In this document: piece by piece, positions 1-39,300 of the stretch
Numbering within the stretch: the first letter of the stretch is position 1
Layout: each line of letters begins with the position of its first letter
Assembly: GCA_964467515.1 (NCBI GenBank)
Contig: CAYXQP010000004.1
Location: 1-39,300 of the forward strand
Direction: 5' to 3'
Length of the DNA: 39,300 nucleotides
Source of the DNA: an uncultured Eubacteriales bacterium
GTDB taxonomy: Bacteria; Bacillota; Sulfobacillia; DYIH01; JBBIPI01
Made by a program: the position numbers and the translations under genes
Notes under the pieces: generated by a model
Databases searched by the model: none
What the model was told of the DNA's origin: nothing
The model's input: only the letters and a program-made list of their open reading frames with translations

Positions 1-42
1 ATAAGGGTGAGGTCGGTGGTTCGAGTCCACCTATGCCCACCA
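1..42 (+). tRNA. tRNA-Ile(GAT), 3' part (truncated by window edge)
   Basis: Last two anticodon bases (AT) and AA of the anticodon loop, GGTCGGTGGTTCGAGTCCACC T-arm and ACCA end. Lies in the rRNA spacer upstream of tRNA-Ala. Confidence 0.9.
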
Positions 43-184
43 GGCTGAGGGGGGTGTGCGGGAGGTTTCCGCTTGGGGCGGGTGGGGTAGTCCTGGGCGG
101 GGAGGGCAGGGTGGACGTTGAAAAGGTTTGGTCTGCGCGGTTGTCGGTTTCTCCGGGAGGGGGAGCGGGCGGCTGTGCGGGCGA

Positions 185-259
185 GGGGACGTAGCTCAGG
201 GGGAGAGCGCCTGCCTTGCAAGCAGGAGGGCGGCGGTTCGAATCCGCTCGTCTCCACCA
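185..259 (+). tRNA. tRNA-Ala(TGC)
   Basis: Acceptor stem GGGGACG/CGTCTCC with G3:U70, TAGCTCAG D-arm, anticodon TGC at 217-219, GTTCGAATC T-loop, encoded CCA. Confidence 0.97.
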
Positions 260-321
260 GGGTGGACCTTGGCAAGTGAATAGGTGGGGAAGTCGCTGGT
301 TTTCACGGGGCGGCCTAGCGG

Positions 322-3338
<3,017 letters not shown>

Positions 3339-3425
3339 TCGGGGCCGTCTCGTGGAAATTGGCGATTTCCCTTGGGTGCGAGCGCGGCTTGTGCCGGGGT
3401 GGCTGGGCCGCGCTGTGCGGGAGTT

Positions 3426-3546
<121 letters not shown>

Positions 3547-3553
3547 TATTGGG

Positions 3554-3598
3554 GGCCGGACGGGGAGGCGGCTTGGCCGCCGCCCGCCCGGCCTTTTT
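3554..3598 (+). terminator. rRNA operon intrinsic terminator
   Basis: GC-rich imperfect hairpin GGCCGGACGGGGAGGCGGC-TTG-GCCGCCGCCCGCCCGGCC followed by TTTTT. Confidence 0.7.
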
Positions 3599-3719
3599 GC
3601 ATCTGGGGCGGTGTCGCGCGGCGGCGGGGCGGGCGGGTGCTGCGCCCGCCGCTGCGCCCGCAGGGAAAGGCGGCCCCCGCGGCGAAGGGGCTTTACAGCG
3701 CATACGCCGCTGGCATATA

Positions 3720-3728
3720 TGATAGAAT
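3720..3728 (+). promoter_or_regulatory. Putative sigmaA extended -10 promoter for rho
   Basis: TG-A-TAGAAT in an AT-rich patch. TTTACA lies at 3692-3697 but is too far away for a canonical -35. Confidence 0.6.
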
Positions 3729-3970
3729 GAACGTGATTCAGCGAACGGTTCAGTTGGCGGAGCAAGTCCCTCTTCACGTCCCCAGGGGGAGAGTGCCAGA
3801 GGTTTGCCGAGCTTCTCTTCATCCGTGGTGAGGTGCGGACGGCCCTTCGTGGCAAGGTCGGAGATGGCTCCTTTGCGCGCCGTGCGGGTTCCCCGGGTTG
3901 TGGCCGCCGTCCGTAGCTGACCGTCCTGGCCTTGGAGAGCGGGCGAGAAAACCGAAGGGTGGAATGCACA

Positions 3971-5388
<1,418 letters not shown>

Positions 5389-5392
<4 letters not shown>

Positions 5393-5417
5393 GGGCGTTC
5401 TCGGTCGCTGGTACAAT
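5389..5417 (+). promoter_or_regulatory. sigmaA promoter for rpmE operon
   Basis: TTGAGG-N17-TACAAT with TG extension. Confidence 0.75.
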
Positions 5418-5453
5418 GGCCGCGCTTCGGCCCATCCGGAGGGAGGTGTCCGC

Positions 5454-5690
5454 GTGAAGCCCGGTTTGCATCCCGAATACCACGAGGCCGAGATAACCTG
5501 CGCCTGCGGGGCCGTCTACCGGGTCGGTTCCACCAAGCCGCGGCTGAGGGTCGAGATCTGCTCGCGCTGCCACCCCTTCTGGACCGGGACGCAAAAGCTG
5601 GTGGACACAGGCGGTCGGGTGGAGCGCTTCCTCCGCCGTTATCAGAATTACGGCCGCAAGGAGCCCCGCGAGCAGGCCCCCGGCGGCTGA
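5454..5690 (+). CDS. rpmE: 50S ribosomal protein L31, type A (zinc-binding)
   Basis: [13 protein letters not shown] and [10 protein letters not shown] motifs; GGAGGT RBS; rho-rpmE synteny. Confidence 0.97.
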
Positions 5691-5695
5691 GCGAG

Positions 5696-6592
5696 GTGGG
5701 GCCGGTGCGCCCTCTGTACGGGGGACAGGCCGTTCTCGAAGGTGTCATGATGCGGGGGCGCCGGCACATGGTGGTGGCCGTGCGCCGGGCGGACGGTGGC
5801 ATCCAGGTGGAGGAGCGCCCCGTCCGGCCCTGGGCCGAGCGTTGGCCTGTCTTCCGGCTGCCGGTCTGCCGTGGCGTCGCCGCGGTGGGTGAGTCCCTGA
5901 CGCTGGGCATGGCCGCTCTGAGTTTCTCCGCCGAGCAGGCGGCTGAGGGCGAGGGCGAGGAGCTGTCCCGCGGCCAGATCACCGTGGCCATGGCCCTGGC
6001 GGTGGCCCTGGCGGTGGGGCTCTTCGTCCTGCTCCCCACCTGGGCTGTCCGGCTCCTTGAGGGCCTGACGGGCAACGGGGTCGTCCTCAACCTGGTGGAG
6101 GGTTTGGTGCGCCTCGTCATCCTCCTCGGCTACCTGGCGGGTGTGGCGGTCCTCCCCGAGATCAGGCGGGTTCTCCAGTATCACGGGGCGGAGCACAAGG
6201 TCATCAACGCTTACGAGGTGGGGAACCCGCTCACGGTGGCCGGTGCGCGGGACTGCTCAACGCGGCACCCCCGCTGCGGCACGAGCTTCCTCCTGCTGGT
6301 GGCGGTCGTCAGCACGCTCCTCTTCGCCTTCACCGGCTGGCACGATCTGTGGACGAGGCTCGCCATCCGGCTCTCCCTGGTGCCGCTGGTGGCCGGCGTG
6401 GCTTACGAGGTGATAAGGCTGGCCGGCCGGCGATCGGCCCGCTGTCCCCTCTGGCTGGCGCCGCTGGTCCTTCCGGGCCTTTGGTTGCAGGGCCTGACCA
6501 CCAGGGAGCCCGACGATGCCCAGCTGGAGGTTGCCGTGGCGGCCCTGGAGGCCGCGGTGCGCCTGGACGCGGGCGTCGAGGCGGTCGGCTGA
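5696..6592 (+). CDS. DUF1385 (YqhQ-like) membrane protein
   Basis: [18 protein letters not shown] and HPRCGTSF motifs; hydrophobic segments; usual neighbour of prfA. Confidence 0.9.
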
Positions 6593-6605
6593 GAGAGGCA
6601 GCGCC

Positions 6606-7688
6606 ATGACCCTGGCACCCACGTGGTACGACAGACTCCTGGCACTGGAGCAAAAGTACGAGCGGCTGGAACGGGAGCTGGCGGATCCCGCCTTACTGGA
6701 GGACAGGGAGCGTTGGGAGGAGGCGGCGCGGGAGCGCGCGCGCCTGGAGCCGGTGGTGACGGCGCTGCGGTGCTGGCGAGGGGTGCGGGAGGATCTGGCG
6801 GCGGCCCGCCAGATGTTGAGGGAAGCCGAGCCGGGTGACGCGACGTGGTTGGCGGAGCAGGCGGACCACCTGGAGGACGAGGCGCGCCGGCTCGAGGAGG
6901 AGATCCTCGGTTTCCTCGCCGGCGCCAATCCCCGGGACGAGAAGAACGTCATCGTGGAGATCAGGGCGGGAGCCGGCGGCGAGGAGGCGGCCCTTTTCGC
7001 GGGCGACCTCTTGCGTATGTATGCCCGCTACGCGGAGAGACGCGGGTGGACCGTGGAGGTGCTGAGCAGCAGCGAGACCGGCCTCGGCGGTTTCCGCGAG
7101 GTCATCTTCCTGGTGCGCGGGAAGGGTGCCTACAGCCGCCTCAAGTATGAAAGCGGCGTGCACCGGGTGCAGCGGGTGCCGGTGACGGAGGCGGGCGGGC
7201 GCATCCATACTTCGACCGCCACGGTGGCCGTGCTGGCCGAGGCGGACGAGGTGGACGTGGAGGTCCGACCCGAGGACCTGCGCGTCGAGACGTTCCGGGC
7301 CGGGGGACACGGGGGGCAGCACGTCAACAAGACCGAGTCCGCCGTGCGGGTCACCCACCTTCCCACGGGCATCTCCGTTTCCTGCCAGGACGAGAGATCC
7401 CAGCACAAAAACAGGGCCCGGGCCATGGCCATCCTGCGGGCCCGGCTCTACGACCGCGCCAACCGGGAGAGGGAGGCGGCCGTGGCGGCGGAGCGGCGGA
7501 CGCAGGTGGGTACGGGGGAGCGCAGCGAGAAGATCCGGACCTACAACTTCCCCCAGGGCAGGGTGACGGACCACCGGGCCGGCATCTCTCTCCACCGTCT
7601 TCCCGAGATCCTGGACGGTGACCTGGACGAGCTCCTGGACGCCGTGGCCGCCCACCAGCGGGCGGCGGCCCTGGCCGCCGCGGAGTGA
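6606..7688 (+). CDS. prfA: Peptide chain release factor 1
   Basis: GGQ motif ([16 protein letters not shown]), PVT stop-codon recognition motif of RF1, [14 protein letters not shown]. Confidence 0.98.
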
Positions 7689-8584
7689 TGGCGCCACCCG
7701 CCGCGCGGGAGGCCCTGGCCATGGGCGCAGCTTGCCTGGAGCGGCACGGCATCCCGGCGCCGTGGCGCGAGGCTCGCTGGCTCCTGGCTCACGTCCTGCG
7801 GGTGTCGGTGTCGAACCTGGTGCTTCACCCGGAGCGCGAGCTGGACGAGAGGCGCTGGCGGCGTTTCCGCCGTTTGCTGGAGAGGCGGGCGCGCGGGGAG
7901 CCCCTCGCCTACGTGACCCGCATTGCCGAGTTCATGGGCCGTCCTTTCCTGGTGGGCAGGTCGGTGCTGGTACCCCGCCCGGAGACGGAGGTCCTCGTGC
8001 GGGTGGTGGCCGAGCACCTGCGGGACCGGCCGCCGCCCGTCACCCTGGCGGACCTGGGCACGGGGAGCGGGGTGGTGGCCGTCTGCCTCGCCCTGGCGCG
8101 GCGGGACGCCCTGGTGCACGCCGTGGACATATCCAGGGCCGCCCTGGGCGTGGCCCGGCGCAACGCCCGGTGCCACGGGGTGGCGGAGAGGGTGATCCTG
8201 CACTGGGGCGATCTCTGCCGGCCTCTGGAGGAAGCCGGTCTGCGGGGCCGCCTGGCGGCGGTGGCGGCCAACCCTCCTTATATCGGGAGATGCGACCTGG
8301 CGGTGGTGGAGGAGGGCGTCCGCCGGTACGAGCCGCTGGTCGCCCTGGTGGCGGGGGAGGACGGCCTGGCGGTGCTGAGGCGACTGGCGGCGGAGGCGCC
8401 GTCCTTCCTGGAGCCGGGCGGTCTCCTGGCCGTGGAGGTGGGCCTGGGTCAGGCGGGGGCGGTGGCTGACCTACTGCGCGGGGCCGGCCTGGCCGCCGTG
8501 CGCTGCTGGCGCGACGACGGCGGCGTGGAGAGGGTCGTCTCGGGCCGGAAGGAGGGGGGCGGCGGTGACGGCGCGGGTCCTTGA
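7688..8584 (+). CDS. prmC: Release-factor glutamine methyltransferase
   Basis: DLGTGSG SAM-binding motif, NPPY, VLVPRPETE; TGATG coupling to prfA. Confidence 0.95.
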   Translation: MAPPAAREALAMGAACLERHGIPAPWREARWLLAHVLRVSVSNLVLHPERELDERRWRRFRRLLERRARGEPLAYVTRIAEFMGRPFLVGRSVLVPRPETEVLVRVVAEHLRDRPPPVTLADLGTGSGVVAVCLALARRDALVHAVDISRAALGVARRNARCHGVAERVILHWGDLCRPLEEAGLRGRLAAVAANPPYIGRCDLAVVEEGVRRYEPLVALVAGEDGLAVLRRLAAEAPSFLEPGGLLAVEVGLGQAGAVADLLRGAGLAAVRCWRDDGGVERVVSGRKEGGGGDGAGP

Positions 8585-9584
8585 CGCTGTGCGGGAGGCA
8601 GCGGTGGCCGAGGCGGCTGCCCTGTTGCGCGAGGGTTTCCTGGTCGCCTTCCCGACCGAGACCGTCTACGGCCTGGGGGCCGACATCCGTCGGGGGGAGG
8701 CGGTCGGCCGGGTGCTGGCGGTCAAGGGCCGTCCGGCGGGGAAGCCGCTGATGCTGCACGTGGACGGTGTGCCCATGGCGCGGTCCGTGGCGCGCTGGAG
8801 CGCCGTGGCGGAGGCGCTGGCCCGCGCCTTCTGGCCGGGCCCCCTCACCCTGGTCCTGGAACCGGCCCGGGAATTGCCGCGGGCTGTCCTGGGTGAGGAC
8901 GGCGGCGTGAGCGTGCGCGCGCCCTCCCATCCCGTGGCGCTGGCCTTGATCGGCGCCTTGGGGGCGCCGCTGGCCGGGACGAGCGCCAACCGGTCGGGAC
9001 ACCCGAGCCCCACCACGGCCGCCGCCGTCCTGGCGGAGCTGGGGGGGGACATCGCGGCGGTCCTCGATGCCGGACCGACCCCCCTGGGCATGGAATCCAC
9101 CGTCCTCGACCTGCGGGGAGCGGTGCCGCGCATCCTGCGGCCGGGTCCCGTCTCGCCCGAGGAACTGGAAGCCGCCGTGGGTCTCGCGCCCGCGTCCGGG
9201 CGGGAGGTCACCCCCGGGCGCATGGCGGTGGTCTCCGGCTCCGGCCGCCCGATCCCGCTCCTTCTCCTGGGAGGTGAGCCGGAGCGGGTCAGGAGGGCCG
9301 TCCTGGAGGAGGCGGTGCGGCACGCGAGGGCCGGGAGGCTGGTGGGCTTCCTCGGCAGCCTCGAGCTGGCGGAGCGCCTGGCGGGTGCGGGCGTTCGCAC
9401 CGAAGCCCTGGGCCCCGCCGCCCGCCCCGGGGAATGGGGCTGGCGGCTCTTCGCCGCCCTCCGCGCCTTGGGCGAGGCCGGGGTTGATGTTATCCTGGCG
9501 GAAGAGCCTCAGGAGACGCCGGGGGCGACGGCGGTGCGGGATCGCCTGCGGCGGGCGGCGTCCGAGGTGAGGATCCTGAGGTGA
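8565..9584 (+). CDS. sua5: L-threonylcarbamoyladenylate synthase, Sua5/YwlC type
   Basis: AFPTETVYGLG, KGRP, WPGPLT, SAN and GxESTVLD motifs, plus a C-terminal Sua5 domain. Confidence 0.93.
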   Translation: MTARVLDAVREAAVAEAAALLREGFLVAFPTETVYGLGADIRRGEAVGRVLAVKGRPAGKPLMLHVDGVPMARSVARWSAVAEALARAFWPGPLTLVLEPARELPRAVLGEDGGVSVRAPSHPVALALIGALGAPLAGTSANRSGHPSPTTAAAVLAELGGDIAAVLDAGPTPLGMESTVLDLRGAVPRILRPGPVSPEELEAAVGLAPASGREVTPGRMAVVSGSGRPIPLLLLGGEPERVRRAVLEEAVRHARAGRLVGFLGSLELAERLAGAGVRTEALGPAARPGEWGWRLFAALRALGEAGVDVILAEEPQETPGATAVRDRLRRAASEVRILR

Positions 9585-10159
9585 GCGGCCCGGTGGCGGC
9601 GGAGGAACCGAGGGGGGAGCGGGTGTGGCGTGTCCTCGTGGTGTGCACGGGCAACACCTGCCGCAGTCCCATGGCGGCCGCGCTGCTGGCCCGGGCCGCC
9701 CGACGGGCGGGCTGCCCGGTGCGGGTGATCTCGGCGGGGGTGGGCGCCTGGGAGGGGAGCCCGGCCTCCGGAGGGGCCGTGAGGGCCCTGCGGAGCTACG
9801 GGGAGGACATCTCGTCCCATCGTTCCCGCCGGCTGGCCTCCGACGAAGTCCGGTCCGCCGACCTGGTGCTCACCATGACGCGGGCGCAGAGGGCCATGGT
9901 GCGCCTTCTCGTCCCCGAGGCGGCGGACCGGGTCTACACCCTGGGGGGCTTCGCCCTTTCCGGCTGGCGGGCCGGTGAGGCCGAGGGCGAGGACGTGGAC
10001 ATCCCGGATCCCCTGGGCGGTTCCGACGAGGAATACGGGCGGACGGCGGCGCGGCTCTGGTCGCTGGCCAACGACGCGATGCGGTGGCTCTGCGCCGGAC
10101 GGGGCTCCGCCGGCGGGACGGGGGGAGGTGTGGGCGATGAGGATCGCGCTGGGCTCTGA
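9581..10159 (+). CDS. ywlE: Low-molecular-weight protein arginine phosphatase (YwlE-type)
   Basis: P-loop CTGNTCRS (Thr typical of arginine phosphatases rather than Ile of LMW-PTPs), DIPDP; ywl synteny. Confidence 0.85.
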   Translation: MSGPVAAEEPRGERVWRVLVVCTGNTCRSPMAAALLARAARRAGCPVRVISAGVGAWEGSPASGGAVRALRSYGEDISSHRSRRLASDEVRSADLVLTMTRAQRAMVRLLVPEAADRVYTLGGFALSGWRAGEAEGEDVDIPDPLGGSDEEYGRTAARLWSLANDAMRWLCAGRGSAGGTGGGVGDEDRAGL

Positions 10160-10595
10160 CCACGGCGGTTACCAACTCAAGCAGGCCGTGGCGGAATGGG
10201 TGCGGGAGCTGGGCCACCAGGTCCACGACTACGGGGTTCACTCGCCGGAGTCCGCCGACTACCCCGACTACGCCGAGCAGGTGGCGGCCGCGGTGGCCAG
10301 GGGAGAGGCAGACCGGGGGATCCTGGTGTGCGGGACGGGCATCGGCATGTCCATGGCGGCCAACAAGGTGCCGGGCGTGCGCGCCTCCGTCTGTCACGAC
10401 GTGTTCTCGGCCCGCGCCACCAGGGAGCACAACGATGCCAACGTCCTCTGCCTGGGGGAGAGGGTGATCGGCCCCGGGCTGGCGAGAGCCATCGTGGAGA
10501 CCTGGCTGGCGGCCGAGTTCGCCGGCGGCCGCCATGCCCGGCGGGTGGACAAGATCAGGGAGCTAGAGAGGAGATACTGCGGCGGTGAGCGGTGA
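10137..10595 (+). CDS. rpiB: Ribose-5-phosphate isomerase B
   Basis: MRIALGSDHGG, CGTGIGMSMAANK, HNDANVLCLG, GGRHARRV. Confidence 0.97.
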   Translation: MRIALGSDHGGYQLKQAVAEWVRELGHQVHDYGVHSPESADYPDYAEQVAAAVARGEADRGILVCGTGIGMSMAANKVPGVRASVCHDVFSARATREHNDANVLCLGERVIGPGLARAIVETWLAAEFAGGRHARRVDKIRELERRYCGGER

Positions 10596-10601
10596 GAAAC
10601 C

Positions 10602-11057
10602 GTGGCCAGGCCGGCGTGGGACGACTACTTCCTCCGGATGGCCGAGCTGGCGGCCAGCCGTTCTACCTGCCCGCGGCGGCACGTGGGGGCGGTCCTGGTG
10701 AGGGATCGCCAGGTGGTGGCCACGGGCTACAACGGGAGCGTGCGGGGGGACGTCCACTGCGAGGACGCTGGCTGCCTCCTGGAGAACGGCCACTGCGTCC
10801 GCTGCGTGCACGCGGAGCTGAATGCCCTTCTCCAATGCGCCGCCTCGAGCCAGACCAGCGCCGGCACCACCATGTACTGCACCGACTTCCCCTGCCTCAG
10901 CTGCGCCAAGGCCATGGTGCAGGCGCGCGTGAGCGCCGTGGTGTATCGGCTTCCCTATCCTGACGAGCGATCGTGCGACGTGCTGCGCCGGGCCGGGGTC
11001 GCCCTCTACCGGGCGACGGCGGGTGCCGACGGGTACGTCCTCGTAAGGGAGGCGTGA
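10602..11057 (+). CDS. dCMP deaminase (ComEB-like cytidine/deoxycytidylate deaminase)
   Basis: WDDYFL, STCPRRHVGA, ATGYNG, Zn motifs HAE and PCLSC. Confidence 0.9.
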   Translation: MARPAWDDYFLRMAELAASRSTCPRRHVGAVLVRDRQVVATGYNGSVRGDVHCEDAGCLLENGHCVRCVHAELNALLQCAASSQTSAGTTMYCTDFPCLSCAKAMVQARVSAVVYRLPYPDERSCDVLRRAGVALYRATAGADGYVLVREA

Positions 11058-11060
11058 GGG

Positions 11061-11513
11061 GTGGCGTCCCGACGCCGTGCGGGCGTGCGCCCGCCGCGGG
11101 AAGGCTTACCCGCGGCCGTGCAGACCAAGACCATCGCCCTGCCCCGGCTCAACAACCTGCGCCCGACCCTCGAGTCCACCGCCCTCAAGCTGATGGAGGA
11201 GGCCGGCGAGCTGAGCGAGGCCATAGGCAAGTTCCGCGCCCTGAGCGGGGAGCGGACGGCCCTCGAGGAGCGGGACGTGGCCTGGATCGTCTGCCGCGAG
11301 CTGCTGGACGTGGCCCAGACCGCCGTCACCATGCTCTTCGTCCTGGAGGAGCAGTATCGCGTGGACATGGAGGCGGCTCTCCGGGCCCACGTGCAAAAGC
11401 TTCTGGACAAGGGTTACCTGACCCTGGGCGCCGGCGGCCGGGCGGGCTCGGGGGAGGCGCCGCCCCGCGCGGGGCGAGAGGATCCCGGTGTCCTGCGCCG
11501 GCGCCCGGTTTGA
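11061..11513 (+). CDS. MazG-like nucleotide pyrophosphohydrolase family protein
   Basis: KLMEEAGELSEAIGK and ELLDVAQ acidic metal-binding helices typical of all-alpha NTP pyrophosphatases. Confidence 0.8.
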   Translation: MASRRRAGVRPPREGLPAAVQTKTIALPRLNNLRPTLESTALKLMEEAGELSEAIGKFRALSGERTALEERDVAWIVCRELLDVAQTAVTMLFVLEEQYRVDMEAALRAHVQKLLDKGYLTLGAGGRAGSGEAPPRAGREDPGVLRRRPV

Positions 11514-11519
11514 CGGCGT

Positions 11520-11548
11520 TTGACCGATTTCCGGCCGGGGAATAAAAT
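11520..11548 (+). promoter_or_regulatory. sigmaA promoter for tagO-mnaA
   Basis: TTGACC-N17-TAAAAT. Confidence 0.8.
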
Positions 11549-11596
11549 CACTTTTCGGACCGGGTGTCGTTGCGCGAGGCGGGGGGCTGAGAGAGG

Positions 11597-12649
11597 TTGT
11601 CGTGGGATCAGGTGACCGCGCTGGCCATGGCCGCCGTCCTGGCGGCGGTCCTAACCCCGCTCGTCCGCCGGGTGGCGCTGGCGGTGGGCGCCCTGGACAG
11701 GCCCGGGCACCGGAGCGTGCACACGCGGCCCGTGCCGTTCCTGGGCGGCGTCGCCGTGTACCTGGCCTTCGCCATCGCCACGGCGGTCACCCTGGGGCTG
11801 GACCGGCCCGAGGTGCGGGGTATCCTCCTGGGCGGCTGTTTCCTCCTCGCCTTCGGCATCCTCGACGATTTCCGGCCCCTGCGGCCCCGCGCCAAGGTGG
11901 CGGGCCAGGTGCTGGCGGCTCTCATCGGCTGGGCGTGGGGCGTGAGGATAGACTTCGTCACCAACCCCTTCGGGGGCGGTCTGTTGCACCTTGGGTACCT
12001 GGCGCTGCCCGTGACGGTGCTCTGGGTGGTGGCCGTTGTCAACGTCATCAACCTGATAGACGGGCTGGACGGGCTGGCGGCGGGCATCGTGGCCATCGCG
12101 AGCGCCGTGCTCCTGGTATCCGCCTCCCAGATGGGCATGCCCCTGCCCGCCCTCACCCTGGCCACTCTCCTGGCGGCCTCCCTGGCCGGTGGCGCCCTCG
12201 GCTTCCTCCCCTACAACTTCCACCCCGCCCGCGTCTTCCTGGGGGACGGCGGCTCCATGTTCCTGGGCTACGCCCTGGCTTCCATATCCATGGAGGGATC
12301 GCTCAAGAGCCCGGCCGTGCTGGCCCTGGCGGTGCCCGTGCTGGCCATCGGCCTGCCCGTCTTCGACACGGCGCTGGCCGTCTGGCGCCGGTGGCGGCGG
12401 GGGGTTCCCATCGGCACCCCCGACCGGGAGCACTTCCATCACCGCCTTCTGCAGGCCGGCCTGAGCCAGCGGGAGGCCGTCCTCATCATGTACCTGGCCA
12501 GCGCCTGGCTGGGGGTGGGCGTGCTAGCCATCATCCACGCCGACCTGCGGGTGGCTTTCGTCATCCTGGCCCTGGTGGGCGCCAGTCTCTATTTTGCGGG
12601 CAGAAAGGTGGGCGTCTCCGCCGCTGCACGGGAGCAGAGTTCCCACTGA
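11597..12649 (+). CDS. tagO: UDP-GlcNAc:undecaprenyl-phosphate GlcNAc-1-phosphate transferase (TagO/WecA, MraY family)
   Basis: GILDD, NVINLIDGLDGLA, NFHPARVFLGDGGS, PDREHFHHRL; polytopic membrane protein. Confidence 0.9.
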   Translation: MSWDQVTALAMAAVLAAVLTPLVRRVALAVGALDRPGHRSVHTRPVPFLGGVAVYLAFAIATAVTLGLDRPEVRGILLGGCFLLAFGILDDFRPLRPRAKVAGQVLAALIGWAWGVRIDFVTNPFGGGLLHLGYLALPVTVLWVVAVVNVINLIDGLDGLAAGIVAIASAVLLVSASQMGMPLPALTLATLLAASLAGGALGFLPYNFHPARVFLGDGGSMFLGYALASISMEGSLKSPAVLALAVPVLAIGLPVFDTALAVWRRWRRGVPIGTPDREHFHHRLLQAGLSQREAVLIMYLASAWLGVGVLAIIHADLRVAFVILALVGASLYFAGRKVGVSAAAREQSSH

Positions 12650-12662
12650 GGTCGTCCCCTCG

Positions 12663-13838
12663 GTGCCGGTCCGCCGGGAGGCGCCGCGCCTCCCCCTGAG
12701 GGTCCTCAGCATCTTCGGCACGCGCCCCGAGGCCATCAAGATGGCTCCCGTCGTCCGGTGCCTGCGGGAGGCCCCCGACCTGCGGAGCCTCGTCCTGGTC
12801 ACGGCCCAGCACCGCGAGATGCTGGACCAGGTCCTGGTGCACTTCGGCATCGAGCCCGACTTCGACCTGGACATCATGCGGGAGAGGCAGAGCCTGGAGG
12901 ACGTCACCGTGTGGTCGCTCCGAGGCGTGGCGGGCGTGCTGGAGCGGGTGCGGCCCGACCTGGTCCTGGTGCACGGCGACACCACCACCACCATGGCCGG
13001 CGCCCTGGCCGCCTTCTACCACCGGCTTCCCATCGGGCACGTGGAGGCCGGCCTGCGGACGCGGGACAAGTACGCCCCCTTCCCCGAGGAAATGAACCGG
13101 CACCTGACGGGGGTGCTGGCGGACCTGCACTTCGCGCCCACCCGGACGGCCCGCGACAACCTCCTGCGGGAGGGGGTGGACGCGACCCGGATCTGGGTCA
13201 CGGGCAACACGGCCATTGACGCCCTCCTGGACACGGTGCGGCCGGATCACGTCTTCGCGGACGAAACCCTCGCCTCCCTCGCCGCCGACGGGCGCCGGTT
13301 GCTGGCGGTGGAGGCCCACCGCCGGGAGAACTGGGGGCAGCCCATGGAGGAGATCTGCGCCGCCCTGGCCGAGGTGGTCCGGGCACACCCCGACGTGCTC
13401 CTGATCTACTCCGTGCACCTGAACCCGGCCGTCCGGGAGCCGGTGCGGCGCCACCTGGAGGGGCTGGAGCGGGTGGTGCTGGTCCCGCCCGTTTCCTATC
13501 CGGACTGGGCCAACCTGATGGCCAGGAGCCACATGGTGGTGACCGATTCCGGCGGTCTCCAGGAGGAGGCGCCCGCCCTGGGCAAGCCGGTGGTGCTCCT
13601 CAGGGAAACCACGGAGCGCCCCGAGGCCCTGGCGGCGGGCACCGTGTGGCAGGCGGGCGTGCGGCGGGACCGGATAGTTCACGCCATCACAACCCTCCTC
13701 ACGGACCAAGGGGTTTACGGGCGGATGGCGCGCGCGGTGAACCCGTACGGCGACGGGCGGGCGGCCGCGAGAATCGTGTCAGCCATTAGGTATTTCTTCG
13801 GCCTTTCGCTGGCGTCTCCGGAGGAGTACGAAGTATAA
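12663..13838 (+). CDS. wecB: UDP-N-acetylglucosamine 2-epimerase (non-hydrolysing; MnaA/WecB)
   Basis: FGTRPEAIKMAP, HGDTTT, HVEAGLRT, PFPEEMNR, DSGGLQEEAP, NPYGDG. Start uncertain (ORF extends to 12594). Confidence 0.95.
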   Translation: MPVRREAPRLPLRVLSIFGTRPEAIKMAPVVRCLREAPDLRSLVLVTAQHREMLDQVLVHFGIEPDFDLDIMRERQSLEDVTVWSLRGVAGVLERVRPDLVLVHGDTTTTMAGALAAFYHRLPIGHVEAGLRTRDKYAPFPEEMNRHLTGVLADLHFAPTRTARDNLLREGVDATRIWVTGNTAIDALLDTVRPDHVFADETLASLAADGRRLLAVEAHRRENWGQPMEEICAALAEVVRAHPDVLLIYSVHLNPAVREPVRRHLEGLERVVLVPPVSYPDWANLMARSHMVVTDSGGLQEEAPALGKPVVLLRETTERPEALAAGTVWQAGVRRDRIVHAITTLLTDQGVYGRMARAVNPYGDGRAAARIVSAIRYFFGLSLASPEEYEV

Positions 13839-13839
13839 T
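13834..13839 (+). promoter_or_regulatory. Putative -10 box for the atp operon
   Basis: Perfect TATAAT overlapping the wecB stop; no good -35. Confidence 0.5.
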
Positions 13840-13943
13840 ATGCCCTTGGGTGACCGCCCAGCTGGCGGGCTAGTTTGAGATAATTTTCACATGCTGGGCG
13901 TTGGACCTTAGCAAAGAGGCCGGGCAGGCGGGGCGGTGGGACC

Positions 13944-14255
13944 ATGCGGGATGGGGAGTATGCTCTCTGGAGCATTCTCTTCGCCCACGGTCTCACGGCG
14001 GCGCTGACCGTCTACCTGGCGGTGCGGGGCGGGTACTGGCTCGACCGGAGGCTCGGCACGGCGCCGTGGCTCATGCTGGCGTTGGTCCTGCTGGTGGTGG
14101 CGGCCAACATCCGTCTCCTGATCAAGGATCTGGTGGCAGCGCTCGATCGGGGTGCCTCACCCCCGGGCGCCGGCCGGGGCGGCGGCTCTCCCCGGGGCGG
14201 GGGAGGAAACAATAATGACCGCAGCTCCGAGGACGGCGAAGGGGAGGAGGACTGA
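13944..14255 (+). CDS. AtpZ/AtpI-family small membrane protein (ATPase gene 1)
   Basis: Two TM helices flanking GYWLDRRLGTAPW; first gene of the atp operon. Confidence 0.8.
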   Translation: MRDGEYALWSILFAHGLTAALTVYLAVRGGYWLDRRLGTAPWLMLALVLLVVAANIRLLIKDLVAALDRGASPPGAGRGGGSPRGGGGNNNDRSSEDGEGEED

Positions 14256-14258
14256 TCG

Positions 14259-14576
14259 TTGACCGCTGTGGCCTGGGGACTGGCCATAGGGCTGGTCGTG
14301 GGCGCCGTCAACCAGGTGGTCCTGTGGCTGGTCGTCAGACGGGCCCGGCCCGGCAGGGCCGCCGGCTTGGTGGCCGGGTTCCTGGGGGGTTGCGCGGTGC
14401 GGCTCGGGCTTGACGCCCTGGCTTTGTACGCGGCGTGGCGTCTGACCCGCGATGTCTGGGCCATCGTGGCGTCGGCCGGAGGAGTGACGGTGGCGCTGGG
14501 CGCGGGCGCGGCCTGGCAGTTCGTCCAGGCCCAGAGGCGGCGCGGTGCGGCGCGGGGGGGTGGAGGGCGGCCATGA
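14259..14576 (+). CDS. atpI: ATP synthase protein I
   Basis: Four short hydrophobic segments with the typical R-L helix; directly upstream of subunit a. Confidence 0.75.
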   Translation: MTAVAWGLAIGLVVGAVNQVVLWLVVRRARPGRAAGLVAGFLGGCAVRLGLDALALYAAWRLTRDVWAIVASAGGVTVALGAGAAWQFVQAQRRRGAARGGGGRP

Positions 14577-15310
14577 TCTTCGCGGCGGCGGCGGCGACCC
14601 AAGGAGGAGCGGAGGGCGGCCCGGCGGCCCCTCCCCACGTGGTGTTCCAGGTGTTCGGCCTCGACGTCTTCAGTGAGGTGGTGACCGCCTGGATCATCAT
14701 GGGCCTGCTGGTGACCCTGGCCTTCCTCGCCACCCGTCGGCTCTCCCTGCGACCCGGCCGGGCGCAAGCGGCCCTCGAGGTGGTCGTCAACTTCGTCATA
14801 GACGGTGTCGTGGCTCCTTCCATCGGGGGACGGGAGAAGGCCGTCCGCTACCTGCCCTTCCTGGGGACCCTCTTCCTCTTCATCCTCACCTCCAACTACG
14901 TGGGGCTCCTGCCCGGAGCCGTCCTGGAGATACCCGGGTACAAGGCCCCCACCTCGGCCCTCAGTGTGACGGCCACCCTCGCTATCCTGGCCTTCGTGGC
15001 CACCCACTATGCGGGCCTCAGGGAAAAGGGGATCCGCTACTTCGGCCATTTCTTCCAGCCCTTCTGGTGGCTCTTTCCCATGAACGTCATCGAGGAGCTG
15101 GTGCGGCCTCTCTCGCTGAGCCTGCGTCTCTTCGGCAACATCTTCGGCGGGGAGACGGTCCTCTGGGTCCTCCTGATGCTGGTCCCATGGTTCGTGCCGT
15201 TGCCGATCATGGGCCTGGAGCTCTTCTTCGGGTTCCTCCAGGCCTTCATCTTCACCACCCTCACCGCCGTGTACATCGGCGGCGCGGTGGCGGAGAGCCA
15301 CGGCCATTAG
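14573..15310 (+). CDS. atpB: ATP synthase F0 subunit a
   Basis: RPLSLSLRLFGNIFGGE (essential Arg) and LQAFIFTTLT. Confidence 0.97.
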   Translation: MIFAAAAATQGGAEGGPAAPPHVVFQVFGLDVFSEVVTAWIIMGLLVTLAFLATRRLSLRPGRAQAALEVVVNFVIDGVVAPSIGGREKAVRYLPFLGTLFLFILTSNYVGLLPGAVLEIPGYKAPTSALSVTATLAILAFVATHYAGLREKGIRYFGHFFQPFWWLFPMNVIEELVRPLSLSLRLFGNIFGGETVLWVLLMLVPWFVPLPIMGLELFFGFLQAFIFTTLTAVYIGGAVAESHGH

Positions 15311-15373
15311 GCCGTGCTGCGGGGCCATGCGCCCCGTCCGGCGCCCGGTGGTGGCGGGAAAGGAGGGAATTAG

Positions 15374-15595
<222 letters not shown>

Positions 15596-15656
15596 TGCGG
15601 AGCGGGGGAGGAACCGCCCTTCTCCCCTGCGGGAGGCACAGCCAAGACGACGGGGG

Positions 15657-16151
15657 GTGTTCCCCTTGGCCTTGAATCCGGAGATGATGCTTTGGTCGGC
15701 CATCAACTTCGTGGTCCTCTTCCTCCTGCTCCGGCGGTACCTGTGGCGGCCGGTGCTGGACCTCCTGGCCGCCCGGGAGAGGGAGATCACGAGCCAGTTC
15801 GAGCAGGCGGAGAACGCCCGCGAAGAGGCCGTCCGGATGAAGGAGGAGTACGAGCGCCGTCTGGCCGAGGCGCAGCGCCGGGCCGAGGAGATGGTGGCCA
15901 AGGCGAGCCGGCGGGCGGAGGAGATGTCCAACGAGGTGCGGGCCAGGGCCCAGGCGGAGGCGGCCGCCCTGCTGGAGCGCGCCGAGGAGGCCATCAGGCG
16001 GGAAAAGGAGCAGGCCCTGGCGGAGTTGCGGGAGCAGGTGGCGGACCTGGCCCTGGAGGTGGCGAGCCGGGTGCTCGAGAGGTCCGTCACCGACGCCGAC
16101 CACGAGCGGCTGGCCCGGCAGTTCCTGGACAGGGTGGGAAGCCGGCCGTGA
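15657..16151 (+). CDS. atpF: ATP synthase F0 subunit b
   Basis: N-terminal INFVVLFLLL...W.PV anchor followed by a long coiled coil. Confidence 0.95.
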   Translation: MFPLALNPEMMLWSAINFVVLFLLLRRYLWRPVLDLLAAREREITSQFEQAENAREEAVRMKEEYERRLAEAQRRAEEMVAKASRRAEEMSNEVRARAQAEAAALLERAEEAIRREKEQALAELREQVADLALEVASRVLERSVTDADHERLARQFLDRVGSRP

Positions 16152-16741
16152 TGGGCAGCGGCGTGGCGCGCCGTTACGCGCGGGCCCTCTTCGATCTGGC
16201 CCGGGATAGGGGCATCCTGGAGGAGACCGGCCGGGATCTCTCCCTGGTGGTGGAGACCGTCCGGCGGCACGAGGAGCTGCGGCAGGTGCTCCACAACCCC
16301 CTCGTGCCCGTGGAGACCAAGCAGGAGGTCTTCGCCGCCTCCCTGGGCGGGCGGGTGGGCCGTCCCGTGGCGGAGCTGGTGCGCCTGGTGCTGCGCAAGG
16401 GCAGGGAGACATTCCTGCCGCAGATCCTGGCCGAGTTCGAGGCCCTGGTGCGGCGGGAGCTGAACGTGGTGCGCGCCGAGGTCACCGTGGCCAGGCCCCT
16501 GTCCGACCAGTTGCGGGGGCAGCTGGAGCGGCGCTTGGAGGAGCTGTGGGGCAGGAAGGTCGAGCTGGACCTGCGGGTGAGCCCGGACGTCATAGGTGGG
16601 CTCGTGCTCACCGTGGGCGACAGGCGGATGGACGGCAGCCTGCGGGGGCGGTTGGAGAGCCTGAGGCGGATGCTGTCGGGCCGGGAGACGGGCGCGGCGG
16701 GCGGCGGCCCGGCGCGGCGAGACAGGTTTGGCGAGGGGTGA
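16151..16741 (+). CDS. atpH: ATP synthase F1 subunit delta
   Basis: [28 protein letters not shown]; coupled to the atpF stop. Confidence 0.95.
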
Positions 16742-16748
16742 CGGTGCC

Positions 16749-18290
16749 GTGAGCATCGGGACGACGGGCGTTCGCCCTGAAGAGGTCAGCTACATAATCC
16801 GTCAGCAGTTGGAGCGGTTCGAGGGCGACCTCAAGCTGGAGGAGGTCGGCCGGGTGGTGCAGATCGCCGACGGCGTGGCCCGGGTCTACGGGCTGGAGTC
16901 GGTGATGGCCAGCGAGCTGGTCCAGTTCGAGAACGGGATTTACGGCATGGCCTTCAACCTGGAGGAGGACAACGTCGGCATCATCATCATGGGGCCGTAC
17001 ACCGGCATCAAGGAGGGCGACGAGGTCCGCCGGACGGGGCGGATCATGGAGGTGCCGGTGGGGGAGGCGCTCCTCGGACGGGTGGTCAATCCGCTGGGCC
17101 AGCCCCTCGACGGCAAGGGGCCCATCGTGACGGACCGCTTCCGCCCCGTGGAGTCGCCGGCGCCCGGCGTCATCCAGCGGAAGCAGGTCAACGTTCCCCT
17201 GCAGACGGGGCTCAAGGCCATCGACGCCATGATCCCCATCGGCCGGGGCCAACGGGAGCTCATCATCGGCGACCGGCAGACGGGCAAGACCTCCATCGGC
17301 ATCGACACCATCATCAACCAGAAGGGGCAGGACGTCATCTGCGTCTACGTGGCCATCGGCCAGAAGGCATCCTCGGTGGCGGGCGTGGTGGAGACCCTGG
17401 AGAGGCACGGGGCCATGGAGTACACCATCGTGGTCTCGGCCACGGCCAGCCAGCCGGCGCCCATGCTCTACATCGCCCCGTACGCCGGCTGCGCCATGGG
17501 TGAGTACTTCATGTACGAGCAGGGCAAGGACGTCCTCTGCATCTACGACGACCTCAGCAAGCAGGCCTGGGCCTACCGCGAGTTGTCCCTGCTCCTCCGG
17601 CGGCCGCCGGGCCGTGAAGCTTACCCGGGCGACGTCTTCTACCTCCACTCGCGCTTGCTGGAGCGGGCGGCGCGGCTGGCGCCCGAGTTCGGCGGCGGCA
17701 GCCTGACGGCGCTGCCCGTCATCGAGACCCAGGCGGGGGACATCCACGCCTACATCCCGACCAACGTCATCTCCATCACGGACGGCCAGATCTTCCTGGA
17801 GTCCGACCTCTTCTACGCCGGCGTCCGCCCCGCCATCGACGTGGGCCGCTCCGTGTCGCGGGTGGGCGGCAACGCCCAGACCAAGGCCATGAAGCGGGTG
17901 GCCGGCCGCCTGCGCCTGGACCTGGCCCAGTACCGCGAGCTGGAGGCCTTCGCCCAGTTCGGGTCCGACCTGGACAAGGCCACCCAGGCACGGCTGGCGC
18001 GCGGGCAGCGGATGGTGGAACTCCTCAAGCAGGGCGAGCGGGCTCCCCTGCCCTTCGAGGAACAGGTGGCCAGCATCTTCTCCGGCGTCAACGGGTACCT
18101 GGACGACATCCCCGTGGAGCGCGTGCGCGCCTTCGAGGGCGGCTTCCTCCGCTTCCTGCGGGAGGAGCGGCCGGCCGTCCTGGAGGGAATCCGGCGGAAG
18201 AGGGACGTGGACGAGGAGCTGGCCCGCGCCCTCACGGAGGCCGTGGAGGCCTTCAAGGCCGAGTTCACGGGGGAGAACGTGCGGTTCTGA
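16749..18290 (+). CDS. atpA: ATP synthase F1 subunit alpha
   Basis: GDRQTGKT Walker A and [23 protein letters not shown]. Confidence 0.99.
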
Positions 18291-18305
18291 CCTGGGGGTA
18301 CGGAC

Positions 18306-20734
<2,429 letters not shown>

Positions 20735-20743
20735 GAGGCGGCC

Positions 20744-21184
20744 ATGGCCAGGACCTTCGAGATCCAGGTCTTCACGCCGGAGCGGACGGTGGTGCGGGCC
20801 AAGGCCGAGTACGTGAGCCTGCCCACGGCGGACGGGCTCTACGGCGTGCTGGGCGACCACGCTCCCATGGTGGGGCTCCTGCGCCCCGGGGTCGTCCACT
20901 TCCGGGGCGGCGGAGAGACGCAGGTGGTGGCCGTCATGGGGGGTTTCTTCCAGGTGCTGCCCGATCGCACGGTGGTGCTGGCGGACGAGGCCGAGCTGCC
21001 TGAGGAGGTGGACGTGACGGAGGCCCTGGCGGAGCGCGACCGCGCCCTGGCCGCCCTGGAGGCGGGCGGGGAGCAGGAGGAGGTGGCGCGGGCCAAGGAG
21101 GCCCTGGAGCGGGCCCTGGCCCGCCTCCCGGCCGACGGCCGCGGGGTGGCGGGTCAGAGGACGTCCTGGGCGCGCCAGCAGTGA
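20744..21184 (+). CDS. atpC: ATP synthase F1 subunit epsilon
   Basis: Beta-sandwich with GVLGDHAPM and VMGGF, plus a C-terminal helical hairpin; last atp gene. Confidence 0.95.
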   Translation: MARTFEIQVFTPERTVVRAKAEYVSLPTADGLYGVLGDHAPMVGLLRPGVVHFRGGGETQVVAVMGGFFQVLPDRTVVLADEAELPEEVDVTEALAERDRALAALEAGGEQEEVARAKEALERALARLPADGRGVAGQRTSWARQQ

Positions 21185-21360
21185 TCGAAGGATCCCTGGT
21201 GGGCACCGTCGCAGAATGGCATGTTCTCGGAGCGGCCGCACCGACAGAGGGCCACCTGCTCCCCGCCGGCATGTGCCCGACCCGTCCCGTCCAGGAGCGT
21301 GACCGGCCCTTGGACCAGGTACGGGCCGCGGTCCAGCACGCGGATGGTCACCTCGGCCAT
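21154..21360 (-). CDS. CDGSH iron-sulfur domain protein (68 aa)
   Basis: GPYLV and ALCRCGRSENMPFCDGAH match the C-x-C-x2-S-x3-P-x-C-D-G-(S/A)-H [2Fe-2S] motif. Confidence 0.93.
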   Translation of the reverse strand: MAEVTIRVLDRGPYLVQGPVTLLDGTGRAHAGGEQVALCRCGRSENMPFCDGAHQGSFDHCWRAQDVL

Positions 21361-21555
21361 GGTGTCACCCCCTTTCCCTGCCGATGTGAGGATACAGGGA
21401 GCAGTTTCTTAGGGCAAGTAATTACCGTAAGGAAACTTTGTATACCATTACTCCATCCTCCGACGGCGGGCTCCCCGGGAACGGCGGTGGTATCCTGCCG
21501 AGTCCGGGCGGTGCCGGAGGGCCGGCCGATGGCCGTCCGCCCCCGGAGGAGAAGG

Positions 21556-21588
21556 GGAAGCGCCCCGGAATGACACCGGGGCGCTTCC
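21556..21588 (-). terminator. Hairpin/likely terminator downstream of ctaD-like gene
   Basis: Perfect 13-bp stem GGAAGCGCCCCGG-N7-CCGGGGCGCTTCC, followed on the minus strand by a pyrimidine run (weak U tract). Confidence 0.6.
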
Positions 21589-21653
21589 GCGGAAGGCATC
21601 CCGTCCGTCCCTGACGCCCGGCAGCCTAAGCGGCCGCGGTCGCGGGACGGGGA

Positions 21654-23555
21654 TCAGGCGTGTTGCGCCGCCGCCTTGGCGGTGCCCTCCTCCTCGGTTT
21701 CCAGATAGTAGCCGTCGGCCTTCTCCAGGGCCCAGCCGAGGACGCCCAGGAGGATGATCACCAGCCCGGCTACCAGCCCCGGCACGCTGGGAGAGATGGC
21801 GCCGAAGCCGCCCACCAGGAGCCCCAGCCCCACCACGGCCGGCATGAAGGAGGGGGAGGGCATGTGGACGGCGTTGCCGTGGCGGTGGTGGTCCTCCTCG
21901 GCCGGCAGGATGTGACCGTTGCCGTGGGTCTTCTCGTACCAGAGGGCTTCCTTGCCGCGCACGAGGGGCAACCGGGCGAAGTTGTAGGCCGGCACCGGGC
22001 TGGGCGTGGCCCACTCCAGGGAGCGGCCCAATCCCCAGGGATCGGCTCCCGCGCGGCGACCGCTGGCCAGGCTCTCGATCATGGCTATCACCAGGGTTAG
22101 GACTCCGAGGGCCTGCAGGTAGGCGCCGATGGTCTCGATGGAGTTGAGGGGTCCCCAGCCGGAGTCGGGGATGTAGGTATAGACGCGCCGGGGCTGGCCC
22201 ATGAGGCCGGCTATGAGCTGCGGGAAGAAGGTCATGTTGAAGCCGATGAAAAGGATCCAGAAGCTGGGACGGCCGATGGCCTCGTTGAGCATCTTGCCCG
22301 TCATCTTGGGCCACCAGTAGGTTATGCCCGCCAGGAGCCCGAAGACGATGGCGCCGATGGCCACGTAGTGGAAGTGGCCCACGATGTACATGTTGTCCTG
22401 GAACTGCCGGTCCACGCTGGAGCTGGCGTTGACGAGGCCCGTCAGGCCGCCGATGTAGAACAGGAAGAAGAAGGCGCTCACGTAGTGCATGGGCAGCGTG
22501 AACCGGACCTTGCCTCCCCAGAGGGTGCCCAGCCAGATGAAGACGAAGATGGCGGCCGGTACGGAGACCGCCTTGGTCGAGATCGCGAAGGCCGTGTTGA
22601 CGGTGCTGCCGGAGCCCACCGTGTACATGTGGTGCAGCCAGACGATCCAGCTGAGGATGCCGATGGTGGAGATGGCCGCTACCATGGACCGGTAGCCGTA
22701 GAGGGGCTTGCCGGCGAAGGTGGGCAGCACCTCGGACACGCAGGCCAGGGGCGGCAGCAGCAGGATGTAGACCTCCGGGTGGCCGAAGAGCCAGAACATG
22801 TGCTGCCAGAGCAGCACGTCGCCTCCCCCGCCCGCCGCGAAGAAGCCGGTGCCCAGGACGCGGTCGAAGTAGAGGAGGATGAGGGCGAGCATGAAGGGGA
22901 TGCCGGCCGTCAGGCCCAGGATGGCCGTCATGAAAGTGAACCAGACGAGGGGCGGCATGTCCATGAGCCCCATGCCGGGCGCCCGCAGCTTGAGGATGGT
23001 CACGATGAAGTTGAGGCTGGTGAGCATGGTGCTGAGCATGCCCAGCTCGACGCCCACCAGGTAGGTGTTCATCCCGACGCCGGGGCTGAAGGGCTTGGTG
23101 CTGAGGGGCACGTAGGCGAACCAACCGGCGTCCGCCGCGCCTCCCAGGAACCAGCCGGCATTGATGATGACGCCGCCGGCCAGGAGACACCAGTAGCTCA
23201 TCATGTTCATGCGCGGGAAGGCCACATCCCGCGCGCCGATCATGACGGGCATGACGAAGTTGAGGATGCCCCAGATGATGGGCGTGGCCGCGAAGAAGAT
23301 CATGATGGTACCGTGCTGGGTGAGCACCTGGTTGTAGGTCTCGCCCACCACCAGGTTGTTGAGCGGGCGGGCCAGTTGGGTGCGGATGAGCAGGGCCTCG
23401 ACGCCTCCCACCACCAGGAACAGGAGGCCCGTGACGAAGTACATGATGCCGATGCGTTTGTGGTCCACGGTGTTGATCCACCCGAGGAAGCCGCTGTCAG
23501 CCCGCCGTTTCAGCACTGGTAGCGCGCCTTCCGCTCTGTGTGCCGCTACCGCCAT
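21654..23555 (-). CDS. ctaD: Heme-copper oxidase subunit I, A1-type, Bacillus CtaD-like, orphan and atypical
   Basis: TVDHKRIG, QHG, DVAFPRMN, WLFGHPEVY, HHM, HFHY, PRR, and a C-terminal HMPSPS two-helix extension. ATG at 23555 has a good RBS (ORF extends to 23681). Confidence 0.95.
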   Translation of the reverse strand: MAVAAHRAEGALPVLKRRADSGFLGWINTVDHKRIGIMYFVTGLLFLVVGGVEALLIRTQLARPLNNLVVGETYNQVLTQHGTIMIFFAATPIIWGILNFVMPVMIGARDVAFPRMNMMSYWCLLAGGVIINAGWFLGGAADAGWFAYVPLSTKPFSPGVGMNTYLVGVELGMLSTMLTSLNFIVTILKLRAPGMGLMDMPPLVWFTFMTAILGLTAGIPFMLALILLYFDRVLGTGFFAAGGGGDVLLWQHMFWLFGHPEVYILLLPPLACVSEVLPTFAGKPLYGYRSMVAAISTIGILSWIVWLHHMYTVGSGSTVNTAFAISTKAVSVPAAIFVFIWLGTLWGGKVRFTLPMHYVSAFFFLFYIGGLTGLVNASSSVDRQFQDNMYIVGHFHYVAIGAIVFGLLAGITYWWPKMTGKMLNEAIGRPSFWILFIGFNMTFFPQLIAGLMGQPRRVYTYIPDSGWGPLNSIETIGAYLQALGVLTLVIAMIESLASGRRAGADPWGLGRSLEWATPSPVPAYNFARLPLVRGKEALWYEKTHGNGHILPAEEDHHRHGNAVHMPSPSFMPAVVGLGLLVGGFGAISPSVPGLVAGLVIILLGVLGWALEKADGYYLETEEEGTAKAAAQHA

Positions 23556-23741
23556 CGCCTCTTCCCTCCCCACTGAGATTCGAGACTCAACGGAAGCCCT
23601 GGCCTCGTGGCCGGGCCCTGCTCGCTCCCCCCGCCTGCCATCCCCCCTTTGCGGTCCGTCGCCGGAAACAGGCTCAGCCAACCCCCGGAGTGAGGTTGGC
23701 AGAGCTGGCCGGTAACCCGGATCACGGCCCAGTTGCCCAAG

Positions 23742-23770
23742 ATTTTACGCAAAGATGTTTTTTATAGAAA
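23742..23770 (-). promoter_or_regulatory. Putative sigmaA promoter for ctaD-like gene
   Basis: Minus strand TTTCTA-N17-TAAAAT in the only AT-rich patch of the intergenic region. Confidence 0.55.
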
Positions 23771-23936
23771 CAAGCGTCCATGGCTGCACGGGTGAGATAG
23801 CCGAAATAACTAGTGATAGTGGCGGTAAAAATGGGCTATGGTTGGATGACATTGGCCATAAATCGGCTTAGAGGGGCGATTCTCGCCGGCGGTGCCGAGG
23901 GGGGCGGCCGGGGAAACATAAGGCCGGTGACGGCGG

Positions 23937-25193
23937 GTGGCGGCCATCCTGGTGCGGGGGGGCAGACCTCTCGAGGGGGAGGTCACGGTGCAGACGGCCA
24001 AGAACGCCATGCTGCCCGTCCTGGCCGCCACCATCCTCGCGGGCGGGGAGTGCGTCCTCCGGCGCGTGCCGCCCCTCTACGACGTCCACGTAATGTGCCA
24101 GCTCCTTCTGCGCCTGGGCGTCCAGGTCCGCCTCCGCGAACCGGGCACCCTGCACGTCACCCCCGCCGAGACCCTCTTTTACGAGACGCCCCATGAGCTG
24201 GTGCGCCGGATGCGCGCTTCCGTGCTGGTGATGGGGCCCCTTTTGGCCAGGGTCGGCCGCGCCAGGGTGTCCCTCCCCGGAGGCTGCGCCATCGGCAACC
24301 GACCCGTGGACCTGCACGTGCGCGGCCTGGAGGCCATGGGCGCCAGGTTCTCCGTCCGCTACGGCTTCATAGAGGCCGAGGCTGACGCGCTCAAGGGCGC
24401 CAGGGTCTACCTGGACTATCCCAGCGTGACCGCCACCGAGAACGTCATGATGGCGGCCACCCTGGCCGAGGGCACCACCATCATCGAGAACGCTGCCGGC
24501 GAGCCGGAGGTGGTGGACTTGGCGGACTTCCTGCGGGGGATGGGAGCCCGCATCGCCGGCGCGGGGAGCCGGGTCATCGAGGTCGAAGGAGTAGCGGCGC
24601 TGGGGGGGACGGAGCACACCTGCATTCCCGACCGCATCGAGGCCGGCACCTACCTCCTGGCCGGAGCCGTCTCGGGCGGCCACGTGGTCGTCAAGGGGGC
24701 GGTCCCCCATCACCTGACCCCCCTCCTGGCCAAGCTGGAGGAGGCAGGGGCCGCCGTAACGGTGGGACCCGGCACCGTCAGCGTGCGCGGACCCTCGCGC
24801 CCGCGGGCCACCGACGTCAAGACCCTTCCTTACCCGGGGTTCCCGAGCGACCTGCAGGCACCCATGATGGCCTTCCTGGCGGTGGCGGAAGGTATCAGCA
24901 TCTTCACGGAGACCGTTTTCGACAACGGTTTCCTCCATGTGGAGGAACTCAAGCGGATGGGCGCCGACATACGGGTGGAGGGTGCCACGGCCGTCGTGCG
25001 GGGCGTGGAGGCATTGACGGGGGCGCCCGTCCGGGCGACGGACCTGCGGGCGGGGGCGGCCCTGGTCCTGGCGGGACTGCGGGCCCAGGGCGAGACGCGG
25101 GTCGGCGGCCTCGCCCACCTGGACCGTGGTTATGTCAACCTGGTGGGCAAGATGGCCTCCCTGGGCGCCGACATCAGGCGGGTGGAAGACTGA
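23937..25193 (+). CDS. murA: UDP-N-acetylglucosamine 1-carboxyvinyltransferase (divergent)
   Basis: [19 protein letters not shown] (catalytic Cys loop), [31 protein letters not shown]. Confidence 0.95.
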
Positions 25194-25260
25194 GCCTCTG
25201 TCCTGAGCCCCGAGGGCATACCCATGTTTTCAGCGACCGCTCAGACAGGGTGGTGGCCGG

Positions 25261-26268
25261 TTGAGGAGGCGCGCGCTGACGCTGCTGGCGGTCATCCTGC
25301 TGGTCCTGGTCGGAATCCCGGTGGCGGTGGTGCGGCGCGGCGGGGAGCGGGGGCGCTGGCCTGCGCGCGCGGGTGCCCCCACCGCCATGGCCGTCACCCC
25401 CGGTTTTCCCGAGGTGAGCCTCTACGACTCCGCCACCGGGAAGGTGCTCCGCCTTCCCTTGGAGGAGTACGTGGCCGGCGTGGTGGCGGCGGAGATGCCG
25501 GCCTCCTTTCACCCCGAGGCCCTCAAGGCCCAGGCCGTGGCGGCGCGGACCTACGCCGTCCTCCATGTCCGCGCCTTCGGGGGTGAGGGGTGCCGTTCCC
25601 ACCCCGAGGCCGACCTCTGCTCCGATCCCCGGGAAGGGCAGGCCTGGATGCTCGTGGATCGACTCCGCCGTCAGTGGGGGCGGCAGTTCGAGACGAACTG
25701 GTCCCGGGTGAGGGAGGCCGTCGCCGCCACGCGGGGGCTCATCGCGGTGTTCCGCAACCGGCCCATCGAGGCCGTCTATCACGCGGCCTCGGGGGGCGTG
25801 ACCGAGGACGCCGTGGCCGTGTGGGGCCGGGCGGTGCCGTACCTGAGGAGCGTGTCCTCCCCCTTTGAGGCCGGGACGCGCCATGACCGGGTGGCGGTGA
25901 CCATGACGGTGGCCGAGGCGGCGCGCCGGACAGGCGTGTCTCTCGCCTCCCTGCGGCGCACGACGGCCGCGGGCGTGGCGCCCGTGGCGGTGGCGGCCCG
26001 GACGGCCTCCGGCCGCGTGGCCGTCCTGCGCGTGGGTGACAGGAGGCTGACGGGTGAGGAAGCCCGTGCCGCTCTCGGTCTCCGCTCCACCCTCTTCACG
26101 GTGCGGGTGAGCGGCGACGCGCTCGTCGTCGAGAGCAGGGGTTACGGCCACGGCGTCGGGCTCAGCCAGTACGGGGCCGACGGACTCGCCCGGCGCGGCT
26201 ACGACTTCCGGCGCATCCTGGCTCACTTCTACCAGGGCACGACCGTGCGGCCCCTCTTCTACGAGTGA
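25261..26268 (+). CDS. spoIID: Stage II sporulation protein D (lytic transglycosylase)
   Basis: N-terminal TM anchor, LEEYVAGVVAAEM, EALKAQAVAARTY, GYGHGVGLSQYGA; murA-spoIID synteny. Confidence 0.95.
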   Translation: MRRRALTLLAVILLVLVGIPVAVVRRGGERGRWPARAGAPTAMAVTPGFPEVSLYDSATGKVLRLPLEEYVAGVVAAEMPASFHPEALKAQAVAARTYAVLHVRAFGGEGCRSHPEADLCSDPREGQAWMLVDRLRRQWGRQFETNWSRVREAVAATRGLIAVFRNRPIEAVYHAASGGVTEDAVAVWGRAVPYLRSVSSPFEAGTRHDRVAVTMTVAEAARRTGVSLASLRRTTAAGVAPVAVAARTASGRVAVLRVGDRRLTGEEARAALGLRSTLFTVRVSGDALVVESRGYGHGVGLSQYGADGLARRGYDFRRILAHFYQGTTVRPLFYE

Positions 26269-26381
26269 CGGCGCCGCCGCCCCGGTTTCCCTCCCGCCGC
26301 CTCCGAGCTAGTAAACGTAACGAGTCGCCTCTGCCGGTCCGATTGGAACACATGTCCCCCATGCGATTCTGGGTAAACACG

Positions 26382-26410
26382 GCATTATTCTGACGCCTGG
26401 TCATATAGAT
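26382..26410 (+). promoter_or_regulatory. Putative sigmaE promoter for spoIIID
   Basis: GCATTATT-N12-CATATAGAT resembles the mother-cell sigmaE consensus; spoIIID is sigmaE-dependent in Bacillus and Clostridium. Confidence 0.5.
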
Positions 26411-26444
26411 TGGGCAAACGCCCGGGCCGAAGGGGGACGTGGTC

Positions 26445-26726
26445 ATGAGGGACCACATCTGGAACAGGGTTCTGGAAGTGGGCCGCTACATAGCCCGGAC
26501 GCGGGCCACCGTGCGGGACGCGGCCCGCGTCTTCGGCGTGAGCAAGAGCACCGTTCACAAGGACGTGACCGAACGGCTGCCCCGGCTCAACAAGGAGCTG
26601 GCGGACACGGTGAAGCACGTGCTGGAGTACAACAAGTCGGAACGGCACCTGCGAGGGGGGGAGGCGACGAAGCGCAAGTACCTGGGCGGCCAGCAACCGG
26701 CGGTGTCGGGCAAGGTCACGGAATAG
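26445..26726 (+). CDS. spoIIID: Sporulation transcription regulator SpoIIID
   Basis: TVRDAARVFGVSKSTVHKDVTERL HTH and RHLRGGEATKRKY. Confidence 0.98.
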   Translation: MRDHIWNRVLEVGRYIARTRATVRDAARVFGVSKSTVHKDVTERLPRLNKELADTVKHVLEYNKSERHLRGGEATKRKYLGGQQPAVSGKVTE

Positions 26727-26819
26727 GAACGGGATTTCTCTCTCTCCTGGCAGGTTTCTGGCACTTCGTGTCGAAATCGAGATGCGGCGGAGGACACGGA
26801 GGGGGAGAGGAGAAAGGGG

Positions 26820-27830
26820 TTGTTCAACCTCAACCACGACATCGGCGTCGACCTGGGGACGGCTAACACCCTCGTTTTCGCGCGCAGCCGGGGCATCGTC
26901 ATCCGGGAGCCCTCGGTGGTGGCCCTGGACCAGGAGACGGGCAAGGTCCTGGCCGTGGGCCATGAGGCGCGGCGGATGCTGGGTCGCACCCCCGGCAACA
27001 TAGTGGCCTTGCGACCCCTGCGAGACGGGGTGATAGCCCACTACGACGCCACCGAGGTCATGCTGCGCCACTTTCTGGGGCGGGTCCTCGGGAGGTACAG
27101 CGTCATCCGGCCCAGGGTCATGGTCTGCGTCCCCTCGGGCATCACCAGCGTGGAGCAGAGAGCGGTGCTGGAGGCGGCCCAGGTGGCCGGCGCCCGCCGC
27201 ACCTACCTCATCGAGGAGCCCCTGGCGGCGGCGCTGGGCGCGGGCCTGGACATCAGCGAGGCCCGCGGTTCCATGGTGGTGGACATAGGGGGCGGCACGG
27301 TGGACATCGCCGTCCTGTCCTTGGGCGGCATCGTGGTGAGCGCTTCCCTCAAAGCGGGGGGAGACAGGTTCGACGAGGCCATCATCCGTTACATGAAAAA
27401 GGAGCACAACCTGGCGGTCGGCGAGCGTTCGGCCGAGGAGATCAAGGTTGCCATCGGCACCGTGGACCCCGAGTCTCCCGTCCGCCGGACCGAGGTGAGG
27501 GGGCGCGACCTGATCACGGGGCTTCCCCGCACGGTGAACATCTCCTCGGAGGAGGTGTGCCGGGCGGTGGAGGAGGTCACCACGGCCATCGTGGACGGCG
27601 TGCGGGCCGTCCTCGACCGGACGCCGCCCGAGCTGGCCGCCGACATCCTCGAGAGGGGCATCGTGCTCACCGGCGGGGGCGCCCTCCTGGACGGCATGGA
27701 CCGGATCCTCTCCCGCCACACCGACGTGCCCGTCATAGTGGCGGAGGACCCCCTGAGCTGCGTGGTCCTCGGTGCGGGCAAGGCCCTGGAGACCATAGAC
27801 GTCCTGCGTCCCCAACTGCTCAGCAGGTAA
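26820..27830 (+). CDS. mbl: MreB-like protein Mbl
   Basis: DIGVDLGTAN, EPSVVA, RPLRDGVIA, DIGGGT, LTGGGALL; spoIIID-mbl-flhO synteny supports the mbl paralogue. Confidence 0.88.
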   Translation: MFNLNHDIGVDLGTANTLVFARSRGIVIREPSVVALDQETGKVLAVGHEARRMLGRTPGNIVALRPLRDGVIAHYDATEVMLRHFLGRVLGRYSVIRPRVMVCVPSGITSVEQRAVLEAAQVAGARRTYLIEEPLAAALGAGLDISEARGSMVVDIGGGTVDIAVLSLGGIVVSASLKAGGDRFDEAIIRYMKKEHNLAVGERSAEEIKVAIGTVDPESPVRRTEVRGRDLITGLPRTVNISSEEVCRAVEEVTTAIVDGVRAVLDRTPPELAADILERGIVLTGGGALLDGMDRILSRHTDVPVIVAEDPLSCVVLGAGKALETIDVLRPQLLSR

Positions 27831-27930
27831 CCGCTCGCCTTCGCGGGGGGCCCCGGAGCGGCAAGCGGCCCCGGGCGGAACGCCCGCCGCCCGCGGGGTT
27901 CATCCTGTGGGCTTCCCCTCCCCCGGACAA

Positions 27931-27941
27931 TGTGGTATATA
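27931..27941 (+). promoter_or_regulatory. Putative extended -10 promoter for riboswitch-flhO-flhP
   Basis: TGTG-G-TATATA, with TTCCCC 17 bp upstream. Confidence 0.45.
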
Positions 27942-27973
27942 GGGTGAAAGCGGGCCAAGGCCCGCCTCGCAGA

Positions 27974-28070
27974 GGCTCCGACAAGGGCAAACCCGGCGAA
28001 AGCCGGGGGCGCAAAGCCACGGGTCTACGGCTCCCGGTGGGAGCTAGGACGGCCGGGCTGCCGAAGGGCC
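27974..28070 (+). ncRNA. Cyclic di-GMP-I (GEMM) riboswitch aptamer
   Basis: GGGCAAACC-N-GAAA tetraloop-N-GG, GCGCAAAGC, GGGTCTA receptor arm, GCCGGGCTGCCGAA. G20 (27986) and C92 (28061) equivalents are present, and P1 GGCTCCG/CG(AA)GGGCC can form. Confidence 0.93.
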
Positions 28071-28098
28071 GGTGAGCCAGCCTTATCGGATGCGTCCA

Positions 28099-28131
28099 CC
28101 CCGTGCCGGAGCCGGCGCGGGGTTTCTTCTT
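28099..28131 (+). terminator. Riboswitch expression-platform intrinsic terminator
   Basis: 10-bp stem CCCCGTGCCG-GAGC-CGGCGCGGGG then TTTCTTCTT, located before the flhO RBS. Confidence 0.85.
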
Positions 28132-28152
28132 GCCGGAGGGGGGTGGCGGGCA

Positions 28153-28890
28153 GTGCTGCGGGGCATCTACATGGCGGCGGCGGGCATGCTGGCCGAGGAA
28201 GCGCGCCAGGAGGTGGTGGCCAACAACCTGGCCAACGCGGGCACCACCGCCTTCAAGCGCGAGGCGGCCACGGTTCTGGCCCGGGACGGGGTGGAGATGG
28301 AGCGGATCGCCGACGGCGGGGCTGCGCCCATCGGTGAATGGGGAGGGACGGTGGCTCCCGGACCCCATGCCGTTGACCTGCGTCAGGGCGGCTTGCAGCC
28401 GACGGGGCGTCCCCTGGACCTGGCCTTGGTGGGGAGGGGTTTCCTTGCTCTCGAGACACCGGGGGGTGTCCGGTACACCAGGGACGGCTCCCTGCGCGTG
28501 GACCGGGAGGGGTACCTCGTCAACGCGGACGGCCATCGCGTCCTGGGGGAGAGCGGTCCCATTCAGGTGGGGGGCGGCGAGGTGACGGTCTCTTCCGGGG
28601 GGGAGGTCACGGCCGGCGGCCAGGTGCGGGGACGGCTGCGGGTGGTGGACTTCCCGGCCGGCTCTCTCACAAGGGATGGAGGCAATCTCTTTCGCGCTCG
28701 GGACGAGTCCCAGGGGAAGCCGGCGGCGGCCACGGTGCAGACAGGCCACCTGGAGCTGGCCAACGTGCACGTGGTGCAGGAGATGGCGGACCTCATCGCC
28801 GTGATGAGAGCGTACGAGGCCAATCAGAGGTTGATCCGGGCCCAGGACGAGACCCTGGGCCAGCTCGTGAGCGAGGTGGGGAAGGTATGA
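28153..28890 (+). CDS. flhO: Flagellar basal-body rod/hook protein, FlgF/FlhO-like
   Basis: MLRGIYMAAAGM, ANNLAN, TGRPLDLAL.G.GF, YTRDG, LELANV..VQEM..LI...RAYEAN. GTG start at 28153 chosen by homology. Confidence 0.85.
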   Translation: MLRGIYMAAAGMLAEEARQEVVANNLANAGTTAFKREAATVLARDGVEMERIADGGAAPIGEWGGTVAPGPHAVDLRQGGLQPTGRPLDLALVGRGFLALETPGGVRYTRDGSLRVDREGYLVNADGHRVLGESGPIQVGGGEVTVSSGGEVTAGGQVRGRLRVVDFPAGSLTRDGGNLFRARDESQGKPAAATVQTGHLELANVHVVQEMADLIAVMRAYEANQRLIRAQDETLGQLVSEVGKV

Positions 28891-29666
28891 TCCAGTCCCT
28901 CTGGTCGGCGGCCAGCGGCATGGAGGCGCAGCAGCTCAAGGTGGATGCCATCGCCAGCAACCTGGCCAACGCCAGCACGCCCGGATACAAGGCGAGCCGT
29001 GTCACCTTCCAGGACCTCCTCTACCTTGGTGCGGGAGCCGAAGAGGGGGAGGGCCCCCAGGTGGGCACCGGCGTGCGGGTGGCGACGGTACGGCGGGACT
29101 TCGGGCAAGGGGCCTTGGAGGCCACAGGCGCTCCCTGGGACCTGGCCCTGGAGGGGCCGGGCTTCCTGGCCGTGAAGCTGGCCGACGGGCAGCCCGCCTA
29201 CCGCCGCGGCGGCAGTATGCACTTTTCCCCGGTGGGCAATGACAGGCTCCTCCTGGCGGACGAAGCGGGGAACCCTGTCCTGGACGACAGGGGGCAGCCG
29301 GTGGAGATGGCGGCCGCCGATGCCGCGGCCGTGACGGTGGACCCCACCGGCGCCCTCGTGGCGCCGGGCAGCGATGGGCAGCCCCGTCAGGTGGCGAAGC
29401 TGGGGGTTCACGTCTTCGCCAATGCCGAGGGGCTGGCGGCCCTGGGCAACGGCCTTTACCGGGCGACGCCCGCCTCCGGCGAGGCGCGGGCCGCCAAGGC
29501 GGAGGACGGCGTCTCCGTCCGCCAGGGGATGCTGGAGGGCTCCAACGTCCAGGTGGTGCAGGAGATGGTGGGGCTCATCGTGGCCCAGCGGGCCTACGAG
29601 CTGGCGGCCCGGGCCGTCCAGAGCTCGGACCAGATGATGGAGATCGCCAACAACCTGAGGCGCTGA
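28887..29666 (+). CDS. flgG: Flagellar basal-body rod protein, FlgG/FlhP-like
   Basis: MIQSLWSAASGMEAQQ, IASNLAN, QVGTGVR, QGMLEGSNV, AQRAYE, DQMMEIANNL. Confidence 0.88.
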   Translation: MIQSLWSAASGMEAQQLKVDAIASNLANASTPGYKASRVTFQDLLYLGAGAEEGEGPQVGTGVRVATVRRDFGQGALEATGAPWDLALEGPGFLAVKLADGQPAYRRGGSMHFSPVGNDRLLLADEAGNPVLDDRGQPVEMAAADAAAVTVDPTGALVAPGSDGQPRQVAKLGVHVFANAEGLAALGNGLYRATPASGEARAAKAEDGVSVRQGMLEGSNVQVVQEMVGLIVAQRAYELAARAVQSSDQMMEIANNLRR

Positions 29667-29680
29667 CGTGGGGAGGGGGG

Positions 29681-31546
29681 TCACTTGCCAGGGGCCGTGA
29701 GGGCGCCGTCGGCGTCGGGGGCCGTCGGCACCTCCGCCACCCGGACGCGGTTTCGGCCCGCGGCCTTGGCCGCGTAAAGGGCGTCGTCGGCGGCCCTGAT
29801 GAGGGATTGCCGGTTGGAGGCGGCGTCGGGATAGGTGGCCACCCCGGCGCTGAGGGTGATCCCCGTCAGCTTGTGCCCGCCGGGGACATCAATGGCGGCC
29901 GACTCCAACAACTGCCTGATTCTCTCCAGGACCGCCAGGGCGCCGTCGGCATCCGTCTCCGGGAAGATGATGGCTATCTCCTCGCCGCCGTAACGGGCGG
30001 CCAAGTCACTGCTCCGGAGGCTCTCTCTCAGGATGTGGGCCAGCTGTCGCAGCACCTCGTCGCCCACCTGGTGGCCGAAGGTGTCGTTTACCTGCTTGAA
30101 GCGGTCCAGATCCAGCATGGCCAGGGCCAGGCGCGAGCCCGACCGGGAGGCCCGGTTGATCTCCTGGTCCAGCCTCTCCTGGAAGAAGCCGTGGTTGTAC
30201 AGGCCCGTCAGCGGGTCGCGGGTGGCCAGGTCCTGCAGCACCAGGTTGAGGCCGCGGAGGTCGGCGAGGAGGAGGTCCCGCTCCCGCGTGTAGTGGTCCA
30301 GCCGCTTGGCGACGATGGCGGCCACCGTCATCATGGCCGCCGTGGTGAGCCCGTGGCTCGTCACGTGCCAGCCGATGACGGCAGGGCTGAAGCTGGCTCC
30401 CCAGCCGCTGTCGCGGACGAGCTCCAGGGCCGAGAGGACCAGCGTGATGCCGCCCGTGAGGAAAACGCCCTGCAGGCCGAGGACGATGCCGGCGAGCGGT
30501 ATCGGTATCAGGGCCATGGAGAGATAGAGGAGGGCCTTCAACTCGTCCGCCGTTATCATGAGGAAGCTGAGGGATCCGCTGAGAAAGGCGAAGTGAACCA
30601 GGGCCCGCTGGCGGGGATGCCCGGGGCCGACCCGGGGCCAGAGGACGTTGAAGACCGTCAGGGCCCCCATGGTGGCGGCAAGGGAGCGCCACCCGGGGCT
30701 CCGGGCCTCGCCGGTGAAGACGGGGATCAGGGTCAGGACGCAAACGAAGAACCAGGTTATGAACTCGAGATAGGAGTAGTCTATGGGAGCCCCGCCCGGC
30801 TCGGTCGCTTCCAGGTGGCGGGCGGGGGCGGGCTCGCGCCTGAGGCGCAGGATCAGGGGTGCCAGGGCGAGGCTCGCGTAGACGGCCACGCCCGTCCAGA
30901 CCCGCACGAGGGCGAAGTTGGCCGCCAGGGCCGTCAGCACGAGGAAACAGGCAGCGTCGGCCGCCGGTCGCAGGGTCGCGGGCCCGCGGCCGGCCAGGAG
31001 GACGGCCTGCAGGCCGCCCGCCAGGATGGCACCGGCGGCGAAGGGGAGCGGCCCCACGAGGTGGGCGACGGGGTACGCAGCGGGTGGGAAGCGGTGGGGT
31101 AGGAAAAGCAGGAGGAGGCCCAACACCAGGAGAAAGACGGTCAGGACGGCCCGGTGGAGGTCGAGGGGAGGCCGCCAGCCCCTGCTCTCGGCGAAGGCGG
31201 TGTACAGCAGGCCCAGGGCGAGGAGGCCGTAGATCAGCACGCCCGAGGGAACGGAGGTGGAGGCGAAGTTGGCCGCCAGGAGGACAAAGGGGAGAGAGGC
31301 CAGGAGGCGTCCGGGCGCCGAGAAGGGCGGCCGGACCGGCCCGCCCGTCTGGGCCAGCAGGTAGGCTCCCGTCGCCACGGTCAGCGGGGCGAGGAGGTGG
31401 AAGTGCTGGCGGACCAAGGGAGCGTAGAGGGTGGGCGAGAGGGTGCCGCCGGCGATGAAGAAGGCGATGCCCAGGGCGACCTGAGCCAGCCCCGCCGCGA
31501 AGATGAACGGCAAGAGGTCGGCGCCTTTCTGCCTCGCAGTGTCCAC
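29681..31546 (-). CDS. Integral-membrane diguanylate cyclase (GGDEF domain)
   Basis: DPLTGLYN, DLDRFKQVNDTFGHQVGDEVL, RSSD I-site, RYGGEEI; long polytopic N-terminus. GTG start at 31546 follows a GAGGAGG RBS (ORF extends to 31612). Confidence 0.93.
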   Translation of the reverse strand: MDTARQKGADLLPFIFAAGLAQVALGIAFFIAGGTLSPTLYAPLVRQHFHLLAPLTVATGAYLLAQTGGPVRPPFSAPGRLLASLPFVLLAANFASTSVPSGVLIYGLLALGLLYTAFAESRGWRPPLDLHRAVLTVFLLVLGLLLLFLPHRFPPAAYPVAHLVGPLPFAAGAILAGGLQAVLLAGRGPATLRPAADAACFLVLTALAANFALVRVWTGVAVYASLALAPLILRLRREPAPARHLEATEPGGAPIDYSYLEFITWFFVCVLTLIPVFTGEARSPGWRSLAATMGALTVFNVLWPRVGPGHPRQRALVHFAFLSGSLSFLMITADELKALLYLSMALIPIPLAGIVLGLQGVFLTGGITLVLSALELVRDSGWGASFSPAVIGWHVTSHGLTTAAMMTVAAIVAKRLDHYTRERDLLLADLRGLNLVLQDLATRDPLTGLYNHGFFQERLDQEINRASRSGSRLALAMLDLDRFKQVNDTFGHQVGDEVLRQLAHILRESLRSSDLAARYGGEEIAIIFPETDADGALAVLERIRQLLESAAIDVPGGHKLTGITLSAGVATYPDAASNRQSLIRAADDALYAAKAAGRNRVRVAEVPTAPDADGALTAPGK

Positions 31547-31687
31547 GCTGTCCTCCTCGACGGTTGTCCCAGCTCCTGGATCTTGCGACTGATCGAAGCC
31601 GCGGCGCGCCAACCCAGGGCCTTACCTTATTAATCCGTTTCTCCGACGGTTGCCGGAACGTCATGGCGCCCAGGGGGCACCAGACTT

Positions 31688-31696
31688 TGATATTAT
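31688..31696 (+). promoter_or_regulatory. Putative extended -10 promoter for fabZ-thrC-thrB
   Basis: TG-A-TATTAT. Confidence 0.55.
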
Positions 31697-31729
31697 CGTT
31701 GCGGACTCTTGCGAGTAAAGGTGGCCGAC

Positions 31730-32263
31730 TTGGCGGCGGAGGGCGGGGCGCAACCATCTTCGAAGGCGGCGGGCGGGCTCGCGGCGGCGGAGGTCGCCCT
31801 GCTCCTGCCCCACCGCTATCCCTTCCTCCTGGTGGACCGCGTCCTGGAGCTGGAGCCCGGCCGGCGCATCACGGCCGTCAAGAACGTCACCCACAACGAG
31901 CCCTTCTTTCCCGGTCACTTCCCGGGTTATCCCGTGATGCCGGGGGTGCTCATGGTGGAAGCCCTGGCCCAGGCGGCGGCCGTCTGCCTGGCGGCCGGCG
32001 GCGAGGCCGGGCGGCTGGGACTCTTCGCGGGCCTGGACGGCGTGCGCTTCCGGCGGCAGGTCTTTCCCGGCGACACCATCCTCCTGCGGGTCGAGGTGAC
32101 CCGCCGGCGGGGATCCCTGGTGAAAGCCAGCGGCAGAGCCCTGGTGGGAGACCTGGTGGCCGTGGAGGCCGAAGAGCTGAGCTTTGCCCTGGTGGAGCTG
32201 GACCGGCCCGGCGGGCGGCCGGGGGGGCCGCCGGAGACGCGGGTGCGGCCGACCGGGGCCTGA
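31730..32263 (+). CDS. fabZ: 3-hydroxyacyl-ACP dehydratase
   Basis: [13 protein letters not shown] and [20 protein letters not shown]. Start approximate. Confidence 0.97.
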
Positions 32264-32287
32264 CGGCAAAGGGCGGCGGGTGATAGG

Positions 32288-33370
32288 GTGGGCTGGCGCG
32301 GGATACTGCACGAGTTCGGCCAATACCTTCCCCTGGACGGCGAGACGCCCCTCCTCAGCCTCAACGAGGGGGACACGCCCCTGGTGGAGGCGCCGGAGCT
32401 GGCCCGGCGCTCGGGTTGCGATCTGAGGCTTTTCCTCAAGTGCGAGGGCCTCAATCCCACCGGCTCCTTCAAGGACAGGGGCATGGTGCTGGCGGTGGCA
32501 CGGGCGGTGGCCGAGGGTGCGGAGCGGGTGGTGTGCGCCTCCACGGGCAACACCTCGGCTTCGGCGGCGGCCTACGCGGCGCGCGCCGGCCTCCCCTGCC
32601 TGGTCCTGGTGCCGCACGGCAAGGTGGCCCTGGGCAAATTGGCCCAGGCCATCGTGTACGGGGCGCGGGTCGTGGCGGTGGAGGGCAACTTCGACCAGGC
32701 CCTGGCCATGGTGCGGGAGTTGGCGGCCACCCGGCCCGGCACCACCCTGGTCAACTCGGTGAACCCGTATCGCCTCGAGGGGCAGAAGACGGCGGCCTTC
32801 GAGGTCTGCCGCGACCTGGGTGATGCCCCCGACTACCTGGCCATCCCCGTGGGCAACGCCGGCAACATCTCGGCCTACTGGCGCGGCTTCGTCCAGTGGC
32901 ACGAGGCGGGGCGCTGCCGCCGCCGACCCAGGATGCTCGGGTTCCAGGCTGCGGGGGCGGCCCCTCTCGTCTACGGGCGGCCGGTGGAGCGGCCGGAGAC
33001 GGTGGCCACGGCCATCCGCATCGGGCAGCCGGTGAACGGCGAACGGGCGCGGACTGCGGTCCGGGAGTCGGGGGGGCTCTTCGCCGCGGTGACCGACAGC
33101 GAGATCCTGGCCGCCTATCACCTGCTGGCCGAGGCGGAGGGCATCTTCGCCGAGCCGGCTTCGGCCGCCTCGGTGGCCGGCGTGCTCAAGCTGGCCGGCC
33201 AAGGATACTTCCCGCGGGGAGCCACCGTGGTGGCGGTGCTGACGGGCAACGGTCTCAAGGATCCGGACACGGCCATGGCGACGGGCGCCGAGCCCGTCAT
33301 CCTCCCCGCCCGGTTGGACGCCCTGGAGGCGCTCCTCTCCGGCTCCTCCGTCGCAGCGGTGCCGGTATGA
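32288..33370 (+). CDS. thrC: Threonine synthase
   Basis: EGLNPTGSFKDRG (PLP Lys), CASTGNTSASAAAY, VNSVNPYR, PVGNAGNI, EPASAAS. Confidence 0.97.
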   Translation: MGWRGILHEFGQYLPLDGETPLLSLNEGDTPLVEAPELARRSGCDLRLFLKCEGLNPTGSFKDRGMVLAVARAVAEGAERVVCASTGNTSASAAAYAARAGLPCLVLVPHGKVALGKLAQAIVYGARVVAVEGNFDQALAMVRELAATRPGTTLVNSVNPYRLEGQKTAAFEVCRDLGDAPDYLAIPVGNAGNISAYWRGFVQWHEAGRCRRRPRMLGFQAAGAAPLVYGRPVERPETVATAIRIGQPVNGERARTAVRESGGLFAAVTDSEILAAYHLLAEAEGIFAEPASAASVAGVLKLAGQGYFPRGATVVAVLTGNGLKDPDTAMATGAEPVILPARLDALEALLSGSSVAAVPV

Positions 33371-34287
33371 AGCGCGTGCGGGTGCGGGTGCCCGCCACGT
33401 CGGCCAACCTGGGGCCGGGCTTCGACTGCCTGGGTCTTGCCCTGGCCATGTGGAACGTGGTGACGGCCGAGCCCGCGCCGGCCTGGGAGGTGGAGGTGCG
33501 GGGGGAGGGGGAGGCTTCCCTGTCCCGGGGAGCCGACAACCTGGTGGCGCGGGCCGCCCGGCGGGCCCTGGAGGAGGCCGGCGCGGCCGGCATGGCCCTC
33601 AGGCTCGGCCTGGACAACGGGGTGCCCCTGGCGCGAGGGCTCGGGTCCAGCGCCGCCGCCGCCGTGGGCGGGCTCCTGGCGGCCGACGCCCTCCTGGGAC
33701 ACCCCCTGGGCCGGGAGCGACTGCTGGCCCTGGCGGTGGAGATGGAGGGGCATGGAGACAACGCGGCGCCGGCCCTCTGGGGCGGCCTCACGGTCTTTTC
33801 CCCGCGCAAGGGAGGGGGTGCCGTGGTGCGCCTCCCTCCCCCCTCCGGCCTGCGCCTGGGGTTGGTGATCCCCGAGGTGCCCGTGAGCACGACCGCCGCC
33901 CGGGCCGCCCTGCCCGGGACGGTGCCGCGGGACGACGCCGTCCACAACGTGCAGCGGGCCTGCCTGCTGGTGGCGGCGCTGGCGGCCGGCCGCCTCGACC
34001 TGCTGGGGGAGGCTCTCTCCGACCGCCTCCACCAGCCCTACCGGACGCGGCTGGTGCCGGGGTTGGCCGAGGCCATGGCAGGCGGTGTGGCGGGCGTCCT
34101 AGGGGTGTGCCTGAGCGGGTCCGGCCCGACCCTGCTGTGCTTTCTGGACCCCGAGCTGCCCGAGGAAGCCGTGGCGGCCGCCCTGTCCCTGGTGGCGTCA
34201 CCCCTCCGGGAGCGGGGGGTGGCTTGCCGCACGGCCCCCGTGGCTCCGGCCGCCGAGGGCGCCGTTGTGGTGGAGACCACCGTGTAA
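33367..34287 (+). CDS. thrB: Homoserine kinase
   Basis: VPATSANLGPGFD, PLARGLGSSAAA (GHMP motif), HQPYR, LSGSGPT. Confidence 0.96.
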   Translation: MKRVRVRVPATSANLGPGFDCLGLALAMWNVVTAEPAPAWEVEVRGEGEASLSRGADNLVARAARRALEEAGAAGMALRLGLDNGVPLARGLGSSAAAAVGGLLAADALLGHPLGRERLLALAVEMEGHGDNAAPALWGGLTVFSPRKGGGAVVRLPPPSGLRLGLVIPEVPVSTTAARAALPGTVPRDDAVHNVQRACLLVAALAAGRLDLLGEALSDRLHQPYRTRLVPGLAEAMAGGVAGVLGVCLSGSGPTLLCFLDPELPEEAVAAALSLVASPLRERGVACRTAPVAPAAEGAVVVETTV

Positions 34288-34293
34288 TAGAAT
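34265..34293 (+). promoter_or_regulatory. sigmaA promoter for secG-rnr
   Basis: TTGTGG-N17-TAGAAT. Confidence 0.7.
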
Positions 34294-34323
34294 GGCCATC
34301 GCAGCGGGAAAGGGGTTCACGCC

Positions 34324-34551
34324 ATGCTGGTCTTCCTCACCATACTGATGGTGATCTTCTCGCTGGGCCTGATAGCCGCCGTCATCCTCCAGTCGGGTCG
34401 GAGCGCCGGGCTGTCCGGCTCCATCGCCGGCGGCGCCGAGCAGATCTTCGGCAAGAAGAGAGGGTTGGACGAGTTCCTCTCCAAGCTGACCGTCTTCTTC
34501 GCCGCCGGTTTCTTCCTCACAGGGCTCCTCATCGCCGTGCTCGAGCGGTGA
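34324..34551 (+). CDS. secG: Preprotein translocase subunit SecG
   Basis: VILQSGRSAGLSGSIAGGAEQIFGK and a two-TM hairpin. Confidence 0.97.
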   Translation: MLVFLTILMVIFSLGLIAAVILQSGRSAGLSGSIAGGAEQIFGKKRGLDEFLSKLTVFFAAGFFLTGLLIAVLER

Positions 34552-34573
34552 CGGACGGGAGCAACCCCCGGCC

Positions 34574-36763
34574 ATGACCAGGGACGAGATCCTGGCCCAC
34601 CTGCGGGAGGCGGCCGCGCGGCCCCTCTCCGCCGAGGAGCTGGCCCGCGCCCTCGGGGCCACGGGCCGTGCCGCACGGCGCCTCGTGCGACTGCTGGAGG
34701 AGCTGGAGCAGGAGGGCGCCGTGGTGCGGACGCGGCTCGGCCGCTACGGCGTGCCCGAGCGCATGAACCTGGTGGTGGGCACACTGCAGGGGAGCGAGCG
34801 GGGTTACGCCTTCGTGGTGCCCCTGGCGGGCGGGCCCGATCTCTTCGTGCCGCCGGGCGCCATGGGCGACGCCCTCCACGGTGACCGGGTGGTGGCGCGC
34901 CTGACGGAGGGACGGCCGTCCGTCCGGGCGCGTCGCTCGCGGGGCGGGGCGGCGGGGGCGCGGCGCCAGGAGGCCGAGGTGATCCGGGTCCTGCGGCGCG
35001 CCAACGGGCGCCTGGTGGGCACCCTCGAGAGGAAGCGCGGCTTCGCCCTTGTCACCCCCGACGAGCGCAGGATTCCCTACGCCGTGCTGGTGCCCGGTCC
35101 CCTCGTGGGGGGCGCTCGGACCGGCGACAAGGTGGTGGTGGAGATCACCGCCTGGCCGGTCGGCAGACGGGCCATGGAGGGACGGGTCGTCCAGCGGCTG
35201 GGCCGGGCGGACGCGCCGGGCGTGGACGTGCTGTCGGTGGTCATGCGGCACGACTTGCCCCTGGAGTTCCCGGAGAAGGTGCTGAGGGAGGCCGAGGAGC
35301 GGGCCCGCGCGGGCGCCGAGGGGCCGCGGCGGGACCTGCGCCACCTGGTGGTCTTCACCATAGACGGGGAGGACGCCCGCGACCTGGACGACGCCGTGTC
35401 CGTGGAGCGGCCCGCCGGGGGGCGCGCCGCCTGGCGGCTGGGGGTCCACGTGGCCGACGTCTCCCACTACGTGCGTTCCGGCACGGCCCTGGACGCCGAG
35501 GCCCGCGAGCGGGCCACCAGCGTGTACCTGGTAGACAGGGTGCTGCCCATGCTGCCGCAGGTCCTCTCCAACGGTGTCTGCAGTCTGGACGCCGGCGTGG
35601 ACCGCCTCACCGTGTCGGTCTTCCTCGACCTGGACCGGCAGGGGAGGGTCCTGGCCAGCAGGGTGTTTCCCTCCGTCATCCGCAGCCGGGCGCGCCTCAC
35701 CTACACCGCCGTCTGGGAGCTCCTGCGCGGGGCGGCCGGGACGTGCGACGACCTGGCCGGTTTCCCCGCCGTCCGGGTGGCGGCCGAGGGCGAGGAGGCG
35801 GCTCTCCTGCCGCGGCTGCTGCGCGAGGCCGGGGCGGTGGCGGAGGCTCTCCGTGCCCGGCGGGTGCGGCGCGGCTCCGTGGACTTCGACCTCCCCGAGG
35901 CCAAGGTCCTCCTGGACGAGACCGGGCGGCCCGTGGTGGTGGCCAGGGAGGAGCGGACCCGCGCCCATCTTCTCATCGAGGACTGCATGATCGCGGCCAA
36001 CGAGGCCGTGGCCCGCCTCTGCCTGCAGCGCCAGGCCCCCTGCCTGTACCGGGTCCACGAGCCCCCCGATCCGGAGGAAGCCCGGGAGGTGGCGGCCCTC
36101 CTCTTCGAGCTGGGGGTTCCCTTCAAGGTGGGGGCGGAGCCTCGCCCCATGGCCTGGCAGCGCGCGGTGGCGGCGGTGCGCGGCCGTCCCGAGGAGGTCC
36201 TGGTCAACGCCGCCCTCCTGCGGAGCCTCAAGCGGGCGCGCTACGCCGCCGAAAACCTGGGCCACTTCGGCCTGGCCAGCCGCGCCTACTGCCACTTCAC
36301 CTCTCCCATCCGGCGGTACCCGGACCTGGTGGTGCACCGCCTCGTGAAGCACCTGGCGGCCGAGGGGGCCGTGCCGGCCGAGACCCTCGCCCGCCTGGCG
36401 GGGGACCTGCGGGACCTGGCCGCCCACTGCTCGGAGCGGGAGAGGCGCGCCGAGGAGGCGGAACAGGAGTCGGTGCGGGTCAAGATGGCCGCCTTCATGA
36501 AGGAGCACCTGGGCGAGGAGTGGCCGGCCCTCGTCACGGGGGTCACCAACTTCGGCCTTTTCGTCCAGCTGCCCAACCTGGTGGAGGGGCTGGTCCACGT
36601 GAGCACCCTCACCGACGACTACTACCGCGCCGACGCGCGGGGCGTCACCCTCGTCGGGGAGCGGACGGGCCGCCGCTTCCGCGTGGGCGACCGGGTCCGC
36701 GTCCGGGTGGCGGGCGCCGATCCCCTCAAGGGCACCGTGGATTTCGTGGTGGCCTCCCCTTAG
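34574..36763 (+). CDS. rnr: Ribonuclease R
   Basis: N-terminal HTH and cold-shock domains, IDGEDARDLDDA catalytic motif, HFTSPIRRYPDL, C-terminal S1 domain. Confidence 0.97.
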   Translation: MTRDEILAHLREAAARPLSAEELARALGATGRAARRLVRLLEELEQEGAVVRTRLGRYGVPERMNLVVGTLQGSERGYAFVVPLAGGPDLFVPPGAMGDALHGDRVVARLTEGRPSVRARRSRGGAAGARRQEAEVIRVLRRANGRLVGTLERKRGFALVTPDERRIPYAVLVPGPLVGGARTGDKVVVEITAWPVGRRAMEGRVVQRLGRADAPGVDVLSVVMRHDLPLEFPEKVLREAEERARAGAEGPRRDLRHLVVFTIDGEDARDLDDAVSVERPAGGRAAWRLGVHVADVSHYVRSGTALDAEARERATSVYLVDRVLPMLPQVLSNGVCSLDAGVDRLTVSVFLDLDRQGRVLASRVFPSVIRSRARLTYTAVWELLRGAAGTCDDLAGFPAVRVAAEGEEAALLPRLLREAGAVAEALRARRVRRGSVDFDLPEAKVLLDETGRPVVVAREERTRAHLLIEDCMIAANEAVARLCLQRQAPCLYRVHEPPDPEEAREVAALLFELGVPFKVGAEPRPMAWQRAVAAVRGRPEEVLVNAALLRSLKRARYAAENLGHFGLASRAYCHFTSPIRRYPDLVVHRLVKHLAAEGAVPAETLARLAGDLRDLAAHCSERERRAEEAEQESVRVKMAAFMKEHLGEEWPALVTGVTNFGLFVQLPNLVEGLVHVSTLTDDYYRADARGVTLVGERTGRRFRVGDRVRVRVAGADPLKGTVDFVVASP

Positions 36764-36921
36764 ATTCCGCCCGGAGCCGGAGGCGCCGGTGGCGGAGCTG
36801 GCGCCGGCGGTTCCCGCCTTTCCCGAGAACGGAGTTATCGAGTATGATGGGATGCGTGTGACGCTATGGTGCCATAGCACCATATACTTGGTCCCGGACT
36901 CATGCCAGCGGGGGGTCGCAC

Positions 36922-37113
36922 GTGGCGGCGGGGGACGCCAGGTTGCTGGCCAGCGTGCCGGTGCGCGGGGAGGCGGCGGAGGACGTTCTGCAGGTCGTCA
37001 ACGCCCTCCGGGAGGTGCTCCTTCCCCTGGACCTCTATCCGGAGATCCAGGAGACGAGGGACGGCCCGGTCTTCGTCCTGATCAGCCTGCCGGCGGGGCG
37101 GGAAGGGCGCTGA
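36922..37113 (+). CDS. Hypothetical 63-aa protein
   Basis: GGGGG RBS, strongly GC3-biased codons, amphipathic beta-alpha-beta-beta pattern. No family recognised. Confidence 0.65.
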   Translation: MAAGDARLLASVPVRGEAAEDVLQVVNALREVLLPLDLYPEIQETRDGPVFVLISLPAGREGR

Positions 37114-37138
37114 GGGGGCGGGTCGGCGCCGGCGCCGG

Positions 37139-37324
37139 TCAACGGCCCGGGTCGGGGGTGTCGTCGCGTTGGAGGCTGGTGAGGTAGTGCTCCAGGGCCG
37201 CCCTGATCACCTCGCTCTCGGTGACGCGACGGCCCGTCCGGCGATAGACATCGTATATGTGCTCCGCCAGGAGCCGGATGTGGCGGTCGTAGAGGTAAAA
37301 ACTTTTCCGGCGCAGGTTGTCCAT
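37139..37324 (-). CDS. Ribbon-helix-helix (CopG/Arc-like) DNA-binding protein
   Basis: Alternating beta strand RRKSFYL, helix A, G-turn, helix B ESEVIRAALEHYL; GAGGAG RBS; coding-like codon usage. Confidence 0.75.
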   Translation of the reverse strand: MDNLRRKSFYLYDRHIRLLAEHIYDVYRRTGRRVTESEVIRAALEHYLTSLQRDDTPDPGR

Positions 37325-37506
37325 CTCTATCTCTCCTCATTGTTACCATCCGGCATTATATGCCGACGGGACCGGTTGCGGCGATTGTTGGTGTGATGGT
37401 GGCTGGCGCGGCGGTACCCGCCCGCGGCCGTCTCGATTTGGTTGCGCAATGGGGTATCGGCAAGGGGCCGTTGCCTTTGCAGCGGACGACCGCCGCGGCC
37501 GGCTCG

Positions 37507-37535
37507 TTGTGCCGCGGTGCCGGCGATGGTAGATT
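37507..37535 (+). promoter_or_regulatory. sigmaA promoter for ccmH-smpB
   Basis: TTGTGC-N17-TAGATT with TG extension. Confidence 0.65.
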
Positions 37536-37673
37536 TAGCGGCGCGGGCTACTTTGCGTGCCGTTGGCGGGATACTCGGCTCCAGGCCCCACGTGCAGCCG
37601 ATCCGCGACGGCGGCCATGTCGGTGCCGGGCGACGCGGCGCGGCTACGGACGCCGCGAGTGGTGGGAGGTCCG

Positions 37674-38201
37674 ATGGCGAGGAGACGGTTTCTCCGGGCG
37701 GTGGTGGTGGTGGCGGTTTCCGTGGCGGTGCTGGCGGGACCGGTGGTCGCCGCGGCCCAGGAGGGGGCTCCGGCCAGGCTGACCCTCGCGCAGGAAAAGG
37801 TGGCCCTGGAAATCTCCAAGCTCCTGCGCTGTCCCGTCTGCACGGGTCAGTTGGTGGCTGAGTCCAGCTCGGAAAAGGCCCTGGAGATCCGGGAGGAGAT
37901 CAGGCGCATGGTGGCCGAGGGCAAGACGCGGCAGGAGATCCTGGACTACTATGCGCGCCGTTACGGGGACTGGATCCTGGCCAGCCCCCCGCTGCGGGGG
38001 GCCGGGCTGGTGACCTGGCTCTGGCCGGTGCTGGTCTTCGGCGTGGGCGCGCTCCTGATAGCCGCCTACGTCAAGCGGGTGCGCGCCCGTGCCGGCGCGG
38101 CGGTCCCCGGCGCGCGGCCGGAGGGCGCGCGGCCCGAGGGTGGGGGGCCCGGGGCGGCCAGCGAGGAGGAGTACCTGCGCCGGCTCCGGGACTACCTCTG
38201 A
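37674..38201 (+). CDS. ccmH: CcmH/CycL/NrfF-family cytochrome c biogenesis protein
   Basis: Signal/TM segment, LRCPVC, AESSS..A...R..I...V..G.T..EI..YY..RYG.WIL..PP, second TM helix; GGGAGG RBS. Confidence 0.85.
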   Translation: MARRRFLRAVVVVAVSVAVLAGPVVAAAQEGAPARLTLAQEKVALEISKLLRCPVCTGQLVAESSSEKALEIREEIRRMVAEGKTRQEILDYYARRYGDWILASPPLRGAGLVTWLWPVLVFGVGALLIAAYVKRVRARAGAAVPGARPEGARPEGGGPGAASEEEYLRRLRDYL

Positions 38202-38222
38202 GGGCCGCGAGGCGGCCGGAGC

Positions 38223-38696
38223 GTGGCCGGGGAGCGCGGCGTCAAGGTGCTGGCGGAGAACAGGAAGGCCCGCCACGACTACACCATCCTGGAGACGGTG
38301 GAGGCGGGCCTGGTGCTGACGGGGACGGAGATCAAGTCCCTGCGGGCCGGCCGGGTCAACATCAGGGACGCCCACGCCCGCGTGGAGAAGGGCGAGATCT
38401 TTATCTACAACATGCACGTCGCTCCCTACGAGCAGGGGGGGCGCTACAATCACCATCCGCTGCGGCCGCGCAAGCTCCTGCTCCATCGCCGCGAGATAGA
38501 CAGCCTGGCCGGCAAGGTCAGGCTCCAGGGGCTGACCCTCGTTCCCCTGCGCGTCTACCTCAAGGGAGGCTGGGCCAAGGTGGAGCTGGCCCTGGCCCGC
38601 GGCAAGAGGGCTTACGACAAGAGGCGCGACCTGGCCGAGAGGGAGGCGCGCCGCCGCATCGAGCGGGCGCTCAAAAACCGCTCGCCCGGAGCGTGA
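38223..38696 (+). CDS. smpB: SsrA-binding protein
   Basis: [42 protein letters not shown]. Confidence 0.98.
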
Positions 38697-38704
38697 CGAC
38701 GGCG

Positions 38705-38710
38705 TATAAT
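38705..38710 (+). promoter_or_regulatory. -10 box for ssrA
   Basis: TATAAT 26 bp before the mature tmRNA 5' end. Confidence 0.65.
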
Positions 38711-38736
38711 ATGTGTCGTCGTGGCGAGCCCGACTC

Positions 38737-39080
38737 GGGGGTGAACAGGTTCGACGACGGCCGGATGGACGGGGGAAGCGAGCCGAGGGCGTCTCGTTAA
38801 ACCGCGTCGCACGATAAGTGCCAACGAAGAGCTCGCTCTGGCTGCCTGATTAGCGCAGCCACGTCCGCCGGGACCGCTCCCGCCGGTTCCGGATAGGGCG
38901 CCAGCCAGCGGGATGGCCCCGGTGCCGCGGCCCTAGGTCCCGGGGCGAGACGCGAGGGCTGGCCGGCGGCGGTCCCGCCTCCGGGGACGCCGTCCGGCGA
39001 GAGGAAAGCGGGGGCTACGCTCGTAGATGCCTCCGTTGGTCCGCCGGCGGACGAGGGTGCGACTCCCTCCACCTCCACCA
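38737..39080 (+). ncRNA. ssrA: tmRNA; tag (A)ANEELALAA encoded at 38820-38849
   Basis: 5' GGGGGTG pairs with 3' CACCTCC-ACCA with G3:U; TTCGAC in the 5' domain; ATAAGT resume context; tag ends ALAA-stop; follows smpB. Confidence 0.97.
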
Positions 39081-39094
39081 ATCCGTATCACAGC

Positions 39095-39114
39095 GGGCGC
39101 GCAAGCGCCTTTTT
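39095..39114 (+). terminator. ssrA intrinsic terminator
   Basis: GGCGC-GCAA-GCGCC then TTTTT. Confidence 0.7.
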
Positions 39115-39183
39115 CATACCCGCCTCGTCCTCATGACTACACCGGGCGGCGGCACACCCTATGGCGCGAAGGGGGGTAGCCCC

Positions 39184-39300
39184 GTGCCCGCCGCCCTCTC
39201 GCTGGGACTCTATCTCCGCCGCAACTGGCGCCGCGTCCTGCCCGTGGCCGCGGTCATCGTCCTGGCCGTCTTCGCCGTCAGCACCACGGCCTCCCTCACC
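39184..39300 (+). CDS. Probable ABC-transporter permease (FtsX-like), N-terminus only
   Basis: GGGGGG RBS and GTG start; MPAALSLGLYLRRNWRRVLPVAAVIVLAVFAVS resembles the basic amphipathic helix plus first TM of FtsX-type permeases. Truncated by window edge. Confidence 0.5.
   Translation, partial: MPAALSLGLYLRRNWRRVLPVAAVIVLAVFAVSTTASLT

Follow-up and report, generated by a model that had tools for sequence, protein, structure and literature searches.

Heme-copper oxidase subunit I of the A1 type without the canonical K-channel lysine and with a putatively rerouted K-pathway in a clade of Bacillota

The ctaD-like gene and its surroundings

In the window, by which we mean the whole 39.3-kb stretch of DNA that was analysed, a ctaD-like gene lies between a small iron-sulfur protein gene and an intergenic region shared with murA:

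21154..21360, minus strand: gene for a 68-aa CDGSH iron-sulfur domain protein, immediately downstream of ctaD (Pfam zf-CDGSH, E=2.3e-18)
21654..23555, minus strand: ctaD-like gene for an A1-type heme-copper oxidase subunit I of 633 aa (Pfam COX1, match to 6KOB, AlphaFold model)
23556..23936, no strand: divergent ctaD/murA intergenic region, a probable promoter region (sequence reading)

The encoded protein (the window protein) scored 477.6 bits against Pfam PF00115 COX1 (cutoff 34.8, E=4.7e-143), and this score above the gathering threshold, together with a 12-TM core fold, places it in the heme-copper oxidase superfamily. Its best PDB match was 6KOB (B. subtilis aa3-600 QoxB), aligned over the full length with E=7.6e-163. 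The AlphaFold model (pLDDT 93.9) showed a confident A-family fold, with TM-scores of 0.89–0.91 to E. coli bo3 and Thermus caa3, and a 14-TM layout with two C-terminal helices and no extra N-terminal TMs. The protein reached neither of the NCBIfam equivalog cutoffs, scoring 629.5 against 670.75 for TIGR02891 (CtaD_CoxA) and 633.4 against 1015.5 for TIGR02882 (QoxB). The open frame extends to a TTG at 23681. A GGAGG precedes the ATG at 23555, and the homologues are 621–633 aa long, thereby making this ATG the likelier start.

The window ctaD lies, on the opposite strand, within an atp-murA-spoIID block that is otherwise conserved, and no gene for subunit II, III or IV was found within the 39.3-kb window. 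The window copy is thus an orphan paralogue, an extra copy of a caa3-type catalytic subunit. The 3′ end of the CDGSH gene overlaps the end of the convergent atpC by 31 bases. The ctaD-CDGSH pairing also occurs at a 94%-identical locus (L003); the linkage is limited to these two loci and is absent at the locus of a further homologue, P0002. A truncated subunit II gene upstream of P0002 was considered and rejected, because the 513 upstream bases contain stops in all frames. The intergenic region between ctaD and murA includes an AT-rich stretch (about 23760–23830) in a window that is otherwise 70% GC, and a scan for consensus sigma-70 sites upstream of ctaD found none.

An orphan gene on the opposite strand within a conserved block could be a decaying duplicate, that is, a pseudogene in the making. 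This reading is effectively refuted by the intact frame of 633 aa, by the retention of all catalytic residues, by a GC3 of 0.92, which is similar to that of the neighbouring genes, and by a dN/dS of 0.076 against the 94%-identical homologue P0001 (dS 0.41). The value against P0002 was 0.25. The dN/dS argument is confined to such close pairs, long-range values of 0.4–0.7 being unreliable because a GC3 above 0.9 compresses dS. The gene is intact and selectively maintained, and reflects neither error nor decay.

K-channel residues and the clade that shares their replacement

K362 is held to be essential in A-type oxidases, and its role is debated between that of a proton shuttle and that of a mobile charge gating heme a3-CuB reduction. 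Residue numbers between 102 and 482 follow R. sphaeroides unless stated, and Lys328, Phe337 and the like refer to the window protein. The residues that bear on the proton channels are encoded as follows:

22767..22784, minus strand: GHPEVY motif with CuB ligand His259, D-channel Glu261 and cross-link Tyr263 (motif, alignment)
22521..22607, minus strand: transmembrane helix VIII, residues 317–345, with the remodelled K-channel face T327-K328-A-V-S331-V-P333-A334-A335-I-F337 (DSSP, alignments)
22572..22574, minus strand: Lys328 codon (AAG) at the M353 position, a new ionisable residue (alignment)
22563..22565, minus strand: Ser331 codon (TCC) at the A356 position (alignment)
22554..22556, minus strand: Ala334 codon at the T359 position (alignment)
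22545..22547, minus strand: Phe337 codon (TTC) at the K362 position, K354 in P. denitrificans (alignment)
22419..22430, minus strand: clade-specific polar patch N376-A-S378-S379 of helix IX, L401 region (counts in clade and relatives)
22398..22400, minus strand: Gln386 (DRQFQDN) at the Mg-site H411 position, an ordinary variant (Gln in canonical relatives)

Minus-strand translation of the helix VIII region gives ...AFAISTKAVSVPAAIFVFIWLGTLWGG, and in the HMMER alignment this stretch pairs with ffsittmaisiptgvkifnw of QoxB (6KOB). DSSP assigned helix VIII of the AlphaFold model to residues 317–329 and 331–345. The alignment bore out the preliminary description in placing Phe at K362, Ala at T359 and a relocated lysine, Lys328, nine residues upstream at M353. 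The N365 position is apolar as well, like those of K362 and T359. Judged from its place in the sequence, Lys328 would be adjacent to T352 near CuB. Helical periodicity sets residue 353 off by about 100 degrees from T352 and by some 180 degrees from K362, so Lys328 may face helix IX and not the classical K-channel lumen.

The rest of the A1 machinery is present. As had been described, the window protein retains the ligands H102, H284, H333, H334, H419 and H421, the cross-link residue Y288, E286, D132, N121, N139 and the R481/R482 pair; N207, T352 and S299 are also kept. In its own numbering, H81, H396, H394, H259, H308, H309 and Y263 identify an O2 reductase as opposed to an NO reductase (NOR). 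In the Pereira/Sousa classification, the A1 D-channel residues of Sousa 2011 (D124, N113, N131, N199 and E278 in P. denitrificans) are represented by D110, N99, N117, N182 and E261, which are invariant in the clade described below. The A-type K-channel of the same study (K354, T351, S291 and Y280, P. denitrificans numbering) corresponds to F337, A334, S274 and Y263, with two of the four residues kept. In our own alignment, the helix VII KC-equivalent positions are G287, M291, A294 and S302. These features predict that the window protein is, very probably, a functional O2-reductase subunit I.

The same pattern was common to at least 21 protein clusters from heat-loving, Thermaerobacter/Symbiobacterium-like Bacillota, at 49–94% identity. 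These 21 clade clusters were compared with 43 non-redundant canonical K-bearing relatives, all 43 of which read TM..A.PTG.K.FNW in helix VIII, against TK..S.PAA.F.FIW in the window protein. The K362 position holds L, F, I, Y, V or M in the clade (Lys in 0/21) and Lys in 43/43 relatives. At position 353, 17 of the 21 clusters have Lys and the other 4 Glu, and the relatives have Met, Ile, Ser or Leu. Ser occupies position 356 throughout the clade (21/21), as opposed to Ala in 42/43 relatives. T359, present in 43/43 relatives, is variable within the clade (Thr 11, Ala 6, Met 4) and is kept by the basal members. E300 is found in all 21 and S299 in 17 of the 21. Helix IX carries N376 in 18/21 clade members, where the relatives have H or L, and is polar at S378 and S379 in 100% and 76% of the clade versus 9% and 5% of the relatives; helix VII has the extra polar residues S290 and S302. 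The invariant A356S and the polar gains in helices VII and IX had been overlooked in the earlier reading. The Gln at the H411 position (Gln386) had been identified correctly, but it is not a notable feature, and we rejected it as part of the phenomenon, since 20 of the 43 canonical K-bearing relatives also have Gln there.

In neighbor-joining (NJ) trees the clade was monophyletic in 95% of bootstraps, and its sister group was purely K-bearing in 85%. It is nested in canonical K-bearing caa3 enzymes, which speaks for an independent origin of its pattern. A contig scan with the window protein gave, among the matches listed (L004–L083), canonical relatives at no more than 50% identity and no clade members, and is uninformative on taxonomic spread. 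Because the substitutions are common to 21 clusters across this identity range and differ consistently from the 43 relatives, the alignments point to more than chance or sequencing error, in agreement with the preliminary description; decay is contradicted by the dN/dS of 0.08 against the 94%-identical homologue.

Fate of the K-pathway

K362 was absent in about 40% of 150 diverse A-family representatives, and the literature lists modified K-channels, so its loss is not the rarity that had been supposed. This library was clustered at 50% identity, and clade members were apparently merged with canonical representatives, so that the clade itself is uncountable there; Lys at position 353 occurred in none of its 150 representatives, and in the sequences compared it appears to be confined to this clade. 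Association statistics were calculated on 136 intact 50%-identity representatives, as raw counts ignoring phylogeny. On that basis, Ser356 was present in 18/24 representatives with an apolar residue at 362 versus 1/89 with K362 (Fisher 7e-15), and an ionisable residue at 353, 360 or 361 in 15/24 versus 0/89 (7e-13), leaving 9/24 K362-less representatives without one. The ionisable residue was mostly Glu or Asp, in archaea, where the I+III fusions have Glu353 and Asp360 in alternation, together with Ser356. These data indicate that loss of K362 is statistically coupled to gain of Ser356 and an ionisable residue. It is conceivable, though we hold it to be somewhat short of probable, that an ionisable 353 or 360 plus Ser356 forms a portable alternative K-pathway module that has replaced K362 several times independently, with Glu or Asp in archaea and Lys uniquely in this clade.

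Most clade members, T359-less ones included, are encoded in complete caa3 operons that contain COX2 (cyt c), COX1, COX3, COX4, CtaA/CtaB and CtaG/SCO1/CopC. Caa3 subunits adjoin the genes of P0011, P0012, P0013, P0008, P0124, P0004 and P0007, of which P0124 and P0004 are of the T359-less "PAA" type and lie in complete operons. The clade also includes the caa3 oxidase of the cultured Caldinitratiruptor microaerophilus, whose operon is in AP025628.1. The K-channel entrance Glu was kept in 7/7 COX2 proteins of clade operons (LEIGWT, WELGWT, YELIAW), as were the CuA and heme c motifs. Conservation of this Glu in subunit II could also have reasons other than proton uptake.

This context bears on a changed chemistry or role, in which the protein would reduce NO or H2O2, sense O2 or act as a regulatory subunit without catalysis. 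The orphan copy without a nearby subunit II or III, the adjoining [2Fe-2S] CDGSH gene and the score under the NCBIfam CtaD cutoff would suit such a role. We nevertheless regard it as very unlikely, because its active site, with three CuB His, the Tyr cross-link motif and E286, marks an O2 reductase and shows none of the NOR signatures described in the literature consulted, near-identical helix VIII variants occur in caa3 operons of the standard kind that also encode heme A synthase and Cu chaperones, and the CDGSH gene accompanies only the window copy and its 94%-identical relative, not P0002. Among the three options offered in the preliminary description, the peroxide- or NO-handling variant and the regulatory subunit have no support for these reasons, and the oxidase with a new proton path is the best fit.

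A D-channel-only oxidase, also suggested in that description, would have its K-pathway closed and would take all chemical and pumped protons via D110...E261. The fully conserved D-channel and the apolar residues at the K362, T359 and N365 positions of the window protein agree with this. S299/E300 and the subunit II entrance Glu persist in the clade, however, and polarity around helix VIII has not simply been lost, since Ser331 and further polar residues have been gained there; the basal members still have T359, and K362M enzymes are known to lose nearly all O2 turnover. The idea is weakened accordingly, and we consider it improbable.

Another reading, which we also judge unlikely, is a neutral K-pathway like that of the B family, in which water and hydroxyls (Ser331, T359 where present, S299 and Y263) conduct protons as in ba3, and Lys328 or Glu328 is a structural or helix-packing partner of Asn376 in helix IX. 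Ser331 appears to stand at the ba3 S309 position, in the same S-x-P-T context; this equivalence of S309 and position 356 is drawn from the spacing and not from a tool alignment. B-type enzymes replace Lys/Thr/Ser by Thr/Ser/Tyr (Sousa 2011), Lys328 co-varies with helix IX positions 375/376 in the clade alignment, and the 9/24 K362-less representatives noted above manage without an ionisable residue at 353, 360 or 361. The 15/24 versus 0/89 association argues the other way, as does the restriction of position 328 to Lys or Glu in 21/21 clade members, and a purely structural role is unlikely for a buried charge that strong purifying selection maintains. That Lys and Glu replace each other at 328 among clade members speaks for a protonatable role and not a fixed charge.

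We therefore favour, as the probable though far from certain reading, a K-pathway that has been remodelled or rerouted, not deleted, in a functional caa3-type A1 subunit I. The mid-membrane lysine (K362) became hydrophobic, while the ionisable Lys328 (Glu in a sub-branch) arose about 2.5 helical turns, and the invariant Ser331 about 1.7 turns, higher on helix VIII, and extra polar residues arose in helix VII (S290, S302) and helix IX (N376, S378, S379). In this scheme, the vicinity of the subunit II Glu and S299 would remain the entrance for the protons needed in heme a3-CuB reduction. Water and Ser331, together with T359 in the members that have it, might pass them on to Lys328, which would lie roughly level with the active site. 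Lys328 would then take over the acid/base and charge-compensating job of K362, and pumping and the oxidative phase would depend, as in other A1 enzymes, on the untouched D-channel (D110...E261). The orphan window copy presumably assembles with CtaC/E/F encoded elsewhere, as an alternative isoform.

A counterpoint to such a path is seen in the window sub-branch without T359, where a long apolar stretch (334–345) lies between the N-side and Ser331.

Comparison with known systems

The clade represents a genuine variant within a more widely documented phenomenon, and current understanding is not overturned, since K362-less A-family enzymes have been described. It provides a natural, selectively maintained enzyme with the whole A1 machinery, in which the ionisable group is placed about 13 Å further up that helix; the difference comes down to three to five substitutions, few enough to be tried out in the B. 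subtilis or R. sphaeroides enzymes. If the portable module exists, its Lys version would be a natural "lysine moved up the helix" experiment, and transplanting it into model oxidases would probe whether K362 acts in proton relay or in charge compensation near the binuclear centre. Proteins of this kind are handled poorly by automated A1/A2/B classifiers and NCBIfam equivalog cutoffs.

Binuclear-centre reduction needs K-pathway protons, and the K362M mutant of the R. sphaeroides enzyme is nearly inactive with O2. This mutant (PDB 3OM3, TM-score 0.77 to our model) shares the apolar 362 in an A1 enzyme but has no compensating changes, whereas in the natural clade the substitutions have co-evolved and purifying selection acts on the gene.

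The canonical caa3-type A1 subunit I of Bacillota and Chloroflexi (B. subtilis CtaD type) is 46–50% identical to the window protein, and the nearest solved structures are QoxB (6KOB) and Thermus thermophilus caa3 (2YEV). The window protein shares with the canonical enzymes the 14-TM layout with two C-terminal helices, GHPEVY, the D-channel and all ligands, and its relatives share their operon type; it differs in TK..S.PAA.F.FIW and in N376/S378/S379 of helix IX.

"Modified", "hybrid" and "KC" K-channels were catalogued in family A by Degli Esposti 2021 (PMC8239418), who described HPEVY A-family proteins with K354 (P. denitrificans numbering) replaced by F, I, L, M, V or A, the examples being Thermaerobacter marianensis WP_013496006, the Acidithiobacillus rus-operon aa3, Alicyclobacillus, Marsarchaeota, Aeropyrum and Ferroplasma. 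With Phe at 354 and a helix VII free of cbb3-type KC residues, the window protein has a modified K-channel in that sense. The bacterial groups listed there have two extra N-terminal TMs and have lost S291 and the COX2 Glu (W/I/V), whereas such TMs are absent from the window clade, in which S299 and the COX2 Glu are kept. The clade belongs instead to their "ctaA-G/caa3" group, which was scored "K-channel: yes" with positions 353 and 356 unscored; this group is therefore not uniformly K-channel positive in Bacillota. In the literature we found this general catalogue of K-channel variants but no explicit account of a 353/356 motif or of the oxidase of this clade.

Archaeal A1 COX1-COX3 fusions (Marsarchaeota, Thermoplasmata, marine Euryarchaeota and non-AOA Thaumarchaeota) read T-E-x-x-S-x-P-F-G or T-[ILM]-x-x-S-x-P-F-D. 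Like the clade, they lack K362 and combine Ser356 with an ionisable residue at 353 or 360, on the same face of the helix. They differ in having Glu or Asp, never Lys, and Phe at T359. The resemblance looks convergent, because identity is only about 40% and the clades are separate. Horizontal transfer of the motif from archaea was rejected, given about 40% identity to the archaeal TE-type against about 52% to canonical bacterial relatives, and the K-bearing sister group.

Loss of the cross-link Tyr and/or altered CuB/FeB ligands (Glu, Asp) characterise NO reductases (Sousa 2011, Murali 2024); the window protein, with its Tyr and three CuB His, belongs to neither cNOR/qNOR nor the newer families. 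The ba3 oxidases of the B family use a K-analogue pathway (S309/T312/T315 in T. thermophilus), which is mentioned by Sousa 2011 and Murali 2024. The window protein resembles them in its Ser at what we take to be the 356-equivalent, in the S-x-P-T context and in lacking Lys at the 362-equivalent, but ba3 has no D-channel, no E286 and no such Lys, all three of which are present here, so that only Ser331 recalls a B-type channel.

A solitary subunit I gene

The window (70% GC) carries rho, prfA, the atp operon, murA, spoIID and flagellar rod genes, and its AtpD is nearest to named Thermaerobacter (80–81%), and also to Symbiobacteriaceae and Limnochordales MAGs. A co-directional atp operon–murA–spoIID–spoIIID–mbl block is typical of Bacillota. 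In the window (20744–25193), this block holds a minus-strand insert consisting of ctaD, a lone minus-strand gene with atpC on one side and murA on the other, and a small gene directly downstream. The features are as follows (reference positions in R. sphaeroides numbering).

21654–23555, minus strand: ctaD-like gene, 633 aa, COX1 match, start ATG at 23555
22545–22547, minus strand: Phe337, at the K362 position (HMMER alignment to QoxB)
22572–22574, minus strand: Lys328, at the M353 position (same alignment)
Ala334, at the T359 position (same alignment)
Ala335, at the G360 position (same alignment)
Gln386, at the H411 position (residue mapping of the window protein)
21154–21360, minus strand: CDGSH-type [2Fe-2S] domain gene, 68 aa (12188–12394 in L003, the locus of a 94%-identical relative)

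The ctaD open frame reaches back to a TTG at 23681; the ATG at 23555 has GGAGG just before it, and homologues are 621–633 aa long. The product matched Pfam COX1 (E = 4.7e-143) and aligned end to end, its two additional C-terminal helices included, with QoxB of B. subtilis aa3-600 (6KOB; E = 7.6e-163); its NCBIfam CtaD equivalog score, 629.5, was slightly under the 670.75 cutoff. A highly confident AlphaFold model from 90 input sequences (pLDDT 93.9, pTM 0.93, 14 TM helices) gave TM scores of 0.89–0.91 against E. coli bo3 and Thermus caa3.

The 39.3-kb window holds no gene for subunit II, III or IV, and P0002, a 79%-identical homologue, is likewise an orphan subunit I. The CDGSH gene is convergent with atpC and shares 31 bases with its 3′ end; the pairing of ctaD with the CDGSH gene is kept in L003 and absent beside P0002. 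The ctaD–murA spacer is locally AT-rich (about 23760–23830). Just one further long gene of the window runs on the minus strand (29681–31612); it encodes a 643-aa GGDEF diguanylate cyclase and is also present in L003. Very long spurious ORFs that run antisense to real genes or in an alternative frame (e.g. 19067–21241 and 21448–23481, both minus) are expected because of the 70% GC content; real frames were told apart by GC3, which for ctaD (0.92) is similar to that of adjacent genes.

Helix VIII and its conservation

HMMER placed the window segment AFAISTKAVSVPAAIFVFIW opposite FFSITTMAISIPTGVKIFNW of QoxB. This alignment and residue mapping bore out the preliminary description, in which K362, T359 and M353 were replaced by Phe, Ala and Lys with ligands and D-channel residues kept: the protein retains the six His ligands, Y288, E286, D132, N121, N139, N207, T352, S299 and R481/R482. 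The feature is real and was described largely correctly. The H411 to Gln substitution, also claimed, is present but lies outside the phenomenon, because Gln also occupies this position in 20 of the 43 non-redundant canonical relatives, all of them K362-bearing. The cleanest clade marker, S331 at the A356 position, was absent from that description.

In the 120 best matches from 5.8 billion proteins, K362 is missing from all of the 20 nearest clusters (49–94% identity), and every remaining match has the canonical TM..A.PTG.K.FNW. Counting the window's own sequence, position 353 is Lys in 17 and Glu in 4 of 21 clade members. Contrast with the 43 canonical relatives identified K328, V375/N376 in helix IX and the polar gains of helix VII (S290, S302) and of helix IX (S378, S379) as clade-specific; the A356 position is Ser in 21/21 members versus Ala in 42/43 relatives. 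T359 is retained in 11 members; the window's sub-branch has Ala there, and the Glu sub-branch has Met.

The dN/dS of the window gene was 0.076 against the 94%-identical homologue (dS 0.41) and 0.25 against the 79% homologue, indicating purifying rather than relaxed selection (near 1). Decay and sequencing error are excluded as sources of the variant by clade-wide conservation, the dN/dS of 0.076 and the GC3 of 0.92. This is a K-pathway variant of a caa3-type oxidase, lineage-wide and under selection.

Operons and the putative proton route

Complete operons of COX2 (with cytochrome c), COX1, COX3 and COX4 surround the clade members P0124, P0004, P0007, P0008, P0011 (Caldinitratiruptor microaerophilus), P0013 and P0012 (Glu-type), mostly continuing with CtaA/CtaB or with CtaG, SCO1 or CopC. 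P0124 and P0004 share 76–77% identity and the T359-less "PAA" helix with the window protein. Because these members lie in complete operons, helix VIII in its variant form belongs to the catalytic subunit of caa3 oxidases that otherwise look ordinary; the window gene is an additional, orphan paralogue. The Glu of the K-channel entrance, where TM2 begins, is kept in 7/7 operon-associated COX2 proteins, as are CuA and heme c motifs. One MAG (GCA_037442985.1; loci L087 and L089) has a pair of complete caa3 operons from the K362-less clade, T359 being present in P0008 and absent from P0004; one of them adjoins tig-clpP-clpX, and in a different assembly the P0124 operon does too.

The most economical reading is that the K-pathway has been remodelled in this clade. 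The entrance (COX2 Glu, S299/E300) is retained, the mid-membrane Lys is swapped for an apolar residue, a new Ser (Ser331) stands at the likely equivalent of S309 in the K-analogue channel of B-family ba3, as the common S-x-P-T spacing suggests, and a protonatable Lys or Glu is set roughly level with T352 and CuB. The D-channel is unchanged. The Lys/Glu interchange within the clade argues for an acid/base function at position 328, and co-variation with N376 of helix IX suggests that the Lys328 side chain lies between helices VIII and IX. Less likely are a neutral ba3-like pathway, in which Lys328 would be structural only, and a true D-channel-only enzyme, since both match the conserved polar gains less closely than a remodelled K-pathway does; of the alternatives first offered, "D-channel-only or rerouted", the second is preferred. 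The further suggestion of NO/peroxide chemistry or a regulatory role finds no support: the active site is of the O2-reductase type and clade operons are standard.

K362-less oxidases across the A family

The variant is less exceptional than first thought, A-family oxidases without K362 being frequent and already catalogued. When 1.84 billion representatives (50% identity) were searched by profile, the 150 best A-family proteins had Lys at position 362 in 90 cases, Gln in 22 and another residue in 38 (mostly apolar, with a few His, one Asp and one gap). The Gln362 proteins are mostly ~840-aa COX1–COX3 fusions (P0134, P0137, P0139, P0143–P0148 and others, e.g. Ectopseudomonas mendocina WP_017360924.1) that keep E286 and have the motif S-M-x-x-A-x-P-S/T-G-x-Q-V-F-A-W; a published table scores "subtype a COX13 fused" as K-channel positive. 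In a small A-family-like clade (P0132, P0160, P0207, P0212, P0250), both classical channels appear altered, as read from Trp at the E286 position, Ala/Val/Leu instead of K362, and Ser/Thr at 356 and 359.

Across 136 representatives with an intact active site, and with phylogenetic relatedness ignored, Ser356 occurred in 18/24 with apolar 362 versus 1/89 with K362 (Fisher 7e-15), and an ionisable residue at 353/360/361 in 15/24 versus 0/89 (7e-13). By our helical-wheel calculation, 353, 356 and 360 share one helix face (about 100, 40 and 80 degrees), with T359 at about 340 degrees and K362 at about 280. In archaeal I+III fusions, T-E-x-x-S-x-P-F-G alternates with T-[ILM]-x-x-S-x-P-F-D; P0334–P0446 (Thaumarchaeota non-AOA lineages, Thermoprotei, Marsarchaeota) have Glu353 or Asp360, combined in every case with Ser356 and Phe359. 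Publications on these lineages call the proteins "D- and K-channel possessing A1", a label that, going by these motifs, is not borne out as regards Lys. Among the sequences surveyed, Lys at 353 is confined to the window clade. The replacement pattern seems to have arisen independently there, because by NJ, a crude method, the clade is monophyletic in 95% of bootstraps and its sister group purely K-bearing in 85%, and it averages 52% identity with canonical bacterial relatives versus 40% with archaeal Glu-type proteins.

The A-type K-channel comprises K354/T351/S291/Y280 in P. denitrificans numbering (Sousa 2011). "Modified", "hybrid" and "KC" K-channels in family A have been catalogued by Degli Esposti et al. 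2021 (PMC8239418), who list Thermaerobacter marianensis, the Acidithiobacillus rus-operon aa3, Alicyclobacillus, Marsarchaeota, Aeropyrum and Ferroplasma among the variants and argue for repeated, independent losses. A literature search found no description of the window clade's oxidase or of its 353/356 signature; the Lys353/Ser356 solution within the Bacillota caa3 group appears to be undescribed, and offers a compact, testable design. The window clade falls in the ctaA-G/caa3 group, placed by PMC8239418 under "K-channel: yes", and differs from the published bacterial "modified" groups, which have extra N-terminal helices and have lost S291 and the COX2 Glu.

What the first reader, a model, noticed from the sequence alone, without database searches (positions are those of the whole stretch)
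21654..23555. Stand-alone ctaD with no subunit II/III/IV or heme A genes
Seen: the gene is monocistronic on the minus strand, with its own putative promoter and a 13-bp terminal hairpin, inserted between atpC and murA. No ctaC/E/F, ctaA/B or sco gene is in the window. Helix I lacks the quinol-binding Arg/Asp pair and there is no TM0, so it is not a quinol oxidase subunit. Established: Bacillota ctaD normally lies in ctaCDEF. Inference: it may be an exchangeable, separately regulated catalytic subunit that swaps into an oxidase encoded elsewhere.
Basis: partly seen in the sequence, partly recalled or inferred. Interest (0 to 1): 0.65.

Follow-up and report, generated by a model that had tools for sequence, protein, structure and literature searches.

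The report
Lone spare cytochrome oxidase subunit I gene
This is an intact, separately transcribed extra copy of the catalytic subunit of a cytochrome c oxidase; the enzyme's other subunits and haem A genes lie in a complete operon that very probably belongs to the same organism, so it looks like a spare catalytic subunit, a kind already noted in Bordetella and Pseudomonas.

Summary
Window 21654-23555 (-) encodes a 633-aa A-family haem-copper oxidase subunit I. It sits alone between atpC/CDGSH and murA. The 39.3-kb contig holds no ctaC/E/F, ctaA/B or copC.

The gene has a conserved upstream block and a 13-bp terminator hairpin. It lacks the quinol-oxidase markers. Among 111 related subunit I loci, none lacks a neighbouring subunit II or III gene.

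It is very probably not the only subunit I. It belongs to a tight clade of three paralogue clusters:
- c3: this lone gene.
- c4: a second lone gene, upstream of glmU.
- c1: a copy inside clpX-ctaCDEF-ctaAB-copC-lonB.

The c1 member P0004 lies on a 29,826-nt contig with ctaC, ctaE and ctaF. An exact clpX-ctaC-ctaD(P0004) contig occurs in the same metagenome runs as the window, at the same depth.

The lone gene keeps all metal ligands. It is under strong purifying selection (dN/dS 0.076 against its 94% orthologue).

The best reading is a separately regulated alternative catalytic subunit that borrows CtaC/E/F and haem A from the c1 operon. Hybrid assembly, transcription and same-genome linkage are not directly shown. 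Precedents are Bordetella ctaD2 and P. aeruginosa ccoN4. Interest is moderate.

The parts
21654..23555 (-). Lone ctaD paralogue (cluster c3): 633-aa A1-type haem-copper oxidase subunit I with a C-terminal two-helix extension, as in Bacillus CtaD/QoxB
   Evidence: Pfam COX1 3.8e-143. Aligns over residues 25-623 to B. subtilis QoxB 6kob. All His ligands, GHPEVY, D110 and R456/R457 are present. dN/dS is 0.076 against the L081 orthologue.
23564..23569 (-). Shine-Dalgarno GGAGGG, 8 nt before the ATG
   Evidence: Read directly from the sequence. Conserved in L081.
23728..23773 (-). Conserved upstream block: palindrome TGTTT-N7-AAACA (23756-23772) and -10-like TAAAAT (23742-23747). Presumed promoter plus operator, about 175 nt before the ATG
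   Evidence: Identical except for one base between the window and L081, while the flanks are about 60-70% alike. The palindrome occurs once in the window and once in L081, and is absent upstream of the c4 and c1 copies. The sigma-70 consensus scan finds no promoter.
21556..21588 (-). 13-bp GC-rich hairpin 66 nt after the stop codon. Probable intrinsic terminator without a U-tract
   Evidence: Fold -70.9 kcal/mol for the 114-nt stretch, z = -3.64. Conserved in L081 with a compensatory pair change.
21154..21360 (-). 68-aa CDGSH [2Fe-2S] protein gene, co-oriented downstream, with its own AT-rich leader. A neighbour; functional link unproven
   Evidence: Pfam zf-CDGSH 2.3e-18. Same position in L081. 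None of 38 CDGSH homologue loci elsewhere has a COX1 nearby.
20744..21184 (+). atpC, the last gene of the atpIBEFHAGDC operon; left flank of the insertion
   Evidence: Pfam ATP-synt_DE_N 2e-21.
23937..25193 (+). murA, divergent from ctaD; right flank
   Evidence: NCBIfam murA 1e-162.

Best explanation
The gene is a functional, independently transcribed paralogue of the catalytic subunit I of a caa3-type cytochrome c oxidase. It arose by duplication of an operonic ctaD within this high-GC, spore-forming Bacillota lineage and settled between atpC/CDGSH and murA.

The organism very probably also carries the parental operon clpX-ctaC-ctaD-ctaE-ctaF-ctaA/B-copC-lonB, and a second lone paralogue upstream of glmU.

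Inferred mechanism:
1. The lone CtaD is made from its own promoter, under a regulator that binds the conserved TGTTT-N7-AAACA site.
2. It receives haem A from the operon's CtaA-CtaB fusion.
3. It assembles with the operon-encoded CtaC (CuA plus cytochrome c domain), CtaE and CtaF.
4. The result is an isoenzyme with altered properties, such as O2 affinity or inhibitor tolerance.

Shown: gene anatomy, selection, paralogue phylogeny, existence of the partner operon in the same samples, and distinct upstream regions. Inferred: same-genome linkage, transcription, hybrid assembly and physiological role.
For: 1. The catalytic core is intact: His81/394/396/259/308/309, Y263 and E261 in GHPEVY, D110 and R456/R457.

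2. Only five substitutions, all conservative, fall at sites invariant or nearly so in 15 other clade members.

3. dN/dS is 0.076 at dS 0.41 against the 94% orthologue in the same synteny.

4. Tree: c3 (window + P0002), c4 (lone, before glmU) and c1 (operonic) form one clade with 100/100 support. Its sister P0005 is operonic (contexts).

5. Each cluster has one member that diverges 93-97% from the FWPU/FWWM pair: P0124 (the window), P0125 and P0004. Exactly these three are 'not on record' in the look-up of encoding contigs, although the collection lists them on NCBI contigs of 39,300, 9,984 and 29,826 nt.

6. The 29,826-nt contig also carries COX2 (P0249), COX3 and CtaF.

7. P0249 is encoded exactly on Logan contigs of 2,904 and 3,014 nt. 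These read clpX-ctaC-ctaD, with 273/273 aa equal to P0004. They are the contigs seen in runs X1 and X2, with a counterpart in X3, at depth 11.5/14.9/7.1. The window's own pieces have depth about 10-11.5, 10-13 and 7-8.

8. The partner CtaC has the CuA motif CFELCGASHARM and a CAACH cytochrome c domain.

9. The upstream regions of c3, c4 and c1 are unrelated.

10. Precedents for lone catalytic subunits forming or proposed to form hybrids: PMC5697931, PMC10790758, PMC11257404.
Against: - No direct proof that the 29,826-nt and 9,984-nt contigs belong to the same genome as the window. The link rests on co-abundance in three runs, congruent divergence and the look-up tool's withholding pattern.
- No transcript data.
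- No sigma-70 consensus promoter was found.
- Hybrid assembly is untested. It needs CtaC/E/F in excess over the operon's own CtaD.
- The genome is a MAG, so completeness and binning are uncertain.
- The canonical K-channel Lys is missing (Phe337). This holds for the whole clade, operonic copies included, so it does not single out the lone gene.
Confidence: 0.6

Rival explanations
1. It is the organism's only subunit I, and the other oxidase genes are merely scattered. This is the pattern in Mycobacterium and Corynebacterium, where ctaD is monocistronic and ctaC/ctaF and ctaE lie elsewhere.
For: No partner genes lie on the 39.3-kb contig. The genome is a MAG and could not be searched whole.
Against: - A contig with clpX-ctaC-ctaD (an exact P0004 N-terminus) is in the same three runs at the same depth.
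- The 29,826-nt NCBI contig carries ctaC, ctaD, ctaE and ctaF together.
- Related assemblies hold c1, c3 and c4 side by side.
- The tree shows c3 nested among operonic copies.
Confidence: 0.1
2. It is a redundant duplicate with no distinct role, drifting towards loss, or expressed only as a back-up identical in function to the operonic CtaD.
For: Its differences from the clade at conserved sites are few and conservative, so no obvious new function shows in the sequence. In Bordetella, the ctaD2 deletion had no phenotype in the laboratory (PMC11257404).
Against: - dN/dS is 0.076 over dS 0.41.
- The position, upstream block and terminator are conserved between two species.
- About 21-23% amino-acid divergence from c1 has been kept stably in both lineages.
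- The upstream region is unrelated to that of the operon.
Confidence: 0.2
3. It works without subunits II and III as a stand-alone haem-copper protein, for example in peroxide or NO detoxification. It might be served by the neighbouring CDGSH iron-sulfur protein.
For: The CDGSH gene is co-oriented directly downstream in both species. The canonical K-channel Lys and Thr are replaced; from general knowledge of K-channel mutants, this pathway matters less for peroxidase-type turnover.
Against: - The K-channel change is shared with operonic copies that have full CtaC/E/F.
- CDGSH has its own leader behind a terminator hairpin.
- The 68-aa CDGSH protein consists of little more than the CDGSH domain (residues 12-55), so it is presumably cytoplasmic. 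Electrons enter subunit I from the outer face via CuA.
- The second lone paralogue (c4) has no CDGSH neighbour.
- None of 38 CDGSH homologue loci has a COX1 nearby.
- No active subunit I-only A-family oxidase is known to me.
Confidence: 0.07
4. The arrangement is an assembly or binning artefact.
For: The source is a metagenome-assembled contig. Logan contigs fragment inside ctaD, where the paralogues are similar.
Against: - Independent contigs in three runs cross both junctions: 21135-22368 and 23274-25200 in X1, with equivalents in X2 and X3.
- The same gene order occurs on an 88-kb contig of another assembly.
Confidence: 0.03

Closest known systems
Bordetella bronchiseptica ctaD2 (BB4674), a lone aa3-type subunit I beside a complete ctaCDFGE1 operon (PMC11257404)
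   Same: Both are A-family subunit I genes standing alone while a full operon with its own ctaD exists elsewhere. Both are proposed to form hetero-complexes with the operon's CtaC/CtaE. In Bordetella, ctaD2 is regulated separately (2.6-fold up at 2% O2).
   Different: Bordetella is a proteobacterium with a 12-helix aa3 type. Here the host is a Bacillota lineage with a caa3 type, a 14-helix subunit I and a relocated K-channel lysine. There are probably two lone paralogues per genome. No expression data exist here.
Pseudomonas aeruginosa orphan ccoN3Q3/ccoN4Q4 of cbb3 oxidases (PMC5697931, PMC10790758)
   Same: Orphan catalytic subunits combine with the subunits of complete operons to give isoforms with distinct physiology and their own regulator (MpaR for ccoN4). 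This is the mechanistic model adopted here.
   Different: Those are C-family oxidases, the orphan loci include ccoQ, and hybrid formation is shown experimentally. Here it is only inferred.
Bacillus-type caa3 oxidase CtaD within ctaCDEF (relatives: Caldinitratiruptor microaerophilus, L082; metagenome contig L172)
   Same: Same fold and length, the same C-terminal extension and GHPEVY A1-type D-channel. The partner CtaC carries CuA and a cytochrome c domain. Identity is 55-79%.
   Different: The window's gene is not in an operon. It scores below the NCBIfam CtaD_CoxA equivalog cut-off (629.8 against 670.75). The canonical Lys of helix VIII is Phe, with a Lys nine residues earlier.
Actinobacterial monocistronic ctaD (Mycobacterium/Corynebacterium; structures 6adq, 7rh5)
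   Same: ctaD is transcribed alone, away from ctaC and ctaE. The phmmer E-value to 6adq_F is 1.4e-136.
   Different: There ctaD is the sole or main subunit I and the other genes are scattered. Here the other genes sit in an operon that has its own ctaD.

Membership tests
A-family haem-copper oxidase subunit I (Pfam PF00115 COX1) | Full-length profile match above the gathering score | tested here: met
   477.9 bits against a cut-off of 34.8; profile positions 1-436 of 436.
A-family haem-copper oxidase subunit I (Pfam PF00115 COX1) | Six His metal ligands and the cross-linked Tyr (haem a, haem a3, CuB) | tested here: met
   H81, H396, H394, H259, H308, H309 and Y263 are invariant in alignments A1/A2 and align to the ligands of 6kob/6adq.
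A-family haem-copper oxidase subunit I (Pfam PF00115 COX1) | D-channel Asp and Glu (A1 subtype, GHPEVY) | tested here: met
   D110 in GARDVAFPR, N75 and N117, and E261 in GHPEVY.
A-family haem-copper oxidase subunit I (Pfam PF00115 COX1) | K-channel Lys and Thr of helix VIII (R. sphaeroides K362/T359) | tested here: not met
   The sequence reads STKAVSVPAAIFVF where relatives read TMAIAVPTGIKIF: Lys to Phe337 and Thr to Ala334, with a Lys at 328. The loss of the canonical Lys and the new Lys at 328 are shared by the whole clade, including the operonic copies; Thr to Ala is confined to the closest subclade, which also includes operonic copies.
NCBIfam TIGR02891 CtaD_CoxA (equivalog) | Score at or above the curated cut-off | tested here: not met
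   629.8 bits against a cut-off of 670.75.
Quinol oxidase subunit I (QoxB TIGR02882 / CyoB TIGR02843) | Score at or above the cut-off; helix-I Arg/Asp and helix-II His quinol site; extra N-terminal helix TM0 | tested here: not met
   633.5 against 1015.5 and 555.3 against 1020.35. Arg to Val, Asp to Glu and His to Thr in the alignment to 6kob. Only 24 residues precede helix I.
Orphan catalytic-subunit isoform system (P. aeruginosa ccoN4 type; Bordetella ctaD2 type) | Subunit I gene with no subunit II/III gene beside it | tested here: met
   By contrast, 0 of 111 related loci lack such neighbours.
Orphan catalytic-subunit isoform system (P. aeruginosa ccoN4 type; Bordetella ctaD2 type) | A complete operon with its own subunit I elsewhere in the same genome | tested here: inconclusive
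   The operon is present in the same runs at the same depth, and on an NCBI contig that is withheld like the window's own.
Orphan catalytic-subunit isoform system (P. aeruginosa ccoN4 type; Bordetella ctaD2 type) | Separate regulation of the orphan | tested here: inconclusive
   A conserved private upstream block and a terminator are present. No RNA data.
Orphan catalytic-subunit isoform system (P. aeruginosa ccoN4 type; Bordetella ctaD2 type) | The orphan assembles with the operon's other subunits into an active hybrid | not testable with these tools
   Needs pull-down and activity assays.
Actinobacterial scattered cta genes (monocistronic ctaD as sole subunit I) | ctaD is the only subunit I, and ctaC/ctaE lack a ctaD neighbour | tested here: not met
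   The partner contig carries ctaC directly followed by its own ctaD. The relatives' operons are complete.

The most novel reading that the evidence does not exclude
This subsurface Bacillota lineage runs a three-isoform caa3 oxidase. One ctaCDEF-ctaAB-copC operon supplies CuA/cytochrome c, subunits III/IV and haem A. Two separately regulated lone catalytic subunits compete with the operonic CtaD for these partners: c3 beside atpC/murA and c4 before glmU. All three use an unconventional K-pathway, with the Lys moved nine residues up helix VIII. This would be the first modular catalytic-subunit swapping shown for an A-family oxidase in Gram-positive bacteria.
Probability: 0.4. Interest if true: 0.6.

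Novelty: new member of a known kind. Interest (0 to 1): 0.4.

Why it matters
Hybrid terminal oxidases built from orphan catalytic subunits are proven only for the cbb3 enzymes of Pseudomonas. For A-family (aa3/caa3) oxidases they remain a hypothesis, as with Bordetella ctaD2.

This locus offers a clean natural case in a different phylum:
- up to two conserved, strongly selected lone ctaD paralogues sit beside one complete operon;
- each has a different upstream region.

It is therefore a good test bed for whether A-family oxidases also diversify by swapping subunit I.

It is also a practical warning for MAG-based metabolic annotation. A lone ctaD does not mean an incomplete oxidase, and counts of ctaD do not equal counts of oxidases.

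Tried and rejected
The direct test, COX2/COX3/CtaA/CtaB in the window's own genome, could not be run.
Instead I laid the runs on L168/L169, which came from a collection scan.
- The search for related loci with the protein reached only relatives at 50% identity or less. Neither found the clade.
- My first clade-specific DNA pattern had one codon too many and found nothing. The corrected pattern found only 4 loci in 185,579 species representatives, so the clade is rare.
- The sigma-70 promoter scan found no site upstream of ctaD.
- No RNA run holds the gene.
- Earlier-findings look-ups found no note of a cta operon in this genome's other two scanned pieces, and no look-alike windows.
- I tested the CDGSH neighbour as a general partner of COX1 and rejected it: 0 of 38 homologue loci have COX1 nearby.
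- I considered the K-channel substitution as the mark of a special function of the lone gene and rejected that. Operonic members of the clade share it.
- dN/dS values for the more distant pairs (0.2-0.5) are unreliable because GC3 is about 0.92 and dS is compressed.
Full report
**What is there**

The window is about 70% G+C. It is the entire 39,300-nt contig of a metagenome-assembled genome: the cluster table lists the window's protein, P0124, on an NCBI contig of exactly that length. Subsurface metagenome runs X1-X3 hold 0.76-0.94 of the sampled words of the stretch 21100-24000.

The gene order is the conserved Bacillus-like backbone:
- rho, prfA, prmC, sua5, rpiB, a deaminase, MazG, a glycosyltransferase and a UDP-GlcNAc 2-epimerase;
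- atpI-B-E-F-H-A-G-D-C;
- then murA, spoIID, spoIIID, mbl and flgF/G;
- a GGDEF gene, fabZ, a PALP enzyme, RNase R, a CcmH-like gene and smpB.

Two minus-strand genes lie between atpC and murA. One is the 633-aa COX1 gene (21654-23555). The other is a 68-aa CDGSH gene (21154-21360).

- COX1 matches Pfam PF00115 end to end at 3.8e-143.
- The nearest solved structure is B. subtilis aa3-600 QoxB, aligned over residues 25-623 including the C-terminal two-helix extension.
- tblastn with CtaC, CtaE, CtaF, CtaA-CtaB and CopC from the closest operons finds nothing in the window below E=0.03.
- Helix I reads VVGGVE where QoxB reads FRGGVD. The His before helix II is Thr. Only 24 residues precede helix I.
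- The NCBIfam QoxB and CyoB scores are far below their cut-offs. CtaD_CoxA is also just below its cut-off, 629.8 against 670.75.
- A perfect 13-bp hairpin lies 66 nt after the stop codon (21556-21588; z = -3.6).
- The consensus sigma-70 scan finds no promoter. In the 94% orthologous locus L081, however, the stretch 23728-23773 is identical apart from one base, inside otherwise diverged intergenic DNA. It holds TGTTT-N7-AAACA and TAAAAT.
- L081 keeps the hairpin with a compensatory pair change.
- Logan contigs from three runs cross both junctions of the gene, so the arrangement is real.
- It is also unusual. Among 111 loci of related COX1 genes with at least 3 kb on each side, none lacks a COX2 or COX3 neighbour.

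**What it is related to**

In 5.8 billion proteins the close relatives are few: 94% (P0002), 79% (P0003), 76% (P0004, P0005), 73%, 66%, 61% and 55% (Caldinitratiruptor microaerophilus). Below that come Symbiobacteriaceae MAGs and, at about 47%, Bacillus-type CtaD. A clade-specific DNA pattern finds only four loci among the species-representative genomes.

Genomic contexts:

| Protein | Identity to window | Context |
|---|---|---|
| P0002 | 94% | same atpC-CDGSH-COX1-murA order |
| P0003 | 79% | alone; 513 nt of non-coding, AT-rich DNA upstream and glmU-prs-pth-mfd-spoVT downstream |
| P0122 (same 90% cluster as P0004) | about 79% | uvrB-tig-clpP-clpX-ctaC-ctaD-ctaE-ctaF-ctaA/B fusion-copC-lonB-lonA |
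| P0005, P0007, P0008, P0009, Caldinitratiruptor | 55-76% | canonical ctaCDE(F) operons |

A maximum-likelihood tree puts three clusters into one clade with 100/100 support. They are c3 (window + P0002, lone), c4 (P0003/P0125/P0126, lone) and c1 (P0004/P0122/P0123, operonic). Clusters c4 and c1 are sisters (95/96). The operonic P0005 is the outgroup. The lone genes are therefore lineage-specific duplicates of an operonic ctaD.

**Is a full operon in the same organism?**

1. Each cluster has a pair of identical sequences from the FWPU/FWWM assemblies and one member 93-97% identical to them: P0124 (the window), P0125 and P0004. This is the pattern expected if one second species carries all three paralogues.
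2. Exactly these three proteins are 'not on record' in the contig look-up. Yet the cluster table lists them on NCBI contigs of 39,300, 9,984 and 29,826 nt. Six other NCBI-only relatives were found. The window's own assembly is evidently withheld, and the other two behave the same way.
3. The 29,826-nt contig also carries COX2 (P0249), COX3 (P0252) and CtaF (P0255).
4. P0249 is encoded exactly on Logan contigs of 2,904 nt and 3,014 nt. These read clpX-ctaC-ctaD, and the ctaD part is 273/273 aa identical to P0004. Contigs of exactly these lengths appeared when runs X1 and X2 were laid on a related operon. Their depths were 11.5 (X1) and 14.9 (X2), and the counterpart in X3 had 7.1. The window's own pieces in the same runs have depths of about 10-11.5, 10-13 and 7-8.

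I put the chance that the ctaCDEF operon is in the window's genome at about 85%. That would fit a cytochrome c-dependent chain. I did not check it.

**Is the lone gene functional?**

All six His ligands are present, together with Y263 and E261 of GHPEVY, D110 and the Arg pair. Against 15 other clade members it has only five substitutions at invariant or nearly invariant sites, all conservative: L38M, Y100F, M225L, A359V and W390Y. It also has a five-residue C-terminal tail. dN/dS against its orthologue is 0.076 at dS 0.41.

Helix VIII lacks the canonical K-channel Lys and Thr (Phe337, Ala334) and has a Lys at 328. The loss of the canonical Lys and the new Lys at 328 are shared by the whole clade, including copies inside complete operons. 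Thr to Ala is confined to the closest subclade, which also includes operonic copies (P0004, P0005). The helix VIII changes are therefore a lineage trait, not a mark of the lone gene.

The partner CtaC has a CuA site and a CxxCH cytochrome c domain, so the enzyme is of caa3 type.

**Mechanism proposed**

The lone CtaD is transcribed on its own from the conserved block and stops at the hairpin. It is haem-loaded by the operon's CtaA-CtaB fusion. It then competes with the operonic CtaD for CtaC, CtaE and CtaF, giving an isoenzyme. The upstream regions of c3, c4 and c1 share no motif, and the palindrome is unique to c3. This fits different regulation. All of this paragraph is inference.

The CDGSH gene is a conserved neighbour. 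It has its own leader behind the terminator. It is absent beside c4, and its homologues elsewhere never sit next to COX1. I treat it as a neighbour of unknown relevance.

**Comparison with what is known**

[quoted passage not shown] It is induced 2.6-fold at 2% O2 and proposed to form CtaC1-D2-E1 hybrids. Its deletion gave no laboratory phenotype (PMC11257404).
- P. aeruginosa orphan CcoN subunits experimentally form hybrid cbb3 isoforms with their own regulation (PMC5697931, PMC10790758).

The present case is a new member of that kind. It lies in a different phylum and oxidase subtype, probably with two lone paralogues.

**Verdict**

Novelty is 'new member of a known kind', and interest is about 0.4.

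Noticed in passing
window 22533-22589 (helix VIII of CtaD); alignment A1: The canonical K-channel Lys is replaced (Phe/Leu/Met) and a Lys sits nine residues earlier (T-K-A-[VI]-S-V-P). This holds across the whole Symbiobacteriaceae/Caldinitratiruptor-related clade, including copies in complete ctaCDEF operons. A sister subclade (P0013, P0016-P0018) has Glu at that position (T-E-L-I-S). The Mg-site His is Gln in most of the clade.
   Followed up: partly
L084 514-2403 (FWPU01006722.1); P0125, P0126: A second lone ctaD paralogue (cluster c4) is 84% identical to the operonic copy. It sits behind an AT-rich non-coding stretch and before glmU-prs-pth-mfd-spoVT. A 97% variant (P0125, on a 9,984-nt contig) probably belongs to the window's genome.
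   Followed up: partly
window 21154-21360 (-): A minimal 68-aa CDGSH [2Fe-2S] protein gene overlaps the 3' end of atpC convergently by 31 nt. It has a conserved AT-rich leader (TTTCCTT..GGTAATTACTTGC). The position is the same in L081. Homologues elsewhere are only about 50% identical and are scattered over many phyla.
   Followed up: partly
L172 12955-16621: The related operon encodes a 601-aa CtaA-CtaB (haem A synthase / haem O synthase) fusion. A 615-aa CopC-domain membrane protein follows, between ctaF and lonB.
   Followed up: no
window 37557-38201 (+): A CcmH-type cytochrome c maturation gene (Pfam 2.3e-30) lies directly before smpB, with no other ccm genes on the contig.
   Followed up: no
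window 22356-22553, runs X1-X3: Logan contigs break inside ctaD. A 198-nt piece with 9 differences from the window has 2-3 times the local depth (28.3 against about 10 in X1). This is what collapsed, similar paralogues in one sample would give.
   Followed up: no
L168/L169 (JBBIPI01, 'Clostridiales bacterium MTF170219_bin_3'): This related MAG comes from run X5 of the same study (contigs identical). It carries two complete oxidase operons (P0009 with ctaAB; P0005 with CopC). No lone ctaD was detected in it.
   Followed up: partly

Follow-up and report, generated by a model that had tools for sequence, protein, structure and literature searches.

A predicted class I c-di-GMP riboswitch in the leader of the distal rod genes flhO and flhP of an uncultured, GC-rich spore-former

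Introduction

Class I c-di-GMP riboswitches that precede flagellar genes and act by transcription termination are already established. [quoted passage not shown] Three residues characterize the ligand pocket of this class, namely G20, which pairs with Gα of the ligand, A47, which intercalates between the ligand bases, and C92, the Watson-Crick partner of Gβ; aptamers of the 3′,3′-cGAMP type have A at position 20 (PMC6140456). Residues are numbered here as in Vc2 (PMC6140456).

[quoted passage not shown] In this species flhO is among the SigD-controlled genes and is affected by Rho-limited antisense RNA (PMC5540618). We searched the literature for a c-di-GMP riboswitch ahead of flgF/flgG or flhO and met with no report, although one may exist. 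We know of no riboswitch reported at flhO-flhP of B. subtilis.

Here we describe an element in the 39,300-nt stretch of DNA that was analysed as a whole (the window). By model match and pocket residues it is a canonical class I c-di-GMP (GEMM-I) aptamer, and it probably forms part of a transcriptional OFF switch that acts by termination in the flhO-flhP leader, with capture of the terminator by the 5′ strand of helix P1 the most likely arrangement in the window and its closest relatives (the window clade). New here are the lineage, the gene context (the distal rod pair alone, at the mbl locus) and perhaps a shift from one antiterminator strand to another among members of a single lineage.

Gene context and host

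The host is an uncultured, very GC-rich spore-former, and the aptamer is 71% GC. GTDB species genomes contain no close relative (best FlhO identity 57%). The window sequence was matched in metagenomic DNA runs, from the subsurface and hot springs only, and in no RNA-seq run. The gene order murA-spoIID-spoIIID-mbl-flhO-flhP-(GGDEF)-fabZ-thrC extends across 23937-33370 of the window and mirrors that of B. subtilis. The genes are as follows.

23937-25193: murA, upstream gene
25261-26268: spoIID, upstream gene
26439-26726: spoIIID, upstream gene
26820-27830: MreB/Mbl homologue (mbl), upstream gene
28153-28890, plus strand: flhO, FlgF-like distal rod protein, GTG start, match to NCBIfam TIGR02490 flgF
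28887-29666, plus strand: flhP, FlgG-like distal rod protein, match to TIGR03506 (219 bits)
29681-31612, minus strand: membrane protein with a C-terminal GGDEF domain (TIGR00254, 192.8 bits), convergent to flhP
beyond the GGDEF gene: fabZ and thrC

The two genes downstream of the leader had been taken for flhO and flhP homologues, and the profile matches agree, that of flhO lying just above the threshold of its family (178.6 bits, cut-off 178.5). The GTG start of flhO was picked by the conserved N-terminus MLRGIY, and flhP overlaps flhO by 4 nt. The GGDEF protein has GGEEI as its active-site motif and an RSSD (RxxD-type) site five residues upstream. Its gene is also found in locus L161 (5531-7411), and is not at this position in L163-L167, L172 and L173. 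In the relatives L164-L166 and L172-L173, an M23 peptidase gene is inserted between spoIID and spoIIID. Elsewhere in the window, the Rfam scan located the end of an rRNA operon at 185-3544, comprising a tRNA with anticodon UGC (185-256; Ala, as read from the alignment), 23S rRNA (323-3339) and 5S rRNA (3428-3544), as well as a tmRNA at 38737-39080.

We gathered flhO loci from genomes, metagenomes and Logan contigs (172 fetched, plus the window). A 33-sequence FlhO alignment (A1) was too diverse for the locus search, and a closer set (A2) was used. Among these loci, the switch was detected before flhO in seven, including the window, by regular expression, Rfam and a custom model (R1). The loci cited below by number have the following FlhO identities to the window.

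L162: 93%
L161 (same as L081): 84%
L163: 70%
L169: 56% (nearest to L002)
L173: 54%
L002: 52%
L172: 50%

Loci L164-L167, with FlhO identities of 55-58%, have only 42-84 nt between mbl and flhO; the element therefore occurs patchily, within a small uncultured group of Firmicutes.

The aptamer

The leader between mbl and flhO contains the following features, all on the plus strand.

27913-27941: promoter-like element, TTCCCC (27913-18), 17-nt spacer, TG (27933-34) and TATATA (27936-41) (custom scan)
27950-27965: hairpin GCGGGCC-AA-GGCCCGC where the leader is predicted to begin (all minimum free energy, MFE, folds; conserved in L162 and L161)
27974-27980: P1 5′ strand GGCUCCG, also the 5′ strand of candidate antiterminator AT1 (sequence, Rfam alignment)
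27981-27986: junction J1/2, ACAAGG, with A27984 as A18 and G27986 as G20, which pairs with ligand Gα (Rfam alignment)
27987-28012: P2, GC followed by CCCGGC/GCCGGG, with GAAA tetraloop at 27998-28001 and C28010 as C44 (Rfam alignment)
28013: equivalent of A47 (Rfam alignment)
28015-28059: P3 with distal hairpin (28029-28045) and receptor-like internal loop, G28052 as G83 (Rfam alignment)
28056-28063: strand of candidate antiterminator AT3, GGCUGCCG, made up of the P3 base, C92 and the first two P1 3′ bases; pairs with 28107-13, G28060 bulged (constrained folding, homologues)
28061: equivalent of C92 (Rfam alignment; PMC6140456)
28062-28070: P1 3′ strand, CG-AA-GGGCC (sequence, homologue alignment)
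28071-28097: linker, conserved in the closest relatives only
28098-28123: intrinsic terminator hairpin, 11 bp (9 G-C), loop GAGC (terminator scan)
28100-28113: terminator 5′ arm and loop, 3′ strand of AT1 or AT3, core CGGAGCC at 28107-13 (folding models)
28123-28131: U-tract, UUUCUUCUU (sequence, terminator scan)
28135-28146: Shine-Dalgarno region, GGAGGGGGGTGG (sequence; conserved in homologues)

The sole riboswitch match in the Rfam scan of the whole window is to RF03167, c-di-GMP-I-GGC (clan CL00126), at 27977-28066 on the plus strand over the full length of the model, with a score of 75.3 bits (gathering score 59, E=3e-16). For each riboswitch match, every Rfam scan suppressed one further overlapping clan match, unnamed, that was above its own threshold. 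RF03167 is the top-scoring clan model for the window and five to six homologues; the 5′-truncated L169 alone is assigned to RF01051 (72.8 bits, gathering score 35). The original prediction had named RF01051 as the model to scan with: the class I clan aptamer is present, the best model is a different one, and the pocket is canonical. The consensus lines of the two models read GACGCGAAgCc (RF03167) and GACGCAAAgCc (RF01051), and the window reads GGCGCAAAGCC. Its equivalent of A47 is A28013, the canonical A of RF01051 where the RF03167 consensus has G, and the same canonical A stands in this column in all the homologues. We know of no ligand for the c-di-GMP-I-GGC variant, which goes back to Weinberg et al. 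2017. Judging by the consensus lines of both models, its name presumably stands for G20/G47/C92.

By alignment to the model the pocket is complete. G27986 corresponds to G20, A28013 to A47 and C28061 to C92, so that G20 and C92 are in place as predicted; A27984 (A18) and the pair C28010/G28052 (C44-G83) are present as well. We thus did not assign the element to the GGC-variant class, whose defining G at the A47 column is absent even though its model scores best, or to the 3′,3′-cGAMP (GEMM-Ib) class, which needs A at position 20 where the window has G27986 (PMC6140456). Since RF03167 outscores RF01051 on sequences with the canonical A47, automatic annotation will label such riboswitches "GGC variants", and the scoring of these two models is a likely source of mislabelling.

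The predicted helices are well kept among the seven homologous sequences. The 5′ strand of P1 had been expected to pair alternatively with 28062-28070, and this pairing is found, with an AA bulge and one G.U pair (88% of cells paired). P2 is invariant in all eight of its pairs; P3 has 96% of cells paired and two pairs changed on both sides, with a distal stem that varies in length and sequence while its pairing is kept. RNAalifold recovers P2 and P3, and with P1 added 95.7% of cells are paired vs 26-50% with slid partners. Covariation within the aptamer is sparse because the seven sequences are close. The GAAA tetraloop (27998-28001) does not vary among these sequences, and P3 offers an internal loop that resembles a receptor, UAC/AG at 28026-28 and 28046-47, into which it may dock. 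The hairpin at 27950-27965 could possibly serve as a 5′ stabiliser.

Four metagenome runs show the P2 core of the aptamer (27982-28017) at 7-25 times the contig depth of its flanks, and many unrelated metagenome contigs match 27977-28027 only. It would seem that other class I c-di-GMP aptamers with almost the same core are numerous in these communities, and perhaps in the window genome too.

Terminator and promoter

The terminator scan of 27500-28400 returned one site, vs a mean of 0.3 in shuffled sequences. The G+C-rich hairpin at 28098-28123 (-21.8 kcal/mol) is directly followed by TTTCTTCTT (the tail is given as TTCTTCTTGC by the scan), the arrangement of an intrinsic (Rho-independent) terminator. 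All seven loci, the window among them, have it, and between clades several of its pairs have changed on both sides: CCCCGCGCCG/CGGCGCGGGG becomes CCCCUGCUGGC/GCCGGCAGGGG in L002 and GCCCGCUGGC/GCCAGCGGGC in L173. Strain variation was also seen within the hairpin. T28104, which forms a G.U pair in the window, is C in all relatives and in other metagenome strains, and G28122T at the base of the stem occurs in one abundant strain (run X5).

A stock sigma-70 scan of 27500-28400 found no promoter. The element picked out by the custom scan, TTCCCC-N17-TGnTATATA, is conserved in the window clade and resembles an extended -10 promoter of the sigma-A type; TGTGnTAT is invariant in five homologues. From its position the leader is predicted to start near 27948, just 5′ of the hairpin at 27950-65. 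The original prediction had pointed to sigmaD control of flhO-flhP, which is described for B. subtilis (PMC5540618) and does not seem to carry over to the window, where the best match to TAAA-N14-16-GCCGATAT is only 7/12 and the sigma-A-like element is found instead; a sigma-D promoter was accordingly rejected as a candidate here. In L172, a sigma-D-like TAGA-N14-GCCGATAA (10/12) lies directly upstream of its aptamer, at 2704-2729.

Pairing of the P1 5′ strand with the terminator

The original prediction centred on GGCTCCG (27974-27980) as the exact reverse complement of CGGAGCC (28107-28113), and this can be read directly from the sequence. CGGAGCC was further said to span the loop and both arms of the terminator, which is literally true, if marginally: it covers the two top bases of the 5′ arm (28107-08), the 4-nt loop (28109-12) and a single base of the 3′ arm (28113). 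Dinucleotide shuffling puts the chance of a perfect terminator complement of at least 7 nt at 49% for the upstream 132 nt as a whole, and at 4% for one given slot of 15 nt, of which the P1 5′ strand is an example.

Folding models are consistent with AT1 as a transient structure. In MFE folds of the growing chain, 27974-80 pairs with 28107-13 at transcript ends 28113-28119, and the terminator is formed from 28122 onward. The AT1 helix is extended in these folds by C27982-G28105, A27983-U28104 and GGG27985-87/CCC28100-02. Constrained energies at ends 28113/28116 are -73.4/-74.6 kcal/mol for AT1 with P2 and P3 enforced, -59.9/-62.8 kcal/mol for the P1-closed aptamer and -61.6/-64.0 kcal/mol for AT3. 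In the window, L162, L161 and L163, the P1 5′ region is the partner of the terminator top with a probability of 0.54-0.86, and the AT1 complement is 9 nt long in L163 despite an unrelated linker. At full length, the terminator state is favoured over AT1 even without P1 (-88.3 vs -82.9 in constrained folding), and read-through would therefore need kinetic trapping.

AT1 shows no covariation because both of its strands are invariant in four close relatives. Strain variants in metagenome contigs include none within 27974-80 or 28107-13, and hence add no covariation. In L002, the P1 5′ strand is CGCCCCG with no matching change in the terminator, and the 5′-strand complementarity is lost.

An imperfect helix of 14 pairs can also form between 27972-27988 (the P1 5′ strand and J1/2, including G20) and the linker at 28080-28096. 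It is the MFE structure at transcript ends 28090-28106 and again after the terminator has formed. The window and L162 have this helix, L161 has part of it, and L163 and L002 lack it; in the window and L162 it competes for the 5′ strand of AT1 at a stage when the terminator does not yet exist.

Two other partners of the terminator were considered and rejected. CGGCTCC at 28028-34 in distal P3 is a second perfect 7-mer complement, to the terminator top at 28108-14 (8-9 nt in L163 and L161). A stable local hairpin sequesters this strand, constrained folding places its state about 10 kcal/mol above AT1, and the complementarity probably follows from the recurrence of the GGCUCC motif. As for the linker, which would give an ON design, its pairing with the terminator 5′ arm is weak in the window (-7.4), and it is not conserved.

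Pairing of the aptamer 3′ strand across relatives

The alternative to AT1 that survives best keeps the same OFF switch and takes AT3 (28056-63 and the P1 3′ strand) as the working antiterminator, which would be the conventional design; the P1 5′ match would then arise from the likeness of GGCU-CCG to GGCUGCCG. The window retains seven AT3 pairs with one bulge, as GGCT(G)CCG at 28056-63 against 28107-13, and this segment is invariant, including C92 and the start of the P1 3′ strand. AT3 is the stronger pairing in the distant homologues: -20.0 vs -11.5 kcal/mol for AT1 in L002, where the perfect 8-mer GGCUGCCG/CGGCAGCC is extended to 12 bp, and -23.2 (14 bp) vs -9.3 kcal/mol in L173. L172 leans the same way and is ambiguous (-16.7 vs -12.9 kcal/mol), and L169 has an AT3 of -16.2 kcal/mol and, being 5′-truncated, no AT1 value. 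Furthermore, a compensatory change from G-C in L002 to A-U in L169 (GGCUGCCG/CGGCAGCC vs GGCUACCG/CGGUGGCU) supports AT3. In the window clade, by contrast, AT3 is the weaker of the two (-15.0 to -17.6 vs -20.4 to -21.9 kcal/mol). It must open four G-C-rich pairs at the base of P3, its state is about equal to the P1-closed aptamer (-61.6 vs -59.9), and its pairing probability is about zero in truncated transcripts. On this balance we consider it rather unlikely that AT3 is the working antiterminator of the window.

The comparative evidence favours the 3′-strand design as ancestral. For the window clade we lean to the P1 5′ strand on modelled energetic and kinetic grounds, because AT1 needs no opening of P3. 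As an expression platform, in which the antiterminator excludes both P1 and the terminator, AT1 and AT3 both fit on paper. The "readable" mechanism of the original prediction thus holds in so far as AT1 is the preferred partner in the window clade by folding; it is not uniquely readable, given AT3 in the distant homologues.

A broader reading of these differences is conceivable, and we put it forward as a speculation that is more doubtful than the switch itself. The antiterminator partner may have moved within one lineage that kept the aptamer, terminator and operon, from the 3′ strand in L002, L169, L173 and probably L172 to the P1 5′ strand and G20 junction in the window clade, the cause being a shortening of the terminator loop by one base (CGGCAGCC to CGGAGCC). 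The free ligand-contacting junction would then itself act as antiterminator, and c-di-GMP would gate the distal-rod step with a diguanylate cyclase gene next door.

Proposed mechanism and its alternatives

During transcription of the leader, P2 and P3 would fold first. Binding of c-di-GMP, through contacts with G27986, A28013 and C28061, would lock P1 (27974-80/28062-70), the terminator at 28098-28123 would form before UUUCUUCUU, and transcription would stop 5′ of flhO. Without ligand P1 would be weak, and a P1-dependent strand could capture the terminator 5′ arm and loop (28100-28113) before the 3′ arm emerges, so that RNA polymerase reads through. The likeliest capturing strand in the window clade is predicted to be the P1 5′ strand with J1/2 (27974-27987; 7+2+3 pairs). 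The ancestral-looking alternative captor would be the aptamer 3′ strand, 28056-63 and the following bases. All credible antiterminators pair one strand of P1 with the terminator top, and a ligand-locked P1 should therefore favour termination. The OFF direction is most likely correct and robust to the choice of strand, as both AT1 and AT3 give OFF logic, and it is in line with Cd1 and the other functional class I switches of C. difficile (PMC6366702).

It is improbable, and somewhat more so than a role for AT3, that the element is not ligand-regulated as an OFF switch, whether as a degenerate or constitutively terminating leader or as an ON switch. The full-length thermodynamic minimum contains the terminator with or without P1, and the U-tract of L163 is poor (UCUUGUUCUU). 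Moreover, of the 16 c-di-GMP riboswitches predicted in C. difficile only 11 are functional, and class I also includes ON switches such as Bc2 (PMC6366702). Against this, the aptamer core, pocket, P1 and terminator are kept down to about 50% FlhO identity while linkers and flanks diverge completely. There is also no obvious ON architecture, because the terminator does not overlap the aptamer and the pairing of the linker with the terminator 5′ arm is weak.

Least probable of all is a different ligand (that of the GGC variant, or 3′,3′-cGAMP), for which RF03167 outscoring the other clan members for the window and at least five homologues would speak, and against which stand the canonical A, in all sequences, at the sole pocket column that separates the RF03167 and RF01051 consensuses, the G of the window at the position where cGAMP-type aptamers have A (PMC6140456), and the assignment of L169 to RF01051.

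Comparison with known systems

If the proposed switch operates as described, c-di-GMP would block motility in the window lineage at the distal rod genes and not at the master operon. This would be an economical control point, as flhO and flhP gate hook completion, FlgM export and sigma-D activity in B. subtilis (PMC5540618), and it would put a riboswitch class that is itself well known into a gene context new to it. If the strand reading is also true, the seven related leaders show an expression platform being rewired with aptamer and terminator fixed.

The RF03167 family provides the top covariance model for the window aptamer, but differs from it in the consensus G at the A47 position. Vc2 of Vibrio cholerae, the structural reference for RF01051, shares with the window the three helices, the P2 GAAA tetraloop, G20/A47/C92 and C44-G83, whereas the sequences of distal P3 and P1 differ. 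Vc2 probably acts on translation and is not known to have a terminator.

With B. subtilis, the window shares the flhO-flhP pair directly after mbl, in the order murA-spoIID-spoIIID-mbl-flhO-flhP-fabZ. Unlike B. subtilis, where flhO is under SigD, the window has a riboswitch and no sigma-D-like promoter was seen in it.

Common to Cd1 and the window element are a class I aptamer, an intrinsic terminator behind it and a place before flagellar structural genes of a Firmicute, and the OFF logic proposed for the latter is that of Cd1. Cd1 controls a 23-kb early flagellar operon that includes sigD, while the window element precedes only two distal rod genes at mbl-flhO-flhP. The window element further differs from Cd1 in its uncultured and GC-rich host, and in a putative antiterminator that may use the P1 5′ strand.

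Follow-up and report, generated by a model that had tools for sequence, protein, structure and literature searches.

A c-di-GMP-I-type riboswitch ahead of flhO-flhP and a neighbouring membrane GGDEF gene: a candidate two-part motility module in a subsurface Bacillota lineage

The flhO-flhP locus and its convergent neighbour

The stretch of DNA analysed here (the window, 39,300 nucleotides) comes from an uncultured, heat-loving, high-GC subsurface lineage of the Bacillota, and is known from subsurface metagenomes only. In it, flhO and flhP adjoin mbl, away from the main flagellar operon. The flhO gene (28153..28890, + strand) encodes a distal rod protein of the FlgF/FlgG type (245 aa), with matches to the Pfam families Flg_bb_rod, LlgE_F_G_D1 and Flg_bbr_C, and its orthologues are of the same length and 84-93% identical. 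The open reading frame begins at 28072, but this start was rejected, as the GTG at 28153 (VLRGIYMAAAGML..., 245 aa) agrees with the orthologues; a ribosome-binding site (GGAGGGGGG, 28135..28143, + strand) stands 10 nt ahead of it. The 5' end of flhP (28887..29666, + strand) overlaps flhO by 4 bp, and the product is a FlgG-type distal rod protein of 259 aa, as identified by Pfam.

Facing these two genes is one for a membrane GGDEF protein (29681-31546, - strand; 621 aa, as in the gene call), which starts with a GTG at 31546 preceded by the ribosome-binding site GAGGAGGA. An earlier note on this DNA had placed this gene 3'-to-3' with flhP at a distance of 14 bp, and the stop codon coordinates bear this out: the TGA of flhP occupies 29664-29666 and the cyclase stop 29681-29683 (TCA on the + strand). 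The 14 bp spacer between them (29667-29680) is without a terminator in our scan, as is the 16 bp counterpart in the related locus L005. A sigma-A-like promoter is predicted for the cyclase gene by consensus scan (TTTACT-16-GATAAT, 31692..31719, - strand); it is the sole promoter-like match in 20 kb and has a counterpart in L005 (TTTACG-16-GATAAT). Divergent from the cyclase gene is fabZ (31709..32263, + strand; Pfam FabA), the true start of which is probably later than 31709, its orthologues being 140-169 aa long. A Pfam search found no phosphodiesterase or further c-di-GMP gene within the 39 kb window. Rho is also encoded within the window.

The predicted cyclase and its membrane domain

The catalytic domain (29747..30226, - strand) matches Pfam PF00990 at 177 bits (E 2.8e-52; cut-off 23.8). 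The motif positions confirm the catalytic and metal residues, the RxxD I-site and the Asp at the PleD D344 position that had been described earlier. On the - strand, and in the numbering of the 621-aa protein, these comprise DLDRF (30098-30112, residues 479-483), NDTFGHQVGDEVL (30050-30088, residues 487-499), in which the Asp after Gly is at the PleD D344 position, the I-site RSSD (30005-30016, residues 511-514) and, five residues further on, GGEEI (29975-29989, residues 520-524). The final Ile of the last motif had also been read correctly. The spacing RSSD-LAARY-GGEEI aligns with WspR RSSDLAARYGGEEF, four of the five positions of GG[D/E]EF match, and the DxD, N, D and KxxGRN elements are retained. 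Sequence matches in the PDB are to DgcR, WspR, 3IGN and PleD, at 1e-41 to 1e-37, and an AF2 model of the domain superimposes on 3IGN with a TM of 0.95 and an rmsd of 1.4 Å.

With WspR (3BRE), PleD (1W25), DgcR (6ZXM) and Marinobacter 3IGN the window cyclase shares its fold and its motifs including RxxD, at 37-47% identity in the catalytic domain. It differs from this I-site-regulated group in the Ile that ends its motif, and in its input, which is a polytopic membrane domain outside the Pfam families instead of a receiver domain. Hypr cGAMP synthases of the GacA type reportedly carry Ser at the PleD D344 position, as Hallberg et al. are said to have described in 2016. The residue here is Asp (GHQVGDEVL), and identity as a Hypr GGDEF, i.e. 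a 3',3'-cGAMP synthase, was rejected on this ground.

The Ile raises the question of whether the GGDEF domain might be catalytically dead, with no role other than that of c-di-GMP receptor or scaffold, as the final motif residue is not Phe and no paper in the literature searched mentions GGEEI, let alone in an active cyclase. We regard this as highly improbable. Both Gly and both Glu of the motif are present, together with the metal-binding Asp, the Asn/Asp of the guanine pocket and the C-terminal KxxGRN, and Phe to Ile is a conservative change. The three closest orthologues all have GGEEI, 9 of 119 homologues have I, L or M at this position, and the more distant members of the family have GGEEF. 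The domain is also under constraint (dN/dS 0.12-0.21), with purifying selection on the cyclase gene. The Ile aside, the sequence marks expected of an active, product-inhibited, c-di-GMP-specific enzyme are all present and support such an assignment; the prediction that the product would be c-di-GMP is supported by these marks and by the closest solved relatives, DgcR, WspR, 3IGN and PleD, which are proven cyclases.

The N-terminal part of the protein (30227..31546, - strand) is a polytopic membrane domain of ~14 helices followed by a long connecting helix, as judged from hydropathy and AF2. No Pfam family matches this 419-aa domain at E<=10, and a search of 1.84 billion representative proteins returned seven relatives at E<=1e-3. 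Its dN/dS is 0.26-0.46.

The flhO leader as a predicted c-di-GMP switch

Ahead of flhO-flhP lies a c-di-GMP-I-type aptamer with an extended P1 (27974..28070, + strand; Rfam match 27977-28066). The Infernal match is to RF03167 (c-di-GMP-I-GGC; 75.3 bits, E 3e-16, gathering score 59), and this orphan model is the best Rfam model in all five leaders compared (the window, L005, L067, L070 and L071), at 60-75.6 bits. A second family of clan CL00126 likewise passes its gathering score here. All 25 consensus pairs are standard, and P1a carries a GAAA tetraloop. The aptamer is near-invariant over the five leaders, with the synonymous sites of the neighbouring gene at a dS of about 0.6; the five are so alike that they offer little covariation beyond one compensatory change in P1b, G-C to A-U, in L070.

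The riboswitch had been described as having G20, and the Infernal alignment does place a G at 27986. With A47 (28013) and C92 (28061) it makes up the pocket, the three positions having been mapped onto the alignment by what we take to be the Vibrio cholerae Vc2 numbering. The same three bases occur in L005, L067, L070 and L071. Since A47 is found together with G20 and C92, c-di-GMP would be the expected ligand, and the proposed match between cyclase product and riboswitch agrees with this canonical pocket. The Vc2 aptamer resembles that of the window in its three-helix layout, its GAAA tetraloop on P1a and its identical ligand-contacting bases, and differs from it in peripheral sequences and downstream gene; P1b of the window type, unlike that of Vc2, has a GC-rich extension that varies in length.

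The higher score of RF03167 than of c-di-GMP-I in all five leaders could be taken to mean that the riboswitch is a true GGC variant, sensing another signal and mismatched with the cyclase. Such variants are reportedly proposed to recognise other signalling molecules, a proposal ascribed to Weinberg et al. in 2017. We consider this reading extremely improbable, and the variant class was rejected: at model position 37 (A47) each of the five leaders has A rather than the conserved G of the model, at position 9, where the model has A, each has G, and the other clan family reaches its gathering score at the identical place. The RF03167 score is best explained by peripheral features that the variants share with the window aptamer, namely the P1a sequence, its GAAA loop and the beginning of P1b. 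The RNA should therefore belong with the canonical c-di-GMP-I riboswitches.

The leader has the parts of an expression platform. A promoter-like extended -10 (TGTG-G-TATATA, 27931..27941, + strand) is predicted for the flhO-flhP transcript; TGTGnTATAT is kept in the window leader and in those of L071, L005 and L067, and its TGTG is presumably the TRTG -16 region of Bacillota. It is followed by a 5' hairpin (GCGGGCC-AA-GGCCCGC, 27950..27965, + strand), largely kept in L005 and L071, which may stabilise the 5' end. Downstream of the aptamer, GGAUGCGUCC (28088..28097, + strand) is complementary to the aptamer junction GGGCGCA, which includes A47, and in predicted folds this pairing is part of the alternative, ligand-free structure. 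L071 and L005 both keep the element, opposite a junction that reads GGACGCA and turns a G-U pair into A-U; L067 lacks it.

Directly after it, an intrinsic terminator (28098..28131, + strand; 11-bp stem, loop AGCC, UUUCUUCUU) is the strongest terminator-like site in 20 kb by a simple consensus scan. It starts about 28 nt past P1, without overlapping it, and is kept in L005, L067 and L071; L070 has a different terminator at an equivalent place. When the aptamer fold is enforced, the terminator still forms. When the terminator 3' arm is withheld, its 5' partner base-pairs with aptamer sequences in the free fold, which is the more stable one (-73.5 kcal/mol, compared with -59.9 kcal/mol for the aptamer-enforced fold). 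The shortened fold pairs this arm with part of the aptamer in all five leaders, although the details vary and the antiterminator pairings differ among them. The minimum-energy fold of the full-length leader includes the terminator in any case, and the OFF logic therefore hinges on kinetic, co-transcriptional folding. A terminator compatible with the aptamer and an alternative fold that sequesters the terminator arm are both seen in the predicted folds, and from these we predict a transcriptional OFF switch.

A precedent exists in Clostridioides difficile, where class I c-di-GMP riboswitches are transcriptional OFF switches and one of them governs the flgB flagellar operon (PMC11477304). Like the window leader, Cd1 / Cdi1_3 consists of a class I aptamer and then an intrinsic terminator, and Cd1 represses flagellar genes at high c-di-GMP (PMC11477304), as is predicted here. 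The target in the window is two distal-rod genes only, compared with a 29-gene early operon including sigD in C. difficile. Unlike Cd1, the window leader has a conserved cyclase neighbour, and it is known from sequence alone.

Conservation of the arrangement and its interpretation

All relatives share the syntenic block mbl-flhO-flhP-x-fabZ-thrC-thrB. The earlier note had allowed that the position of the cyclase gene might be unique to this genome, but a synteny check found an orthologue in the fabZ/flhP slot of three other lineages, and this ground for doubting its reading is therefore removed. Identity is 78% for L005, 60% for L006/L067 and 39% for L073 (34% in the membrane domain), the last of which falls outside the window clade in an FlhP tree. 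The riboswitch is found at all three cyclase loci with a known leader; as the FlhP tree puts the three best cyclase loci in a single clade, this co-occurrence is not independent evidence. L070 has the riboswitch but no cyclase, and both are missing from four relatives. The riboswitch thus appears to be older than, or independent of, the cyclase. The more distant cyclase-family members L074 and L075 lie away from flagellar genes and, together with the riboswitch-only L070, indicate that each part can function without the other.

This distribution is what might be expected if the cyclase were a passenger, one of many c-di-GMP enzymes that came to sit in a permissive intergenic slot and feeds only the common pool. 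Once inserted in a syntenic block it would stay there by descent, and it is not co-transcribed with flhOP. We consider this possible, though unlikely. The slot orthologue in L073, with lineages that lie between by identity lacking the cyclase, implies that the gene was either kept for long and lost several times, or reached one place more than once. In addition, the tight convergent junction is retained or overlapping, with 14 bp and 16 bp spacers and, in L006, a small intervening gene that shares about 70 bp with the cyclase 3' end.

The reading that we favour, and think rather probable, is a conserved two-part motility module in which a c-di-GMP OFF riboswitch on flhO-flhP is coupled with an adjacent membrane cyclase. 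The parts are already known; the conserved layout is new. In such a module the cyclase, made from its own promoter, embedded in the membrane and equipped with an I-site and a rare polytopic input domain, would be switched on by a membrane or envelope signal and would raise c-di-GMP. With c-di-GMP bound, the aptamer would stay folded, the downstream terminator would form and the rod genes would not be transcribed, so that rod completion, and with it flagellum assembly, would stop. Without ligand, the nascent leader would refold, the P1 5' strand with G19-G21 and the A47 junction pairing with the terminator 5' arm and the sequence just upstream of it, and RNA polymerase would read through. What the analysis shows directly are the parts with their motifs and conservation, and the predicted folds; that the RNA binds its ligand, that it switches in this direction, that the enzyme is active and that the cyclase is a main input to the riboswitch, we infer. 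The messenger most likely acts via the ordinary cytoplasmic pool. That the two lie side by side is most probably a sign that input and output were inherited or selected together, rather than of a spatially restricted signal.

Membrane cyclases dedicated to one output, or proposed to be so, are found in Escherichia coli as DgcC-PdeK-cellulose synthase and DgcJ-NfrB (PMC10211494). Local signalling is judged there by whether a knockout has a specific phenotype, whether the global pool stays unchanged and whether cyclase and effector interact directly, all of them experimental criteria (PMC10211494). The E. coli modules show all three and rely on physical contact between proteins, their effector being a protein, whereas the receptor in the window is an RNA, the module is drawn from sequence data, and no phosphodiesterase 'sink' was found within the 39 kb, a result that also lends no support to the self-contained circuit put forward in the earlier note.

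The conserved adjacency could nevertheless mean that the circuit operates at the level of the locus. In one form, the cyclase would be inserted in the membrane while its mRNA is still on the gene, and c-di-GMP would be made close to the nascent flhO leader, at a distance of 1.6 kb; since such riboswitches act during transcription, the receptor would be physically at the locus. In another form, flhOP read-through would be antisense to the cyclase gene, and transcription of the latter antisense to flhP, so that high c-di-GMP, by terminating flhOP, would relieve interference on the cyclase gene and create positive feedback. The convergent genes without an intervening terminator in the window and L005, and the overlap in L006, are consistent with such a circuit. 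We nevertheless judge a locus-level circuit improbable: the idea is inferential throughout, c-di-GMP is a small molecule that diffuses, the accepted signs of local signalling involve protein-protein contact (PMC10211494), Rho could end both transcripts without a hairpin, and the terminator-free state of the spacer was read from a simple consensus scan. That the convergent pair is a bistable switch, with the cyclase delivering its messenger to the adjacent nascent riboswitch, seems very doubtful; if true, it would be the first 'local' second-messenger signalling to an RNA receptor.

The cyclase gene was originally described as interrupting a conserved flhO-flhP-fabZ order. Its insertion stands, but direct adjacency of flhP and fabZ does not, as the order in the nearest cyclase-free relatives is flhO-flhP-small Rod-binding-like gene-fabZ. 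The small gene has been lost from the window.

Gene order around flhO and flhP

Pfam matches and open reading frames place the locus in a Bacillus-like block, in which murA, spoIID, spoIIID, mbl, flhO and flhP are followed by fabZ, thrC, thrB, secG and rnr. The flhO gene runs from a GTG at 28153 to 28890 on the plus strand and agrees with the orthologues both at the N-terminus (VLRGIYMAAAGML) and in length (245 aa); flhP follows on the same strand (28887-29666). The gene between flhP and fabZ encodes a 621-aa membrane GGDEF protein, here called the cyclase. It lies on the minus strand, with its first base in a GTG at 31546 preceded by the ribosome-binding site (RBS) GAGGAGGA and its stop codon at 29681-29683. 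The convergence with flhP described in the earlier note, with 14 bp between the stop codons, is borne out on the sequence.

Full-length relatives of the cyclase number two only among 5.8 billion clustered proteins. One, 78% identical, lies on the related contig L005 (GCA_900174565.1) in the order fabZ, cyclase, 16 bp, flhP, flhO, riboswitch, mbl. The other, 60% identical, occupies the same fabZ/flhP slot on L006, a contig overlapped by L067 (99.6% identity over 1.7 kb), on which the riboswitch is found. A profile-free scan of representatives added P0243, a protein 39% identical overall and 34% in the membrane domain, with a GGEEF signature; its gene, on L073, is flanked by a divergent fabZ and by a convergent Rod-binding gene and flhP. 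The synteny survey proposed in the earlier note thus places the cyclase slot in L005, L006/L067 and L073 as well as in the window. The FlhP tree groups the window with L005 and L006 at 100% support and leaves L073 outside this clade. More distant members of the cyclase family, on L074 and L075, are in unrelated contexts.

Other loci lack one or both parts. L070 (GCA_020723785.1; FlhO 50% identical) has the riboswitch and no cyclase, the slot being filled by a Rod-binding (PF10135) gene. Neither part is present in L068, L069, L072 and L077 (FlhO 54-58% identical), where mbl and flhO are 43-85 bp apart and a small ORF lies between flhP and fabZ. Small Rod-binding/FlgJ-N-like genes of 100-138 aa, mostly weak matches to PF10135, were located in the flhP-fabZ gap of L068 (5679-6095), L069 (2922-3245), L070 (11787-12191), L072 (9393-9698), L077 (2419-2721), L073 (2184-2540) and L006 (8783-9145). 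In L006/L067 this ORF and the cyclase 3' end share about 70 bp, and the gene has been lost from the window and L005. Judged from these loci with and without each part, the position of the cyclase is conserved and fairly old, and the riboswitch is at least as old and able to stand alone. The riboswitch is present in 3/3 known leaders with the cyclase and 1/5 without, cases that are not phylogenetically independent, and the apparent co-occurrence is suggestive. When the genome collection was scanned, the cyclase query returned unrelated GGDEF domains only, FlhP led to distant phyla with no riboswitch in 12 loci, and the aptamer pattern gave two unrelated loci with non-flagellar genes.

The fabZ-thrC-thrB unit (window 31709-34287) is kept in all related loci retrieved (L005, L006, L068-L072 and L077), and is therefore a trait of the lineage rather than a peculiarity of the window genome. 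A Peptidase_M23 (spoIIQ-like) gene stands between spoIID and spoIIID in L068 (1743-2474), L070 (6807-7713) and L072 (5338-6114), and is missing from this gap in the window (26269-26438) and L005. The atpC-murA interval holds a stand-alone COX1 (ctaD) gene and a CDGSH gene in the window (21154-23681) and L005 (17984-20377), neither of which is found at this position in L070 or L072.

The flhO leader and its aptamer

Upstream of flhO, an aptamer of clan CL00126 was detected at 27977-28066 (Infernal 75.3 bits, gathering score 59), the first base of its P1 helix being 27974. The top Rfam model was RF03167, the 'GGC' variant, ahead of c-di-GMP-I, and RF03167 was also the best-scoring model for the aptamers of L005 (13493-13581), L067 (1453-1545) and L070 (9745-9856). 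The variant was reportedly defined by Weinberg in 2017 and described as possibly sensing another signal; our reading of 'GGC' agrees with this description and draws on the RF03167 model consensus. Model positions 10, 37 and 75 are those that we take to be the ligand-contacting bases G20, A47 and C92 of the Vibrio Vc2 aptamer. In a column-by-column alignment, position 37, a conserved G in RF03167, is A in the window (28013), and this base at the diagnostic position argues against the GGC variant. Position 75 is C (28061), and position 10 is G (27986), so the earlier note was right about G20. The same A, G and C are found in the four related leaders (L005, L067, L070 and L071), and a second CL00126 family passes its own gathering score at the same site. 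On the strength of these bases and the second family, we class the RNA as canonical c-di-GMP-I, with c-di-GMP as its predicted ligand. This is also a warning for annotation, as canonical c-di-GMP-I aptamers may score best on the orphan model RF03167 and be labelled automatically as unknown-ligand variants.

The aptamer is nearly invariant over the five leaders, with dS about 0.6 at neighbouring synonymous sites, and L070 carries one compensatory change in P1b (G-C to A-U). In the L070 leader (9641-10000) the insertion in P1b is also much longer. In its upstream part this leader has GCCGATAA, a sequence similar to the -10 element of flagellar sigma-D/sigma-28 promoters, whereas the window clade has the extended -10 element TGTGnTATAT. 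This element is conserved (27931-27941 in the window) and marks a candidate extended -10 promoter belonging to the flhO leader itself.

Of the terminator-like sites in 20 kb, the strongest lies between the aptamer and the flhO RBS. It consists of an 11-bp GC-rich hairpin with UUUCUUCUU behind it (28098-28131) and is kept in L005, L067 and L071, and a different terminator is found at the same place in L070. Since the terminator starts about 28 nt past P1, the folded aptamer cannot mask it, and in predictions with the aptamer enforced it is still present. When the terminator 3' arm was withheld, to mimic the state during transcription, the free fold reached -73.5 kcal/mol versus -59.9 for the aptamer-enforced fold. 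In this free fold the terminator 5' arm pairs with the P1 5' strand and G19-G21, and GGGCGCA, which includes A47, pairs with UGCGUCC. Pairing of the 5' arm within the aptamer recurs in the truncated folds of 5/5 leaders, with varying aptamer segments. The modelled leader has the architecture of an OFF switch, in which the ligand would hold the aptamer, the terminator would form and flhOP would not be made. An ON switch was rejected, because terminator and aptamer occupy separate stretches of the leader and because enforcing the aptamer leaves the terminator intact. The full-length minimum-energy fold includes the terminator regardless, so switching must be decided kinetically. A first fold also paired the P1 5' strand with the RBS (CUCCG/CGGAG); this pairing was discarded, as it is not conserved in L005.

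Catalytic and membrane domains of the cyclase

The GGDEF domain forms the C-terminal 160 residues of the cyclase (PF00990, 177 bits). The closest solved proteins (E 1e-41 to 1e-37) are DgcR (6ZXM), WspR (3BRE), a Marinobacter protein (3IGN) and PleD (1W25), all proven diguanylate cyclases. In an AlphaFold model built on an alignment of six sequences (mean pLDDT 76.8), the GGDEF part superposes on 3IGN with a TM of 0.95 and an rmsd of 1.4 A. All the motifs named in the earlier note (DLDRF, NDTFGHQVGDEVL, RSSD and GGEEI) are present, the RSSD lying exactly five residues ahead of GGEEI, and the Asp at the PleD D344 position falls within NDTFGHQVGDEVL as claimed. Hallberg et al. reportedly described in 2016 a residue rule at this position that separates Hypr cGAMP synthases, and the Asp therefore argues against the cyclase being one. 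The final Ile of the signature, in place of Phe, was likewise confirmed and is shared with the three nearest orthologues; more distant family members have GGEEF, and I, L or M occupies this position in 9/119 homologues. A literature search for the GGEEI motif found no paper. Taken at sequence level, the cyclase is likely to be catalytically active. Purifying selection acts on its gene (dN/dS 0.12-0.21 for the GGDEF domain, 0.26-0.46 for the membrane part), and the gene has a promoter-like site of its own (TTTACT-16-GATAAT), the sole such match in 20 kb and kept in L005.

The N-terminal 419 residues (window 30290-31546, minus strand) comprise about 14 membrane helices and a long connecting helix, and had no Pfam family match even at E 10. 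A search of 1.84 billion representative proteins gave seven relatives of this domain (E<=1e-3), and wherever these carry a recognised output domain it is GGDEF or GAF-PAS-GGDEF-EAL, the latter in P0244 and P0248. Searches of genome and metagenome contig collections with the membrane-domain alignment gave no new relatives, and Foldseek with the full cyclase model returned GGDEF structures only, which is uninformative for this domain. An internal repeat in the membrane domain is weakly supported (BLASTP E 0.019).

A possible input-output pair

The best reading of the locus is that the cyclase and the riboswitch-flhOP unit form a conserved input-output pair. Some membrane signal would act on the cyclase and c-di-GMP would rise; flhOP transcription would then be terminated, the distal rod would stay unbuilt and no new flagella would be made. 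Completion of the hook-basal body depends on the two distal-rod genes, and in Bacillus so does late flagellar gene expression, through the FlgM checkpoint. Such a module would link a probable physiological output to a very rare membrane input domain.

The earlier note also raised local signalling, a term tied to three experimental criteria (PMC10211494). The note's term 'self-contained' finds no support in the 39,300-nt window, where a Pfam search gave no phosphodiesterase or further c-di-GMP gene. No terminator was found by scanning between the convergent cyclase and flhP genes in the window or L005, so their transcripts may collide or overlap, and this junction could carry more than co-inheritance. 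A toggle, or a local supply of c-di-GMP at the locus, is permitted by the terminator-free junction together with a co-transcriptional RNA receptor, but Rho, encoded in the window at 3932-5392, may simply end both transcripts, and we give such a model a low probability beside that of a conserved input-output pair.

For riboswitch control of flagellar genes by c-di-GMP there is one established model, C. difficile flgB, where a class I OFF switch precedes the gene, and the predicted architecture of the window leader matches it (PMC11477304). The aptamer class and the GGDEF enzyme are already known, as is OFF logic applied to flagellar genes; the restriction of the target to flhO-flhP, the conserved neighbouring cyclase and the rare input domain are new, and a literature search for flhO with a c-di-GMP riboswitch found no paper. 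If the reading is true, the C. difficile-type logic operates here at another, very economical point, two distal-rod genes, and an input enzyme can persist as the conserved neighbour of an RNA-controlled output. The source lineage is uncultured, its sequencing runs being subsurface and hot-spring metagenomes, and the locus would offer a compact, clonable three-part system from a thermophilic lineage, consisting of sensor cyclase, aptamer with terminator, and reporter.
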